Source of the DNA: an uncultured delta proteobacterium | GTDB taxonomy: Bacteria > Myxococcota_A > Polyangia > Polyangiales > Polyangiaceae | Reading direction: 5' to 3' | DNA: 64,000 nt | Assembly: GCA_963839305.1 (NCBI GenBank) | Contig: CAWIUL010000011.1 | Span: 2,313,561 to 2,377,560, forward strand | Part shown: in pieces, positions 1 through 64,000 of the stretch | How positions within the stretch are numbered: the stretch's first letter is position 1 | Layout of the letters: each line of letters opens with the position of its first letter | Translations under genes and position numbers: made by a program | The notes under the pieces: generated by a model | Database searches by the model: none | Seen by the model: the letters and a program-made list of their open reading frames with translations, nothing else | What the model was told of the DNA's origin: nothing

Positions 1-642
1 GGGCGTGTATTGGGAGAACAGCTTGCCGCCCCACGGGAACACGTAAAACGCCTGAAACGCCTTCTCGCACGGCGGGAACGTGCCGTAGAGGTGCCCCTTC
101 GCGAACACCGCGGCCTGCCACGTGTACGCCCACTCGTCGGCGCTCCCGTCGCCCTTCTGAAGTACGAAGATCGACGTGAGCGTCGCGGCGAGCGTCGCGA
201 GCGCGAACACGATCACGTCGTGAGTCATCGGCTGCGGGCGCGCGAACCGGAGCGGCTCCGTGTCGATGCGCCGACGGGCGAGCCCGAGCGCGACGCCGAT
301 CCACACGAGGTTGAGCGCGCAGATCTCGGACATCGAGTCGTCGAACCATTCGGGGCATTTCGCGAGGACCCACGCGGCGACCACGGCGACGATGGCGAGC
401 ACGACGCGGCGCATGCTCGCGAGCGCGACGATGACGAAGCACGCCGCGACGGTGAGCGCGGTCTGCGAGACCTTGAGCGGCGGGGTCTTCACGCCGAACC
501 CATGGAGGAACTCGCCGAGGAGCGGAGCGACGATGGCCGACGTGATCGCGAAGAAGAAGAGCGCCCGCGCGAGCGGCCACGTCCTCACCCACGACCACGC
601 GAGCGTCATCAGCATCACGCCGATCGCGATGTGCGCGGCCAT
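1..642 (-). CDS. polytopic integral membrane protein; the stop codon lies left of the window, so the C-terminal part is missing. The start could be ATG at 642 or further upstream
   Basis: A minus-strand reading frame with strong GC3 bias encodes several hydrophobic helices (e.g. FFFAITSAIVAPLLGEF, VLAIVAVVAAWVLA) and runs off the left edge. It is absent from the track only because it has no in-window stop. Confidence 0.5.
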   Translation of the reverse strand, partial: MAAHIAIGVMLMTLAWSWVRTWPLARALFFFAITSAIVAPLLGEFLHGFGVKTPPLKVSQTALTVAACFVIVALASMRRVVLAIVAVVAAWVLAKCPEWFDDSMSEICALNLVWIGVALGLARRRIDTEPLRFARPQPMTHDVIVFALATLAATLTSIFVLQKGDGSADEWAYTWQAAVFAKGHLYGTFPPCEKAFQAFYVFPWGGKLFSQYTP

Positions 643-756
643 GAAGGCGTCGCCGAAGAACGCGGTGTAGGGAGTGTGGACCACCGGAGGCCCGCAAATA
701 CCACGTCCGCGCCCGCTTGCAGCGCTCGCCTTGCCATTCCGAGGACGCTCCGGTAG

Positions 757-1635
757 GTGCTCGCCGTGGCTCTTTGCAAGATCTGCGAGCGACCGGTGCA
801 GCCGCTCGGCAAGAAGTGGGGCGCGTTCCTCGAGCGCGATTTTCACTTCGTGCGATGCGACGCGTGCGGCTTCGTCGCCGTCGAGGACCCGTCCACCGAT
901 TTCGCGAAGCTCTATGGCGAGAGCTACTACGAAGGCCGCGGAGCCGATCCATCCGTCGACTACGCGCGCGAGCTCGCGCGGCCCGATCGGGTCGTACGGG
1001 TCTACGAGTGGCGCGGCATCCTCGAGCTCGTGCGGTCTCGGATGGGCGATCTAAGCGGCAAACGGTGGCTCGACTACGGCAGCGGCGCGGGCGGCCTCGT
1101 CCGTTTCGTGCGCGACGCTGGGATCGACTGCGTCGGCGTCGACACGGGCGCGTACGCCCCACGCGCGCGCGCCGCGGGCGTTCCCATGCTCACGGACGAA
1201 GAGGTCACGAAGATGCCTGGCGCCTTCGACGTCGTGACGCTCGTCGAGGTGATCGAGCACGTCATCGACCCGCTGCCCTTCCTCGAGCGCGTCGCCGCGC
1301 TGCTCCGCCCCGGCGGATTGCTCTTTTTGACGACCGGCAACGCCGCGGCCCACAGGAAGGGTTTCTTCGACTGGTCGTACGTGGTCCCCGAGATCCACGT
1401 CTCGTTCTACACCCCGCGCGCCCTCACCATCGCGTTCGAGCGCCTGGGGTTGACCGCGCTACCGGGCGAGTTCGGGCCCGGGTGGACCGACATCTTGCGG
1501 TTCAAAATCCTGAAGGGGATGCGCGTCCACGAGCGCTCGCGCCTCGAGGCGGCGCTCCCCTGGCCGGTGCTCGCTCGGCTCGCGGATCGACGCTTCAAAG
1601 CGAGCGCGCACCCCCTCGCGCTCAAGCGCTCTTGA
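757..1635 (+). CDS. class I SAM-dependent methyltransferase with an N-terminal CxxC...CxxC zinc-ribbon
   Basis: Track ORF 757..1635. CKICERP...CDACGF zinc ribbon followed by the DYGSGAGG SAM-binding motif. Confidence 0.8.
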   Translation: MLAVALCKICERPVQPLGKKWGAFLERDFHFVRCDACGFVAVEDPSTDFAKLYGESYYEGRGADPSVDYARELARPDRVVRVYEWRGILELVRSRMGDLSGKRWLDYGSGAGGLVRFVRDAGIDCVGVDTGAYAPRARAAGVPMLTDEEVTKMPGAFDVVTLVEVIEHVIDPLPFLERVAALLRPGGLLFLTTGNAAAHRKGFFDWSYVVPEIHVSFYTPRALTIAFERLGLTALPGEFGPGWTDILRFKILKGMRVHERSRLEAALPWPVLARLADRRFKASAHPLALKRS

Positions 1636-1698
1636 GGCTCCGTTCGGCCGAGGCTGCGTTGCTTTGTCACTTCGAGTACGCTACCCGTTCGGGTCTCC

Positions 1699-3189
1699 AT
1701 GCAGCCCAGATTTCACGTGCAGAACGACGTGGCTGGCAGCCCAGACGTGAACACCTCGTGCGTTCTCTGTGGGGGCACTAGGCGGACGTATCTCGTCGTC
1801 GGCGCGCGCGCGCGGATGACTCGCTGCGACGAATGCCAGCTCGTCTTACGGACGGACCAGGGACGGCACACGGCGCGCGCGGAGTCCTTCGGTTTGGACG
1901 ATGACAGCGAGCGCACCATCCGAGCGATGCTGCTCGGCAAGGGCACCGCGCGCCGCAAGGTGCTCGCAATCGTCGACGGGGACAACACGCACGCGCGCTT
2001 GCGCGAAGACCCTCGCCTCGACGTCACGCTGACGACGACCGCGGAGCTCGACTCGACGCCGGTCGGAGCGTTCGACGCCGCGTTCGTGAACGGCTCCATC
2101 GAGTCGTTCAATCCGCGCGGCGTGATGAAGCGCGTGCGCGCCTCGTTGAAGCCGGGCGGCGATCTCGTCATCGTCGTGGCGGAGTGGTCGCTCCAGAAGC
2201 CGAAGCTCCCGCGCTACGCGTTCAGCGCCGTGCCGCTCACGCGCCTCACGCTCGAGGCCGGGTTCCGAACGGTCTCGTGCGGTGTCCTCTCACGGTCGAT
2301 GGAGACCGCGCCGACGGACGAGCGCCTCGCCGCCGACCACATCCCGCTCGAGAAGATGGCGCGCGTCCTCGAGGCCGTCGGCAAGCGCGTCGAGGTGCCG
2401 ACGGGGCTGCTCGTCATGCACGCGCGCGCCGAAGCGCCGCCGGCCCGTCCGATGCTCTCGATCATCATGCCGGTGTTCAACGAGTCGAAGACGTTCGCGG
2501 ACACGTTCGAGCACGTCTACGCGGCGCACGTTCCCGGCGTCGATCGCGAGATCGTGATCGTGGAGAGCAACTCCACCGACGGTTCGCGCGATCTCGTGCG
2601 CAAGGTCGAGGGGCGCGAGGGCGTCGTCGTCCTCTACGAAGAAAACCCGCAAGGAAAAGGCCACGCGGTGCGCGCGGGCATCGAGGCGTCGAAGGGCGAC
2701 TACATCCTCATCCAAGACGCGGACAGCGAGTACGACGTGGGCGACTACGACATCGTCCTCGGTCCGCTCATCGAGCACCACGCCACGTTCGTGCTCGGCT
2801 CGCGCCACCTCGGCGGGCGCACGTGGAAGATCCGCTCGTTCGCCAACCAGAAGCTCCTCTCGTACGTGATGAACATCGCGCACGAGTCGTTCACGGCGCT
2901 CGCGAACGCGCTCTACCTCACCGAGATGCGCGACCCGACCACGATGTACAAGGTCTTCCGGCGCGACGCGTACGAGGGCATTCGCTTCACGCGTGATCGC
3001 TTCGACTTCGACTGGGAGCTCGTGTGCAAGCTCGTGCGCCGCGGGCACGTCCCCGTCGAGGTGCCCGTGAACTACCGCTCGCGCTCGTACGCCGAGGGCA
3101 AGAAGGTACGCTTCCTCCAAGACCCGCTCACGTGGCTCGAGACGATCGTCGCGAGCCGCTTCGAGCCGCTGGCCGAGGAAGAAGAGTAG
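1699..3189 (+). CDS. fusion protein: zinc-ribbon/methyltransferase-like N-terminal domain plus a family-2 glycosyltransferase (GT2) C-terminal domain
   Basis: Track ORF 1699..3189. N-terminal CVLCGG...CDEC ribbon. C-terminal SIIMPVFNE ... QDADSEYD (DxD) GT2 signature. Confidence 0.8.
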   Translation: MQPRFHVQNDVAGSPDVNTSCVLCGGTRRTYLVVGARARMTRCDECQLVLRTDQGRHTARAESFGLDDDSERTIRAMLLGKGTARRKVLAIVDGDNTHARLREDPRLDVTLTTTAELDSTPVGAFDAAFVNGSIESFNPRGVMKRVRASLKPGGDLVIVVAEWSLQKPKLPRYAFSAVPLTRLTLEAGFRTVSCGVLSRSMETAPTDERLAADHIPLEKMARVLEAVGKRVEVPTGLLVMHARAEAPPARPMLSIIMPVFNESKTFADTFEHVYAAHVPGVDREIVIVESNSTDGSRDLVRKVEGREGVVVLYEENPQGKGHAVRAGIEASKGDYILIQDADSEYDVGDYDIVLGPLIEHHATFVLGSRHLGGRTWKIRSFANQKLLSYVMNIAHESFTALANALYLTEMRDPTTMYKVFRRDAYEGIRFTRDRFDFDWELVCKLVRRGHVPVEVPVNYRSRSYAEGKKVRFLQDPLTWLETIVASRFEPLAEEEE

Positions 3190-3198
3190 CGCTCGGCG

Positions 3199-4845
3199 CT
3201 ACGGCGAAAGCGGCGTGCCGAAGCCCGGTGCCGGCGGCGAGACGGCCTTGTAGGCCGCGCGCGACTCGGAGAGCCACATCAACGCGGGATCGTCGAGCGA
3301 TCGATCGAAGCTGAAGCGAACGCGCGCCGGCGCCGTGGTGCCGTCGGAGAGGACCTCCGCGCGCATTCCCGGGACCTCGCGCACGTCACCCGTGTGGAGC
3401 GCGTCGTCTTCGCGCCGGAAGATGTCGTCGGCCCCTAGCGGAAAAAAACCCTGGCCCTTCGGGACGACGACGTCGGCCGTGCGATCATCGACGCGGAGCA
3501 CGAGCGCGTGCCGCGCGGTGACGAGCACGCGCCATGGAATGCGCCGCGGCGTCGGCGAGGGCGGGAGCGTCAGCCCGAAGAACGCCGACTCCCAGCTCCC
3601 GAGCGCGACGATGACCGCGCTCGGCTCGTGCCCGCGGAGATGGTCGTCCAGCGATGCCGCGCGCGCCTTTGCGTCCTCGCCGAGCCTTCGATACGCCGCG
3701 CTCTCGCGGAGCGACGAGCGCACCGCGACTGCGCCGTGGAGCACCACGACGAGCCCCGCGATCGCCGCGTAGTGCAGGCGAACGGGCTTCGACGCCGCAA
3801 AATCGACGAGCCATCCGAGCGCGCCGGCGACGCCAATCAGCATCGGCCCCGTGAGCCTCTGCCCCGGCGTCGACGCGAGCAGCGGGAGAGCCGCGAGGAG
3901 CGAGCCGCCCGCGAGCCAACGAACGTTTCCCGTGAACGACTTCGCGACGAGCGCGAGCAGCGCCGCGGCGACGACGACGAGCCCGGCGAGCGGCCAGAGC
4001 GACGCGTCGAACGACGTCCACGCGTCGGCCCAGAGGACGAGGAGCGAACGCGGCGCGTGCGCGAAGAACTGCGCCGGCGAGTGGAGTGGATCTCGATAGA
4101 ACCCCGTGCCGATCGCGCCGTAGCCGAGGAGCGCGCGGACGACGACGTAGATCGTCGCGGGCACGGCGAACGGCAAGAGCGCGCGCGCCCGCTCGCGCGC
4201 GCTCGGACGGGTCATCGCCCACGCGACCGCGTAGCCGCCGAAAGAGAGCGCATACTCGCCAGCCGAGAGCGCGACCGCGAAGAACGCCGCAGACAAAATC
4301 GGCGACGCGCCCTTCGGCCGAACGCCGAAGGCGACGCCGAGCGCGCCGAACGTCGTCGCGACGAGCACCTCGCGCTGAGCGAGGAGCGCGAGGGGAAGCA
4401 CGTGCGCCGGCGCGAGCGCGAAGATCCAAGTCGCGATCGTCGCCGCGCGCTCGCCGAGCAAGAGTCGAAAGAGCCACCCGGTCGCGACGACCGCCGCGGC
4501 CCACCACAAGAGCGAATGGACATGCATCGCGAGCGGCGAGCCGACGAAGCGGTGCTCGAAGAAGAGCATCGCGGACGCGAGCGGCCGAAAGAACCTCAGG
4601 CTCAGGTCGTCGGCGGCCCACCACGGCAGCGCGCCCGACGCGACGAAAGCGGCGCGCTCGCTCGGGCGGATGAAGTCGTAGAGGTCGAGCGGACCGCGCG
4701 GCGCGGGGTACGAGCCGAGCGCCATCGCGCGTTGAAGGAGGTCGTCGCGGAAGAGCGGCGTGGCGACCGCCCTCGCGAAGACCGCTGCGCCGACGGGGAG
4801 CGAAAACCACGCTCCTGCGCGCCAGAGGCCCTCGCGACGCATCAT
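3199..4845 (-). CDS. large polytopic membrane protein, putative GT-C-type glycosyltransferase / glycan-assembly membrane protein
   Basis: Track ORF 3199..4845 (548 aa). More than 10 predicted TM helices in the N-terminal two thirds, then a C-terminal soluble domain. Convergent with the GT2 gene. Confidence 0.6.
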
Positions 4846-4883
4846 CGCGTACGAAAGTACACCGCTGGCGTAACCTTGGACCC

Positions 4884-6289
4884 ATGATCCGCATCGAGTT
4901 CGTCGGCGCCGCGCAGACCGTCACTGGAAGCAAACACCTCGTGCACACCGAGCACGCGACCGTGCTCCTCGACTGCGGCCTCTTCCAAGGACGGCGGCGC
5001 GAATCCACGAGGCCAACAAGTCGCTCGGGTTCCGCGCGAGCGACATCGACGTCGCCGTGCTCTCGCACGCGCACATCGATCACTCCGGTTCGCTGCCGAT
5101 GCTCTGCAAGGACGGCTTCGACGGGACGATCTACGCGACGCCCGCGACGCGCGACCTGTGCGCCGTGATGCTCGAGGACGCCGCGGCGATCCAGAAACAA
5201 GATGCAGACTACATCAATCGCGCGATCGAGCGCGATCACGCCGACATGGAGCCCGTCGAACCGCTCTATGAGGCGAGCGACGTCGTGACGGTGCTCGAGC
5301 GGATGATCTCGGTGCCGTACGCGCGCACCGTGCACATCGCCGACGGCGTGAAGCTCACGTTCCACGACGCGGGCCACGTGCTCGGGAGCGCGGTCGTCGT
5401 GCTCGACGTCGACGACGAGGGCACGAAGAAGCGCATCGTCTTCACGGGCGATCTCGGGCGCACGCGCATCCCGATCCTTCGCGATCCGGAGTCGGTCGAC
5501 GGCGCGCTCGTCCTCGTCAGCGAGAGCACGTACGGCGACCGCCTCCACCCGCCGCTCGAGGCGATGGACGAGGCAGTCGTGTCGCTCATCAAGCGCGTCT
5601 ACGACCGCGGCGGCAAGCTCATCGTCCCGTCGTTCGCGCTCGAGCGCGCGCAGGAGGTCGTCTACGCGATCAAGCGCCTGCGCATGAAGAAGCTCATCCC
5701 GCAGATCCCCGTCTACGTCGACTCGCCGCTCACGGTGAAGATCACCGACGTCTTCAAGATGCACCCCGAGTGCTACGACGAGGAGACGCGCGCGCTCATC
5801 GCGGGGCGCGAGTCGCCGTTCGAGTTCGACGACCTGCACTACGTGTCCGACAAAGAGGACAGCAAGGCGCTCGACGCGTCGAACAAGCCGGCGATCATCA
5901 TCTCCGCGAGCGGCATGTGCGAGGCGGGACGCGTGCTGCACCACCTCAAGGCGTCGATCGAGGATCCGAAGAACGCGGTCATGATCGTCGGCTTCCAGGC
6001 CCCGCACACGCTCGGCCGCCGCATCGTCGAGCGCCGGCAGCGCGTGAAGATCTTCGGCGTCGAGCGCGAGCTACGCGCCGAGGTCGCGGTGATGAACGGC
6101 TTCTCCGCGCACGCCGATCAGAAAGACCTCGTCGCGTACGCCGTGCACACGAAAGAAACTGGCCCGCTCGATCAGGTGATCCTGGTGCACGGCGAGCCCG
6201 GCCCGCAGAAGGTCCTCAAGGAAAAGCTCGCGGAGCGCGGGATCACCAAGGTCTCGAACCCGAAGCCGGGCGACGTCATCGACGTTTAA
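4884..6289 (+). CDS. MBL-fold metallo-hydrolase of the beta-CASP RNA-metabolising type, frameshifted after codon ~35
   Basis: Track ORF 4884..5168 encodes the conserved N-terminus [20 protein letters not shown]...LLDCGLFQG. Track ORF 5057..6289 in another frame carries the rest (HAHIDHSG, beta-CASP region). The junction is near 4985-5010. Confidence 0.8.
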
Positions 6290-6864
6290 ACCAGGCACTC
6301 GCGCAGCATCTCCAGCATCCGGTACGTGAGGCCCCACACGATGTTGCCGTCGACGTCGAGCGCGGGGAGGAGCAGGTCGACGCCGTCGCGCTTCCATCGG
6401 AACTTGGTCGTGTTGTCGCCGCGGAGGACCGGCTCGAGCGGGGCCCACACCGCGGCGGCCACCTCGTGATTGAGCGTGAGCTCGGCGGGCTTGTCGAGCG
6501 CGAAGAGGAACGCCGTCACCGTCAGCGGGTGCGGCATCGCCGAGTACGGCGCGAGATCGGGCAGGCGTCCCACGGGGCGCGCGAGCGACGTGAGGTCGAC
6601 GCCGACCTCTTCGAGCGTCTCTCGCTGCGCGGTGTGGAGCAGCGTCGCGTCCGCGGGGTCGCGCCGGCCGCCCGGAAACGCCATGTGACCCGACCACGGA
6701 TCGCTCTCGCGCTCGGCGCGCTTGATGAAGAGGATCTCGGAGCGACCTTCGTGCTCGCGCATGATCGCGGCGACCGCCGCGCGTAGGCCCGTCGCGTCGT
6801 CGGCGCGCGGCGAGAGCGCGTCGCGGGCGTCGAGCTTTCGGAGGATCTCTGCGAGGGCCGCCAC
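6286..6864 (-). CDS. NUDIX hydrolase (CoA pyrophosphatase-like)
   Basis: C-terminal 192 aa of track ORF 6286..8709 contain the Nudix box GHMAFPGGRRD...RETLEEVGV. The upstream part of that ORF is an R/E-rich artefact. Probable GTG start. Confidence 0.8.
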   Translation of the reverse strand: MAALAEILRKLDARDALSPRADDATGLRAAVAAIMREHEGRSEILFIKRAERESDPWSGHMAFPGGRRDPADATLLHTAQRETLEEVGVDLTSLARPVGRLPDLAPYSAMPHPLTVTAFLFALDKPAELTLNHEVAAAVWAPLEPVLRGDNTTKFRWKRDGVDLLLPALDVDGNIVWGLTYRMLEMLRECLV

Positions 6865-6885
6865 GGTTACTGATATGCTCGACCC

Positions 6886-7365
6886 ATGAAATTCGGCAAG
6901 CTCCTCGCAATCGGCGCGCTCGCGGCCTGCAGCGGTACGCCGACCAACTTCGCGGGCTCGTACACCGTCGCCGTCACGAATCAGGCGAACACGTGCGGGT
7001 TCGCGAACTGGCAGGATGGCAACACGACCTCGGCGATCCCCGTGACGTTCACGCAAGACGGCTCGACCGCGCAGCTCAACATCCAAGGTCTCGTGGGCGC
7101 ATACGTCGCGCTCATCACCGGCTCGAGCTCGATTCAAGGCACCGTGAGCGGCGACACGTTCACGGGCGAGTACCTCGGCACGAAGGCGGTCACGCAGAAC
7201 GCGTGCAGCTACACCGTGAACATGAAAGTCGTCGCGACGCTCGCGAACAACGTCCTCAGCGGAACGCTCTCGTACACGCCCATCACGAACGGAGACCCGT
7301 CGTGCGGCACGCTCAACGCGTGCAGCAACTCGCAGACCGTCTCGGGCAACAAGACTGGCCCCTGA
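6886..7365 (+). CDS. small secreted lipoprotein
   Basis: Track ORF. Signal peptide with lipobox LAACSG, Cys-containing mature part, normal GC3. Confidence 0.6.
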   Translation: MKFGKLLAIGALAACSGTPTNFAGSYTVAVTNQANTCGFANWQDGNTTSAIPVTFTQDGSTAQLNIQGLVGAYVALITGSSSIQGTVSGDTFTGEYLGTKAVTQNACSYTVNMKVVATLANNVLSGTLSYTPITNGDPSCGTLNACSNSQTVSGNKTGP

Positions 7366-7419
7366 TTTCCCATAAGTTCTCCACAACTTGGTGTCTTGCG
7401 CCCTGAAAACAGCGCTCGT

Positions 7420-8067
7420 ATGAGCCGGCGCATGATCAAAACCAAAGTGGACGCCGAGCTCGCTGACGCGGAGGTCGCACACCAAAACGATCCTGAACGC
7501 GCCGAGCTCATCGCGCGCGCGCGCCGCTTCAAGGCGAGCTGGCTCGAGCTCGCCGAAGCGCTGACGCACGTTCGCAAGAACGACACGTGGAAGAACTGGG
7601 GCTTCGAGTCGTTCGAGCAGTACGCGTCGCGCGAGCTCAAGCTGCGACAAGAGACCGTCGAGAAGCTCACCGGCTCGTACGCGTTCTTGCAGCGCCGCGC
7701 GCCCGCGGTGCTGAAGCGCGACGGCGTGATCGATTCGATCCCGAGCTACCAGGCCGTCGATTTCTTGCGACGCGCCGAAGAGCAAGACGGCGCGCCCGAA
7801 GAGGCCGTCGTCGCGATCCGCAAGAAGGTTCTCGAGGAGGGCGTCCCGCTCCCGTCGGTCTCGCGCGAGTACAAGGACGTCGTCTTTCCGATCGACGACG
7901 ACACGCGCGACAAGCGTGACAAGACGGCGCTCCGCCACGCGGCGCACAAGCTCAAGGACGCGCTGGCGTCGACTCGCGCGGTCCCGAAGCACCTCGCGAG
8001 CGACGTCACCGCGAAACTGGACGAGCTGCTCGAGGCGATCGCGGAGACGAAGAAGCGCGCCGCATAA
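7420..8067 (+). CDS. hypothetical cytoplasmic protein
   Basis: Track ORF 7396..8067. Coherent codon usage, no recognisable domain. The first ATGs lie at 7396/7420/7432. Confidence 0.5.
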   Translation: MSRRMIKTKVDAELADAEVAHQNDPERAELIARARRFKASWLELAEALTHVRKNDTWKNWGFESFEQYASRELKLRQETVEKLTGSYAFLQRRAPAVLKRDGVIDSIPSYQAVDFLRRAEEQDGAPEEAVVAIRKKVLEEGVPLPSVSREYKDVVFPIDDDTRDKRDKTALRHAAHKLKDALASTRAVPKHLASDVTAKLDELLEAIAETKKRAA

Positions 8068-8079
8068 TTCTTGTGCTAG

Positions 8080-8880
8080 TTGGAGCGCGTGCCGCTCGCG
8101 ATCGCGCTCCTGCTTGGTGTCGTCGAAGGGTTGACCGAATACCTGCCCGTCTCGTCGACGGGCCACCTCGTGCTCGTCTCGCGCGCCCTCGGCCGGCAGG
8201 CGGGCTCGTTCGAGATCGTGATCCAGCTCGGCGCGATCCTCGCCGTCGTCGTGCACTACCGCGAGCTCTTCGCCCGGCACAGCGCGGGGGCGCTCGCGCG
8301 GCGTGAGGACTCGCTCCGCCTCCTCACGGCGCTCGCCGTCGGCTTCTTGCCCGTCGCGATCATCGGCAAGCTCGCGGGCCACGCCATCAAGGAGCACCTC
8401 TTCGCGCCGAAGCCGATCGCGATCGCGCTCGCGGTCGGCGGCCTCGTCATGATCGGCGTCGAGCAGTGGCGCACGAGGCGCCAGGTGCTCGGCGAAGAGG
8501 GCCTCCAGCACGTCACGCCGAAGCGTGCACTCTACATCGGTATCGGCCAGTGCTTCGCGCTCTTCCCCGGCGCGTCGCGCTCGATGTGCACGATCGTCGC
8601 CGGTCAGGTCGCGGGCCTCTCGACCGCGACCGCCGCGGAGTTCTCGTTCCTGCTCGGAGTCCCGACGCTCGGCGCGGCGACGCTCTACGAGGGCTTCAAG
8701 TCGCGCCACGAGCTCATGACGGACATTGGCGCTCCCGCGGTCGCCATCGGGCTCGTCACGTCGTTCGTCGTGGCGTGGGCGGTCGTGGCGACGTTCCTGC
8801 GGTACCTCAAGTCGTACGGCCTCCAGCCCTTCGGCGTTTATCGCGTCCTTCTCGCCCTAGCCGTTTTGCGGTTCATGTAG
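8080..8880 (+). CDS. uppP: undecaprenyl-diphosphate phosphatase
   Basis: Track ORF. Hallmark VEGLTEYLPVSSTGHL and 8 TM helices. Confidence 0.9.
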   Translation: MERVPLAIALLLGVVEGLTEYLPVSSTGHLVLVSRALGRQAGSFEIVIQLGAILAVVVHYRELFARHSAGALARREDSLRLLTALAVGFLPVAIIGKLAGHAIKEHLFAPKPIAIALAVGGLVMIGVEQWRTRRQVLGEEGLQHVTPKRALYIGIGQCFALFPGASRSMCTIVAGQVAGLSTATAAEFSFLLGVPTLGAATLYEGFKSRHELMTDIGAPAVAIGLVTSFVVAWAVVATFLRYLKSYGLQPFGVYRVLLALAVLRFM

Positions 8881-8928
8881 GGGCGAGGGAAGGCTGGAAC
8901 TTGCTCGCGGCTCGTCTGTCCGAATTTC

Positions 8929-9573
8929 GTGATCGACGAGGCGCTGCTATGGCGCGACAGTGGCGATGACATGGAAGGCGCCGAGCTCGAAGAAAAGCTG
9001 CTCGAGCGCCTGCGCGCGCACGACGAGCGCGCTTTCAACGAGCTCGTGAAGACCTACGAGCGACGTGTGTTCGGCCTCGTCTTCCGCATGCTCGGCAATC
9101 GCGCCGAGGCCGAGGACCTCTCCCAAGAGGTCTTCGTGCAGGTCTTCAAGGCCATCGGCACGTTCCGCGGCGAGTCGAAGCTGTCCACCTGGATTTATCG
9201 CATCGCAGTGAACCTCTGTAAGAACCGCGCGAAGTACCTGCGCGTCCGCCACGCGGGCGAGCAAGACGAGCTGGACGAGGTCGCCGACCGCCTGCCCCTC
9301 TCGCAGGCGCGCAACGCGAACGTGGCTCAGGTGGCCCGCCCGGACGAGGCGATGGCCGGCCGCCAGGTGGAGGAGATCGTGCGTCAGGCGATCGCCGAGG
9401 TCGACGAGAACTTCCGCGAATGCCTCATTCTCTGCGACGTGGAAGAATTGTCTTACGAGGAGATCGCCGAGATCACGCAGCTTCCCGCAGGCACCGTGAA
9501 GAGCCGCATTTTTCGAGCGCGGGCGCAGCTCCGCGAGCTCGTCGAGCGCAAGCTCGGAGAGAAGATCGGATGA
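8929..9573 (+). CDS. ECF (sigma-70 family group 4) RNA polymerase sigma factor
   Basis: Track ORF. Region 2 (LSQEVFVQVFK...STWIYRIAVN) and region 4 (SYEEIAEITQLPAGTVKSRIFRA). The start may instead be the internal ATG at ~8971. Confidence 0.85.
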   Translation: MIDEALLWRDSGDDMEGAELEEKLLERLRAHDERAFNELVKTYERRVFGLVFRMLGNRAEAEDLSQEVFVQVFKAIGTFRGESKLSTWIYRIAVNLCKNRAKYLRVRHAGEQDELDEVADRLPLSQARNANVAQVARPDEAMAGRQVEEIVRQAIAEVDENFRECLILCDVEELSYEEIAEITQLPAGTVKSRIFRARAQLRELVERKLGEKIG

Positions 9574-9863
9574 GCGAGCAGGACGAAAAAGAAGACAAGT
9601 CGCTCGCACAGAGCGCGAGCGCAGATGACGAGGTGATGCGCGATCTCCTCAAGCGATCGCTCGCGCCCGCGACCGCTCCGGACAAACCCGTGCTCCGCGA
9701 GGTGCAGCGGAAGATCCGGCAGCGGTCGAAGGGCAAGTTCTTCAGCGACGGGTGGAGCACCGCCGCGAGCAAGGTGAACTACGCGCTCGTGGCGGTCGTG
9801 ATGCTGCTCATCGTCGCGATCGCTTACTTCGCGCTCGGGCCGATGGGGTTCACGAGCAGGTGA
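9570..9863 (+). CDS. membrane-anchored anti-sigma factor
   Basis: ATG overlaps the sigma stop (ATGA). 97 aa with a single C-terminal TM helix. It is the internal Met of track ORF 9420..9863. Confidence 0.6.
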   Translation: MSEQDEKEDKSLAQSASADDEVMRDLLKRSLAPATAPDKPVLREVQRKIRQRSKGKFFSDGWSTAASKVNYALVAVVMLLIVAIAYFALGPMGFTSR

Positions 9864-11086
9864 CCCTGGTGCTTCATCGCGCCGAGCGCGCGTGAGGCGA
9901 CGAGCGCCGTGGCGAGCGCCGCGATCGCGCCCGCGAGGATGGCGCTGCTCTCTCCCCATCGGTTCGCGATCATCCCGCCCAAGGCGGCTCCGATCGTCGC
10001 GTTCGAGTAGAAATTGAGCTGCGACATCGCCATCACGCGCGACTTCGCCTCCGGGGTCGCGGTGAGCTGCACCGTGGCGGTCAGCGTGGAGAACGTCGCG
10101 ATCCAGCCGAGGCCGGCGATGAAGAAGAACGGCACCGTGGCTTGCACGGTGGTCGCGCGCGAGGCGAAGAGCATCGCGCCGCCGAAGGTCGCGATGCCGA
10201 ACGACGCGGTCGCGCGGTTTCCGAGCCGCGCGCGGATGCGCGACAAGAACAGGCCGCTCGTGATCGCCCCCGCGCCGAGGCCGCTCAAGAGCGCGCCGTA
10301 GCCCGTCGCGGAGGCGCCGAGCGAGTGCTTGGCGAACGCGGGCAGGATCGACATCACGAGCGACGCGGCGATCGCGAACGTGCCGTGCGTGATGAAGATC
10401 CCGCGGAGCACGGGCGTCGTCCACACCTCGCGAAATGGATCCGCGAACGCAGCGACGAGCCTCGACGGCGTGTCGGGTCTTTGGAGCTCCGAGGCGCGCT
10501 TCACCTCGGGGTAGCGATGAAGCACCCAGAACACCGCGAGGAAGCTCACGCCGTTCACGATGAACGTCACCTCGGCGCTCGTAGCCGCGAGCAAGAGCCC
10601 GCCGAGCGCAGGCCCGAGCACGCGCGCGATGTTGAACGCGATCGACCCGAGCGTCACCGCGTCGGCCGTTTGCCTTCGCGGCAAGAGCTCGGGCACGAGC
10701 GTCGACCACGCGGGCGCGCCGAGCGTCACCGCAGCGCCGAGCACCGCGGTGCACCCGAGCAGCACGCCCGGCGTCATGTGGTGCATGCGGATCGCGACGG
10801 CAGGTCCCACCGCCGCGAGCGCGGAGAGCGCCTGGCTCCACAAGAGGAGCTTCCGCCGGTCGAGCCGGTCCGCGAGCAGCCCCGCGGGCAGCGTCAGCAC
10901 GAGCGTCGGCCCGAGAAAGCACGCCGCGAGCGCCGCCACGAGCCGCGGATCGCGCGACATCGAGAGCATGACCCAGCTCTCGCCCACGTCCTGCACCCAA
11001 GTCCCGATGAACGAGAAGACCGACGCGAGCCAAATGGCTCGAAACGCGCGGTTTCGTAAGGGTGCAGGTTCGGTATGTGGGCTCAT
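9824..11086 (-). CDS. MFS transporter
   Basis: Track ORF, 420 aa, 12 TM pattern, MFS-type loops. Confidence 0.85.
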   Translation of the reverse strand: MSPHTEPAPLRNRAFRAIWLASVFSFIGTWVQDVGESWVMLSMSRDPRLVAALAACFLGPTLVLTLPAGLLADRLDRRKLLLWSQALSALAAVGPAVAIRMHHMTPGVLLGCTAVLGAAVTLGAPAWSTLVPELLPRRQTADAVTLGSIAFNIARVLGPALGGLLLAATSAEVTFIVNGVSFLAVFWVLHRYPEVKRASELQRPDTPSRLVAAFADPFREVWTTPVLRGIFITHGTFAIAASLVMSILPAFAKHSLGASATGYGALLSGLGAGAITSGLFLSRIRARLGNRATASFGIATFGGAMLFASRATTVQATVPFFFIAGLGWIATFSTLTATVQLTATPEAKSRVMAMSQLNFYSNATIGAALGGMIANRWGESSAILAGAIAALATALVASRALGAMKHQGHLLVNPIGPSAK

Positions 11087-11292
11087 GCGTAAAAGGACGC
11101 GACGCGTCAGCGTGAGCTGACATGGAGCGCGTCAGCCATCAGCCGTCAGCTGTCAGACTCTCGCACTGTGAACGCTCTTAGGTCCGATTTCTATCGCGAC
11201 CATTGCCTTTTGCCACGGTGACCCGCGCGGGCTGGTCGGATCTCGGTGTTACGACGCCGATGGGCCCGCGGACGCGACAATAACCAAACGCG

Positions 11293-12060
11293 CTAAGCGA
11301 GCCAGCGCGCCAAGACGCACGTGATGTTGTCCGGTCCACCGTGCTCGTTCGCGCGCTGGATCAGGCGGCTCGCGGCGGTCTTCAGGTCGCCGGAGTTCGT
11401 CACGATGTCGAGCATGTCGGGGTCGGTCACGGGGCCCGAGAGTCCGTCGGAGCAGAGCAGGTACGTGTCGCCCGCGCGCGGCTGCTCGTAGCGCGTGTCC
11501 ACCTTCACGGTGTCCTTCATGCCGAGCGCGCGCACGATGACGTTCTTGTGCGGGAAGTTCGCGATCTCTTCCGGCGTGAGGCGCTTCATCTTGATGTAGT
11601 CGTTCAGCAGCGAGTGGTCCTCGGTGAGCTGCTCGATCTTGCCGTCACGAATGCGGTAGCCGCGCGAGTCGCCGACGTGCGCGACGTAGACGCCGTCTTC
11701 CACGGCGAACATCGTCACGATCGTCGTGCCCATGCCGCGCTGCCGCGGATCGCGCTGCGCGCTCTCGTAGATGCGCAGGTTGGCGAGCTTGATGCCGGTG
11801 ATGAGCCGGTTCTCCTCGTAACCCTTGCTGCGGTCCATCTTGTACGGCCACGTGCGCTCGGGGTCCTGCGCGGTCGACGCGAAGAACTCCTTCAGCGAGT
11901 CGACGGCCATCTTGCTCGCGACCTCGCCCGAGGCGTGCCCGCCCATTCCATCGGCGACGATGTAGAGGCCAGCATCCTCGATGATGGAGAAACTGTCCTC
12001 GTTGTGGGTACGTTTCATACCCACGTTGGTTTCTCCCGCCACCTCGATGCGCAAGGCCAT
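11293..12060 (-). CDS. PP2C-family Ser/Thr protein phosphatase
   Basis: Track ORF 11293..12081. Motifs TNVGMKRTHNEDSF, VADGMGGH, DGLSG, NEHGGPDNITCV. Start taken at the second ATG. Confidence 0.85.
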   Translation of the reverse strand: MALRIEVAGETNVGMKRTHNEDSFSIIEDAGLYIVADGMGGHASGEVASKMAVDSLKEFFASTAQDPERTWPYKMDRSKGYEENRLITGIKLANLRIYESAQRDPRQRGMGTTIVTMFAVEDGVYVAHVGDSRGYRIRDGKIEQLTEDHSLLNDYIKMKRLTPEEIANFPHKNVIVRALGMKDTVKVDTRYEQPRAGDTYLLCSDGLSGPVTDPDMLDIVTNSGDLKTAASRLIQRANEHGGPDNITCVLARWLA

Positions 12061-12162
12061 CGTGACCGTCGAAGCTAGCACGAACGTCAGAGCGACAACA
12101 AACCGCGAAGAATCTCCGACATGACGATTCTTCGTTCGAGCCGGAACACGAGGCGAAATGGC

Positions 12163-13185
12163 TTACGGCGTGGCCTGGAGCGTCACGTCCACCTCGCGGT
12201 AGCGCCCCTGCGCGAACACCGAGAGCTTCAGCACGTCGCCCACGGCGTGCTTCGAGACGATCTCCGCCAGGCGCTCGGGCGTGTCGAGCGGCTGCCCGTC
12301 GGCGACGACGATGAGATCGGTCGTCGTGTGGAGACCGCCGCGCTCCGCGGGCGAGTGCGGCGCGACCGCTTGAACGCGCACGCCGCGGATGCCGTTGACC
12401 GAGTCGGGCGAGCCGTTGATGCCGAGCCACGGCGAGGGCGGCACGGCGGTGGCTGGCGTGCGCGAGAGAAAGACTCGGATCGACAAGATGGGAACGACGA
12501 TCGCGACGTCGCTGCACCCCGCGGCGTCGACGTGTCCAGGTCGCGACGTCCCGCCTGCGGCGGATGCGTCGACGTTCTTGCACGCGTGGCCGACGAGGCC
12601 GAGCACGCGCCCGTCGGGATCGAGCAGTGGCGCGCCCGAGGAGGGCGGCCGCTCGAGCGACCACGCTCCGCTGAGCGACGTTCCGTCCTTGGCGTGCGCG
12701 TCGAGGCGCTCTTTGAGCTTCGTCGGGCCGAGCGTGATGCGGCCCGCGGCGAGCGTCGCCGTTCGGAGCTCGACGACCATCGGATCCTGATCGCTCGTGA
12801 GGAGGCCCGTCGTGGAGCGCCCCGAGAGCGGCACGAGCAGCGCGAGGTCGAGCACGGTGTCCTTGTGGCCCGCGCGCGCGTGGACGACGTGACCGTCGGC
12901 GTAGCGGATGTCGGCTTGGTCGCCTGGTCCGACCGACGAGAGCGCCGTGACGACGCGACCGTCGCCCTCGAGCACGACGCCGATGCCCGTCGCGCGCCCC
13001 GCGACCTCGATCGTGACGAGACCTTGGCGGATGCGCTCCGCGGAGAGCCCACGCGATGGCGCGCCGGACGCGGAAGCGGTCGGATTCGGGAGCGTTCCGA
13101 GCGGCAACGGGTCGCCCGAGGCGACGGCCTCGACCCCTGCCACGGCGACCACCACGCAAGCGAAAGCCAAGATTTCGCGCTTCAC
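12163..13185 (-). CDS. secreted trypsin-like (S1C/HtrA-like) serine protease with C-terminal PDZ domain
   Basis: Track ORF. Signal peptide. His/Asp/Ser region (GHVVHA, DLALL, SSGAPLLD) and PDZ-like LGINGSP...GVRVQAV. Confidence 0.7.
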   Translation of the reverse strand: MKREILAFACVVVAVAGVEAVASGDPLPLGTLPNPTASASGAPSRGLSAERIRQGLVTIEVAGRATGIGVVLEGDGRVVTALSSVGPGDQADIRYADGHVVHARAGHKDTVLDLALLVPLSGRSTTGLLTSDQDPMVVELRTATLAAGRITLGPTKLKERLDAHAKDGTSLSGAWSLERPPSSGAPLLDPDGRVLGLVGHACKNVDASAAGGTSRPGHVDAAGCSDVAIVVPILSIRVFLSRTPATAVPPSPWLGINGSPDSVNGIRGVRVQAVAPHSPAERGGLHTTTDLIVVADGQPLDTPERLAEIVSKHAVGDVLKLSVFAQGRYREVDVTLQATP

Positions 13186-13254
13186 CCGTCGAGCATACCT
13201 GAAGGCAGCGCCTTGACACGCGCCCCGTCTTGGTAGTCAATCCGCCACACCGCG

Positions 13255-13461
13255 ATGGACAGCCACGACACGCATGACGTGCAAGACGAGCCGCAGAGCC
13301 CGATGTGGTTGCCGGCGCTCGGCATCGTTCTCTTTCTCGTCGCGGGCATCTGGTGGGCGACGCGCCCCGTGCCGCAGGCGCCCCCGCCGCCCACGCCCGC
13401 CGCGTCGGCCACGCCGCCCCCGGCCGTGTCGGTCGCGCCGGCCGCGCCACGCGGGCACTGA
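13255..13461 (+). CDS. small proline-rich single-TM protein
   Basis: Track ORF, 68 aa, one TM helix followed by a Pro/Ala-rich tail. High GC3. Confidence 0.4.
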   Translation: MDSHDTHDVQDEPQSPMWLPALGIVLFLVAGIWWATRPVPQAPPPPTPAASATPPPAVSVAPAAPRGH

Positions 13462-13472
13462 CCTCGTCGCGC

Positions 13473-14343
13473 TTGCGCATCTGGGAGGCGGCAGACTGGG
13501 CACGGCTGCGCGCGGCGACGCGGACGCGTTTCGCGCCCTCGCCCACGGGTGATCTGCACCTCGGCGGCGCGCTCTGCGCCCTCGCCTCGCGGGATCTCGC
13601 GCGTGAGGGGCGGCGGAGCGTTCGTCGTTCGCATGGAGGACCTCGACCCGCCGCGCGTCGTCGCGGGCTCGGCGGAGCGCATCCTCGACGACCTCGAGTG
13701 GCTCGGCCTCGCAGGCGACGAGGGGCCGCGAATTGGCGGCCCGCTCGAGCCTTATGTGCAGTCTGCACGCTTTTCGATCTACGCGCGCGCCCTCTCTTTC
13801 CTCGAAGGAAGCGGCCTCACCTACGCGTGCGACTGCTCGCGCTCGGAGATCACGCGCGTCGCGAGCGCGCCGCACGAGGGCGAGGACGTCCTCTACCCCG
13901 GCACGTGCCGCGACAAGGATCCCGCGCGCGAGATGCGTCGGCCGCCCGCCGTCCGCTTCCGCGGGAGCGGCGGGATCGACGATTTCGTGCTCCGTCGCGG
14001 CGACGGCGTCTTCAGCTACCAGCTCGCCGTCAGCGTCGACGATCTCGCGATGGCGATCGCGGTCGTCGTGCGCGGCGAGGACCTTCGCACGTCGACCCCG
14101 CGCCAGCTCGCGATCATGCGCGCGCTCGGCGCGACCGACGCCGAGCTCCCGCGCTACGTGCACCTGCCTCTCGTGCGCGACGCCTCGGGGGCGCGCCTCT
14201 CGAAGCGCACCGCGGGCGGACGCGTGCGCGCGCTGCGAGAAGGCGGAGTCTCCGCGCGCGAGATCCTCGACGTGCTCGCGCCCGCCACGAAGGGCGGCGC
14301 GCCGCTCGTCGTGCCCGAAGCGTGGGAGCGCTGCGGGGTTTGA
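13473..14343 (+). CDS. gluQ: glutamyl-Q tRNA(Asp) synthetase, frameshifted near 13610
   Basis: N-terminal RFAPSPTGDLHLGGALCALAS is in the frame of track ORF 13305. The remainder (RMEDLDPP ... YQLAVSVDD ... LSKR) is in track ORF 13549..14343. Probable TTG start at 13473. Confidence 0.7.
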
Positions 14344-14344
14344 T

Positions 14345-15598
<1,254 letters not shown>

Positions 15599-15614
15599 CG
15601 AGGGACGAGAAATC

Positions 15615-16514
15615 CTAACGCGCCCAGCGACACGCGTCGCGGATCTTCGGCGAGACGTAGACCGGGTCGAGCGTCGCGCCCGGCTCGTTCTTGTGCCAAT
15701 CGTCGCACGTGGCCTGCGCGAGCGCCGTCGCGTCGAGCGCGACGTAGGCCTCGACGAGCGCGCGATCGATCGATGCGGCCTGCGCGTGGGAGAGGTCGGT
15801 CTGCGCGACGAGGCGATTTCCGCGAGCGACGGCGTCGACGTAGCGGCCCGCGCGCACGTCCGCGAGCAGCAGCGGGATCTCCGCCGCGACCTTACGCTGC
15901 GCCGCGAGCGTCGCGCCGCCTGCCTCGCGGCGTCCGCGGCCGTCCTCGCCGAGCGCCTCCGTGCGCCCCGCGTCCGTCAGCTCGAGCGTGGAAATCGGCA
16001 CGAGCACGACCTCGCCACGCAAGAGCTTCCACTCCTTCTTGCCGTTGTAGGCATCGATCTCCCAGGCGAGGTTCTGGTCGCCGAGGTACTTGCGCGCGAT
16101 CGCGAGCGTCGTGTCGCCCTCGGCCGCGATGTACGTGAGCACGTACGGGATGCGCACCTCTTGTCCCGGCGAAGGCGCGATCCAGGCGAACGCGTCGTTG
16201 GCGCGCGCGAGGTAATCGGCGCGTTTGTCGTCGCCCAGGAAATCCCGCGCGAGGCTCGCCCACGTCTCGTGCGCGACGACGCGATGGAAATCGCAGGCGG
16301 GGATCTGCAGGTGCATGCCCGGCACGATGGCGCTTCCGCCCTGCACGTCGAGCGAGTTCGCGCCCGCGAGGAGACCCTCGCGTGAGGGCTCACCGTAGAG
16401 CCGCTTGGCGATGTCGGCGAGCGACTCCTTCGGTCGAACCACGTGCACGAAGGCGCTCGCGTCGTGCCCAGCAGTGAAGAGCGCCGCGAATGCGAGGAGG
16501 CGCGTCAGCTTCAT
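15615..16514 (-). CDS. secreted protein with two LysM domains
   Basis: C-terminal 300 aa of track ORF 15615..17327, starting at MKLTRLLAFAALF (signal peptide). Two LysM-like repeats. Confidence 0.75.
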   Translation of the reverse strand: MKLTRLLAFAALFTAGHDASAFVHVVRPKESLADIAKRLYGEPSREGLLAGANSLDVQGGSAIVPGMHLQIPACDFHRVVAHETWASLARDFLGDDKRADYLARANDAFAWIAPSPGQEVRIPYVLTYIAAEGDTTLAIARKYLGDQNLAWEIDAYNGKKEWKLLRGEVVLVPISTLELTDAGRTEALGEDGRGRREAGGATLAAQRKVAAEIPLLLADVRAGRYVDAVARGNRLVAQTDLSHAQAASIDRALVEAYVALDATALAQATCDDWHKNEPGATLDPVYVSPKIRDACRWAR

Positions 16515-16541
16515 CTGCGGGATGATACCCTGACCTACTCG

Positions 16542-17213
16542 ATGAACGCGGACCTTGCAGCAGAAGCCGTGCGATTGCACCGGCGTTACCTCATCGAGAT
16601 CGTCGAGGAGCTCGGGTTTTGCCCGTGGGCAAAGAAGTCGCGCATCACCGGACGCATCCGCCACCACGCGTCGCTGACGACCGACGAACGCGAAGCCGCG
16701 CGTGAGACCGAAGAAGCGATCGGCCGGTGGACGGCCGAAGCGGACGTCGAGGTCGGCTTCGTGATCTTTCCGCGGCTCGAGATCTCGCGGCGCGCGTTCG
16801 ACGCGCTCACGTCGCAGGTGAACCAGCGCGAGGCCGAGCGGCACGCTCTCGGCGAGGTCCCGTTCGTCATGGCCGCGTTCCACCCCGACGCGAGCGCCGA
16901 CACCGCGACCGGCGAGCGGTTGATCCCGTTCTTGCGCCGAACGCCGGACCCGTCGCTCCAGCTCGTTCGCGTCTCGGTGCTCGACGCCGTGCGCGCGAAC
17001 ACGCCACAGGGCACGCGCCTCGTCGACATGGAGGAGATCATGAAGGGCATGATCGGCCTCGACTCGCTCCGCGAGGAGCTTCCGCTGCGCGAGCGCATCG
17101 CGCGACAGAACTTGCAGACCGCGCGCGAATTGGGCCTTCAAGAGCTCGCTCGCAAGCTCGACGACATCCGCGCCGACCGCGACCGCACGTACACCGCGCT
17201 CGCGCATCGTTAG
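16542..17213 (+). CDS. DUF1415-like cytoplasmic protein
   Basis: Internal Met (M34) of track ORF 16443..17213. Divergent from the LysM gene. Confidence 0.55.
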   Translation: MNADLAAEAVRLHRRYLIEIVEELGFCPWAKKSRITGRIRHHASLTTDEREAARETEEAIGRWTAEADVEVGFVIFPRLEISRRAFDALTSQVNQREAERHALGEVPFVMAAFHPDASADTATGERLIPFLRRTPDPSLQLVRVSVLDAVRANTPQGTRLVDMEEIMKGMIGLDSLREELPLRERIARQNLQTARELGLQELARKLDDIRADRDRTYTALAHR

Positions 17214-17273
17214 CGCGCACACCTGGCCCAGGCCGGCCCCAAACCAGGCCCGGCCACCGCCCAGAAATCGTCG

Positions 17274-17297
17274 ATAACGTTCGGACCCGAACGATCT
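17274..17297. promoter_or_regulatory. inverted repeat CGTTCGG-ACC-CGAACG, candidate MarR operator
   Basis: Perfect 7-bp arms with a 3-bp spacer, ~55 bp upstream of the MarR start in a lower-GC intergenic region. Confidence 0.35.
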
Positions 17298-17349
17298 GGC
17301 CAATTTTTGTTCGCTGAGAGTTGGCATTGGATGTGCTCACAGGCGTGGC

Positions 17350-17913
17350 ATGGACGCTGTTTTCTTCTCGATGAAGCGGGCTCATTTGGGTGGAGAGCGG
17401 CTTGGGCGGAAGTTGCTCGAGCCGTTCGGGCTGACGCCGGCGCGGTTCGATTTGATGAACACGATCGCCGACAGGAAAAGGCCAATGCCACAGAAGGAGC
17501 TTTGGAAACGGCTTGGTGTCGTGCGGTCCGCCGTGTGCGAAATGGTGAAAGCGCTGATGAAGCTCGCGCTCGTGAAGCGGTACCGTGCGGCGGACTCACG
17601 AACGTGGATTGTGCGGCTCACCACGCGTGGCCGCGAAGTCATCAGGCGCGCGTACGACGCGCTCATCAATCGAGGCGACGCGACGGTGCACGTCGATGCA
17701 TTGATCACCGACGACGCGGAAATCGATCCGGCTTCTACGCGTTACGACTGGGTGGGAACGTTCTTCGAGATCGGCGCACGGCTGGGAAACTGGGTGCGGC
17801 GCAACACCGATCTTTATTGTTGGGACATCGAGGAGTTCTACGCCTGGCTCACGACGGCAGGGGACGGCGAGTTCGGCGCGGTTCCGTTCGTGAGCGCTAC
17901 TCCGGATGCGTAG
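17350..17913 (+). CDS. MarR-family transcriptional regulator (compositionally atypical)
   Basis: Track ORF. Winged-helix region. GC3 is visibly lower than in neighbouring genes. Confidence 0.8.
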   Translation: MDAVFFSMKRAHLGGERLGRKLLEPFGLTPARFDLMNTIADRKRPMPQKELWKRLGVVRSAVCEMVKALMKLALVKRYRAADSRTWIVRLTTRGREVIRRAYDALINRGDATVHVDALITDDAEIDPASTRYDWVGTFFEIGARLGNWVRRNTDLYCWDIEEFYAWLTTAGDGEFGAVPFVSATPDA

Positions 17914-19234
17914 AAGCGGTCGCGCTCGCGACGTCCATCGTGACGTCGAGTGTCGCGGTTTCGGCGGCGGCGATGGCGACGCGGCGCGTCTGCGTCGGAG
18001 CGCTCGGGTGCTTGAACGTGACGAAGTGGACGCCGGGCGCGAGCGGGATGGCGCGCGCCATCGGCGTCGTGTCGACGTGCTGGCCGTCGACGGACACCTC
18101 GGCCCACGGCGTCGCGAGGACGCGCAAGAACCCGGGTCTCGCCGCGCCGAGCGGGCCTTCGGTCGCCGGAGTGGATTGCTCTGTCGCGTGATCGGTCGCG
18201 TGCACCAGCGCGAGCCCCAAGACGAGCGTGACGCCGAAGAGCGCGAGGCTCCACGACGTTTGGAGCAGCGGCGTGCGCGGCTCGCTCGCGCGCACGAGCG
18301 AAGGCACGTCGCCCGCGACGAGCCGCGCGGAGGCGAGCGCGCCGCGCACGAGCTGGCGCATCGAGAGCTCGGTGCGCGAGCGCACGAACTCCTTGAGCTC
18401 CTCCGCGACGGCGTCGGCCGACGTGGGCCGATCCGCCGGATGTTTCTCGATGCAGCGCATGACGACGCGCTCGAGCGCGCGCGGGACGTCCGGCGCGCGC
18501 TGACGAAGCTGAACCGCGGGGCTCGTGCGCGTCGCGTGCGCCGGCGCGCGCTTCTCGCCGGGTTTGTCGAACGGACGCACACCGCAGAGGAGCTGGTAGA
18601 GGACGACGCCGAGCGAGAACAGATCACTCCGCGCGTCGACCGCCTCGCCGAGCAGCTGCTCGGGCGCCATGTACGCGGGGGTACCGAACGCGGTCTGCGA
18701 CGTGCCGTGCGCGGGCGTCTCCGTGTCGAACGCGGCGGGCTCGTCGACCGACGGAAGGCGCTCGCGGTGCGCAATCGAAAAATCGACGATCTTCACCTCG
18801 CCCTGGCGCGAGAGGATCACGTTCGCCGGCTTGACGTCGCGGTGCACGACGCCGAGCTCGTGCGCGTGCGCGAGACCTTCGGCGACCTCGGCGCCAATCG
18901 CCGCGACCATCTCGGCGCGCAGCTTCGGCTTCTTCGCGAGCAGCTCCGAGAGCGAGAAGCCCGAGATGTACTCGAGCACGAGGTACATCTGCGCCTCGCT
19001 CTTCACGTAATCGAGGAGGAGCACGATGTTCGGGTGCGAGAGCCCCGAGAGCACGCGCGCCTCGCGCTCGAGCTGCGTCGCGAACGTGGAGCTCGGCGGG
19101 ATGGTCGCCTTGAGCGCCTTGATCGCCACCTTGCGCCCGAGCGGCTCCTGCGTCGCGAGGTACACCGTCGCGATCGCGCCCGAGCCGAGCTCGGAGACCG
19201 TCTTGTAATTGCCGAAATGCGGGAGCTCGGGCAT
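17897..19234 (-). CDS. Ser/Thr protein kinase with TM helix and C-terminal PEGA domain
   Basis: Track ORF. Kinase motifs (HRDVKPANV, DFS, APE). C-terminal PWAEVSVDGQHV...GVHFVTF PEGA fold. Confidence 0.9.
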   Translation of the reverse strand: MPELPHFGNYKTVSELGSGAIATVYLATQEPLGRKVAIKALKATIPPSSTFATQLEREARVLSGLSHPNIVLLLDYVKSEAQMYLVLEYISGFSLSELLAKKPKLRAEMVAAIGAEVAEGLAHAHELGVVHRDVKPANVILSRQGEVKIVDFSIAHRERLPSVDEPAAFDTETPAHGTSQTAFGTPAYMAPEQLLGEAVDARSDLFSLGVVLYQLLCGVRPFDKPGEKRAPAHATRTSPAVQLRQRAPDVPRALERVVMRCIEKHPADRPTSADAVAEELKEFVRSRTELSMRQLVRGALASARLVAGDVPSLVRASEPRTPLLQTSWSLALFGVTLVLGLALVHATDHATEQSTPATEGPLGAARPGFLRVLATPWAEVSVDGQHVDTTPMARAIPLAPGVHFVTFKHPSAPTQTRRVAIAAAETATLDVTMDVASATASTHPE

Positions 19235-20763
19235 CAGCGATCGAGCAGCGGGACGCCCGTCATCGCCGCGGGTTGCGGCTGGCCGAGGAGCGCGAGCATC
19301 GTCGGCGCGACGTCGCAGATGCGTCCGCCGCTGCGGACGTGCGCGCCCTTGTCGGCGTCGTTCACGTAGAGCAGCGGCACCGGGTTGAGCGTGTGCGCCG
19401 TGTGCGGCATCCCCGTCGCAGGGTCCTTCATCAGCTCGCAGTTGCCGTGGTCCGCGGTGATGATCACCGCGCCGCCCTTCGCGCGCGCCGCAGAGGCGAT
19501 CGCGCCGACCTGTGCGTCCACCGCTTCGACCGCGTGGATCGCCGCGTCGAGCACGCCCGTGTGGCCCACCATGTCCGGGTTCGCGAAATTCACGAGCACG
19601 AAATCGAAGCGGTCCGACTCGATCGCGCGCACGACCGCCTCGCCCACGCCCTTCGCGCTCATCTCGGGCTTCTTGTCGTACGTCGGCACGTCCTTCGGCG
19701 AAGGGATCATCGCGCGCTCTTCGCCCGTGAACGGCTCCTCGCGCCCGCCGTTGAAGAAGTACGTGATGTGCGCGTACTTCTCGGTCTCCGCGCAGCGAAA
19801 CTGCGTGAGGCCCGCCTTCGCGATCACCTCGGGGAAGATGTCCGGGTACGTCTCCTTCGGGAACGCGATCGGCAGCCCGAGCGACGCGTCGTACGTCGTC
19901 ATGCAGCCGTAGCGCCCCAAGAACGGCGCGCCGTCGCGCTCGAAGCCGTCGAACTTCTCCACGGCCAGCGCCCGCGTGAGCTCGCGCGCGCGATCGGGGC
20001 GGAAATTACAATGCTGCGCGGAGTCCTTTCCGATCTCGACGCCCGCGTAATCGCCGACGACGAACGGCTCCACGAACTCGTCGGTCTTGCCCGCGGCGAT
20101 CGACGCCTCGATCCCCGCGACCGCGCTCGCGTGGCGCGGCGCCCTCGCGTGCACGATCGCGTCGTAGGCCTTTTGCACGCGCTCCCAGCGGTTGTCGCGG
20201 TCCATGCCCCAGTAGCGGCCGCCGACGGTCCCGATGACGCCCTTGCCCGCGAGGTGCTTCTCGAGCGCCGCGACGTATTTCGGCGCGGTCCTCGGCTGAA
20301 CGTCGCGCCCGTCGAGGAAGCAGTGCATCACGACCGGGACGCCGCTCGCGTGCGCCGCGTCGATGACGGCCATGATCTGCGTGAGGAGCGAGTGCACGCC
20401 GCCGTCCGAGCACAGGCCGAGCAGATGAAGACGCCCACCTGCCTTCTTCGCCTGCGCGATGCGCTCCGCGATCACCGGGTTCTTCGCGAGCGACCCGTCG
20501 AAGACGGCGTTGTCGATGCGCGAGATGTCCATCATCGCGATGCGGCCCGCGCCGAAGTTCAGGTGGCCGACTTCGCTGTTTCCCATCTGCCCCGGCGGCA
20601 AGCCGACGTCCGGCCCGCTCGTGCCGATGAGCCCGTGCGGGTATTTCGCGAAGAGCTCCGCGAGGCGCGGCGCGTTCGCGAGGCGTACGGCGTTGTCGTC
20701 GCGCTCGGAGCGCTCTCCGAACCCGTCGAGGATCACCAAGACCAGCGGCCTGGGGCGTGTCAT
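19234..20763 (-). CDS. gpmI: 2,3-bisphosphoglycerate-independent phosphoglycerate mutase
   Basis: Track ORF, 509 aa. LVILDGFG ... SGPDVGLP ... HTGV motifs. Its stop overlaps the kinase ATG (ATGA). Confidence 0.9.
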   Translation of the reverse strand: MTRPRPLVLVILDGFGERSERDDNAVRLANAPRLAELFAKYPHGLIGTSGPDVGLPPGQMGNSEVGHLNFGAGRIAMMDISRIDNAVFDGSLAKNPVIAERIAQAKKAGGRLHLLGLCSDGGVHSLLTQIMAVIDAAHASGVPVVMHCFLDGRDVQPRTAPKYVAALEKHLAGKGVIGTVGGRYWGMDRDNRWERVQKAYDAIVHARAPRHASAVAGIEASIAAGKTDEFVEPFVVGDYAGVEIGKDSAQHCNFRPDRARELTRALAVEKFDGFERDGAPFLGRYGCMTTYDASLGLPIAFPKETYPDIFPEVIAKAGLTQFRCAETEKYAHITYFFNGGREEPFTGEERAMIPSPKDVPTYDKKPEMSAKGVGEAVVRAIESDRFDFVLVNFANPDMVGHTGVLDAAIHAVEAVDAQVGAIASAARAKGGAVIITADHGNCELMKDPATGMPHTAHTLNPVPLLYVNDADKGAHVRSGGRICDVAPTMLALLGQPQPAAMTGVPLLDR

Positions 20764-20812
20764 GCGGGCAAAGCTAGCGCAGCGGAGGGCAACGTTCTAT
20801 TCATCGCGGGCG

Positions 20813-21481
20813 ATGCCGTGGAGAGAGGCCACCTTGCGCGGTCAGCGCGTCCTCGCGCGCGTGAAGCCCGACGGCTCTTTCGACGAAACGGGCGGCCGCG
20901 TGGAGATACGCTACAGGCCGACGGACTCGAAGGCGTACGAGGCGCGAACGTCGAACCTCGTCGCGTCGCCGAGCGGGGAGGTCCTGCCCGACAGCACGTG
21001 CGTGCCGCGCGAGGCGTCCGCGGCGAAGAAGACCGCCGGCAAGGCCGCCGCGCCGAACCATGCAGACTACAAGGATTCGTGGATCGCCTACACCGACGGC
21101 GCGTGCACGGGTAACCCCGGCCCCGCGGGCTGCGGCACGATCGTCATCGCGCCGGGCGGCAAGATCCACGAGTCGTACGCGTACCTCGGCGAGGCCACGA
21201 ACAACATCGCAGAGCTCCAGGCCATCATGAACGCGCTCGCCGCGACGCCCACGGCGGAGCCGCTCGTGCTCCACACCGACAGCCAGTACGCCATCGGCGT
21301 GCTCACCAAAGGCTGGAAGGCGAAGGCCAACACCGATCTCATCCAACGGATTCGCAAGGCGCTCGTCGACCGCAAAGTGCGCTTCGTCTACGTGCCGGGC
21401 CACGCGGGCGTGCCGATGAACGAACGCGCCGACGAGCTCGCGCGCGAGGCGATCCGCGTGCGAACGTCGAGGTCGGAGTGA
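20813..21481 (+). CDS. rnhA: ribonuclease H (type 1) with an N-terminal extension domain
   Basis: Internal Met (M119) of track ORF 20459..21481. TDGACTGNPG...NNIAELQA...HTDSQY...HAGVPMNERADELA catalytic motifs. Confidence 0.8.
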   Translation: MPWREATLRGQRVLARVKPDGSFDETGGRVEIRYRPTDSKAYEARTSNLVASPSGEVLPDSTCVPREASAAKKTAGKAAAPNHADYKDSWIAYTDGACTGNPGPAGCGTIVIAPGGKIHESYAYLGEATNNIAELQAIMNALAATPTAEPLVLHTDSQYAIGVLTKGWKAKANTDLIQRIRKALVDRKVRFVYVPGHAGVPMNERADELAREAIRVRTSRSE

Positions 21482-21482
21482 G

Positions 21483-22520
21483 ATGAAGACGCGCGATCGG
21501 GTGGTGTCGGCGATCGTCGTGGGTGGGATCATCGCGCTCATCTGGGTGGGCGGATCGAAGCTGCGTGGAGGGGCGTCAGACGCGTCCGCGGACAGCGCGA
21601 GCACGACCACGACCGCGAGCGCGAGTCCGAGCACGAGCACGAGTCCGGTCGCGAGCACGACCGCGAGCGCGGTCATCGTCGACGCTGCGCCTCCGATGTC
21701 CGGCGCGTGCAAGGCGATGGCGGACGCGAGCGCGCGCAAGCTCGACGACGCGAAGAAGGCGCGCGCGTGCACGCCGGCGTTCGACGCGTCGGAGCTCCAC
21801 TGCCACACGTCGAGCAACGGCGCGACGTGGGGTCTCCGCGTCGACGACGTCGTCGACCTCGGCGAAGAGCCTTGCAAGACCGGGTGGCTCGTTCGCCTCG
21901 TCCACCTCGACGTGAACGGAAACGAGAGCGCGGTCGTCCCCGGCATCTCGCAGACGCTGCGCGCGCACACGTACAACAGCAGCCTCGACCTACGCGTCGC
22001 GGACGTCGCGTTCTTCGACTACGACGGCGACGGCGACGACGAGGTCTTCGTCCGCGGGACGCGCGGCTCCGGCGATCGCGCCGACGAAGAGCGCGCTCAG
22101 GTGTGGACGTTCGCGACGACCGACGCCGGCTCGCGCATCGCCCCCTACCCGCCCGCTTCGTCGCTCACCATCATCGGAGCGCTCGACGTCGACTCCGACG
22201 GCCGCCCCGATCTCATGGTGACGTTCTTCGGCACCGGAAGGAGCGCGCCCCCGACGAGCCGCCGCTTCGCCGCGCACTCGCTCGCGGACGGCACGTTCTC
22301 GCTCCGCGACACGGCAGCCGTCACTTGGGCCGAAAAACAGTGCCCGAGCGATCCCACGCTGGACCTCTCCGGCTTCGACTCCGGGACCGCGGACGCGATG
22401 GTGTGCGCGCTCGTATGGGGCCGAGATCTCTCGCGTGCGTGCCACGCGCTCGAGTCCGGCGCGTGCCCGCCCTGGGCCGAGAAGCTCTCGAAGACGAAAC
22501 CGCCGCTTTCGCTGCGCTGA
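21483..22520 (+). CDS. membrane-anchored protein with Asp-rich FG-GAP/VCBS-like repeats
   Basis: Track ORF. N-terminal TM, Ser/Thr-rich linker, DYDGDGDDEVF and DVDSDGRPD calcium-binding-like repeats. Confidence 0.55.
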   Translation: MKTRDRVVSAIVVGGIIALIWVGGSKLRGGASDASADSASTTTTASASPSTSTSPVASTTASAVIVDAAPPMSGACKAMADASARKLDDAKKARACTPAFDASELHCHTSSNGATWGLRVDDVVDLGEEPCKTGWLVRLVHLDVNGNESAVVPGISQTLRAHTYNSSLDLRVADVAFFDYDGDGDDEVFVRGTRGSGDRADEERAQVWTFATTDAGSRIAPYPPASSLTIIGALDVDSDGRPDLMVTFFGTGRSAPPTSRRFAAHSLADGTFSLRDTAAVTWAEKQCPSDPTLDLSGFDSGTADAMVCALVWGRDLSRACHALESGACPPWAEKLSKTKPPLSLR

Positions 22521-22543
22521 GACGCGCGGTAAACCATTTCGCC

Positions 22544-23338
22544 ATGCCGTCGATCTACCGGCCCGGGCTCTTCCAGAATCGCGTCGCCGTCATCACCGGC
22601 GGCGGCAGCGGCATCGGCCTCGCGATCGCGCGCGAGCTCGGCGAGCTCGGCGCCAAGGTCGCCATCGCGAGCCGCAAGCAGGAGCGCATCGACGCGGCCA
22701 AGGCCGCGCTGGCAGAACAGGGCGTCGACGTCCTCGGAACGACGTGCGACATCCGCGAGCCCGAGCAGGTCGCGAGCATGGTCGACCTCGTGCTCGAGAA
22801 GCTCGGCCCCATCGACATCCTCGTGAACAACGCCGGCGGCCAGTTCCCGACGCAGGCCGAGAACCTCTCGGTGAAGGGTTGGGACGCGGTCATCCGCAAC
22901 AACCTCAACGGCACCTTCTACGTCACGCAGGCGGTCGCGAACAAATCGATGATCCCTCGTAAAAAAGGGCGGATCATCAACATCATCGCGAACATCGCGC
23001 GCGGCTTTCCGGGCATGGTCCACACGGGCGCGGCGCGCGCGGGCGTCGAGAACATGACCAAGACGCTCGCGATCGAGTGGGCGCAGTACGACATCCAGAT
23101 CAACGCGGTCGCCCCCGGCATCATCCGCTCGAGCGGCATCGACCAGTACCCGCCGGAGATCGTCGAGATGAGCCGGCAGCGCACGCCGCAAAAGCGGCTC
23201 GGCAGCGTGGAAGAGGTGAGCGAGCTCGTCTGTTACCTCGCGAGCGACGCAGCGTCGTTCGTCACCGGCGAGACGTGGTACATCGACGGCGGCGCGCACC
23301 TCTGGGGCGACACGTGGCTAATCCCGGACCGAACCTGA
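22544..23338 (+). CDS. SDR-family oxidoreductase (enoyl/dienoyl-CoA reductase-like)
   Basis: M280 of track ORF 21707..23338. TGGGSGIG, NNAG and YxxxK motifs. Confidence 0.85.
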   Translation: MPSIYRPGLFQNRVAVITGGGSGIGLAIARELGELGAKVAIASRKQERIDAAKAALAEQGVDVLGTTCDIREPEQVASMVDLVLEKLGPIDILVNNAGGQFPTQAENLSVKGWDAVIRNNLNGTFYVTQAVANKSMIPRKKGRIINIIANIARGFPGMVHTGAARAGVENMTKTLAIEWAQYDIQINAVAPGIIRSSGIDQYPPEIVEMSRQRTPQKRLGSVEEVSELVCYLASDAASFVTGETWYIDGGAHLWGDTWLIPDRT

Positions 23339-23397
23339 CGCAAGGCGAGAACCCGGCGGCGCCGCCGAAGCCCTCCCTCGGGGAGAGGCTCCGCGCG

Positions 23398-25284
23398 GTG
23401 CCGTCGCGCCTGCGCGCGTACGTCTACGGCTATTTCTACGAGGAGCCGCTCACGTTCGTGTCGGCCCTCGTGCCGCTCTGCTTTCTCTCGATCATTCTCT
23501 ACACGCGCCTCATGCGCATCGAGAACGGTCACCTCACGCCGACGAACTTCATCTTCGACGAGCAAGAGGCGCTCCTCGCGAACCCGTACGTGCGCTCCGT
23601 GGTCGACCCCGCGTCGCACCTCCACTGGCTCGACGCGTTCAGGCGCGATTTCTGGGGCCTGCCGTACGATCGCACGATCGGCTCGTATCGCCCCCTGCCG
23701 GACATCATCTGGCGCTTCTTGTGGTGGTGCGGCGCGCGCGATCAGAGCCCGTTCGTCGATCACTGGATCAACGTGCTCCTCCACGGCACGAACGGCGCGC
23801 TCATCACGATCGTCGGGTTCAAGCTCACGCGCGATCGCACGACCGCGTGGCTCGCGGGCGGAATCTTCACGGCCGCCGCGGTCGTCACCGAGGCCGTGAG
23901 CGGCGTCGTCGGCCTCGCGGACGTCCTCGGCGCGCTCGGGGCGCTCCTCGCGCTCGGGTCGCTCACGCTCCCGATGTGGGCGATGCCGTTCGCGGTCCTC
24001 GGCTCGACGCTCGTCGGGCTCTACTCGAAGGAGAGCGCGCTCTGCATCGTGCCCATGGTGCCGTTCGCCGCGCTCCTCAGCGCGCAGATCACGCACCCGA
24101 ACAAGCCCATGCGCTGGCTACGCGCCGCGCTGTGCCTCGTCGCGACGACGGCCGCGTTCGTCTTCTACGTCGACCGCAGGCGCCACTGGTTTCCCGCGTC
24201 GCTCCCGCCGGATCTCACGATCGAGGCGAACATCGGAAAGCCCTGGGCGACGCGCTTCTTCCATGGCCTGCTCCGCTGGTACGCGCAGCCGATCTTGCCG
24301 AAGGACCCGCTCAATAACCCGCTCGTCGACGCGACGACGGCCGAGCGCATCGCGGGCGGGCTCCGCGTCTACGCGCGCGGCCTCGGCGAGGTGCTCCTTC
24401 CGTATCGCCTCTCCGGCGATTACTCCGCGCCGCAGGAGCCCATCCCCACGCGCCTGATTTTCCCCGAGAGCATCATCGGCTTTCTCGCGCTCGTCGGGCC
24501 CATCATCGCCGCGCCGATCGTCGGCTGGCGCGGCATCAAGCAAAATAGGCCCGTGCTCGTGCTCGCCGCGGTCTCGATGCTGTGGATCGTCGTGAGCTAT
24601 TTTCCGGTGTCGAACATTCCGATCTTGCTGCCGACGGTTCGCGCGGAGCGCTTCTGGTACTTCCCGGCGATCGGGACGAGCTTCCTCCTCGCGTTCTTCT
24701 TCGCGTGGGTGCTCCGCGCGACGCGCGCGAAGGGCTTTCGCTGGGCGGGCGCCTTGGCCGTGTTCGTCTTCTTCGTCTGGCAGAGCGTCGCCGCGCGCGC
24801 GCACGCGAACGACTACACGAACGACCTCGTCTTCTGGGACGCCACGCGCAAGGCCGTTCCGCGCAGCGCGAAGGCGCACCTCAACTACTCGGTCATGAAG
24901 GGCGCGCGCGGCGATCTCGAGGAGCGCCGCCAGGCGAACGCGGTCGCCCTCGAGCTCGCGCCGAACTGGCCGATGGCGAACGTCTACTTGGGCGACACGC
25001 TCTGCCGCATGCACCGCGCGCCAGAGGCGTGGCCCCACTACAAACGCGGCTTCGAGCTCGCGCCCGGCGACCCGAACCTGATCTCGCTCGGCCTCCAATG
25101 CCTGTGGGACGAAAAGTATTTCGCCGACGTCGCCCAAGAGCTCTCCGACATGGGCGCGAAGCAACCCGGGTCGTGGCTCGATTTCCTCCAGCGCGACATG
25201 GCCGACCACGGCGAGGAGCACAACGGCGTGGACCCGAAATACCGGCCGCGTGGTTACAACGAGGGGCCGAAGAACGACAACTGA
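23398..25284 (+). CDS. polytopic membrane protein with C-terminal TPR repeats (TMTC / protein-O-mannosyltransferase-like)
   Basis: Track ORF 23077..25284. Probable GTG start at 23398 just before the first TM helix. About 10 TM helices then TPR-like repeats. Confidence 0.6.
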   Translation: MPSRLRAYVYGYFYEEPLTFVSALVPLCFLSIILYTRLMRIENGHLTPTNFIFDEQEALLANPYVRSVVDPASHLHWLDAFRRDFWGLPYDRTIGSYRPLPDIIWRFLWWCGARDQSPFVDHWINVLLHGTNGALITIVGFKLTRDRTTAWLAGGIFTAAAVVTEAVSGVVGLADVLGALGALLALGSLTLPMWAMPFAVLGSTLVGLYSKESALCIVPMVPFAALLSAQITHPNKPMRWLRAALCLVATTAAFVFYVDRRRHWFPASLPPDLTIEANIGKPWATRFFHGLLRWYAQPILPKDPLNNPLVDATTAERIAGGLRVYARGLGEVLLPYRLSGDYSAPQEPIPTRLIFPESIIGFLALVGPIIAAPIVGWRGIKQNRPVLVLAAVSMLWIVVSYFPVSNIPILLPTVRAERFWYFPAIGTSFLLAFFFAWVLRATRAKGFRWAGALAVFVFFVWQSVAARAHANDYTNDLVFWDATRKAVPRSAKAHLNYSVMKGARGDLEERRQANAVALELAPNWPMANVYLGDTLCRMHRAPEAWPHYKRGFELAPGDPNLISLGLQCLWDEKYFADVAQELSDMGAKQPGSWLDFLQRDMADHGEEHNGVDPKYRPRGYNEGPKNDN

Positions 25285-25288
25285 GCGC

Positions 25289-26736
25289 TCACTTCGAGGT
25301 CGCCCTCACGTGATCCGCGGACGTCCAATACACGCTCGTCGCGTCGACCGTGACCGCGTCGATTGGGCCTTCGCTCGTGGCGAGGACGAGCGGCGTGCCG
25401 CCGGTGAGCGAGAGCTCGCGGATTCGAGCCGTCTGCGGCGCCCCAATAAAGTGACGTGCCGTCGGTGGCGAGGTTCGTGACGATGTCTTGGCCTTTCGCC
25501 AAGACGGTCTGCGTGGGCCCGACCTTCGCGTGCGAGACCACGTCGCCGCTCGGCGCGATCCAATAGAGGTTCGTCGCGTCGTCGGCGAGCGCGAGCGCGT
25601 TCACGCCCGACGCGAGCGTCGTGGTGCCGACGCCTTGCCCGGTGATCGGCGCGTACACGACGTCGCCCGAGAACGTCGCGACGTAGACGTTCGTGTCGTC
25701 GGCGACGATCGACTGCGGCGACTGCGCGAACGTGATGTTCGTCGGGTTCGCGGAGCCGTCGATGGGCGCGCGCGTGACCGTGCCGCTCGACGTGCCGAAG
25801 TAGACGTACCCCGCGTGCAGGGCCATCGTGAGGATGCCGCTCGCGTTCGCGACCACCGTGACCGCGCCGCCCCCGAGCGGGCGCGAGTCGATCTGCGTGT
25901 TGAGGTGGACCCACACGAGGCTCGCGCCGTCCGTCGCGAGGAGCGTCGCCGCGCTCTCCGAATAGAACGTCTGCGGCGTGCCGCCGCCGAGCGGCGCTTG
26001 GTCGATCGCCGGCGTCGTGCCGTGATCCGCCCAGTAGACGAAGCTCGAGTCGACGGCGATGCCCGCGAAGATCTTCGACGTGCTCGTCGTGTACGTCACC
26101 ATCGGGCACATCGCGGACGAGCATTTCCCGCCGCCCGCGCACGCGCGGCCGCACACGCCGCAGCTCGTCGAGCTCGTCTGGAGGCTCGCCTCGCAGCCAT
26201 TCGACGCAACGCCGTCGCAGTCCGCGAATGGAGGAGCGCACACGACGCTGCACTGCGCGGCGCTGCACAACGCGCTCTCGTTCGGACCTGGCGTCGGGCA
26301 CGGCGTGTCGCACGCGCCGCAATGCGCCGCGTTCGTCGTGAGGTCCACGCACTCGGTTCCGCAGGTGGTCAGCGGACACACGCACTGCCCAGAGGCGCAC
26401 GTGGAGCCCTGCGCGCACGCGTTTCCGCAGGCGCCGCAGTTGCGAGAGTCGACCATCGTGTCCGTGCAGAACGCGGCGCCGCTCCCTCCGCACGCGACCT
26501 CGACGCCCGGGGCACGCGACGCACGAGCCCTGCTCGCACAAGGCGTTCTGCGAGCACGCCGCGCCGCACGACCCGCAGTTGAATCGATCCGTGTTGGGGT
26601 CGACGCACAGGCCGTCGCACGTGAGCCGCGGCGCAACGCAGGCGCTGCCCGCGTCGTCCGTGTACGTCGTGTCGTACGTGCGGCACGCGACGATGGCCGT
26701 CACCGCCACGAGCAACGAAATCCCCTCGCGCCTCAC
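25289..26736 (-). pseudogene. secreted lipoprotein with Cys-rich repeats and a YWTD-like beta-propeller; two frameshifts
   Basis: N-terminus with lipobox is in track ORF 25306..26736. The middle (Cys repeats plus FVYWAD/YVYFGT/NLYWIAP blades) is in track ORF 25254..26636. The last ~45 aa (PQTARIRELSLTGGTPLVLATSEGPIDAVTVDATSVYWTSADHVRATSK) are in a third frame ending at ~25289. Junctions lie near 26495 (ccccggg run) and 25425 (tggggcg run). Confidence 0.6.
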
Positions 26737-26852
26737 GACGCTGAGCCTAGCTCAAGTGGCCCGCGGGCCGGCACGGGCCAGGCATGCCGGGCCTCGACGC
26801 GCGTGTTTCTCGGCGTTTTTCGTCGGCACGCCCCTCGCGAAGGGGGCGCCGC

Positions 26853-27476
26853 ATGCGGACCTTCATCGTGCTCTTCGTGCTCTTCGTCGCTGCCGTGCTC
26901 GCTTGCTTCGAGGGCGCGCCTCCCGCGGAACAAACCGTCACGAGCGGCCAGGCGCTCGTGCAGTCGCTCGCGTGCGCGTCGTGTCACGGCGCGGACCTGT
27001 CGGGCTCCGAGTCGCCGATCGGCAAGCTCGGCGCTTACGCTGCCAACCTCACGCCGGATCCGGAGACGGGCCTCGGGAGCTGGAGCGACGACGACATCGC
27101 CCGCGCCGTGCGAACCGGAGTGGACGACGACGACGCGGCGCTCTGCGAGACGATGCCGCGGTTCGGCACGCTCTCGGACGAACAGGCCGCGGCTCTCGTC
27201 GCGTACCTGCGATCGCTTCCGCCCATCGCACACGACGTCCCCGCGAGCGCGTGCGAGCCCGCGCCCGATCTCGACGACGCGGGGCTCGACGACGCAGGCG
27301 TCGTGATCGTCACCGACGACGCGGCGGCGCCGTGCACCGGCTACGCGTCTCCGCAGACGAGCGCGACGTGTCACGCGTGCTCGGGCAGCTCGTGCCAGCC
27401 GAACGGATGCTTCGGCGGGTGGTATTGCGATCTCGCGACGCTCCACTGCGTCGCAAAGCCTGCGCAATGCGAGTGA
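26853..27476 (+). CDS. secreted c-type cytochrome domain protein with Cys-rich C-terminal tail
   Basis: M24 of track ORF 26784..27476. Signal peptide and CASCHG haem-binding motif. Confidence 0.7.
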   Translation: MRTFIVLFVLFVAAVLACFEGAPPAEQTVTSGQALVQSLACASCHGADLSGSESPIGKLGAYAANLTPDPETGLGSWSDDDIARAVRTGVDDDDAALCETMPRFGTLSDEQAAALVAYLRSLPPIAHDVPASACEPAPDLDDAGLDDAGVVIVTDDAAAPCTGYASPQTSATCHACSGSSCQPNGCFGGWYCDLATLHCVAKPAQCE

Positions 27477-27530
27477 ATGTAACCTCGCTCGCCGGCGCGC
27501 GATTCGGTAGTACGCTCGACGTCTTCAATC

Positions 27531-28433
27531 GTGGATTCGCTCGTAGACGTTCGCGTCGCAGACCTCCTCACGTTCCTCGCCGTTCAGCGCACCGGCTCGA
27601 TCACGGCCGCCGCGCGCGAGATGCGGGTGACGCCGTCGCAGGTGAGCAAGGCGATCGCGCGCCTCGAGCGACACTCGGGCGTGCGCCTTCTCGCGCGCAG
27701 CACGCGAGGCATCTCGCTCACCGAGGCGGGGCGGCTCATGGTCGCCCGCGTGATCGCCGCGGTCGCCGCGCTCCGCGCGCTCCGCAACGCGCCGGCGATC
27801 GGCGACACGCTCGAGCTCACGATCGCCGGACCGTCGTACCTCGTGACGCACCTCATGCCGACCGTCGCCATGAGCCACCCACGCCTCCACCTCCGCGGGC
27901 TCGAGCTCGCGCCCGCGTACCTGCGCGCGTACGTGACGGAGAATTTCTACGACATCGCTCTCGTGGTCGGCGATCTCGAGGGCAAACCGTCGACGTGGAC
28001 GACCGACGAGGTCGGACACGTTCGCGCCGAGCTGCTCGCGCCACCCGCGGTCGCCGCGAAGCTCGGCTCGTTTCCGACCACGCCCGCTCAGGTGCGCTCG
28101 TTGAAGTTCGTCGTGCCCACGGTCGCTCCGAGCGATCGCTTCGTGCCGCTCGACGACGCGTGTCCCCTCCGGCGCGACGAGCGCATCGTCGGCCACGAGA
28201 CGCAAACGATCGGCGCCGCCCTCGAGTTCGCCGCGCAGACCGACCACGTCGTCTTCGGGCCGCTGCTCGCCGCGCGCCGCCTCATCGAGAGCGGCGTGCT
28301 CGTGCCCGTCCCCGTGCAGGGATGGAACGTCAGCGAGCCGCTCTGCGTCGTGTGCAACGGAAACCGCGTGCTCTCGAACGTCCGCAAATCGATCCTGCGC
28401 GCGCTGAGGGACTCGCTGCCGCAGCTCGTCTGA
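27531..28433 (+). CDS. LysR-family transcriptional regulator
   Basis: Track ORF. N-terminal HTH (ITAAAREMRVTPSQVSKAIARLE) and LysR substrate-binding domain. Confidence 0.85.
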   Translation: MDSLVDVRVADLLTFLAVQRTGSITAAAREMRVTPSQVSKAIARLERHSGVRLLARSTRGISLTEAGRLMVARVIAAVAALRALRNAPAIGDTLELTIAGPSYLVTHLMPTVAMSHPRLHLRGLELAPAYLRAYVTENFYDIALVVGDLEGKPSTWTTDEVGHVRAELLAPPAVAAKLGSFPTTPAQVRSLKFVVPTVAPSDRFVPLDDACPLRRDERIVGHETQTIGAALEFAAQTDHVVFGPLLAARRLIESGVLVPVPVQGWNVSEPLCVVCNGNRVLSNVRKSILRALRDSLPQLV

Positions 28434-28434
28434 A

Positions 28435-29913
28435 TCAGCGGCGCCTGAGGCGGCCGACGCGGCGCGCGAGCCACGCAATCCCCGCGATGACCACCGCGAC
28501 CGCGACGCTCGCGCCGAAGATCCCGACATCGAGCACGAGATCGAGATCCTTGGCCTCCTCGGGCTTGAGGACGAACGTCGTCGCGAAACGGACGCCGATG
28601 CCGCCGAGCGCGTACACCACCAGCGCGAAGAAGAGAGCGCGCCGACGATCGGCGAGGAGCTCGAGGATGCGCACGCTGTTCGGCCACGCCTCGCGCGTGC
28701 GTCCGATGACCGACGCCGAGAGGACGAACGTCGCGAGGCCGACCGCGGCGAGGACGAGGAAGCTCTCCGTGCCCGTGACGGACTGGGCGTGCCGCGCGTG
28801 ACGAACGAGCGCCGCGGCGGCGGTGGAGGCCCCCGCGATCCAGAAGACGCCGAGCACGAGCGCGTAGAAGAGGACGGCCGTGCGCGCGCCGCGCGGCGCG
28901 TCGATTGACGACGCCGAGGTCTGCTGCACCGTCGGCGCGTGGGCGAGCGCGACGTCCGGTCGCCTCGACGCCTCGAACGCCGCGAGCGCCGCGTCGATCT
29001 CGAGCGCCGTCTGGTAGCGATCGCTCGGCGCCTTCGCCATCGCTCGCTGCACGACGAGCTCGAGCTCCGGCGGGACGCTCGACGCGATCGAGCGCAGCCG
29101 CGGAGGCTCTTCGTCGCTCACGAGCTTCGAGAGGGCCGTCGCGGCGTCCTCTCCCTCGTACGGCGAGCGCCCGGCGAGCGCCGTGTACAGCGTCGCGCCG
29201 AGACCGTAGACGTCGGTGCGCGCGTCGATCTTGCCGCCGCGCGCTTGCTCGGGCGCCATGTACGCGGGCGTCCCGAGCACCGCGCCGGTTCGCGTGAGCT
29301 TCGTGCTCTTGTCCTTGAGCATCTTGCTGATGCCGAAATCGAGCACCTTCACGAACGGCTGCCCGTCGACCTCCGCGATGAACACGTTCTCGGGCTTCAC
29401 GTCGCGATGGATCACGCCGCGCGCGTGCGCCGCCGCGAGCGCCTGCGCGGTCTCACGCCCGATGCGAACGGCGATATCGACCGGAACCGCCTTCTGCGTT
29501 CGCTCGATGCGCATGCCGAGGTCTTCGCCCTCGAGCAGCTCGGTCACGAGGAAGTGGACGCCCTCGGCCGTCTTGCCGGCGTCGTAGACCTCGACGACGT
29601 GGGGGTGCGCGACGCGCGTCGCGCTCTCGACCTCGCGCTCGAAGCGCGCGACGATCTCGGGCTCGCGTGCGAACTCTTCGCCGAGCACCTTTACTGCGAC
29701 GAGTCGGTCGCGAAGGCGCAGGTGCCGCGCCTCGTAGATGCGCCCCATCCCGCCCTCGCCCAACTGACGATCGATGCGGTACGTGCCCTCGAGGACGCGC
29801 CCGATCCACGCGTCTGCGGGTTGTTCTGCGTGCGCGACCACTTCGACCAGCGCAGCACACAACCCCGTGGCTCCGCAACGGCGAGGAGCGGTGACCAGGT
29901 GCGCCTCGTGCAC
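28435..29913 (-). CDS. Ser/Thr protein kinase with C-terminal multi-TM region
   Basis: Track ORF. GEGGMGRIY, HRDVKPENV, DFG and APE motifs, then four hydrophobic helices. Confidence 0.9.
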   Translation of the reverse strand: MHEAHLVTAPRRCGATGLCAALVEVVAHAEQPADAWIGRVLEGTYRIDRQLGEGGMGRIYEARHLRLRDRLVAVKVLGEEFAREPEIVARFEREVESATRVAHPHVVEVYDAGKTAEGVHFLVTELLEGEDLGMRIERTQKAVPVDIAVRIGRETAQALAAAHARGVIHRDVKPENVFIAEVDGQPFVKVLDFGISKMLKDKSTKLTRTGAVLGTPAYMAPEQARGGKIDARTDVYGLGATLYTALAGRSPYEGEDAATALSKLVSDEEPPRLRSIASSVPPELELVVQRAMAKAPSDRYQTALEIDAALAAFEASRRPDVALAHAPTVQQTSASSIDAPRGARTAVLFYALVLGVFWIAGASTAAAALVRHARHAQSVTGTESFLVLAAVGLATFVLSASVIGRTREAWPNSVRILELLADRRRALFFALVVYALGGIGVRFATTFVLKPEEAKDLDLVLDVGIFGASVAVAVVIAGIAWLARRVGRLRRR

Positions 29914-29983
29914 ACGTGAACCGAGAAGTGTTGCGCAGAGCGGCGGCCGTACCTATGCTGCGCCGCTTTTTGGAGGTCGGTCG

Positions 29984-30788
29984 ATGCGAACCTTGAGCAG
30001 CGTGATTTCGGTCTTCTTCATCTCGGTCGTCGTCGGAGCCGGATGCTCCAGCACGCCCGATAACGGCGACGGCGGCACGGACGCATCACCCTCCGACGCG
30101 AAGCCCGACAAGGTCACGAAGGACGCGAGCGGCGACGCGGCGACGTGCGGCTCGAAGCTCGCGTGCGAGGTGTGCGACGGCGGCTTTTCGGCGACGCAGA
30201 TGACCGCACCCTACGCGAACGCGGGGTTGTGCAGCGCGGCCGACATCACCGCCTTCGTCACCGCCTGCGGAGCGAATTCGACTCAAGCGACGTGCGACGC
30301 GTGGCAGACCGCGGAGCAAACCTCGGGGCCGGATTGCCTCTCGTGCGTCTTCTCCGATCAGGCGGGACCAAAGTGGGGCCTCTACGTTTGCGACTCGCAA
30401 GGCGCGTGCGCGTTCAACACGCCCGGCTGCCTCGACGTCGCGCTCGGAACGGTGTCGCTCGAGAAGCAAGCCGGCGGCGCGGGCTCCTGTGGCGATCTCT
30501 ACAACGACGCGTACGGCTGCGAGTCCTACTCGTGCGGCGACGTGCACCACCACGACCGACTACGACTCGTGCCTCACGTCGGCGGACGCGACCGAGTGCA
30601 AGGCGTACGCGGACCCCGCGTACTCGACGACCGGCAAGTGCGCCGCGCTCGACGACGCGTCGACGACCGTGAACTCTTGTTTCGGCGCGAACGACACCGA
30701 CCTCAACACGATGGTCACGATCTTGTGCGGCGGGATGACGTCGGACGCTGGCGCGACCGACGCCGCGACCGACGCCACGACCGACTGA
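29984..30788 (+). CDS. Cys-rich secreted lipoprotein, frameshifted near 30550
   Basis: M71 of track ORF 29774..30883 (signal peptide plus lipobox GAGCSS). The sense continues in track ORF 30489..30788 (CTTTTDYDSCLTSADATECK...). Confidence 0.55.
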
Positions 30789-30940
30789 AGAATCGTTGCC
30801 TCGAGCCCTCGGGGGTCGGGCCTCGAGCCCTCTGCAAAATGGTTCGAGGTCCGCAACGAGGTTGCGTAAGAAAACGCACGTAACGCTCGATTTCCCGCGA
30901 AAATCAGCTTGGCGCGAGTGTTGCGTAATGCCTCGATGCC

Positions 30941-31447
30941 ATGCCGAACTTTGCTTACGATCGAGCATCCGAACGCCCGCAGTCGGAGATGCGCCTACGC
31001 GTCGCCGATGGGCGCAATCACGAGGTCGAGCTCACCCTCCACGAGGTCGATTTGGCCATTCGCGAGAACGGCTCGACCGCCGACGCGGGCCTCGTGATGG
31101 CGCTGCGCCTCGTGGAGAACGCCGCCTCGGACGTCGAGCGCTGGGCGGAGACGCTCGGCGCGCAGCACGTCTGCGATCCGTGGCTGGACTCGTGCGCGCA
31201 GTGGATCGCGGGCGTCGGCGCGACGCTCGTCTCCGCGTTCATGTACGAAGAGGGACCCGAACGCCGCGTGGCGCTCGCGCTCGCCGCGGAGGAATCGTCG
31301 ATGCGCCTCCTCATGGGCATCGAGCGAGAGGGCGTCGAGACGGTGGCGATGCTGCGCAACCTCGACGGCAACGCCGCGCGCGCGGCCAGCGAGCTCGCCG
31401 AGCGACTCGGGCTCGCCGACCGCGTCCTCCACGCGCGCGTCGGCTGA
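30941..31447 (+). CDS. hypothetical protein
   Basis: Track ORF, 168 aa, coherent high GC3, no recognisable domain. Confidence 0.5.
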   Translation: MPNFAYDRASERPQSEMRLRVADGRNHEVELTLHEVDLAIRENGSTADAGLVMALRLVENAASDVERWAETLGAQHVCDPWLDSCAQWIAGVGATLVSAFMYEEGPERRVALALAAEESSMRLLMGIEREGVETVAMLRNLDGNAARAASELAERLGLADRVLHARVG

Positions 31448-31448
31448 C

Positions 31449-32285
31449 TCAAAACGTGATTCGAAGGCCCGACGCGGTCGCCGACACGTGGTGCGCGACT
31501 GCGGGGCGAGTCGTGAAGAACAAGATGACGCCCGTGAGCAAGAACGCGCCGCCGATCGCGGCGCCCGCGTAGGCGAGGTCGTACATCAAGTAGACCTGGT
31601 CGACGTCGGACTGCTGGCACGTCCCGGCTTGGCCGCACGAGCTGTAGAGGTTCTGTCGCTGCACGAGCGACAGCGTCCCGATCACGCCCGCCGCGGCGAG
31701 CGTCGCGACGCCGAGGCCGCCAATCACCCAGGTCGCGGCCGACGGCGCGCGGCTCGTCGGCGCGTCGGGCGTCGTCGTATCGAGCGGCCTCAGCGGCGTC
31801 ACGACGGGCGGGCGCGCCTTCGGCTCGCCGAGCGTGACCGACACGACGCGATCCTTCTCGCCTTCGCGCGCGATGATCGGCTCCTCGTGCGCATGCCCGT
31901 TCGCCTCGAATCGGAGCGTGTGGTTTCCCGGGTCGATCGCGATCGCCTTGCCGTCGAGATGCTCCGTCAACGGGTTACCGTCGAGGGTCACGCGGACGTC
32001 GACCATGTCCTTGCCGTCGGGATCTCTCGCGCCGAGCACCACGGTCGGGATCGCGTGATCCACCTCGTCGAGCCAACCGCCGCAGTCCTTCTTGACCAGC
32101 TTCGGGCACGAGTCGTTCGTGCAGAGCAAGAGCTTCGCGCGCGCGGAGACGAGCTGCGATTTGATGCGAAGGAGCTGAGCGTCCTCGGACGCCTTGATGC
32201 ACTCGTCGCGAGTCGGCCCGCCGGCCTCGGCCGCGGACGAGAGCGCGAGGACCGCGGCGATCGCGAGGACGCTCGGCACTCTCAT
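31449..32285 (-). CDS. secreted PEGA-like domain protein with C-terminal TM helices
   Basis: M190 of track ORF 31449..32852. Signal peptide, PEGA-like region (VDVRVTLDGNPL...GNHTLRF), Pro-rich linker and two TM helices. Its ATG overlaps the upstream kinase stop (ATGA). Confidence 0.6.
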   Translation of the reverse strand: MRVPSVLAIAAVLALSSAAEAGGPTRDECIKASEDAQLLRIKSQLVSARAKLLLCTNDSCPKLVKKDCGGWLDEVDHAIPTVVLGARDPDGKDMVDVRVTLDGNPLTEHLDGKAIAIDPGNHTLRFEANGHAHEEPIIAREGEKDRVVSVTLGEPKARPPVVTPLRPLDTTTPDAPTSRAPSAATWVIGGLGVATLAAAGVIGTLSLVQRQNLYSSCGQAGTCQQSDVDQVYLMYDLAYAGAAIGGAFLLTGVILFFTTRPAVAHHVSATASGLRITF

Positions 32286-33769
32286 TCGAGGCACTCGCGT
32301 TTGTAGATTTTTCGCCCGAGCTCGTCGCGCGTGTAGGGATTGGAGCAATCGACGACGGGCTTCTTGATCGTGGGCACGGCCTTCGCGGTGGCCGTCGGTA
32401 GAGCGCTGGCGCTCGCGGGCGCGCTCGCCGCGATGGACGCTACGACGGTCGGCAAGGCGCTCGGCGCGCTCGGCGCGACGGACGCGACGACCGTGGCGGA
32501 CGCGGTGGCCGACGTAGGCGAGGCAGCGTGATCTTGCGCGTGGTTCGAGTACGAAATCGCGAGCGCGATGAGGATCGCCGTGAGCGCGCCGAACGCGAGC
32601 GCGGCGGGCGCGATCCATCGGCGGCGCTTCGGTCGCGCGCCGCCGGCCGACACGGAGATCGCGGACTGCGACATCGTCGCGAGGTCCGTCGGCAAGCCCG
32701 CTGCCGCGAGCACCGACCCGCTCGAGCTCGCGCGGATCTGCGCCAGGACCTCGCCCGTTTGCGGGTCGCCCTCGAGCGTCGACGAGCTCTCGATCTCCGC
32801 GATGCGTTTCGCGCGCAGCGCGAGCGCCTCGCTCGCGAGGGTGTCGACCCACTCGGCGACCTGGCGCGCGGTGGCCGGCGGGAGCGCGTCTTCGAGCGCG
32901 TTCGCCATCTCCTGCGCCGTCGCCCAGCGCTTCGCGGGATCGCGCTCGAGTCCCTTGAGGACGATCGCGTCGAGCGCGGGTGGAATTTCTGGCGCGAACT
33001 TGCTCGGCGCGACGATGGGCGTGAGGAGCACCGAGCTCAGCACCGCGCCCTCGCTCTCGCCCGTGAAGAGGCGGCGCGCGGTCAGCGTCTCCCAGACCAC
33101 GATCGCCGCCGAGAAGATGTCGCTTCGTCGATCGACGCTCTCCGAGCGCAGCTGCTCGGGCGACATGTACGCGACCTTGCCTTTGAGCTGCCCGCTGCGA
33201 GTCGTCTGGAGCCGACCCGACGCCTTCGCGACGCCGAAATCGAGCACGCGCGGCGCGCCGTCGACGCCGACCAAGATGTTCTGCGGGGACACGTCGCGAT
33301 GCACCATCGCGAGCGGCTCGCCCTTTTCGTTCTTCGCCTCGTGCGCCGCGTGCAAGCCGTTGAGCGCCCCGACCATGATGCCGATCGCGACGCGCGGCGG
33401 CACCTTGACCTTCTTCTCGGACGACGCGCGGAGCAAACGCGAGAGCGACTCGCCCTGCACGTACTCCATGACGAGGAAGAGCTGCCCCTCGGTCGCCACG
33501 ACGTCGAGCGTCGGCACCACGTTCGGATGGCGGATTCGCGCGGCGAGGCGCGCCTCGTCGAGGAAGCCTGGGACGAAGTCCGGGTCGAGCGCGAACTGAT
33601 CGTGCAGGCGCTTGATCGCGACGGTGCGCGAAAACCCGACGGGCCCGACGAGCCGCCCGAGGTGCACCGTCGCCATACCACCCGCCGCGAGCGCGTCGTA
33701 GAGGACGTAGCGGCCGACGATGCGTCGCGGCTGATGTCCTCCGGTGTCGTTCGGGTTCGCGATCGTCAT
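32282..33769 (-). CDS. Ser/Thr protein kinase with TM helix and Cys-containing extracytoplasmic tail
   Basis: Track ORF. Motifs AAGGMATVH, HRDVSPQNI, DFG, SPE. Confidence 0.9.
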   Translation of the reverse strand: MTIANPNDTGGHQPRRIVGRYVLYDALAAGGMATVHLGRLVGPVGFSRTVAIKRLHDQFALDPDFVPGFLDEARLAARIRHPNVVPTLDVVATEGQLFLVMEYVQGESLSRLLRASSEKKVKVPPRVAIGIMVGALNGLHAAHEAKNEKGEPLAMVHRDVSPQNILVGVDGAPRVLDFGVAKASGRLQTTRSGQLKGKVAYMSPEQLRSESVDRRSDIFSAAIVVWETLTARRLFTGESEGAVLSSVLLTPIVAPSKFAPEIPPALDAIVLKGLERDPAKRWATAQEMANALEDALPPATARQVAEWVDTLASEALALRAKRIAEIESSSTLEGDPQTGEVLAQIRASSSGSVLAAAGLPTDLATMSQSAISVSAGGARPKRRRWIAPAALAFGALTAILIALAISYSNHAQDHAASPTSATASATVVASVAPSAPSALPTVVASIAASAPASASALPTATAKAVPTIKKPVVDCSNPYTRDELGRKIYKRECLE

Positions 33770-33770
33770 T

Positions 33771-34826
33771 TCATCCGCAGTGGGCGCTCGTCTTGCCGGA
33801 GGGAGGCTGGCAGTGCATGCCGGCGGAGGAGCAATCGAAGCTCGACGGCTGCCCGTTGATGCAGAGCGAGATCACGTCGCCCGTGCACACGTTGGAGCTC
33901 GTGTCGTAGGGCGAGCACGTCTCGTTCGGCAAAACGCACCGCGGGACGGGGTTCGTGGCGTCGCACGTCCCGCCGAGCGTGCCGCAGTTGATTTCGCTCG
34001 CGGTGATCCCGTCGCACACGTCGACCGAGTCGCCTACGCAAGAGAAGGTGCCGGCTTGGGCGCACGTCTTGTGGTGGCCGTTCGAGAGGCACCCGTACTC
34101 CTTCGTGAGCGGGTCCTGGCCGCACGTCATGCCTTGGACCTCGCAGTCGAAGCCGACGAGGAACCCATCTTGGCAGTCCGTGTTGTACGAGCCCGAGCAC
34201 GCCGCGCTCGTGCCCGCGTCGCTCGACGAGCACTGACCGCTCGACACCGCGCAGAAGTAGTAGCCCGTGTTGCCCTTCAAACACGACGACCCGCTGTAGT
34301 TGAACGGGTTGTCACAGTGCGCGATGAAATAATACGGGCACTCGTACGTGGCCGCGAGGGTCGGCGAGCACTGCCCGAAGCTGCCGCCTTGGTAGCCGAC
34401 GCAGCGCGGATCCGTGGGCGAGATTTCTTCGAACCACATGCATGCGGCCGCTGCCGAACAGCTCGTAGCCTGGGCCGCGCATTGAAGCGACTTCTGCGCC
34501 TTCGCGACGCCGGCACGATCGGACGGAAGCGTGCTCGACATCCAGCTCACGCACGCGGCGAAGTTGTTCGAGTCGATGGGTAGATCGAGCGAGACGACCG
34601 TCGACTTCGCGAGGTTCGTTCCGCACGTGAGCGCCTTCGAGCAGTACGCGATGGCGTCGGAGAGCGAGAGGTAGCCGCCGCTTGGGGCGCTCGCGTCTGC
34701 GCCGTCCGTCGCCACGTCCGCTGCCGCGTCTTGACCCACGAAGCCGTCGAGGGAAGGGCATCCCGCAATCAGCACCGCCATCGGCGCAATCACGAAGAGC
34801 GACACCCCGGCTCGCCCCAAGCGCAT
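33771..34826 (-). CDS. Cys-rich secreted lipoprotein (about 45 Cys)
   Basis: M325 of track ORF 33771..35798. Lipobox LIAGCPS. Its stop is 1 nt from the kinase ATG. Confidence 0.65.
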   Translation of the reverse strand: MRLGRAGVSLFVIAPMAVLIAGCPSLDGFVGQDAAADVATDGADASAPSGGYLSLSDAIAYCSKALTCGTNLAKSTVVSLDLPIDSNNFAACVSWMSSTLPSDRAGVAKAQKSLQCAAQATSCSAAAACMWFEEISPTDPRCVGYQGGSFGQCSPTLAATYECPYYFIAHCDNPFNYSGSSCLKGNTGYYFCAVSSGQCSSSDAGTSAACSGSYNTDCQDGFLVGFDCEVQGMTCGQDPLTKEYGCLSNGHHKTCAQAGTFSCVGDSVDVCDGITASEINCGTLGGTCDATNPVPRCVLPNETCSPYDTSSNVCTGDVISLCINGQPSSFDCSSAGMHCQPPSGKTSAHCG

Positions 34827-34883
34827 GATCACATTGTTGCTTAATAGGGTGGTAAGAGTGTGCTGTTTTTTATGAACGTTCGG

Positions 34884-35957
34884 ATGGTCGATCTCGCGCG
34901 CCTCCACGCGCCGATCCGCGAGGCCATCGACGCTGCGATTTCGGGCGTCGTCGGGTCCGGACGTTTCATTCTTGGCGCGGAAGTCGACGCGTTCGAGGAG
35001 GAAATCGCGGCGTTCCTGGGCGTCGCGCGTACGGTCGCGGTTTCGTCCGGAAGCGACGCGCTCCTGTGTGGGCTCGCCGCGGAGGGTGTGCGCAGCGGCG
35101 ACGAAGTGATCGTGCCTGCGCTCTCGTTCATCGCGACCGCTGAGGCCGTGGCTCGACTCGGCGCAACGCCCGTATTCGCCGACGTGGACGTAGACGGCAA
35201 CCTCGACGCGGCCTCGGCGCTCTCGCGACGAACGTCGCGCACGCGCGCGATCGTCACCGTCGACCTCTTCGGCCGGCGCTCGAACGTGGACGAGCTCGCG
35301 CGCTCTGGTTTGCCTGTCGTCGTCGACGCGGCGCAGGCGATCGGGCGAAGCGCGGGAGACGCCTGGTGTCGCGCGCGCTCGTCGGCGATCTCGTTCTTTC
35401 CGACGAAGAACCTCGGCGCCTTCGGCGATGGAGGCCTCGTCGCGACCGACAGCGAGAGGGTGGCCGAGGTGGTGCGGTCGATGCGCACGCACGCCTCCTC
35501 GCCGACGAACAAATACGTGCACGAGCGCGTCGGTTGGAACATGCGGCTCGACGCGCTCCAAGCGGCCGTGCTCCGCGTGAAGCTCCCGCACCTCGACCGC
35601 TGGAACGCAGCGCGTGCGCGTATCGCCGCGCGATATCGCGAAGCGTTTGCAGACGTCGCGTGGCTCAGCCTGCCCGCGGACGCACCCGGACACGTGTGGC
35701 ATCAATTCGTCGTTCGCGTGGCCGAGCGCGACGCGCTTCGGGCGCACCTCACGGAAAGAGGCGTCGCGACCGAGGTTTACTACCCGCTCGCGCTTCACCT
35801 CCAGCCTTGCTTCGCGGAGCTCGGCGGTCGTCCGGGCGATCTCCCGAGGGCCGAGGCCTTCACACGCGACGCGCTCGCGCTACCGATTCATCCGACGCTC
35901 GACGACGACGAGATTGCCCACGTCATCGCGAGCGTGCGCGCGTTTCAATGCACATAG
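34884..35957 (+). CDS. DegT/DnrJ/EryC1/StrS-family sugar aminotransferase (PLP-dependent)
   Basis: Track ORF 34860..35957. SFFPTKNLGAFGDGG region containing the PLP lysine. Confidence 0.85.
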   Translation: MVDLARLHAPIREAIDAAISGVVGSGRFILGAEVDAFEEEIAAFLGVARTVAVSSGSDALLCGLAAEGVRSGDEVIVPALSFIATAEAVARLGATPVFADVDVDGNLDAASALSRRTSRTRAIVTVDLFGRRSNVDELARSGLPVVVDAAQAIGRSAGDAWCRARSSAISFFPTKNLGAFGDGGLVATDSERVAEVVRSMRTHASSPTNKYVHERVGWNMRLDALQAAVLRVKLPHLDRWNAARARIAARYREAFADVAWLSLPADAPGHVWHQFVVRVAERDALRAHLTERGVATEVYYPLALHLQPCFAELGGRPGDLPRAEAFTRDALALPIHPTLDDDEIAHVIASVRAFQCT

Positions 35958-35968
35958 CTAGTCGTGCG

Positions 35969-37069
35969 ATGAACGACGCGCTCGATCTACTCGATCGCCT
36001 CCCCGACTTCGTCATCGTCCATCGCGCCGGGACGTTGCTGTGGATGAACCGCATCAACCTGAAGACGCTCGGCTACGAACGGCTCGACGAGGTGGTCGGG
36101 AGGCCGCTGCTCGATCTGGTCGAGCCCGAGTCGCGCGCGCTCGTCGCGGAGCGCATGCGCAAGGCGGTCGACGCGGACGTGCCCGAGCTCAGCGAGACTC
36201 GCCTCGTCGCGCGTGATGGCCGCGTCGTCGTCGTGGAGTTTTCGCCGCCGAAGCACGTGACGTTCGAAGGGAATCCCGCGCGCTTGATCGTCGCGCGCGA
36301 CGTGACCGAGCGAAGTCGGCTCCAGCACCGCCTCCAGATCACCGATCGCATGGCGTCGATCGGGATGCTCGCGGCGGGCGTCGCGCACGAGGTGAACAAT
36401 CCGCTCGCTTACGTGCTCAACAACATCGAGATCGCGATGCGCCTTCTCGCGCCGCTCGGAGACGCGACGAGCCAGAGTCGCGCGGCGCTCTCCGTCGCCC
36501 TCGAGGGCGTCGACCGGATTCGCACGATCGTGCGTGACCTGCTCGCGCTGTCGCGCGTCGAGGATGTCGTGCTCGGCCCGGTGGATGTGCTCGCGATCGT
36601 CGAGTCCACGCTCACGCTGGCCAGCAAGACGATCTCGGAGCACGCGGTCCTCGCGTTCGAGCCGCACGCGGTCCCGCTCGCGCGCGGGAACGTCGCGCGC
36701 CTCGGTCAGGTGCTCGTGAACCTGCTCACGAACGCGCTCGAGTCGATGCCGAGCGTCTCGAGCCGCGACAACGAGCTCCGCGTCGTCGTGCGCCCGTCGA
36801 TCGAAGGCGACGTCGTGGTCGAGGTCTCGGACAACGGCGTCGGCATCGCGCCCGCGCACGTCGCGCGCATCTTCGAGCCGTTCTTCACGACCAAGTCGCC
36901 GCAAAGCGGTACCGGTCTCGGCCTCGCGATCTGCGAGCGCCTCGTCACCGAGATGGGAGGCACGATCTCCGTGGAGTCGATCCCCTCGAAGGGAAGCACG
37001 TTCCGCGTGACGCTGCCGGCATGGAAGGAATTGGAGCGAAGTGTGGCCACTCGGAATGGGGACCGCTAG
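35969..37069 (+). CDS. PAS-domain sensor histidine kinase
   Basis: C-terminal 366 aa of track ORF 35366..37069. H-box AHEVNNPL, N/G boxes DNGVGI and GTGLGLAI. An alternative ATG at 35948 overlaps the aminotransferase end. Confidence 0.85.
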   Translation: MNDALDLLDRLPDFVIVHRAGTLLWMNRINLKTLGYERLDEVVGRPLLDLVEPESRALVAERMRKAVDADVPELSETRLVARDGRVVVVEFSPPKHVTFEGNPARLIVARDVTERSRLQHRLQITDRMASIGMLAAGVAHEVNNPLAYVLNNIEIAMRLLAPLGDATSQSRAALSVALEGVDRIRTIVRDLLALSRVEDVVLGPVDVLAIVESTLTLASKTISEHAVLAFEPHAVPLARGNVARLGQVLVNLLTNALESMPSVSSRDNELRVVVRPSIEGDVVVEVSDNGVGIAPAHVARIFEPFFTTKSPQSGTGLGLAICERLVTEMGGTISVESIPSKGSTFRVTLPAWKELERSVATRNGDR

Positions 37070-37078
37070 AGTCTCGGC

Positions 37079-37753
37079 GTGCGAGTTCTCGTCGTCGAGG
37101 ATAGTCAGCGTGTCGCGACCGTCGTGGAGAGCGCGCTTTGTGACGCGGGCCACACGGTCTCGATCGCGACGACGAAGCGAGACGCGACCGAGCGCGCCGC
37201 CGGCGCGGCCGTGGACCTCGCGATCATCGACGTCGGGCTGCCCGACGGATCGGGGCTCGAGCTCTGCCGAGAGCTGCGCGACAGCGGATACGACTTCCCG
37301 GTCGTGATCCTGACGGCGAGCAACGCGATCGGCGATCGAGTCGCGGGGCTCGACGCAGGCGCGGATGATTACCTCGGCAAGCCCTTCGCGACCGCCGAGC
37401 TCCTCGCGCGCGTGCGGGCACTCGGGCGGCGCGGGCCGCGCTGGACCGAGTCCACGAGGGTCTTCGGAGACGTCGTCATCGATCGCGATCGGCGCACCGT
37501 GACGAAGAACGGTGCCGAGCTCGCGCTGACCGCCCGCGAGCTCGAGATCGTCGCGCTGCTCGCGTGGCGAGACGGTCGCGTCGTCGCGCGTGACGAGCTG
37601 CTCGAGATGATCTGGGGGATGGCGTCGGAGCGCGAGGCGGCGAGCCTCGAGGTCCTCGTGTCGCGCATTCGGCGCAAATTCGGCTCCGATGTGATTCGAA
37701 CGATTCGAGGTACGGGGTACGCATGGGCGCTCGCTCCTTCGAATCGGACCTGA
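37079..37753 (+). CDS. OmpR-family response regulator
   Basis: Track ORF (GTG start). Receiver domain (DVGLPDGSG) plus winged-helix trans_reg_C. Confidence 0.9.
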   Translation: MRVLVVEDSQRVATVVESALCDAGHTVSIATTKRDATERAAGAAVDLAIIDVGLPDGSGLELCRELRDSGYDFPVVILTASNAIGDRVAGLDAGADDYLGKPFATAELLARVRALGRRGPRWTESTRVFGDVVIDRDRRTVTKNGAELALTARELEIVALLAWRDGRVVARDELLEMIWGMASEREAASLEVLVSRIRRKFGSDVIRTIRGTGYAWALAPSNRT

Positions 37754-39009
37754 GGCGACGGCTGCTCGCGTTCGTGGCGCCGACGATGCTCGGCGTCGCG
37801 ATCGCGTCCGTGGCGGTGACTTGGCACGCGCTCGCCGCCGCCGACGAAGCGAGCGCGCGCTTCAAGGCGGACGCGATGCTCGTCGCGCTCGAGACGGAGC
37901 TCGCCGAAGGGGACGAGCCGCGCGCCGCCGCGAGAGAGGTCCTCGAGGAGCTCGAGGCGGAGGGCCTGAGGGCGTCGATGAGCGGCCTCGGCGCACCGGT
38001 CACCACCGCGCGCGCTCCGCGGCCCGAGGCCGAGCGCCTCGAGGTCGGCGCGTGCGCGTTCTACCGCGACGCGGGCGAGTACTATCGCGCGTGCCGCTCC
38101 GCGCGCGGCGCACACGGCGGGATTGCTGCGCTGCGCGTCACGTCGCACGTGGACGTCGTGAAGACGCTCGCCGAGACGATGCTCGCGGTCGTGCTCGCCG
38201 CGCTCGTCGCGACCATCGCCGCCGCTCGGCTCACGATGCGTCAGCCGATCGCCGACGTGCGCGGGCTCGCCGATTGGAGCGAGCACGTCGCCGCAGCCGA
38301 GGAACTTCCGCCGCCGATGCCCGAGCTCGCGACCGAAGAGCTCCAGCGCCTCGCAGCGTCCCTCGATTCGCTCGTGTCGCGCCTCACGATGGCGCTCGCG
38401 CGTGAGCGCTCGACGAGCGCGCACGTCGCGCACGAGCTTCGGACGCCGCTCACGGCGATGCGCGCGGAGCTCGAGGCGCTCGGCGGAGAGCGCGCTGCGC
38501 GGCTCGTCGGCGACGTCGACCGGCTCGCGCGAGCGATCGACGCGATCCTCTTGCTCGCGTCACAGCCGGTGAAAGGCGAGCCGCGCGAGACCGTCAACGT
38601 CGCCGACGTGGCGCGGGCGCTCGCGCCGCGAGGAACCCGCGTCGAAGCGCCCGATGAGGCCCTCGTCGAGGCGGACGAGCGGCTCGTCGAGCTCGCCGTC
38701 ACGAACCTGCTCGAGAACGCGCGCGTCCACGCCGGGGCCGAAGCGAAGGTCATCCGCGTGACGCGCGTGCCGCGAGGCGTTCGGCTTGCGGTGGTCGACG
38801 AAGGTCCGGGCGTTGCGCCCGATATGCTCGCGCGATTGTTCGACGCGCACGTCCGCGGCGCAGAGTCGAAGGGCTCGGGCCTGGGCCTCGCGCTCGTGCG
38901 GGCGGTCGCACGACGATACGACGGCGACGTGGACGCCGCGCCGAGCGCGGGCGCGAGAGGTCTCGAGGTCGGCGTCACGTTCGGTCGATTGCTCGGCTGG
39001 CACGACTGA
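37723..39009 (+). CDS. sensor histidine kinase (two TM helices, HAMP-like, HisKA/HATPase)
   Basis: Track ORF. AHELRTPLT H-box and DEGPGV/GSGLGLALV ATPase motifs. Overlaps the RR end. Confidence 0.8.
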   Translation: MGARSFESDLRRRLLAFVAPTMLGVAIASVAVTWHALAAADEASARFKADAMLVALETELAEGDEPRAAAREVLEELEAEGLRASMSGLGAPVTTARAPRPEAERLEVGACAFYRDAGEYYRACRSARGAHGGIAALRVTSHVDVVKTLAETMLAVVLAALVATIAAARLTMRQPIADVRGLADWSEHVAAAEELPPPMPELATEELQRLAASLDSLVSRLTMALARERSTSAHVAHELRTPLTAMRAELEALGGERAARLVGDVDRLARAIDAILLLASQPVKGEPRETVNVADVARALAPRGTRVEAPDEALVEADERLVELAVTNLLENARVHAGAEAKVIRVTRVPRGVRLAVVDEGPGVAPDMLARLFDAHVRGAESKGSGLGLALVRAVARRYDGDVDAAPSAGARGLEVGVTFGRLLGWHD

Positions 39010-39066
39010 GCAAGGGCTCGTCGCCCCGTTCAGGAAGCGTTCAGGATCACGTCGTACGTTTCGCAG

Positions 39067-40278
39067 ATGCGACCGTGGTTGCACGCGTGGTGTGCTTCGG
39101 TGGCTCTGCTCGTCGCCGAGACGGCGCACGCGGAGGGATCGCGGATCGACTATGCGGCCGCGCTCTCGCGCGCGCGCTCGCTCTCGCCGGACGTCGCGGC
39201 CGTGCGCGCCCGCGAGGCCGTCGCGTACGCCGCGATCGGCATCGCGGGGACATATCCAAACCCAACGTTCAGCGTCGCGACGTCGAGCCAGTACGCGCTC
39301 TTTTCTGCCGGCGTCTCCGTTCCGCTCGTCGTCTTCGGACAGATCGGCGCGGCGCGCGACGCCGCGCGAGCCGAGCTCGCCACGGCGAAGACCGAGTCAC
39401 AGGTGGCGTGGAGCGAGGCGCGCGCGCAGACCGGTCACGCCTTCGTCGCTTTGTGGCTTGCCCAGAAGGTCGCCGACGAGCACGCCAGCGCCGCGAAGAT
39501 CCAGACGTCGCTCGATCAAGCCGTGCGCGGGCGCGTGGAGGTGGGCAGCGCGCCCGAGCTCGACGCGCTACGAACGCACGCGGAGCAGCTTCGTGCGGAC
39601 GCCGAGGCGAGCGCCGCGACGCGGCTCGTCGATGCGGCGTCCGCTGCGCTCGAGCGATGGATCGGCGCGGACGATAGCGGGGCGTGGCGCGTCGTGGGCG
39701 ATCCGTTCCTTCCCACGGCTCCGCCGTCGCTCGCGTCGCTCCGCGCGCGCGCCGGAGACAACCCCGCCGTGCGGCGCGAGCGCGCGGACGAACGCGCGGC
39801 GCTCGCGCGCGCGAGTCACGAACGTTCTCTCGTCGCGCCCACGATGGCCGTCGACGTCGGCACGGACGTCGGCGATCCGAGCATCCCAAGCCCGAACTTC
39901 CGCGCGCAGCTGACGTTCGATCTGCCGATCTTCAACCATCGCGGCTCGTACGTGGAGCGCGAGAACAACGCCGCCGTCGCGGCGCGTTCGCGAGCGGACG
40001 CCGAGCGAGCGCGCGCATCGTCCGAGGTCGGCGTCGCATACGCGCGCTTCGAGGCCGCGCGCACGCGCGGTGACGCGCTCCAGTCGGGCGTCCTTCCGGC
40101 GTCGGAGGCAGCGGCGAAGGCGATCGAGGACGCGTACACCCTCGGCCGGGCGACGCTCCTCATGGTCCTCGACGCGGAGCGCGCACGCATCGACGCGCGC
40201 CTCTCGCTCCAGCAGACGCGCGCCGAAGAGGCCGACGCGTGGATCGACGTCGAGCGCGCTGCGGGGCTCGAGCCGTGA
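39067..40278 (+). CDS. TolC-family outer membrane efflux protein
   Basis: Track ORF, 403 aa. Signal peptide and the two-repeat OEP architecture. Confidence 0.8.
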   Translation: MRPWLHAWCASVALLVAETAHAEGSRIDYAAALSRARSLSPDVAAVRAREAVAYAAIGIAGTYPNPTFSVATSSQYALFSAGVSVPLVVFGQIGAARDAARAELATAKTESQVAWSEARAQTGHAFVALWLAQKVADEHASAAKIQTSLDQAVRGRVEVGSAPELDALRTHAEQLRADAEASAATRLVDAASAALERWIGADDSGAWRVVGDPFLPTAPPSLASLRARAGDNPAVRRERADERAALARASHERSLVAPTMAVDVGTDVGDPSIPSPNFRAQLTFDLPIFNHRGSYVERENNAAVAARSRADAERARASSEVGVAYARFEAARTRGDALQSGVLPASEAAAKAIEDAYTLGRATLLMVLDAERARIDARLSLQQTRAEEADAWIDVERAAGLEP

Positions 40279-41335
40279 GACGACTCGCTTCTCTCCTCCT
40301 CCTCGCCGTCGCGTGCAAGGGCGCGCCCGCGGAGCGTGAGGAGCGCGAGCCCGTCGCCGTGAAGTGCATCGCGCCCGAGCGGCGCGAGGTCGTGGACGAG
40401 ACGGCTCTCCGCGGTCGCGTCGCGACGCCGCCTGGTGGCGATCTCGCGATCGCAGCCCAAGTGCCTGGGCGGCTCACGTCGATCGACGTGCACGAAGGGC
40501 AGAAGGTCGCCGCGGGCGACGTGATCGCGACCGTCGACGAGGCGGCCTCGCGCGACACGCTTCGTCAGGCCGAGGCCGCGCTCGCGCAGGTCCAAGCGAA
40601 CGAAGCCAACGCGCGCGCCACGCTCGACCGCGTCAAGGCGCTCGTCTCGCGCGGCATCGCGGCGAAGCAAGAGCTCGACGACGCGCAGACCCGCGCCGAT
40701 GCCCTCCACGCCGACGCGAACGCGGCGCGCGCGAGCGTCGAATCTCGCGCGCCGGACGCTCGGGCGCGTGCTCGTGCGTTCGAGCGTCGCGGGCGTCGTC
40801 ACGCGCGTCTGGCGCGGCCCCGGCGCGCTGGTCGACGGGACCGCGGCGACTCCCGTGGCGCAGGTCGCGGTCTCTTCGGTCGTCGAGTTCGTCGCCGACG
40901 CGACGATCGCGAGATCTCGCGCGCGTGGAGGTCGGACACGCGGCGAAGACGACGCTCGTCACCGGCGCGGTCGTGTCGGGCACCGTCATCGCGCGCTCCA
41001 CGGCGCTCGATCCCGCGACCGGGCTCGGGACGGTGCGCATCGCGATGAACGACGCGCCCGCGGACGTCCCGATCGGCGCGTTCGGAAGGACCGTCATCAC
41101 CGGGGCGGTCCACGCCGACGTCCTCACGTTCCCCGCGAGCACGCTCCGCGGCGCGGTCGCCGACGGCGCGGAGGTCGTCGTCTGCGCGGACGGAAAAGCG
41201 CTCGTCCGAAGCGTCGAGGTCGGTTGGCGCGGCGCGGATCGCGTCGAGCTCCGCGGCGTCGCCCCGGGCGAGCGCGTCGCCAGCGATCACGTGCTCGGCC
41301 TCGAGAGCGGTCAGCTCATCGTCGAGTCGCCATGA
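40275..41335 (+). pseudogene. RND efflux membrane fusion protein (HlyD-like), two frameshifts
   Basis: GTG at 40275 overlaps the TolC stop. Conserved segments pass through the frames of track ORFs 40239, 40699 and 40364. Junctions near ~40745 and ~40920. Confidence 0.7.
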
Positions 41336-44300
41336 CCGCGTTCCTTCGTCGTCACGCGTCCGCGGTCTGGCTCGCGACGGCCGTGCTCGTGCTGCTCGGC
41401 GTCGCGTCGGCGTGGCGTCTGCCGAGCGGCATCTACCCCGAGGTGGAGTTCCCGCGCATCGTCGTCGTGGCGCGCAGCGGCGGCGCGCCGCCCGACGTGT
41501 TCCTCACGAACGTGACGCGCCCGCTCGAGCAGCAGCTCGCCACCGTCCTCGGCGTGCAGCGCATCCGCTCGCGCACCATCCGCGGCGCGACCGAGATCTC
41601 GCTCCAGTTCTCGCCCGAGACCGACATGTGGCGCGCGCTCCAGCTCGTCGAGTCGCGGGTCAACGAGACGCGCAGCGCGCTTCCGCCAGGCGCGGAGATC
41701 ATCGTCGAGCGCGTCACCACCGGCTCGTTTCCCGGTCGTCACGTTCAACGTCTCGGGCGCGGTCGATCCGCGCGAGCTACGCGAGGTCGCCGAGTACGTC
41801 GTGCGCCCCGCGCTCGGTAACGTCGCCGGCGTCGGTCGCATCGAGGTGCTCGGCGGCGACGTGCGCGAGGTCGAGGTCGTGCTCGATCCCGAGGCGCTCG
41901 CGTCGCTGCAGCTCGACGCCCTCCGCGCTCGCGGCGAAGCTCGAGCCCTCGGCTGGGCCTCGCGGCCGTCGGACGCGCGCTCGATGGAAGACAGCAGCTC
42001 ACGGTCATCGCCGACGCGCAGCCGAAGACGCTCGCCGACATCCGCGAGATGCCCGTCGTCACGACGTCGACCGGCGGCGTGGTGCCGCTCGGCTCGATCG
42101 CCGAGGTCGTCGACGGCGCCGCCGATCGCACCGTGCGCATCGGCGGGCCACGCGGCGAGACGGTCGTCATCAGCGTCGCGCGCCTGCCCGGCGCGAGCAC
42201 GCCCGACGTCGTCCGCGGCGCGCTTGGCGCCGTCGCGGCGCTCGCGCTCGAGCCTCCCGGCGGGCGTCGCGCGTCGACCCGGTCTACGACCAGGCGAGCC
42301 TCGTCGGCGAGTCGATGGCGAGCGTGCGCGACGCGATCCTCCTCGGCATCGCGCTCTGCGCCGTCGTGATCGCGCTCTTTCTGCGCGATTTGCGCGCGGG
42401 GCTCGTCGCGGGCATCTCCGTGCCGATCACGCTCGCGATCAGCTTCGTGTTCATGCGCCTCGCGCACGCAGACGCTCAACCTGATGTCGCTCGGCGGCAT
42501 GGCGGTCGCAATCGGCCTCGTCGTCGACGACGCCATCGTCATGATCGAGGCCATCGCGCGGCGCATCGGAGCAAGGCGACCGGCCCGACGAGGCAGCCGC
42601 GCGAGGGCACCGCAGAGCTCGCGCCCGCCGTCATCGGCACGACCCTCACCACCGTCGTCGTCTTCGTCCCGCTCGCGTTCCTCGAGGGCGTCGTCGGCGA
42701 CTTCTTCCGCGCGCTCGCCTTCACGGTCACGACGGCGGTGGTCGTCTCGCTCGTCGTCGCGCTCGTGCTCGTCCCGCTCGTGCCGCGCCGCGCGCGCCGC
42801 GAACAGAGCGTCACGCAGGAGCGCTCGTGGCTCACGCGCGCGTACGACCGCGTCGTCGGCGTCACGATCGCGCGGCCCCGGATCGCGCGTCGCGGCGTTC
42901 GTCGTGGCGCTCGCGTGCATCGTGCTCGTCGCGCCGCACCTTCGACGCGGTTTCTTGCCCACGATGGACGAGGGCGCGTTCGTGCTCGACTACTTCTTGC
43001 CGGCCGGCACGTCGCTCGACGCGACCGAGCACTACGCGCGCGAGCTCGAGACCGAGCTCCGGGCGACGCCCGAGGTGCGCACGTTCTCGCGCCGCACCGG
43101 CGCCGAGCTCGGCCCGGCCGCGGCGACCCAGGCGAACCGCGGCGACATCATGGTGCGGCTCGTGCCTCGAGGACAGCGCAAGCGCTCCGCGGACGACGTC
43201 ATCGCGGACGTTCGCGCGCGCGTCGAGAAGCGCGTTCCCGAGGTGCGCATCGAGTTCGTCCAGGTCCTCCAGGACGTGCTCAACGATCTCTCGGGAAACC
43301 CGCGGCCGATCGAGGTGAAGGTCTTCGGGCCCGACTACGCGAAGCTCCACGAAATCGCCTCCGACATCGCGGCGCGCGTCCGCCGCGTGGACGGCCTCGT
43401 GGACCTCTACGCGGGCGAGGAGCGCCACGCGCCCGAGCTGCGCTTCTCGATCGACCGCGACGCGGCCTCGCGCTTCGGCGATCACGCCCGACGAGATATC
43501 CGCGGAGCTCGACACCGCGCTTCGCGGACGCGTCGTCGGGTCGGTGCGTCGCTACGATCGCCTCATCGGCGTGCGCGTGCGCTACCCGAATCCCGTCCGC
43601 TTCGATCGCGCGCGCGATCCTCGATCTTCCGTTCGCGACGCACGACCGCGTGACGACGTATCGCGCCGTGTCGAACGTGTCCACCACGCAGTCATCCCCG
43701 GAGCTGCTCCACGAGGCGCTCCAGCCCATGGTCGCCGTCACCGCCGATCACGAGGGCCGCGATCTCGGCGCCGTCGCCGACGAGGTCGACGCGATCGCGC
43801 GCTCGGTCGCTTTGCCGCAGGGCTACCGCCTCGTGCTCGGCGGCCAGGCCGGCGCGAGCGCGCCACGTTGAAGCAGTTGCTCGGCGTCGGCGCGCTCGCC
43901 GTGCTCCTCGTGCATCACCGTTCTCGCCGCGCAGTTTCGTCGCGTCCGCGTCGCGGCGCTCGTGCTCGGCACGGTCCCCGTCGCGATCGTCGGCGGTGTG
44001 CTCGCGCTCTGGGTCACGCGCGTTCCGCTCAACGCCTCGTCGCTCATGGGCTGCGTGCTGCTCGTGGGCCTCGTCGTGAAGAACGGCGTGCTGCTGCTCG
44101 AGGAGGCCGAGCGCTTCGTCGACGAAGGCGCATCACCTCAAGACGCCGTCCTCCGCGCGGGCGAGCGCCGCCTTCGCCCGATCATGATGACCACGCTCGC
44201 GACGCTCGCGGGCCTCGCCCCGCTCGCGCTCGGCATCGGCGCAGGAGCCGAGCTCCAGCGTCCCCTCGCGGTCATGGTCATCGGCGGCCTCGTCACCTCG

Positions 44301-44393
44301 ACCCTCGCGACGCTCGTCCTGCTCCCGCCCCTCGCCGCGGTGCTCTTGCGCGAAACGCAGCTTTCTTGGCCACGACGCCGCGGAGCACGATGA
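41332..44393 (+). pseudogene. RND (AcrB/CzcA-type) inner membrane transporter, broken by at least 8 frameshifts
   Basis: ATG at 41332 overlaps the MFP stop. Conserved RND segments are scattered over track ORFs 40699..41820, 41801..42484, 42049..42369, 41412..43871, 42484..43653, 43544..44404 and 43962..44393 in all three + frames (e.g. MSLGGMAVAIGLVVDDAIVMIEA, VFVPLAFLEGVVGDFFRALAF). Confidence 0.75.
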
Positions 44394-44400
44394 TTGGCGC

Positions 44401-45066
44401 ATGAAGCTGCATGCTCTTGCGCTCGCCGCCGTCGCCTCGTCCGTCGTCTTTTCCGCGTCGCGCGCTGACGCGCAAGACAACGCGGGAACCGCGCCGCCAC
44501 CGCCGACCACGACGACGACGCCGCCCCCGCCCCCGCCCCCGGCGGCTACCACCGTCGCCCCCGCCGCGCCGACCGAGACGAAGGCGCAAATGGAGAACGG
44601 CTTCGCGTTCGAGACGCACATGTACTCGCAGGTCGTGAGCTTCGGCGCCGGCCTCGGCACCACGCTCAACTTGCCGCTCGTCACCGGCGGCATCTTCGCC
44701 GGCTTCAAGCTGGATCGTCTCGTGATCGGTCTTTCGTACAACTTCACGTCGTTCGACGCGGGCGGCGCTCAGATCGCGATGACCTGGGTGCCCGGCATCC
44801 GCTACGTCTTCGTTCGCACGACGGACGAACGCGTCGAGCTCTTCGGCCAGCTCGACATCGGCATCGGCCACAACTTCGGCAACTCGGAGAGCAACGAGAT
44901 CATCCCCGCCGACGTCGGCATCGGCGTTCGCTATTGGGTGCACCGCCAGTTCGCGATCTCGACGGCGGGCGGTTGGAACGGCAACTGGGTCCTCACGCAG
45001 AACCCCAGCACGAGCGAGGTGAGTCAGGGCATCTTCGCCGGTTTGCAAGTCATGGGAGTGTTCTGA
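44401..45066 (+). CDS. secreted beta-barrel/OMP-like protein with a Pro/Thr-rich linker
   Basis: Track ORF. Signal peptide, [16 protein letters not shown] linker and alternating beta-strand pattern. Confidence 0.55.
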
Positions 45067-45107
45067 GACGCCGTAGGCGAGACCTCCCTTCGGTGAACCA
45101 CGTCGCG

Positions 45108-45281
45108 ATGTGTCGCTTCGCGATGACGAGCGTGGTCGTCGAGTGCGGCTCCAGGCATGCGCGCAACCGGTGCTGGGGCTCCAACCTCACGTCGTTCGTG
45201 AGCACCCTCCAGAGCGTGGTCTCGATCGCCGCGGGCGCGTACCACACGTGCGCGCTCACGAGCTCCAATGACGTGAAGTGA
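45108..45281 (+). pseudogene. RCC1-repeat fragment (gene remnant)
   Basis: Tail of track ORF 44934..45281 reads RCWGSN...SIAAGAYHTCALTSSNDV. That equals one RCC1-type repeat without the rest of a propeller. Confidence 0.3.
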
Positions 45282-45337
45282 CGGCAGCGGAAAAGTCAGG
45301 CTGGTAGGACAAGCCGTGTTTACCGTGGGATCAGCGG

Positions 45338-45408
45338 TTCGGGCACAGGGATTCGAACCCCGATAAGCGGCACCAAAAACCGCTGTCCTGCCATTAGACG
45401 ATGCCCGA
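45338..45408 (-). tRNA. tRNA-Gln (anticodon UUG)
   Basis: Cloverleaf folded by hand. Acceptor TCGGGCA/TGCCCGA, D-stem GTCT/GGAC, anticodon stem GCGGT/GCCGC with loop TTTTGGT (U33, anticodon TTG, G37), T-arm CGGGG-TTCGAAT-CCCTG, discriminator A. Coordinates may be +/-2. Confidence 0.8.
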
Positions 45409-45466
45409 AAGCGGCGAGGAACGTAGCACAAAGACGGCGCTTGGAAGCACCAGCTGACACGCGGGG

Positions 45467-47002
45467 TCAGTAGGGGTTGTCGTCGCCGGTGGGCTTCGGC
45501 TTGGCGGTGGCGGTCGCCGTTGCCGTGGGTTTGGCCGTCGCCGTCGCTGTTGCGGTCGCCGTTGCCGTGGCAGTCGCGGTTGCGGTCGCCGTGGCCGTCG
45601 CGGTCGTGGTCGCGGTGGTCGTCGCGGTCGCGGTGACCGTCGGGCGCGCGGTGGGGACGAACGTGGCCGTCGGGACCGCTGTGGTCGTCGTGGCGGCGCT
45701 CGCGGAAGGCGCGGCGGACGCGCTCGTCACGACGGTCGCGCTCGGCTCGGCCGATGCGGACGCGGCGACCGACGCGCTCGGCGTGACGCTCGGAGGGGGC
45801 GCGACGGAAGCGGTCTGCGTCGGCGCCGGAGCGCCGTTGAAGAGACCCGCTTTGTACGCGACGCCCGCGCCGACACCGAGGACGACGACGAGGCCGATCA
45901 CGATCATGCCCGTGTTGCTCTTCTTCTCTTTTTCGGGCGTCTTCATCGCGGCGGTCGCGCTGATCGGCTCGACGGGCTTCGGACGCTCGGACGCCACCTT
46001 GCGCGGCGTTTCCATGACGTCCTTGCGCTCGACGACTTGCTCGACGGCGGGCGCCGCAGCGATCGGCTCGGGAGCTTTCTCCTCGGGCCCTTTCTCCTCG
46101 GGCGCCTTCTCGGGCTCGGGTTTCTCAGCGGCAGCCTCGCCGGTTGCGCTCTCGGGCTCGTGCGCGGGCGCGCCAGCGGCGGGCCTCGGCGGCTCCGGCT
46201 TCTTGTCGACCGCGCCGACTTCTTCCATCGAGCCGCCGGCCTCTTTGAGCGCTTCCTCGAGAAGCTCCGCGGCCTGCTTCATGACCGTGCGCTCTTGCGG
46301 CGGCGGCATGTCCGCCTCGCTGTCGGTCTTCGGGAAGAATCCGCCGCTGTCGTCTTTGCGCTCCGTCTGCTTCGAGACGGGCGACTGCGGCATCGTGCGC
46401 GCGAGCGGCGAGCCCGACGCGGTCGCGCCCTTGGGCACCGCGCCCTGCGCTCCGAGGCCCATCATCGTCTTTTTCACCGAAAACGCGGGCTTCGCGGCGC
46501 CCATGCCCGGCGTCGTGGTCGGAGATTTTGGCGCGCCCGACGGCGAGCCGCTGACGGTCGCAGGCGGCGAGGCGCTCGGGGTCACGGGCGGCGTGCTCGC
46601 GTTCGGCGGCGGCGGCGTCACGGAGGCGCCGGCTTCCGCCAGGTATGCGCTCCCCGCGTCGCTCTTCGAGCCCGTGAGCTTGTCGATGGTCTGGCGCGAG
46701 GCGTCGTCGATCTTGATGAACTTCACGCCCATGCCGGCGGGCCGCTCGGCGCTGGATCCGCCGGCTTCACGCTTCCACACGACGCGCCCGACGCCCGCGA
46801 TCACGGGCTGATCGGCCGCGAGGCGGATTTCGAACTTGAGGAGCGTGCCGATCGCGAATGGCTTGTCGGTCTTGATGAAGACCCCGCCCTTGCTCACGTC
46901 GTGAGAGTGGTTCTCGATGAACTCGTCGACCGTCGCGCTTTTGTAGCGGACGTTCAGGCTCACGATTTTTGCGCGGGGATCTTTGCGCGTGTCTTGAGTC
47001 AT
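45467..47002 (-). CDS. PilZ-domain protein with a long Pro/Ala/Thr/Glu-rich region, one TM helix and a C-terminal (Thr-Ala)n tail
   Basis: M16 of track ORF 45467..47047. PilZ motifs RKDPR (RxxxR) and DVSKGG (DxSxxG). TM helix MIVIGLVVVLGVGAGVAY. Tail TATATATATATATATATATATAKPTATATATAKPKP. Confidence 0.75.
   Translation of the reverse strand: MTQDTRKDPRAKIVSLNVRYKSATVDEFIENHSHDVSKGGVFIKTDKPFAIGTLLKFEIRLAADQPVIAGVGRVVWKREAGGSSAERPAGMGVKFIKIDDASRQTIDKLTGSKSDAGSAYLAEAGASVTPPPPNASTPPVTPSASPPATVSGSPSGAPKSPTTTPGMGAAKPAFSVKKTMMGLGAQGAVPKGATASGSPLARTMPQSPVSKQTERKDDSGGFFPKTDSEADMPPPQERTVMKQAAELLEEALKEAGGSMEEVGAVDKKPEPPRPAAGAPAHEPESATGEAAAEKPEPEKAPEEKGPEEKAPEPIAAAPAVEQVVERKDVMETPRKVASERPKPVEPISATAAMKTPEKEKKSNTGMIVIGLVVVLGVGAGVAYKAGLFNGAPAPTQTASVAPPPSVTPSASVAASASAEPSATVVTSASAAPSASAATTTTAVPTATFVPTARPTVTATATTTATTTATATATATATATATATATATATAKPTATATATAKPKPTGDDNPY
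45480..45640. repeat. imperfect tandem hexanucleotide repeat (GCSGTSGCC-like), encoding the (Thr-Ala)n tail on the minus strand
   Basis: About 25 consecutive units of ggcggt/cgccgt/ggccgt within the 3' end of the PilZ gene. Confidence 0.6.
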
Positions 47003-47061
47003 CGGAACGCCATCGTAACGCGTTGTCCCAGGAAAACGCCAATCCACTAGTATGGGGCCGC

Positions 47062-47403
47062 GTGGCGGATGACGACACAGCCAGGGACAAGCCGCGTTTT
47101 CGGGCTCATGCGCGAAAACCCGTGCGATTGGCCGCGGTTCTTGCCCACCGGGACCGTGGGTGGCAGCGCGACGTCATCGTGTTCGACCTCGGCCTTGGGG
47201 GCGCTTGCGTCGAGTCGAGCGACGTCCTCGGCGTCGGAGACAAGGTCCAGGTCTCGTTCGTGACCGCCGAGCGTTGGGACCCGCTCCAAATCGCCGCGCG
47301 CGTCGTCTGGACCTCGCAGACCCGCGCGGGGCTCGCCTTCGAATACGCGTCGCCCGAGAGCACGTGGGGCGTCTTCGAGCTGCTCTCGGGGGGCTCGTCG
47401 TGA
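47062..47403 (+). CDS. stand-alone PilZ-domain protein
   Basis: In-frame GTG within track ORF 46969..47403. RFRAHAR (RxxxR) and DLGLGG (DxSxxG-like) motifs. Divergent from the larger PilZ gene. Confidence 0.6.
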   Translation: MADDDTARDKPRFRAHARKPVRLAAVLAHRDRGWQRDVIVFDLGLGGACVESSDVLGVGDKVQVSFVTAERWDPLQIAARVVWTSQTRAGLAFEYASPESTWGVFELLSGGSS

Positions 47404-47909
47404 CGCGCGACGCCGCGCGTGCGATCCTCGACGCGCTCCGCGTGGTCGTCCGCGATCTACGCCTCAGCGCGCGCGAGGCCGAGCGCGTAGCGCACATCAC
47501 CGGCGCGCAGATCTTCGTGCTCCAGCAGCTCGAGCAGGGTCGCACGCTGTCGCTCAACGATCTCGCCGAGCGCACGATGACCGATCAGAGCTCGGTGTCC
47601 GTCGTCGTGAAGAGGCTCGTCGCGGCGAAGCTCGTCGCGCGAAAGGCCTCGCCGTCGGACGCGCGGCGCCTCGAGCTGACGCTCACGCCCGCGGGAAAAA
47701 AGCTCCTCGCGCGCTGCCCCGAGCCGACGCAAGTTCGCCTGCTCGGCGCGCTCAAGCGGATGACGGCGGCGGAGCTCGACGCGCTCGACGTGGGTCTCGT
47801 GGCGCTCGTGCGCGAGATGGGCATCCGCGACGAGCGCGCGGGGATGTTCTTCGAAGAGACCGCGTCACGCGTCGTCGCGCGAGCTCGCCGCGACGTCGGG
47901 CGACGATGA
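47400..47909 (+). CDS. MarR-family transcriptional regulator
   Basis: GTG overlaps the PilZ stop (GTGA). It lies in the frame of track ORF 47160..47909. Winged-helix region LSLNDLAERTMTDQSSVSVVVKRLVAAKLV. Confidence 0.75.
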   Translation: MTRDAARAILDALRVVVRDLRLSAREAERVAHITGAQIFVLQQLEQGRTLSLNDLAERTMTDQSSVSVVVKRLVAAKLVARKASPSDARRLELTLTPAGKKLLARCPEPTQVRLLGALKRMTAAELDALDVGLVALVREMGIRDERAGMFFEETASRVVARARRDVGRR

Positions 47910-49768
47910 TGGTTCGACCGGCAAGCGGCCCGACACGGGGACGCGCGGGACCGAGCGAAGCCACGCCGGCACGATGAGGCTCAGCGGGAGGATGCGCTCG
48001 CGGCGCTGCTCCTCCTCGAGGTGGCGCACGCGCGCCTTGAGCATGTCGCGCAAGGCGATCGTGCCGTGCAGCTTTCGGCGATCGTCTCGATCGACGACTG
48101 GGAGCTCGGCGCGTCCCGTCTGAGCCATGCGATAGACCACGACGCGGAGCGGCTCGTCGTCGTAGGCGGTCACGGGCACGTGGACGATCGACGAGAGCGT
48201 CGCGCGATCGTCCGGCGTCTGATCGCACCACTGCTCGAGCTGCCACCGCGTCACGACCCCGACGAGCGAGCCCGCCGTCGTCGACGACCGCGAAGAGCCG
48301 CTGCTCGCGGCGCGCGCCGTCGATCGCGCCCGCGATGTCGCGCTGCGTGAGCGTGCCGGGCAGCGCCGCGACGTCGGTCGACATCACCTCGCGCACGAAG
48401 AGGATCTCGAGCGGGTCGGTCTCGTACTCGCGCGTGAGGTGGAAGCCGCGCCGGCTCACCTTCTCCGTGAGGATGGAGCGCTTGAGGAGCAGCACGGTGA
48501 ACAGCGTGCGCGCACGTGACCGCGAGCAAGAGCGGGACGAGCACGCTCACGTCGTGCGTGAGCTCGAGCACGAAGAGGATGCCGGTGAACGGCGAGCGCA
48601 TCGTCCCGCCGAGGATCGCGCCCATGCTGACGAGCGGCCAGAAGCCGGTGCCCTGGCTCGGAAAGAAATGCGCCTCGAGGCCGCCGAGCGCGGCGCCCAT
48701 CATCAGGAGCGGCGCGAGCACGCCGCCTGACGTGCCGGAGCCGAGCGACACCGACCAGATCGTCCACTTCACCGCGACGAGCACGATGAGCGCCGAGCCG
48801 ACGAGCTCCCCGCGGAGGAGCTGCTCGATCACGTCGTAACCGACGCCGAGCGCGCGCGGCTCGACGAGCCCGCCGAGGCCGACGACGAGCCCGCCGATCG
48901 CGGGCCACCACATCCAGTGGATCGGCAGCTTCTGGAAGAGATCCTCGAACGCGTACACGCTGATCGTGAGGAGCGCGGAGAGGCCGCCCGCGAGCAGACC
49001 GCAGAGCACGCACGCGCCGATCGACGGCAGCGAGACGAGCGCTTGGTGCGCAGGCACGGGAAAGAGCGGGCCGGGGCCGAGGAGGTGTCGCCGAAAGAGC
49101 GACGCGGTCACGCTCGCGAGCGCGACCGGGACGAGGCTGCGCGGCTTCCACTCGAACAGGAGGAGCTCGACCGCGAGGAGCGCCGCGGCGACCGGCGAGG
49201 CGAACGTCGCCGACATGCCCGCGGCGGCGCCCGCGACGAGCAGCGTCTTTCGCTCGGCGGCGGTGAGGCGGAAGAGCTGCGCGATGATCGAGCCGAACGC
49301 GCCGCCGGTCATGATGATCGGCCCCTCCGCGCCGAACGGACCGCCGGAGCCGATCGAGATCGCGGACGAGAGCGGCTTGAGGAGCGCGACGCGCGGCTCG
49401 ACGCGGCTGCCCTTCAGCAGGATCGACTCGATCGCCTCGGGGATGCCGTGGCCGCGAATGCGCTCGGACCCGTAGCGCGCCATGAAGCCGATGACGAGCG
49501 CGCCGACGACCGGCACGAGCACGGCCCAGTAACCGAGGTGGTTTCCGGCGGGCGAGACGAGATCCGTCGAGATGCGCTGGTAGAAGAAGAGGTTCGTGAA
49601 GAACCCGATCATGCGCAAGAGCGCCACCGCGACATAGGCCGCGAGCGCGCCGATGAATACGGCGAGGAGCGCGATGGGGATGACGCGAGGCGAGGTGGTG
49701 AAGTCTCCGAGCTCTTGATTCGCGCGTTTTGGACTGCTCACGCGGGAAACATATTGGCTCCCATACAA
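47865..49768 (-). pseudogene. ClC-family chloride channel with C-terminal CBS pair; two frameshifts
   Basis: Channel core in track ORF 48251..49768 (GSGGPFGAEGPI, GTSGGVLAPLL). First CBS in ORF 47752..48495. Second CBS in ORF 47865..48254. Junctions near ~48497 and ~48255. Confidence 0.75.
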
Positions 49769-49778
49769 ATGCGCCAGC

Positions 49779-51125
49779 TCATTGAGCGACTGTGGCGGAT
49801 TCGACGCGCGCGGCGAGCGCGAGCACGGCGTCCTCGGAGCCGGGAGGACCCAGGATTTGCAGCGAGCGCGGGAGCCCCGTGCCGTCGAATCGGCCGCATG
49901 GCACGGCGACCGCCGTCGCGTCGGTGAGGTTGCCGAGCATCACGAACGACGGCGCGCGAAGCGCGAGGACCGCGCGGCGGTGCTTGGGAGGGAGCTGCGT
50001 GGTCGTGGGCGAGACGAGCAGCCGCCCGGAGGACCACGCGAGCTTCGCGGCGTCGCGCAGCGACTCGACGCGCTCGACCTGCGGCGCAGGATCGCGATAG
50101 CGGACGAGCTTGCCGAGGCCGACGAGCGCGAAGAGCGCGCCGCTCACCGGGTGAAGCCGCTTGTCGAGGCGCCCGTTGGTGAGGACGCCGAGCGCGGTCG
50201 CGGCGAGGCCGTCGCGGATCGACATCTCCTCGACGCCGACGAACTCGAAGAAGTGCGACGAGAGGTACGCACCGAACGCCTCGTTCACCACGCTCGGCGA
50301 CGGCAGGCCGTGATCGCGATCGACCTTCACGCGAGCGCGCGCGAGCACCTCGAGCGCGTCGCGCTCGAACGTGGGCCAGCGGCCGACGTGCGCCTCGTCG
50401 GGCAGGTAGAGGATCGCGCGCGACGGATCCATCTCGGGTCGCTCGGGCCCGGTGCGCAGCGCGGGCGCGAGCGCGTCCACGACGCGCTTGGCGGTCTCGA
50501 CCTTGCGCGCGAGCGGGCCCATCCCGCAAAACGACCAGAACCGCGGAGAGATGCGCGGGAAGTGCTCGCGGTCGACGGGCCACGTCCGAGACGAGAGGCG
50601 CAGGCCGACGACGCCGCAGAACGCCGCGGGCAAACGGATCGATCCGCCGAAGTCGGTGCCCCAGTCGAACTCGGCCATGCCCGAAGCGACCGCCGCCGCG
50701 CCGCCGCCCGTGCTCCCGCCCGCCGTGCGCGACGCGTCGTATGGGTTCTTCACGGGGCCGAACATGTGATTGTCGCTCTCCATCGAGAACGCCATGTCGC
50801 AGAGGTTCGATTTTCCGAGCAGCACGGCGCCCGTCTCTTGGAGCGCCGCGTAGATGCGGCTCGACTCCTCGGGCACGCGCTCGCGATGACGGTACGAGCC
50901 GCCGGTCGTCGGGATGCCCGCCGTGTCCCACACGTCCTTCAGCACGTACGGAACGCCCGCGAGCGGGCCCTCCTTCGTCTCTTGAAGCGGCCGCTTCAAG
51001 ACGTGGAGCACGGCGCGCAGCTCGTCGTTGCGCGCCGCGATCGTCGCGCGACACGAATCGACGGAGAGGGTCCGCACGCTCGAGCCTCCTGGCGAGAGTT
51101 CGGACCCAGTCACGGACGAGCTCAC
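49779..51125 (-). CDS. amidase-signature family amidase
   Basis: GTG (V83) in track ORF 49779..51371. Motif GGSTGGGAAAVASG plus Ser-cisSer-Lys region. The start overlaps the upstream gene stop (GTGA). Confidence 0.85.
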   Translation of the reverse strand: MSSSVTGSELSPGGSSVRTLSVDSCRATIAARNDELRAVLHVLKRPLQETKEGPLAGVPYVLKDVWDTAGIPTTGGSYRHRERVPEESSRIYAALQETGAVLLGKSNLCDMAFSMESDNHMFGPVKNPYDASRTAGGSTGGGAAAVASGMAEFDWGTDFGGSIRLPAAFCGVVGLRLSSRTWPVDREHFPRISPRFWSFCGMGPLARKVETAKRVVDALAPALRTGPERPEMDPSRAILYLPDEAHVGRWPTFERDALEVLARARVKVDRDHGLPSPSVVNEAFGAYLSSHFFEFVGVEEMSIRDGLAATALGVLTNGRLDKRLHPVSGALFALVGLGKLVRYRDPAPQVERVESLRDAAKLAWSSGRLLVSPTTTQLPPKHRRAVLALRAPSFVMLGNLTDATAVAVPCGRFDGTGLPRSLQILGPPGSEDAVLALAARVESATVAQ

Positions 51126-52295
51126 TTGATCTTGCCGGCCTTCGCCGAGCGCGGCATCTCGACGGTCTTCATCAGATCCTTGTGGCGCTTCTGGATCTGC
51201 TTGTCGAGCGCCTTCACCGCCGGGTTGCGCGCGTCGTAGAGGCGGCGGTGCTTCTTGTGCACCGTCGCGTCGCTGAGGAGCGCGTACGTGAGCCACGGAA
51301 AGACCGCGGTCACGTCCGCGTGCACGTAGACCGAGCCGTACTGCACGCTCTCGGCCGAGACCTTGCCCCACGTGTGCCCCTCACCCGCGGGGCACGAAGA
51401 GAGCGCGCCGTTGTCGACGGGGTCGACGCAGAACTGCACGTCGAAGTCGAAGCCGTGCGTCGGCACGCCGAGGATCTGATCGAGCAGCGGCTCGCCCTGG
51501 AGCGTGTAGTTCTTCGGGACGCCACCGCCGAGGATCCAGATCGCCATCTTCTTCTTGAGCGTCGAGAAGCAGTGGTGCTGCATCGCGCCCATCTCGAAGA
51601 CGTCGTCGTTCACGTCGATCTCGAGCTTGAACTCGCTGCCGAGGAGGCGACGGAGCTTCACGATGTTGAGGAAGATCGACCCGTCTTGCACTGCGCCGAC
51701 GAAGATCGGGACGCCGTAGCGGTACGCGGTCGCGAGGAGCGACGGGCTCTTCACGCCGAGCGCGCTCTCGATCGCCGCGATGTGCTTTCCGAGCAGGTAG
51801 TGGAGCTCGACCGTCGTCATCCGCTTTTGGAACTCGGGCTTGCGGAGGATCGCCGAGAAGAGCTGGTCGGTCTCGAGGAGCGTCTCTTCGTGGAAGCCGA
51901 GGTCGTAGATGCGGATGATGCGCGCGAGGCGGTACTGGAGATCGCCGCCGTTCGGATCGATCTCGCGGATGCGGTGGCCGATCGATGCGGTGCGCGTCGT
52001 GATAGAGGTTCGCGCCCGTCGTCGTGATGCAGTCGATGAGCCCGCGCTCGACGAGCGGGATGATGCACGACTGGTGAAGGCCCGCGGGCGTCATCGCCCC
52101 GCTGAACGTGAGAAAGACGCACGTGTCGTCGCGCGAGCTTCGCTGCATGAGCTCGAACGCCGTTCGCTCCTGGCGGCCGACGTACGCCGGGAACGCGCGC
52201 GCGACGATGTCCGCCGGCTTTTCGCGGCCGGTGATGCCCACGGGGTGAACGTCGCGTTGCTTCTCGAACCCTTTGCGGAGGCCAGTCTTCGCCAT
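51122..52295 (-). CDS. deoxyhypusine synthase-like protein, frameshifted near 51985
   Basis: N-terminal 120 aa (ITTTGANLYHDAHRI) in track ORF 51381..52343 from M17. Remainder (GGGVPKNY ... ) in track ORF 51122..51820 and its upstream extension. Confidence 0.7.
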
Positions 52296-52379
52296 GATCG
52301 GGACGCATCTTTTAGTGGCCCTTCGGCCCTTCCGTCCAGCCACCCTTGCCGCGGCCGAAAAATGCGCTCAAATGCGCGC

Positions 52380-53213
52380 ATGATGGGCTCGTCGCGCTGG
52401 GAGGCTCTCGCTGCGAGCGAAACCATCGACGTGGCGCTCGGCGCCGCGCTCATCGCGCGCGACGCATACGCGGCGCTCGACGTGCCGAAGCTCCTCGCGC
52501 GCTTCGACGAGCTCGCGGCGCCGCTCGCGCACGCGGGGCTCGAGAAGCTCTCGGCCGTGGACGCGGCGACGGCCCTCTCGCATCACCTCTACGCGACGCT
52601 CGGATTCAGCGGGAACGAGGGCGACTACTACGACCCGCGCAACAGCCTCCTCTCGGACGTGCTCGAGCGGAAGTCGGGCATCCCGATCTCGCTCGCGCTC
52701 GTCTACTGCGAGGTGGCGCGACGCGCGGGCGTGCGCGCCGAGGGTGTGTCGTTCCCCGGGCATTTCCTCGTGCGAGTCTTCGGCGCCGAACGCTCCGAGG
52801 CGATCGTCGATCCGTTCTACGACGGTCGCGTGCTCGACGAGCCGGCGCTCGAGAAGCTGCTCGAGCGGGTCGCCGGGCAAGCGTCGGCGCCGTCCGCGCG
52901 CGTCACGGCCGAGATGACGGCCGCGGCGTCGCCACGCGCGTTCCTCACGCGCTGGCTGCTCAACCTTCGCGGCGTGTACCTCGCGCGTGGAGACCTTTCG
53001 CGCGCGCTGCTCGTCGTCGATCGCCTCGTCTCGCTGAACCCGCGCGACCGCGCGCTCTTGCGCGATCGCGGGATGCTCGCGGCGAAGCTCGGCGCGACGA
53101 GCCAGGCGCGAGAGGATCTCTCGCGCGCGCTCGCGCTCGCGCCTGCGAACGAGGCCGAGGAGCTCCGCGCGGCGCTCGCCAAGCTCGGTGAAAAACCCAG
53201 TGCGGCGAACTGA
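52380..53213 (+). CDS. transglutaminase-like / TPR protein (SirB1-like)
   Basis: Internal Met of track ORF 51909..53213. Cys-protease-like core then TPR-like C-terminus. Confidence 0.55.
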   Translation: MMGSSRWEALAASETIDVALGAALIARDAYAALDVPKLLARFDELAAPLAHAGLEKLSAVDAATALSHHLYATLGFSGNEGDYYDPRNSLLSDVLERKSGIPISLALVYCEVARRAGVRAEGVSFPGHFLVRVFGAERSEAIVDPFYDGRVLDEPALEKLLERVAGQASAPSARVTAEMTAAASPRAFLTRWLLNLRGVYLARGDLSRALLVVDRLVSLNPRDRALLRDRGMLAAKLGATSQAREDLSRALALAPANEAEELRAALAKLGEKPSAAN

Positions 53214-53757
53214 AATACTCCTCGCGTCGGCGCTGGTCCTCGCGCCGCGCGCGGCGGGCGCGCAGGTGCACTACGATCTCGGCGCGCTCGCGAGCTTCCA
53301 GCAGCGCTTCTTGATCGACGCGCCCGCGGGAAGAAGCCTCGCGGCAGAAGGCGGCGGCCTCACGCTCGACGGCCACATCGCGGTGTTCCCGCTGCTCCGC
53401 GTCGGCGCGTGGGTCACGGGCGAAGCGAGCAAGCCTCTCGACTCGAGCGCGCCGCGAGAGATCCTCTCGGGAGGCCTCCGCTTGAAGATCGTCTCGCCAT
53501 GGCCGCGCGGCGCGTGGCGCATGTGGATCGCCACGGGCTTCGGCTACGACGGCCTCATCACGGACGGCGCAGGCGGTGGATTCTTCGAGGTGCCCGCGGT
53601 CATCGGCGCGTCGCATCGCCTGCGGAAGCCGTTCGTCTTCTTGATGGAGCTCGGCGGACGCTTCGGCTTCGGCTTTTGGGGCAGCTACTACGACGGTCGC
53701 GCCGGGACCGACACCGTCTCCATCGCGCTCTCGTTCGGCGTCGGCGTCGATGGTTGA
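53188..53757 (+). CDS. secreted beta-barrel-like protein
   Basis: Track ORF. Signal peptide. Gly/aromatic-rich alternating strands and a C-terminal F residue. Confidence 0.5.
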   Translation: MKNPVRRTEILLASALVLAPRAAGAQVHYDLGALASFQQRFLIDAPAGRSLAAEGGGLTLDGHIAVFPLLRVGAWVTGEASKPLDSSAPREILSGGLRLKIVSPWPRGAWRMWIATGFGYDGLITDGAGGGFFEVPAVIGASHRLRKPFVFLMELGGRFGFGFWGSYYDGRAGTDTVSIALSFGVGVDG

Positions 53758-53802
53758 CGCGCGCGCCTCCAAGTCGACGGGAAGCGCTATGCTACGCACG
53801 CG

Positions 53803-55642
<1,840 letters not shown>

Positions 55643-55657
<15 letters not shown>

Positions 55658-56158
55658 CGCGAACGACACGCCGAGCTCCACCATCCCGAACGGGTTCGGC
55701 CACGTGTCGAGCCCGAACGAGATGCTCGCGTTCACGCCGAGCCACTTCACCGGCTCGATGCGAACGCCGCCCGTCGCGGCGAAGATGAAGATCGGCGTCT
55801 TCGTGCACGCGGGGTTGCCGAGCTGATCGTGCGAGCACGTCTCGGGAAGGCCGGCGAAGAGGCCGCCGAAGAACGGCCGCACGACGCGCGAAGGACGCAG
55901 CACCACGCGATATCCGGCCGCGCCGAAGCCGAGGCGCACGTCGTCCCCCGTCGGCATGAAGCCGCCGCGGATCCAGATCTCGTGGAGCTTCGCGAAGCGG
56001 ACGCCCGCGCTGATCATCAGCGGGACGTCGTTCGCGTACGGGATGAACGCGGTGCCCGCCTCGACGAAGAGCGCGCTCGACCACGTCTTGTCGCCACCGT
56101 CGGCGTGCGCCGCGCTCGCGACGCTCGTCACGAACGCGAACGCGAGGATGCTCTTCAT
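55643..56158 (-). CDS. small secreted beta-barrel/OMP-like protein
   Basis: Last 172 aa of track ORF 55643..57187, from MKSILAFAFVTSVASAAHA (signal peptide). Confidence 0.55.
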
Positions 56159-57070
56159 AGGCCGAAGCGTTTCGGATCTTTTCGAATGAGCTCGACGTAC
56201 GCCTCGTTCGGAAGGCGCGCCTCGATCTCGTCCGCCTCGATCGCGGCTTCGAGCTTCTTCTTGATCTCGCCGATGAGGCGCGACGGCGGAACGCCGAACG
56301 TCTTCATGATCGAGATCGCCGACGCCCGAAGGGAGCGGAGGCTGCCGGCTGTCCTCGAGCGCGAGCTGGCGGATGCGATCCTCGAGCTCCTGGATTTGCT
56401 GGAGGCCCTTGCGCTTCTTCTCCGGGCGCTTGGTCGTGATGTCCGCGCGCGCGAGGCAGAGGAGCTCGCCGAGGTGCGCGCCGAGCTCGCGCGCGAAGCG
56501 GCGCACGGCGCTGTCGGTCCAGCTCGGGTCGTACTGGTTGGCGCGGAGGTGGTGCAGGATGAGGAAGCGCACCGTGTCCTTCAACGCCTGCTCGGGCGTG
56601 AAGAGCGGCAGGCGGCGGTCGAGCTTGTCGAACATGCGCGTGCCCACCTCGGCGTGACCGAAGAAGTGCACCTTGCCGTCCGGGCTGATGCTGCGCGTCT
56701 TCACTTTTCCGATGTCGTGAAAAAGCGACGCCCAGCGCACCTCGAGCTGCGGGACCGCTTGGCGCACGACCTGCTTCGTGTGCTTCCACACGTCTTTGTG
56801 GCGCCACTCGCCGTCGCCGAAGCCGACCATGGCCTGGATTTCGGGGAAGAGCGCGTCGAGCGCGCCGCCTTCGAGCAGCGCATCCAGGCCGGATTCGGGG
56901 TCTTCGCCCATCACGACGCGGTCGAGCCGGCTGCGGAGCGCCTTCGCGTCGAGGCGCGCGAGCTCGAGGTACTCGTCCACCGACGCGCGAATCACCGCGG
57001 GCGAAGCCTTTCCCTCCGCGACGCTCGCGGCGCGGTCGAGGGCATCCATCGCGCGATCAATCGACGACAT
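56155..57070 (-). CDS. HD-domain protein resembling the C-terminal part of CCA-adding enzymes / poly(A) polymerases; frameshift near 56290
   Basis: M40 of track ORF 55643..57187. HDIGK and FFGHAEVG motifs. The C-terminal tail GDLIMKTFGVPPSRLIGEIKKKLEAAI is in the +1 frame. It ends with a stop that overlaps the next ATG. Confidence 0.65.
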
Positions 57071-57161
57071 GGAGAAGGGGCGCGCCTTTACCACGATTGT
57101 CACACCATTGCACGACGGGGTAAACGCGCCCATACTGACGCGCCACTCTGGCGGAGACGCA

Positions 57162-57788
57162 ATGAAACCTTTCGCTTGGCTTTTCATCGGTAGCGTCGCG
57201 TGTGTTTCGTTCGCCGCGTGCGGCGGAGCGGATCAGTCGTCGCTCCTCACGGACGGCGGCTCGACCACGCAAGACGCGACGCAAACCGACACCGGTCCGG
57301 GCCCCGACGCTGGCCCCAAGAAGGACTCGGGTCCCTCCGTCGACAGCGGTCCGATCGCCGACGTCGTCACGGTCGACGTTCCCGTCGGCCCAGCCGACAG
57401 CAAGATTCACTGCGGCAACACCGCGTGCAGCGCGCAGACGCAGGTCTGCTGCATGACCGTCGGCACCACGAACTCGTTCGCGTGCGTCGGCTCGGTCAAC
57501 GACTGCACCGGCACCGATCAAGTGCCCATCACTTGCTCCAGCAACGACAACTGCGCCTCTCAAGGCAGCCCCGGCGACGTGTGCTGCGGCTTGCCGAACG
57601 GGCCGACGAGCCCCAACGTGCAGTGCGGCAACTTCTCGATGGCGTCGACGACGCAGTGCCAGACCTCCTGCGATCCGCAGCAGGGCGAGTTCGAGATCGG
57701 TTGCACGCTGCAACCGAACAGCTGCACCAACGGCCAGACGTGCATCTCGAGCGTGTGCACGCTGCCCGGCTACACGCTCTGCAAATGA
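57162..57788 (+). CDS. Cys-rich secreted lipoprotein
   Basis: Internal Met of track ORF 56778..57788. Signal peptide VACVSFAACGG and repeated C-x-C spacing. Confidence 0.65.
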   Translation: MKPFAWLFIGSVACVSFAACGGADQSSLLTDGGSTTQDATQTDTGPGPDAGPKKDSGPSVDSGPIADVVTVDVPVGPADSKIHCGNTACSAQTQVCCMTVGTTNSFACVGSVNDCTGTDQVPITCSSNDNCASQGSPGDVCCGLPNGPTSPNVQCGNFSMASTTQCQTSCDPQQGEFEIGCTLQPNSCTNGQTCISSVCTLPGYTLCK

Positions 57789-58381
57789 TCGCCTCGCGGC
57801 TACGCGTCACGGCTGCGCTCGCGCTCGTCGCGTGCGGTGGCGCGGAGCCCTCGTCGCTCTTCGACTCGGGCGCGCTCGCGCAAGGCGACGCGTCGCAAAC
57901 GCCTGACGCGATCGTCGACAAGGAAGCCGGCCCGCCCGAAGACGCGGGCAACCCGATCGACGGCGGCGTCACGAAGGACGCCGCGCCGAAGGACTCGGGC
58001 AGCCCGTATCAAGACCCCGGCATCGCGTGCGGCAACACCGAGTGCGACGCCGCGGCCGCGCTCTGCTGCGGATCGGTCACGAGCTACTACCCGCAGTACA
58101 CGTACGCGTTCGCGTGCGAGCCGCTGACGGATCTCGTGCAGTGCGCCGCGGGCGTCCCCGTGTACTGCGACGACGATCACGACTGCCCGAACAGCGGCGT
58201 CTGCTGCGGGGACCTCGATTTCCAATCGCACTACGCGAAGGTCACGTGCAAGACGACGTGCGTCGGCAACGTCCTCGGCTACACGCAGGTCCACTTCTGC
58301 GACCCGAAAGCGTCCAACTGCACGACGAACCAAAAGTGCGTCGCGAGCACGTCGCTCAGCGGGTACTACGTCTGCCAGTGA
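57785..58381 (+). CDS. Cys-rich secreted lipoprotein (paralog of the preceding gene)
   Basis: ATG overlaps the previous stop (ATGA). It lies in the frame of track ORF 57200..58381. LALVACGG lipobox and the same Cys pattern. Confidence 0.65.
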   Translation: MIASRLRVTAALALVACGGAEPSSLFDSGALAQGDASQTPDAIVDKEAGPPEDAGNPIDGGVTKDAAPKDSGSPYQDPGIACGNTECDAAAALCCGSVTSYYPQYTYAFACEPLTDLVQCAAGVPVYCDDDHDCPNSGVCCGDLDFQSHYAKVTCKTTCVGNVLGYTQVHFCDPKASNCTTNQKCVASTSLSGYYVCQ

Positions 58382-58407
58382 GCTAGCTGACGGCGGTCAG
58401 CTTCTAC

Positions 58408-59486
58408 TCAATTCGCGGACGGCGCCACCGCGCGGTCGGGCAATCCTTCATCCGTGAAGGACTTGAGCTCCTCGCTCACCGTGCGCAGGTACTGCTGCTT
58501 CACGTGGAAGGGAGGAACGCGCTCTTGAAGCCACTCGTGATGATCTGTTTGAGCTCCACGAGGCCGAGGCCCATTTCTTTGTGGCACATCCAGAGCTCTT
58601 TCGAGACCGTCGTGTCGGTGACGAGGCGGTTGTCGGTGTTCACCGTCACGCGGAGGCCGAGGTTGAAATAGAGCTTGAGCGGGTGCGTCGCGAGGTCGCG
58701 CACGGCGCCGGTCTGCACGTTCGACGAGGGGCAGCACTCGAGCGGGATGCGGTGGTCGTTGACGTAGTGGAGGAGGTCGCCGTTCTCGCGGAGGCGGCAG
58801 CCATGGCCGATGCGGTGCGCGCCGCAGACGTGGACGGCCTGCGCGATCGACTCGGGGCCGTACGCTTCGCCGGCGTGGATCGTCACGTTGATGTTGTTGT
58901 CGCGAACGAGCTGGAACGCTTGAAGGTGATGCTTCGCGGGGTGGTCGTACTCCGCGCCCGCGAGGTCGAAGCCGACGACGCCGCGGTTCTTGTACGCGAC
59001 GGCGAGCTCCGCCATCTCGAGCGAGCTCTCGGGCGAGACGTTGCGGATGCCGCAGATGATGACGTTCGACTCGATGCGGAAATCCTTTTGCGCGGCGCGT
59101 AGGCCCTGGAGCACCGCCTCGACGACGCGCACGAGCGACAGGCCCTTTCGCGTGTGGAGCATCGGCGCGTAGCGCACCTCCATGTAGCGGACGTTCTCGC
59201 GCGCGGCGTCTTCGGCGAGCTCGTAGGCGGCGCGCGTCAGCGCTTCTTCGGTTTGCAAGACGCGCAGCGTGACGTCGAAGGCCTTCAGGTACTCGACGAG
59301 CGAGCCGCAGTTCTTTCCGAGGTTCATCGCGCGGCGCAGGCCGTCTTGATCCGCCGCGGGGAGCTCCACGCGCTGGCGTTCGGCGAGGTCGAGGATCGTC
59401 TCGAGGCGGAGCGACCCGTCCAGGTGAACGTGGAGGTCGGTCTTGGGGAGCTTCTCGATGAGCTCCAGCGGAATCGATTTACCCAT
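58408..59486 (-). CDS. add: adenosine deaminase; frameshift in the last ~35 codons
   Basis: Track ORF 58500..59486 (LHVHLDGS, TVNTDN, HAGE motifs). The C-terminal continuation PFHVKQQYLRTVSEELKSF... is in track ORF 58408..58737. Confidence 0.8.
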
Positions 59487-59514
59487 GTTTCAAGATAACA
59501 TACTGGACCCGCCC

Positions 59515-60165
59515 ATGCAGAAACTCGCGCTTGGTGTCCACGCATTTCAGGCGAAGTACTTCTCCACGCACCGCAAGCTTTTCACGCGGCTCGCGCAGGG
59601 GCAGAACCCGGAGACGCTCTTCATCACGTGCAGCGACTCGCGCGTCGTCCCGCACCTCATCACCGACACGCAGCCCGGGGACCTCTTTTTGGTGCGCAAC
59701 ATCGGCAACGTCGTGCCGCACCCGAGCTTGCCCGGGGGCACCGCGGCGGCCGTCGAGTACGCGATCGAGGTGCTCGGCGTGGAGAACGTCGTCGTCTGCG
59801 GACACACGCTCTGCGGCGCGATGCGCGCGCTGCTCGATCCGAAGAGCGTCGAGAAGCTCCCGTTCGTGAAGAAGTGGGTCGACCAGACCGAGCGCGTCTC
59901 GTCAATCGTGCGCGAACGGTACGCGCACTTGGAGGGCGACGAGCTCCTCACCGCGGCGGTCGAGGAGAACGTGCTCGTGCAGCTCGAGCACCTCCGCGAG
60001 TTCACGTTCGTGGCCGACGGGCTCGACAAAGGCAGGCTACGATTGGCCGGGTGGGTGTTCAAAATCCAGACGGGCGAGGTCTTCGAGTTCGATCCGGAGG
60101 CCGGGCAGTTCTTGTCGCTCGGCGCGGATCGCACGCCCTCCTCGCGGCCGCCGCCGGCGCGCTGA
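59515..60165 (+). CDS. beta-class carbonic anhydrase
   Basis: M25 of track ORF 59443..60165. CSDSRV and HTLCGA zinc-ligand motifs. Confidence 0.85.
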   Translation: MQKLALGVHAFQAKYFSTHRKLFTRLAQGQNPETLFITCSDSRVVPHLITDTQPGDLFLVRNIGNVVPHPSLPGGTAAAVEYAIEVLGVENVVVCGHTLCGAMRALLDPKSVEKLPFVKKWVDQTERVSSIVRERYAHLEGDELLTAAVEENVLVQLEHLREFTFVADGLDKGRLRLAGWVFKIQTGEVFEFDPEAGQFLSLGADRTPSSRPPPAR

Positions 60166-61316
60166 TCGGCTGCTCGACCCCGCCGAGCGCGACGGACAGC
60201 GGCGCGCCGAGCGACGCGGCGACCGAGGCAAGCGACGCGAGCGCGTCCGACGCGGGAGCCGACGTGCTCGACGCGTACGCGCCGCCGCCGCCGGCGCTCA
60301 CCGCGTCGGGGCCGCTCGATCTGAAGAACGCGGTCGACGCGAGCTTCACGCTCCTGCACGTGACCTCCGACGCGGGCCCGTGCGTGCGCATCGCGAACGG
60401 CTCGCACGTCACGATCACGGCGTCGGAGATCGGCCCGTGCGGCGGCAACGGCGTCGAGATCGCGAGCAGCGACTCGATCACGATCGCCGACAGCTACATC
60501 CACCCCGAGCACCCGGCGACAGGCTGCTGCGACACGGGCGACGGCGTCTTCGCGACGGGCACGACGAACCTCACCCTCCGCGGCGACGTGATCGCGTTCG
60601 GCGAGGCGAACATCGAGGTGACCGCGTCGCAGCACGTGAAGGTGATCGGGAGCTTCCTCTTGAACCCGCAGAACGCGGGCTCGCGCGGCCAGAACTTCCA
60701 GTCGTGGGGCAACGTGAGCGACGTCCTCGTGCAGGGAAACTACGCCCTCTCGAGCACGAGCACGCAATACAAGTATCCGGAGAAGCAGGAGGACTCGATC
60801 AACTTTGGCTTCACGACCAAGATCGTCGCGAAGGACAACTACGTCACGGGCGGCCATAGCCCGTCGGGCTGCGGAATCATCGCGGACGAAGCGGCCAACG
60901 GCGTCACGTTCTCGAACAACGTGCTCGTCGACACCGGCCAGTGCGGCATCAGCATCGCGAGCGGCACGACGCAGGTCGTGGACGCGAACAAGATCATCAA
61001 CAGCACTCCCGTCAGCGGCGGCGGCAACACGGGCCTCGTCGTGTGGAGTCAGTACCCCGACGCGTGCGGGCCGGTCACGATCTCGAACAACGTCTCGAGC
61101 GAGCTCAAGCCCGACATGACGACCGAGTCCGGCTACTGGAACGGCGGCGGGTGCGCTCCCGTCACGCTCACGAACGACACGTTCGACAGCGCGGCGCGGG
61201 CCCTCCTCACGCCGGTCGCGACGAAGCTACCTCCGCCGCTGATTCCGCCGATGCCCGCGTCGTGCAGCGCGGCGACGCCGTGGACGAACCAAACCACACC
61301 GCGCTGCTGGCAGTAG
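60051..61316 (+). CDS. secreted right-handed beta-helix (pectate-lyase-fold) lipoprotein; start uncertain
   Basis: Track ORF 59628..61316. Lipobox GALIGCS at ~60160, then parallel beta-helix repeats (NGSHVTITASEIG, NGVEIASSDSITIAD...). There is no ATG upstream of the lipobox in frame. GTG at 60051 is the best candidate, and it overlaps the carbonic anhydrase 3' end. Confidence 0.55.
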   Translation: MGVQNPDGRGLRVRSGGRAVLVARRGSHALLAAAAGALIGCSTPPSATDSGAPSDAATEASDASASDAGADVLDAYAPPPPALTASGPLDLKNAVDASFTLLHVTSDAGPCVRIANGSHVTITASEIGPCGGNGVEIASSDSITIADSYIHPEHPATGCCDTGDGVFATGTTNLTLRGDVIAFGEANIEVTASQHVKVIGSFLLNPQNAGSRGQNFQSWGNVSDVLVQGNYALSSTSTQYKYPEKQEDSINFGFTTKIVAKDNYVTGGHSPSGCGIIADEAANGVTFSNNVLVDTGQCGISIASGTTQVVDANKIINSTPVSGGGNTGLVVWSQYPDACGPVTISNNVSSELKPDMTTESGYWNGGGCAPVTLTNDTFDSAARALLTPVATKLPPPLIPPMPASCSAATPWTNQTTPRCWQ

Positions 61317-63380
61317 TCATTCGCTCGCCGCGTCGAGGTCGTTCAGCGCCTCGCTCGTGACCACCGGGCTCACCTCCGACCACGCGAGAGAAGCGTCGTC
61401 AATCGTCTCGACCTTCTGCGCGCGCATCGACTCCACGTGAAGCTCTTGGCGATAGCGCAACTTGGCGGGCGGATGGTCGAGCACCAAGCGCACCCCGCGG
61501 AATTCCTTTTCGTACGTCGACGACTCTTGTTGCGCGTTCCTCGGGCCAATCGCCCAACCGCGCTCGCCGAGGACGAGGGACGAGACGCGGCGGCCGCGCA
61601 CGCGCTCGAGGCGCGTCTTTGCGAGCTCCTCTTTCGTCAGTCGGATGACGGGCCACGCGAGCTGCGGAAGCGGCTGGATGACCTCGTAGTCGGCGAGCAC
61701 GCGCCCCCACGCGTGGCTCGTCTCCGCGTCGACCATCGCGGGGTGGAGGATGCGCACGCCGTGGTGTTGGGCGAGCGCGATCGGGCGGTCGCGCGCGTCG
61801 CTGGTCGAGTCGTCCTCGCTCAGGCGGAAGCTCGCGATCGGCGCGTCACGCTCGTCGAACGCCATCCACACGAGGCCGCGCACGAAGCGGCCCACGACCG
61901 GATGCCCAGCGAGCAGCGACCAGAACGCTGGGACCTCCCAGCGCTTCTCGGTCACGAGCGCAGCGGTCATTCGCTTCGTGATCCGCTCGACGAGGATGCG
62001 CGCGTCGCGACCGAGCGCCTTCACGAGCGCCTTGGCTTCGTTGGCCTTCGCGGCGTCGTCGGTCTTCTTCGGCTCGGGCAGCTTCGGGAGCGTCGCGCCA
62101 ATCTCGTCGGTCACGTGGAGCGTCAGCGTCGCGTCGAGCGTGATGGTGAATTTCCGCGGACCGAAATCGACGGCAATCTTGCCGTGCGGGTCGAGGCCGA
62201 GCGTCGGCACGAGACAATCGTCGAGGTCGTCAATCTCGTCGAGCTCCGCGTCGACGGCTTGGATCACGGCGCGCGCGTGGTCTTGTTGCGAGCGCGAGGC
62301 ACCCTTGATCGCGATCGCGCCGAGGAGCCCGAGCGCACGAGCGCTCACGTCGTCGTCGAACCGTCGGACCGCGACGACGCCGGCAGCGCGGATCACGTCC
62401 ACGGAAGACACCTGGTAGTGCGCGCGCCACTCGCCCAGCGTGCGCTGGATCGTCGCGACGGTCTCTGCGCCACCGAGCTCGTACGCCGCGGACGGGACCC
62501 ACTTGCTCGCGCGCGGCGCGCCGGCTTGGGCCCACTTCTCGAAGACGGACCTCATCAATCGCTCGAGCGAGTCGCGCTCGACGTCGGACTCGACGCTCGA
62601 GAGTCGCGGCGTCTCCCAATCGAGGAGCGAGAGCCACGTGAGGAACGTTCGCCAGGTCGCAGGCGCGAAAGGAGCTCCGCCGCGCCAGCGAGGCCACGGC
62701 GCGGCGTCGAGCTCCTCGGGCAGCGCGTTCACCTTCGCGCCGGTGAGCGGATCTTCGCGTCGAACGGCGAGCCACGCCTCGCGTACGCCGAGTCGATCCG
62801 CGACGGCGGTGATGCGCTCGAACTCGCCGAGCCCCGTCAGATAGTGGAGCGCGAGGCGAGCTCCGCGCACGAGCTCCGCCGGCTTCTGCACCGCGACGAG
62901 CCCGAGCGCGTCGGCTCGCGCGCCGATCGCGAGCGGCACGAGCGCCTCGACCATCGCGCCGGAAAACCGCGCGAGCGCGCGCTTCGCGAGCGGACGAAGC
63001 GACTGAAGCCGAAAGAACGCATCGACGAGGACGGGCGCAGCGAGCGGCGTCCCCACGTGCGTGAGCAAGCGAAACGCCGTGAGGCGCAGGCCCAGGTCGC
63101 TCGCCGCCGCGACGAGCGCGCTCGCGGCTCGCCCTTGCTCTCGCGCGACCAGCACGTCGAGCGCGCGCGGATCGCTCGTCCCCATGTTCGCGTGCCGCGC
63201 GAGCGCCAGCCGCCTCTCACGCTCGAGCGGCCCCCAATGCGTCGGCACCTCGAGCTTCGAGAGGTCCGCCGTCACGTCCGCGGCGCCCTCGAGGACGTCC
63301 GGAAGCGAGGCCTTTCGCAGCCACGGCGGATCCTCGAGGAGCTCGTGCAGCGCGAGGCCCGCGCTGAACGGCGACTCCAT
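61317..63380 (-). CDS. large cytoplasmic protein with a C-terminal DUF4132-like region
   Basis: M113 of track ORF 61317..63716. C-terminal ~250 aa resemble DUF4132 (LPKLP...RLE.AM..W....F..L..HPVVGRFVRGLVW...). The start overlaps the upstream gene stop (ATGA). Confidence 0.5.
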   Translation of the reverse strand: MESPFSAGLALHELLEDPPWLRKASLPDVLEGAADVTADLSKLEVPTHWGPLERERRLALARHANMGTSDPRALDVLVAREQGRAASALVAAASDLGLRLTAFRLLTHVGTPLAAPVLVDAFFRLQSLRPLAKRALARFSGAMVEALVPLAIGARADALGLVAVQKPAELVRGARLALHYLTGLGEFERITAVADRLGVREAWLAVRREDPLTGAKVNALPEELDAAPWPRWRGGAPFAPATWRTFLTWLSLLDWETPRLSSVESDVERDSLERLMRSVFEKWAQAGAPRASKWVPSAAYELGGAETVATIQRTLGEWRAHYQVSSVDVIRAAGVVAVRRFDDDVSARALGLLGAIAIKGASRSQQDHARAVIQAVDAELDEIDDLDDCLVPTLGLDPHGKIAVDFGPRKFTITLDATLTLHVTDEIGATLPKLPEPKKTDDAAKANEAKALVKALGRDARILVERITKRMTAALVTEKRWEVPAFWSLLAGHPVVGRFVRGLVWMAFDERDAPIASFRLSEDDSTSDARDRPIALAQHHGVRILHPAMVDAETSHAWGRVLADYEVIQPLPQLAWPVIRLTKEELAKTRLERVRGRRVSSLVLGERGWAIGPRNAQQESSTYEKEFRGVRLVLDHPPAKLRYRQELHVESMRAQKVETIDDASLAWSEVSPVVTSEALNDLDAASE

Positions 63381-64000
63381 CAGGGGAGCTTCACGTTCTT
63401 GATCTCGGCGTTGTTCGGATCGAGCCGCTTGGCCTCTTCCAGGTGCGTCTTCGCGTCGGCGTTTCGCTTGAGCGCCACGAGCGAGGCCGCGGCGAGCGCG
63501 TGCGCGGTCGCGGCGTCTTCCGCGTTCGGCTCGCACAGAAGCGCGCTCTCGTATTCGAACACGGCACGCGTGTGGTCGCCGGTCGCGGCGAGCGCGCGTC
63601 CGTAGTTCGTGTGCACGTTTTCGTCGTAGACCGCGACGAAGACCGCGCCCTCGCCGACCTTCTTCGCTTCGTCCCACTGCTGGTTGTCGACGAGGCGCTT
63701 GAGCAGCCACCCCCACACCTTCGGGTCGTGCTGATCGAGCATCGCGTACTTGCGCATGATGTCGAGCTGGTCGCCCTCGCGGCCGTCGTCCTTCGCGAGC
63801 TCGAAGAGGCTGCCGAGCGGCTCGGCCTGCGTCGGATCGAAACGGTACGCGGCCTCGAGCTGCTTTCGGTACTCGTCCTTGTCCTTCTTCTTCTTCGCCA
63901 TCAGCGCGAGCTGCGTACGAACGAAGTAGCCGTCTCCGCCGGCGGCCTGGATCGCGGCGATTTGCTTCTCCTTGTCGGCCGGATCCTTCGCGAAGCGGTA
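63380..64000 (-). CDS. TPR-repeat protein, 5' end beyond the window
   Basis: Track ORF 63380..63901 plus an in-frame continuation to the window edge (YRFAKDPADKEKQIAAIQAAGGDGYFVRTQLALMAKKKK...). Confidence 0.55.
   Translation of the reverse strand, partial: YRFAKDPADKEKQIAAIQAAGGDGYFVRTQLALMAKKKKDKDEYRKQLEAAYRFDPTQAEPLGSLFELAKDDGREGDQLDIMRKYAMLDQHDPKVWGWLLKRLVDNQQWDEAKKVGEGAVFVAVYDENVHTNYGRALAATGDHTRAVFEYESALLCEPNAEDAATAHALAAASLVALKRNADAKTHLEEAKRLDPNNAEIKNVKLP

Follow-up and report, generated by a model that had tools for sequence, protein, structure and literature searches.

Genes for MarR-family regulators commonly stand divergent from their targets, with the regulator binding the intergenic region. 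In Alg44 of Pseudomonas aeruginosa, the periplasmic part is a folded, membrane-fusion-protein-like domain within the alginate polymerase complex. The single-domain PilZ protein TssZ (PA0012) of the same species prevents HinK from binding DNA, and c-di-GMP changes the interaction (PMC10912698). Stand-alone PilZ proteins are common in Myxococcus xanthus (14 of 24; PMC8316039, PMC10313047), and the 24 PilZ proteins of that species are largely not conserved in the Sorangiineae and Nannocystineae (PMC8316039). Among myxobacterial PilZ proteins, motif content does not predict c-di-GMP binding in either direction: PlpA has both motifs yet fails to bind c-di-GMP, and PixB lacks the motif Ser yet binds it (PMC8316039). 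In the literature searched, we found neither a PilZ-MarR pair nor TIGR02266 proteins nor a PilZ/PilZ-MarR arrangement described, and no account of a ClC-CBS channel gene as a conserved target of a MarR-family regulator.

Results

The locus analysed here lies in a 64,000-nucleotide stretch of Polyangiaceae DNA, referred to below as the window. Its PilZ genes and the regulator gene that follows them are:

45467..47002, minus strand: long PilZ gene, 511 aa (open reading frame, Pfam PilZ, TIGR02266; start placed from orthologues)
46667..47002, minus strand: PilZ domain of the long protein, aa 1-112 (motifs read from the translation)
46217..46336, minus strand: conserved cytoplasmic motif FFPKT..MPPPQERTVMKQAAELLEEALKEAGGSMEE, aa 223-262 (21-sequence alignment)
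45845..45913, minus strand: predicted single transmembrane helix, aa ~364-386, GMIVIGLVVVLGVGAGVAY (Kyte-Doolittle)
45470..45844, minus strand: predicted extracytoplasmic tail of the long protein, 125 aa (composition)
47003..47061: spacer between the two PilZ genes, 59 bp
47062 (GTG)..47403, plus strand: small stand-alone PilZ gene, 113 aa (Pfam PilZ, E=2.3e-9)
47400 (GTG)..47909, plus strand: MarR-family regulator gene, 169 aa (Pfam MarR_2, MarR)

A preliminary description of this DNA had placed two PilZ genes back to back across 59 bp, and the starts at 47002 (minus) and 47062 (plus) bear this out. The divergent PilZ/PilZ pair is the conserved unit at the locus. Divergence is found wherever a small-PilZ relative comes with enough upstream sequence, at 33-88% small-PilZ identity (the window, L001-L007, L009-L011, L093 and also L094, where the available sequence reaches just 13 codons into the long PilZ gene), and this recurrence shows that the arrangement is more than chance. 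Identity between the two PilZ domains is only 20%, which means that the pair did not arise by a recent duplication. Over its first 45 residues, the long protein does not differ at all between genomes in which small-PilZ identity is down to 50%.

The open frame of the long gene runs over 45467..47047 on the minus strand (526 aa). ATG 47002 is the true start, because the orthologues all begin M-x-QDTRKDPRAK and diverge upstream of it. The product lies above the curated threshold of PF07238 (48 bits against 22.5, E=1.7e-12, residues 20-124 of the 526-aa frame) and also reaches TIGR02266, the NCBIfam model of a myxobacterial paralogous PilZ-type domain (77.3 bits against a cut-off of 68.7). There are 369 relatives at E<=1e-10, and relatives are annotated only as 'TIGR02266 family protein' (NCBI, JGI; Polyangiaceae/Myxococcota MAGs). 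Composition and hydropathy agree with the earlier picture of a minus-strand PilZ protein with low complexity, one transmembrane helix and a (Thr-Ala)n tail: the order is an N-terminal TIGR02266-type PilZ domain, linkers, the helix and an Ala/Thr-rich tail. Both c-di-GMP motifs, RxxxR and [D/N]xSxxG, are canonical (R6-KDP-R10 and D35-V-S-K-G-G40); across 21 family members, R6, R10, D35, G39 and G40 never vary and S37 is at least 90% conserved.

A P/A/S/G/T-rich linker (aa 113-222) and an A/E/P/K-rich one (aa 263-363) flank a stretch in which F223, P224, T239, M241, Q243, A244, A245, L247, L248, A251, L252, G256 and S258 are invariant in the 21 sequences, and for which a low-confidence AF2 model predicts a helix at 238-255. 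This conserved stretch, 223-262, is missing from the preliminary description. The transmembrane helix is the sole hydrophobic segment, with 19-residue Kyte-Doolittle windows up to 2.35, and the K-rich flank EKEKKSN on its N-terminal side suggests that the N-terminus is inside. The tail (A 32%, T 32%, P 12%) contains (Thr-Ala)n and ends in DDNPY; in the C-terminal (D/S)DNPY, DNPY is kept in L001, L002, L005, L007, L009, L011, L093 and the family consensus.

For the small PilZ protein, we favour GTG 47062 as the start because orthologues keep the upstream peptide (P)RFRAHAR(K); the public annotation of the genome (P0010, 93 aa) uses a later start and loses the RFRAHAR motif. The protein is above the PF07238 threshold (37.9 bits against 22.5) and, at 29.1 bits, below the NCBIfam cut-off of TIGR02266, to which it is not assigned. 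It has 36 relatives. The motifs read R14-AHA-R18, preceded by R12, and D42-L-G-L-G-G47. F13, R14, A15 and R18 are at least 90% conserved in the alignment, and RxxxR persists as RAFAR or RTHAR in relatives of 33-39% identity. The canonical Ser of [D/N]xSxxG is absent, its place being taken by G44, invariant in 18 sequences, and the two most distant sequences have Asn for the Asp of this second motif. Because an invariant Gly replaces the motif Ser, c-di-GMP binding by the small PilZ is not assured. An AF2 model (pLDDT 77.8) has six strands and a C-terminal helix in a beta-barrel fold, and its best Foldseek matches in the PDB are the PilZ domains of BcsA (4i86, E=8.6e-6, TM 0.69/0.78), Alg44, PA0012 and MapZ.

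The regulator was compared with the MarR family models PF01047/PF12802 and exceeds the Pfam thresholds of MarR_2 (47.5 bits against 27, E=2e-12), MarR (43.1 against 24.6, E=4e-11) and HTH_27 (33.1 against 22.2). It falls below every NCBIfam equivalog cut-off, with weak matches to the HpaR and OhrR models, and so belongs to no named subfamily. Its sequence equals that of the annotated protein P0037 (100% identity), and it has 755 relatives; no residue of the recognition helix, TDQSSVSVVV, varies in the family alignment.

Open reading frames and Pfam matches agree with the earlier reading that the 113-aa plus-strand PilZ gene ends inside GTGA with a MarR-family gene, the GTG of the latter overlapping the TGA of the former. 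The adjacency is not unique to this genome, as a synteny check shows: the junction occurs in seven distinct contigs (the window, L094, L007/L008, L011, L012, L013 and L093). Six of the seven have an NTGA overlap, at 66-83% MarR identity, as GTGA (window, L012), ATGA (L094, L007) or TTGA (L011, L013), and L093 has a degenerate CTGA. The small PilZ gene occurs without MarR in L009/L010 (78% identical) and in L001-L006, where it adjoins the same convergent amidase gene. Conversely, 63 of 69 loci with MarR relatives lack PilZ and six have a small PilZ gene (loci with at least 350 bp upstream). Consistent co-occurrence of PilZ and MarR across genomes was not found beyond one sub-clade, to which MarR after small PilZ is confined. 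The proposal of a co-expressed c-di-GMP receptor and MarR regulator therefore stands as to co-expression, favoured by start/stop overlap in six of seven contigs with different start codons, and finds no support as to a dedicated partnership, given the small PilZ genes without MarR, the MarR genes without PilZ, and a MarR family whose conserved partners are a ClC-CBS channel gene and a palindromic site.

Two alternative explanations bear on this junction. In one, the small PilZ would be a c-di-GMP-dependent adaptor on the co-translated MarR dimer, altering its DNA binding and placing the MarR regulon, here ClC-CBS, under c-di-GMP. Translational coupling through three different start codons fits such an adaptor, as does a fold whose C-terminal helix resembles that of the adaptors PA0012/TssZ and MapZ; TssZ-HinK (PMC10912698) is a precedent for a single-domain PilZ blocking DNA binding by a transcription factor, and L007, L093 and L013, with no ClC nearby, retain the junction. 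However, the small-PilZ family is older and wider than the pairing, and the 78%-identical L009 member, which has no MarR, suggests that the primary role of the small PilZ is independent of MarR. The 63 PilZ-less MarR loci and the invariant Gly also speak against the adaptor, and motif content is in any case no guide to binding (PlpA, PixB; PMC8316039). We consider it unlikely.

In the other, the PilZ pair would be independent of c-di-GMP and the MarR adjacency a neutral result of insertion between the PilZ and amidase genes. This would accord with the Gly in the second motif, the score below the TIGR02266 cut-off, PlpA as a precedent of a non-binding PilZ protein (PMC8316039), the variable presence of MarR and ClC among closely related loci, and phylogenies that do not separate MarR gain from loss. 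Yet RxxxR with its preceding Arg (RFRAHAR) is kept down to 33-39% identity, PixB binds c-di-GMP without the Ser (PMC8316039), and the 4-nt overlap is maintained without decay while its start codons change. We regard neutral insertion as somewhat unlikely.

Elsewhere in its family, the MarR gene has a different setting. Among the 66 MarR loci with at least 500 bp downstream, a ClC gene lies directly downstream on the same strand in 33 and is convergent in three; a Fur-family gene is divergent in 24 MarR loci. A palindrome of 12-18 bp, (T)ATGGGnnCCCAT(A), sits on the MarR start codon in family loci. With at most one mismatch, 47 of its 55 sites in 433 kb are at MarR starts, where it is present in 45 of 71 non-PilZ loci against none of eight PilZ-linked loci; with at most two mismatches it is present at 58 of the 71, against 0.037 expected per equal window, and 13 of the 71 lack it even then. 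PilZ-linked and ClC-linked MarRs do not differ at T59-V70, R81, D87, R89 and R90, the residues of the recognition helix and wing, and should therefore share one DNA specificity. We infer that the palindrome is the putative MarR operator. The assignment to MarR is made from co-occurrence only, the alternative being another factor.

In the 59-bp spacer, conserved promoter-like hexamers lie 8-9 nt from the start codons: TACGAT for the minus strand, at 47012-47017, and TAGTAT for the plus strand, at 47048-47053; a consensus promoter scan of 47003..47061 gave no match. Spacer palindromes are only 6-8 bp long, and the spacer holds no conserved family palindrome. MarR as a local repressor here, autoregulating the PilZ-MarR operon and controlling the divergent long PilZ gene, would have the classical MarR layout of a divergent target with intergenic binding, and candidate sites exist: an 8-bp palindrome, AACGCGTT (47017-47024), and a two-mismatch version of the family palindrome, ATGGGGCCGCGT, at 47052, overlapping the small-PilZ start. 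However, AACGCGTT is degenerate in L007, L009 and L011, L094, L007, L011 and L093 do not keep the 47052 site, and none of the eight PilZ-linked loci has the family palindrome with at most one mismatch near MarR or PilZ starts. The blocks CCATCGTAAC, GAAAACGCCAA and TAG[GT]AT, common to L007, L009, L011, L093 and L094, are equally present in L009, which is MarR-less, and the divergent pair is older than the arrival of MarR. Local repression of the spacer thus seems very improbable to us.

Two features beyond the MarR gene bear on its putative target:

47865..49768, minus strand: ClC-type channel gene with two CBS domains (Pfam Voltage_CLC, E=5.6e-81; CBS, E=2.9e-7)
49753..49764: palindrome resembling an operator, at the 5' end of the ClC gene (minus-strand reading, TGTATGGGAGCCAATATG)

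The ClC-CBS gene is convergent with MarR, their 3' ends overlapping by 45 bp, and in the assembly it is read in three frames, with changes near 48495 and 48255. L012 and L094 have the same convergent arrangement. The palindrome at 49753..49764 is the sole match to ATGGGNNCCCAT with at most one mismatch in the 64-kb window; its mismatch is CCAAT for CCCAT, and L094, the closest relative, has a perfect CATATGGGACCCCATATG at the same ClC 5' position. A short frame on the window palindrome, MGANMFPA*, resembles the MGTN... N-termini of the L071 and L090 MarRs. Because the palindrome starts 14 nt after the amidase stop codon and has no convincing -10 hexamer for ClC near it, transcription of ClC may come from the amidase gene by read-through.

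The window MarR and ClC are of mosaic origin. The MarR is 61-69% identical to Fur-linked MarRs against 46-47% to those of L071 and L087, and the ClC is 69-72% identical to the ClCs of L071 and L087 against 50-53% to Fur-linked ones. Three PilZ-MarR loci (L007, L013 and L093) have neither ClC nor palindrome within the available sequence, which suggests that MarR acts elsewhere there, or that the PilZ link has a value of its own.

The PilZ pair is often accompanied by one particular Ser/Thr kinase gene, found in the window as:

53803..55650, plus strand: Ser/Thr protein kinase gene (Pfam Pkinase, E=2.9e-46)

Its C-terminal part is frameshifted in the assembly. The kinase domain is 61% identical to that of an L002 kinase whose gene follows the long PilZ gene 15 bp downstream, and the kinase is similarly placed in L005 and L004.

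Discussion

The most likely explanation of the locus, which we favour with modest confidence, is that MarR is a ClC repressor whose gene has moved under the small-PilZ promoter, with ClC-CBS repressed in trans. The locus would then consist of two units of different age, the PilZ pair and the MarR regulator. The first would be an old divergent PilZ pair of the Polyangiaceae with back-to-back promoters, its mRNAs probably almost leaderless. By homology, both products would be receptor or adaptor proteins with presumed c-di-GMP binding, the long one a single-pass membrane protein with its N-terminus inside and its PilZ domain in the cytoplasm. The second unit would be a MarR whose family normally stands first in a MarR-ClC(CBS) operon, its start codon inside the palindrome. 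In the window's sub-clade, the MarR gene would have lost the palindrome and become joined by the 4-nt overlap to the 3' end of small PilZ, and the convergent ClC-CBS gene beside it would still carry the palindrome at its 5' end. MarR would be made from the small-PilZ promoter, translationally coupled to small PilZ, and would probably repress ClC-CBS in trans at 49753..49764. Channel control would thereby be tied to control of the PilZ pair, in place of MarR autoregulation.

The adaptor role considered above for the small PilZ is compatible with a ClC repressor, as an extra layer. The overlap has been kept while the MarRs diverged to 66-83% identity, as expected for proteins needed in fixed proportion; this counts against the favoured explanation as it stands and would fit a physical partnership. 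Also counting against that explanation are the mismatch in the window palindrome, the possible read-through into ClC, the three PilZ-MarR loci with neither ClC nor palindrome, and the 13 of 71 MarR loci that lack the palindrome even at two mismatches. Direct contact between PilZ and MarR is possible. Going further, the small PilZ could be a c-di-GMP-dependent partner of the MarR dimer made from the same mRNA, with c-di-GMP setting ClC-CBS expression, and a c-di-GMP signalling unit that spans the envelope and is specific to Polyangiaceae might be built from the membrane-anchored long PilZ, the small PilZ and the conserved kinase; we hold this to be quite unlikely.

Judged from its sequence, the locus looks like a modestly interesting rewiring; a new signalling mechanism is not demonstrated. 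It nevertheless presents an uncharacterised, strongly conserved gene pair in poorly studied, natural-product-rich soil bacteria, the Polyangiaceae, and with it concrete candidate c-di-GMP effectors in that family. A regulatory module that is apparently undescribed joins MarR, a sharply defined palindrome and a ClC-CBS channel gene; it occurs in many soil metagenome contigs of 54-75% G+C and offers a direct handle on the control of bacterial ClC-CBS channels. The locus would also illustrate one route by which a repressor is rewired, its gene having parted from its operator and come under the promoter of a gene for a second-messenger receptor. Should the PilZ also touch MarR, the short list of PilZ adaptors on transcription factors would be extended; a c-di-GMP-dependent partnership, if true, would be a first both as a PilZ-MarR adaptor pair and as a link from c-di-GMP to chloride/proton channel control.

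Among known systems, TssZ resembles the small PilZ in structure, PA0012 being among the matches of its model (8u0i, TM 0.63/0.82), but TssZ has canonical motifs, whereas in the small PilZ a Gly takes the place of the motif Ser. Moreover, HinK is of LasR type, whereas the window regulator is a MarR, and the HinK partnership came from two-hybrid screening, whereas PilZ and MarR are linked here by gene order. In MrkH of Klebsiella pneumoniae, a PilZ-containing transcription activator that the small-PilZ model matches less strongly in structure (5kgo), c-di-GMP sensing by PilZ is likewise linked to transcription. There, however, PilZ and DNA binding share one polypeptide without a MarR-type winged helix; here two separate genes are translationally coupled.

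The long PilZ has the topology of Alg44, in which a c-di-GMP-binding PilZ domain at the cytoplasmic N-terminus is followed by a single membrane helix and a C-terminal part outside the cytoplasm. The Alg44 PilZ domain (4rt0) was a top fold match, obtained with the small-PilZ model. Unlike Alg44, it has a disordered cytoplasmic linker of ~250 aa and an outer part of Ala/Thr low complexity ending in DNPY, and no polysaccharide synthase genes were found near the PilZ pair. The PilZ proteins of M. xanthus (PlpA, PixA, PixB, Pkn1 and CdbS; PMC8316039, PMC10313047) come from the same phylum and from an expanded PilZ family, and Pkn1, a Ser/Thr kinase-PilZ fusion, echoes the neighbourhood of long PilZ and kinase. 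None of them, however, has been described with a transmembrane anchor and low-complexity tail, as in the long PilZ, or next to a MarR gene, as is the small one. Finally, the window regulator shares with canonical MarR repressors (MarR, OhrR, HpaR) a winged-helix domain, and its family is associated with a short palindrome overlapping the start of the putatively regulated operon, but the apparent target of its family is a ClC-CBS channel gene, and in the window's lineage the MarR gene is detached from the palindrome.

The locus and its gene products

The genes for the long PilZ protein, the small PilZ protein and the MarR regulator are unbroken and colinear with their orthologues in independent assemblies, in a window whose G+C content is about 69% throughout. 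The preliminary description had reported two divergent PilZ genes across a 59-bp spacer, the one of 113 aa overlapping a MarR gene in GTGA, and it was right in every particular; the one transmembrane helix and (Thr-Ala)n tail that it gave to the long protein likewise agree with the single hydrophobic helix and (TA)n tail that we read from the protein.

Features of the locus (window positions)
41412..44393: AcrB-type RND gene, split across frames
44401..45066 (+): 221-aa ORF
45336..45408 (-): tRNA-Gln(TTG)
45467..47002 (-): long PilZ gene, 511-aa product (ORF 45467..47047, true start ATG 47002)
47003..47061: spacer between the PilZ genes, 59 bp
47062..47403 (+): small PilZ gene, GTG start, 113 aa
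47400..47909 (+): MarR gene, GTG start overlapping the small-PilZ stop as GTGA, 169 aa
47865..49768 (-): ClC-CBS channel gene, convergent with MarR, split across three frames
51122..52343: deoxyhypusine-synthase-like (DS-like) gene, split across frames
53803..55650: Ser/Thr kinase gene, split across frames

The start of the long PilZ gene was placed at ATG 47002 because all orthologues open with M-x-QDTRKDPRAK and similarity ends upstream of that point. Its N-terminal domain matches Pfam PilZ (E=1.7e-12) and TIGR02266, the NCBIfam model for a myxobacterial PilZ-type domain (77.3 bits; cut-off 68.7). Public annotation starts the small PilZ gene at the internal GTG 47122 instead of 47062, yielding a 93-aa protein (P0010) without RFRAHAR and hence without the RxxxR c-di-GMP motif; since the (P)RFRAHAR(K) peptide, upstream of the annotated start, is kept in orthologues, the 113-aa form is the correct one. 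The window MarR is identical to an annotated protein, P0037.

Residues 1-112 of the long protein form a PilZ domain in which both c-di-GMP motifs are canonical (R6KDPR10 and D35VSKGG40). A P/A/S/G/T-rich linker leads from there to a conserved stretch at residues 223-262 (FFPKT..MPPPQERTVMKQAAELLEEALKEAGGSMEE; 13 positions invariant in 21 relatives), which is followed by an A/E/P/K-rich linker, the hydrophobic helix at residues ~364-386 and a tail of 125 aa, rich in Ala, Thr and Pro, that ends in DDNPY, the C-terminal DNPY being kept in orthologues. From the EKEKKSN just before the hydrophobic helix, the PilZ domain is assigned to the cytoplasmic side of the membrane. An AF2 model of residues 1-290 was poor (pLDDT 55.5), its sole gain being a predicted helix at residues 238-255, within the conserved stretch. 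Relatives (369 at E<=1e-10) occur in Polyangiaceae, Minicystis, Labilithrix and Myxococcota MAGs, and the only name among them is 'TIGR02266 family protein'.

The tRNA-Gln gene lies 58 bp past the long PilZ stop. On the corresponding side in locus L007 (3161..4796) there are genes for an excisionase-like HTH_17 protein and for a phage-type integrase, which suggests an integrative element beside the long PilZ gene in that lineage. The 221-aa ORF between the RND and tRNA genes opens with what resembles a signal peptide, contains a stretch rich in Pro and Thr, and is rich in Gly and aromatic residues in its C-terminal part. It had no match in Pfam or NCBIfam; its position is taken in L009 by an OmpA-family gene adjoining the long PilZ gene.

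The small PilZ protein matches Pfam PilZ (E=2.3e-9) and shares 20% identity with the PilZ domain of the long protein. A profile search of PDB sequences gave nothing meaningful, so a fold search was needed: the model, a six-stranded barrel with a C-terminal helix (pLDDT 77.8), had its best PDB matches in the PilZ domains of BcsA, Alg44, PA0012/TssZ, MapZ and YcgR. Motif 1 is kept as R14AHAR18, and motif 2 reads D42-L-G-L-G-G47, with Gly44 invariant at the family's Ser position. These motifs do not settle whether c-di-GMP is bound, because in M. xanthus PixB lacks the Ser of the second motif and binds c-di-GMP nonetheless, while PlpA has both motifs and does not bind it (PMC8316039).

Conservation of the PilZ pair and of the MarR junction

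The long PilZ gene stands divergently upstream of the small one in all loci that have a small-PilZ relative and sufficient upstream sequence (small-PilZ identity 88% in L094, 85% in L093, 83-84% in L007, 83% in L011, 78-79% in L009, 50% in L001 and 33-39% in L002-L006); in L094 the long gene is cut off by the contig end after its first 13 codons. For pair conservation we drew on at least five distant loci from a contig scan with the small-PilZ alignment, one pattern of which was unspecific. A Ser/Thr kinase gene directly follows the long PilZ gene in two distant loci, L002 (2321..4303) and L005 (~3181..4098), and L004 (~3531..4037) matches the kinase less well, over the C-terminal part only. 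In the window, L001, L007 and L009 the kinase gene lies 6.4 kb away, on the opposite side of the pair, and the kinase domains of L002 and the window are 61% identical. From this placement and likeness we regard the kinase as a further recurrent neighbour of the pair. By analogy with M. xanthus Pkn1, a Ser/Thr kinase fused to a PilZ domain (PMC8316039, PMC10313047), kinase and PilZ pair may be functionally linked.

The coupling of small PilZ to MarR, for which a synteny search had been proposed, is not peculiar to this genome: it recurs in L094, L007/L008, L011, L012, L013 and L093, and annotated relatives on same-size contigs suggest three further pairs (P0009/P0130, P0004/P0043 and P0020/P0079). 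It is, however, confined to these loci. L009/L010 and L001 have no MarR, and there the small PilZ gene abuts the same convergent amidase/DS-like genes; most MarR loci lack the pairing as well. Within a sample of 87 MarR loci, 80 from a metagenome scan plus others, small PilZ was present at 6 of the 69 with at least 350 bp upstream. The preliminary description had further proposed that small PilZ binds MarR and relays a c-di-GMP signal to it. The overlap of start and stop is maintained over 4 nt while the start codon varies (GTGA in the window and L012, ATGA in L094 and L007, TTGA in L011 and L013; L093 instead has CTGA plus an alternative upstream start), the junction survives in loci without ClC, and TssZ-HinK offers a precedent (PMC10912698). 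Nevertheless, small PilZ and MarR are each usually found without the other, and the second PilZ motif carries the Ser-to-Gly change; we consider such a relay through direct contact rather doubtful.

The usual partner of this MarR family is a channel gene. ClC(-CBS) lies directly downstream on the same strand in 33 of 66 loci with at least 500 bp downstream, and is convergent with MarR in three (window, L012 and L094). An apparent MarR-ClC fusion ORF of 812-815 aa in L043/L047 was dismissed as an artefact, an open overlapping frame whose Pfam matches are to ClC and CBS only. A Fur-family gene is divergent from MarR in 24 MarR(-ClC) loci of the Polyangiaceae type (L015 4343..4879; L017 508..1023; L041 4306..4842; L091 4384..4863; 20 further loci), and none is found in the window. 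The MarR family has a nearly invariant Cys within ARCPEPTQ, and this Cys and the divergent Fur hint that the channel operon may be controlled by metals or redox state.

A palindrome tracking MarR and ClC

Alignment of MarR gene 5' regions revealed a palindrome, (T)ATGGGnnCCCAT(A), on the start codon. Translation begins at the left ATG of the palindrome in some genes (N-termini MGSHTS...) and at the right ATG in others (W-x-P-M...), usually with a TAnnnT-like hexamer 8-14 nt upstream. It heads MarR-ClC(CBS) operons in contigs of 54-75% G+C whose MarR identity is 44-69% (sites in L016-L092, for example L016 ~806-817, L043 and L058, with two copies in L069); TTCAATGGGATCCCATAC is an example of a group-2 site. 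At one mismatch or fewer there were 55 sites in 433 kb, 47 of them at MarR starts, and the starts of 45 of 71 non-PilZ loci carried one, against none of 8 PilZ-linked loci. Allowing two mismatches raised the former to 58 of 71, against 0.037 expected per equal-size window. The palindrome is seen both with and without a Fur neighbour and thus tracks MarR, not Fur; its loop of 2 nt makes an RNA hairpin implausible. We suggest that it is probably the operator of the MarR family. The recognition helix (TDQSSVSVVV) and wing residues are invariant in PilZ-linked and ClC-linked MarRs alike, so both groups would be expected to share one DNA specificity.

The only palindrome with at most one mismatch in the 64-kb window is at 49753..49764, where it overlies the 5' end of ClC-CBS; it reads TGTATGGGAGCCAATATG on the minus strand and begins 14 nt beyond the stop codon of the amidase gene. 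Of the relatives that share this layout L094 is the closest, and it has a perfect CATATGGGACCCCATATG in the corresponding position (2855..2866), 14 nt after a CATAAT hexamer. The invariant RWDP of small PilZ is coded by TGGGAYCC, which resembles the palindrome core (window ~47275..47289; three mismatches in the window, two in L013 54..65 and L093 4911..4922), probably a coincidence of coding sequence.

The spacer between the PilZ genes

Conserved blocks in the spacer (CCATCGTAAC, GAAAACGCCAA and TAG[GT]AT) include -10-like hexamers that end 8-9 nt before the starts, TACGAT before ATG 47002 and TAGTAT before GTG 47062, both compared in the spacers of the window, L007, L009, L011, L093 and L094. 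The distant loci L001-L005 have a similar block, ATCGTA (ATCCTA in L001) and then CCAA, ~35-125 nt from the long-PilZ ATG. The spacer would thus look like two back-to-back, overlapping divergent promoters and suggests nearly leaderless PilZ mRNAs, a reading that we infer from conserved hexamers seen by eye. A scan of 46900..47160 for consensus promoters and terminators made no call, spacer palindromes are of 6-8 bp only, and Rfam across the window matched tRNA-Gln alone, with no riboswitch for c-di-GMP, fluoride or any other ligand.

It could be argued that MarR is a classical local repressor acting at this spacer, where a look-alike of the family palindrome with two mismatches lies at 47052, at the small-PilZ start. 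This look-alike is not conserved in L094, L007, L011 or L093 and was taken as chance, and the conserved spacer blocks are present equally in the MarR-less L009, so that such a role appears very unlikely.

Origin of the locus

MarR and ClC differ in their affinities. The window MarR is 61-69% identical to those of Fur-linked Polyangiaceae loci and 46-47% to those of L071/L087, whereas for ClC the figures are 50-53% and 69-72%. PilZ-linked MarRs fall into a single clade adjacent to the MarRs of Fur-linked Polyangiaceae loci, and the ClCs of the window and L094 group with those of other MarR-ClC operons. Moreover, the window palindrome bears an 8-codon ORF (MGANMFPA and a stop) similar to the N-termini (MGTN...) of the MarRs of L071/L090. 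For these reasons the locus looks like a mosaic, in which a palindrome-headed ClC that would have shed its own MarR sits beside a differently descended MarR fused to the PilZ operon. Neighbour-joining trees of small PilZ, long PilZ and amidase conflict on whether the MarR-less L009 falls outside the MarR-bearing loci; MarR may have been lost from L009, or L009 may have diverged earlier than MarR arrived, and the trees support neither consistently.

Within ~15 kb, four genes (RND, ClC-CBS, DS-like and kinase) are each broken into two or three reading frames; the related assembly L094 likewise has a split ClC and a split amidase. This pattern points to assembly: the breaks are probably indel errors and not pseudogenes, and pseudogenisation of ClC in particular was judged unlikely.

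Interpretation and comparison with known systems

Every functional statement made here on the locus is an inference from sequence. On balance, we lean slightly towards the view that the PilZ pair and the kinase are an independent conserved module of c-di-GMP type, and that MarR represses ClC-CBS and has had its gene relocated behind the promoter of small PilZ. By that relocation MarR would have lost its autoregulation and gained co-expression with small PilZ. A literature search, which left most subscription journals outside its reach, found no description of the PilZ-MarR pair, of TIGR02266 proteins, of the MarR-ClC module or of the palindrome at MarR/ClC operon starts; all components of the locus are from well-known families.
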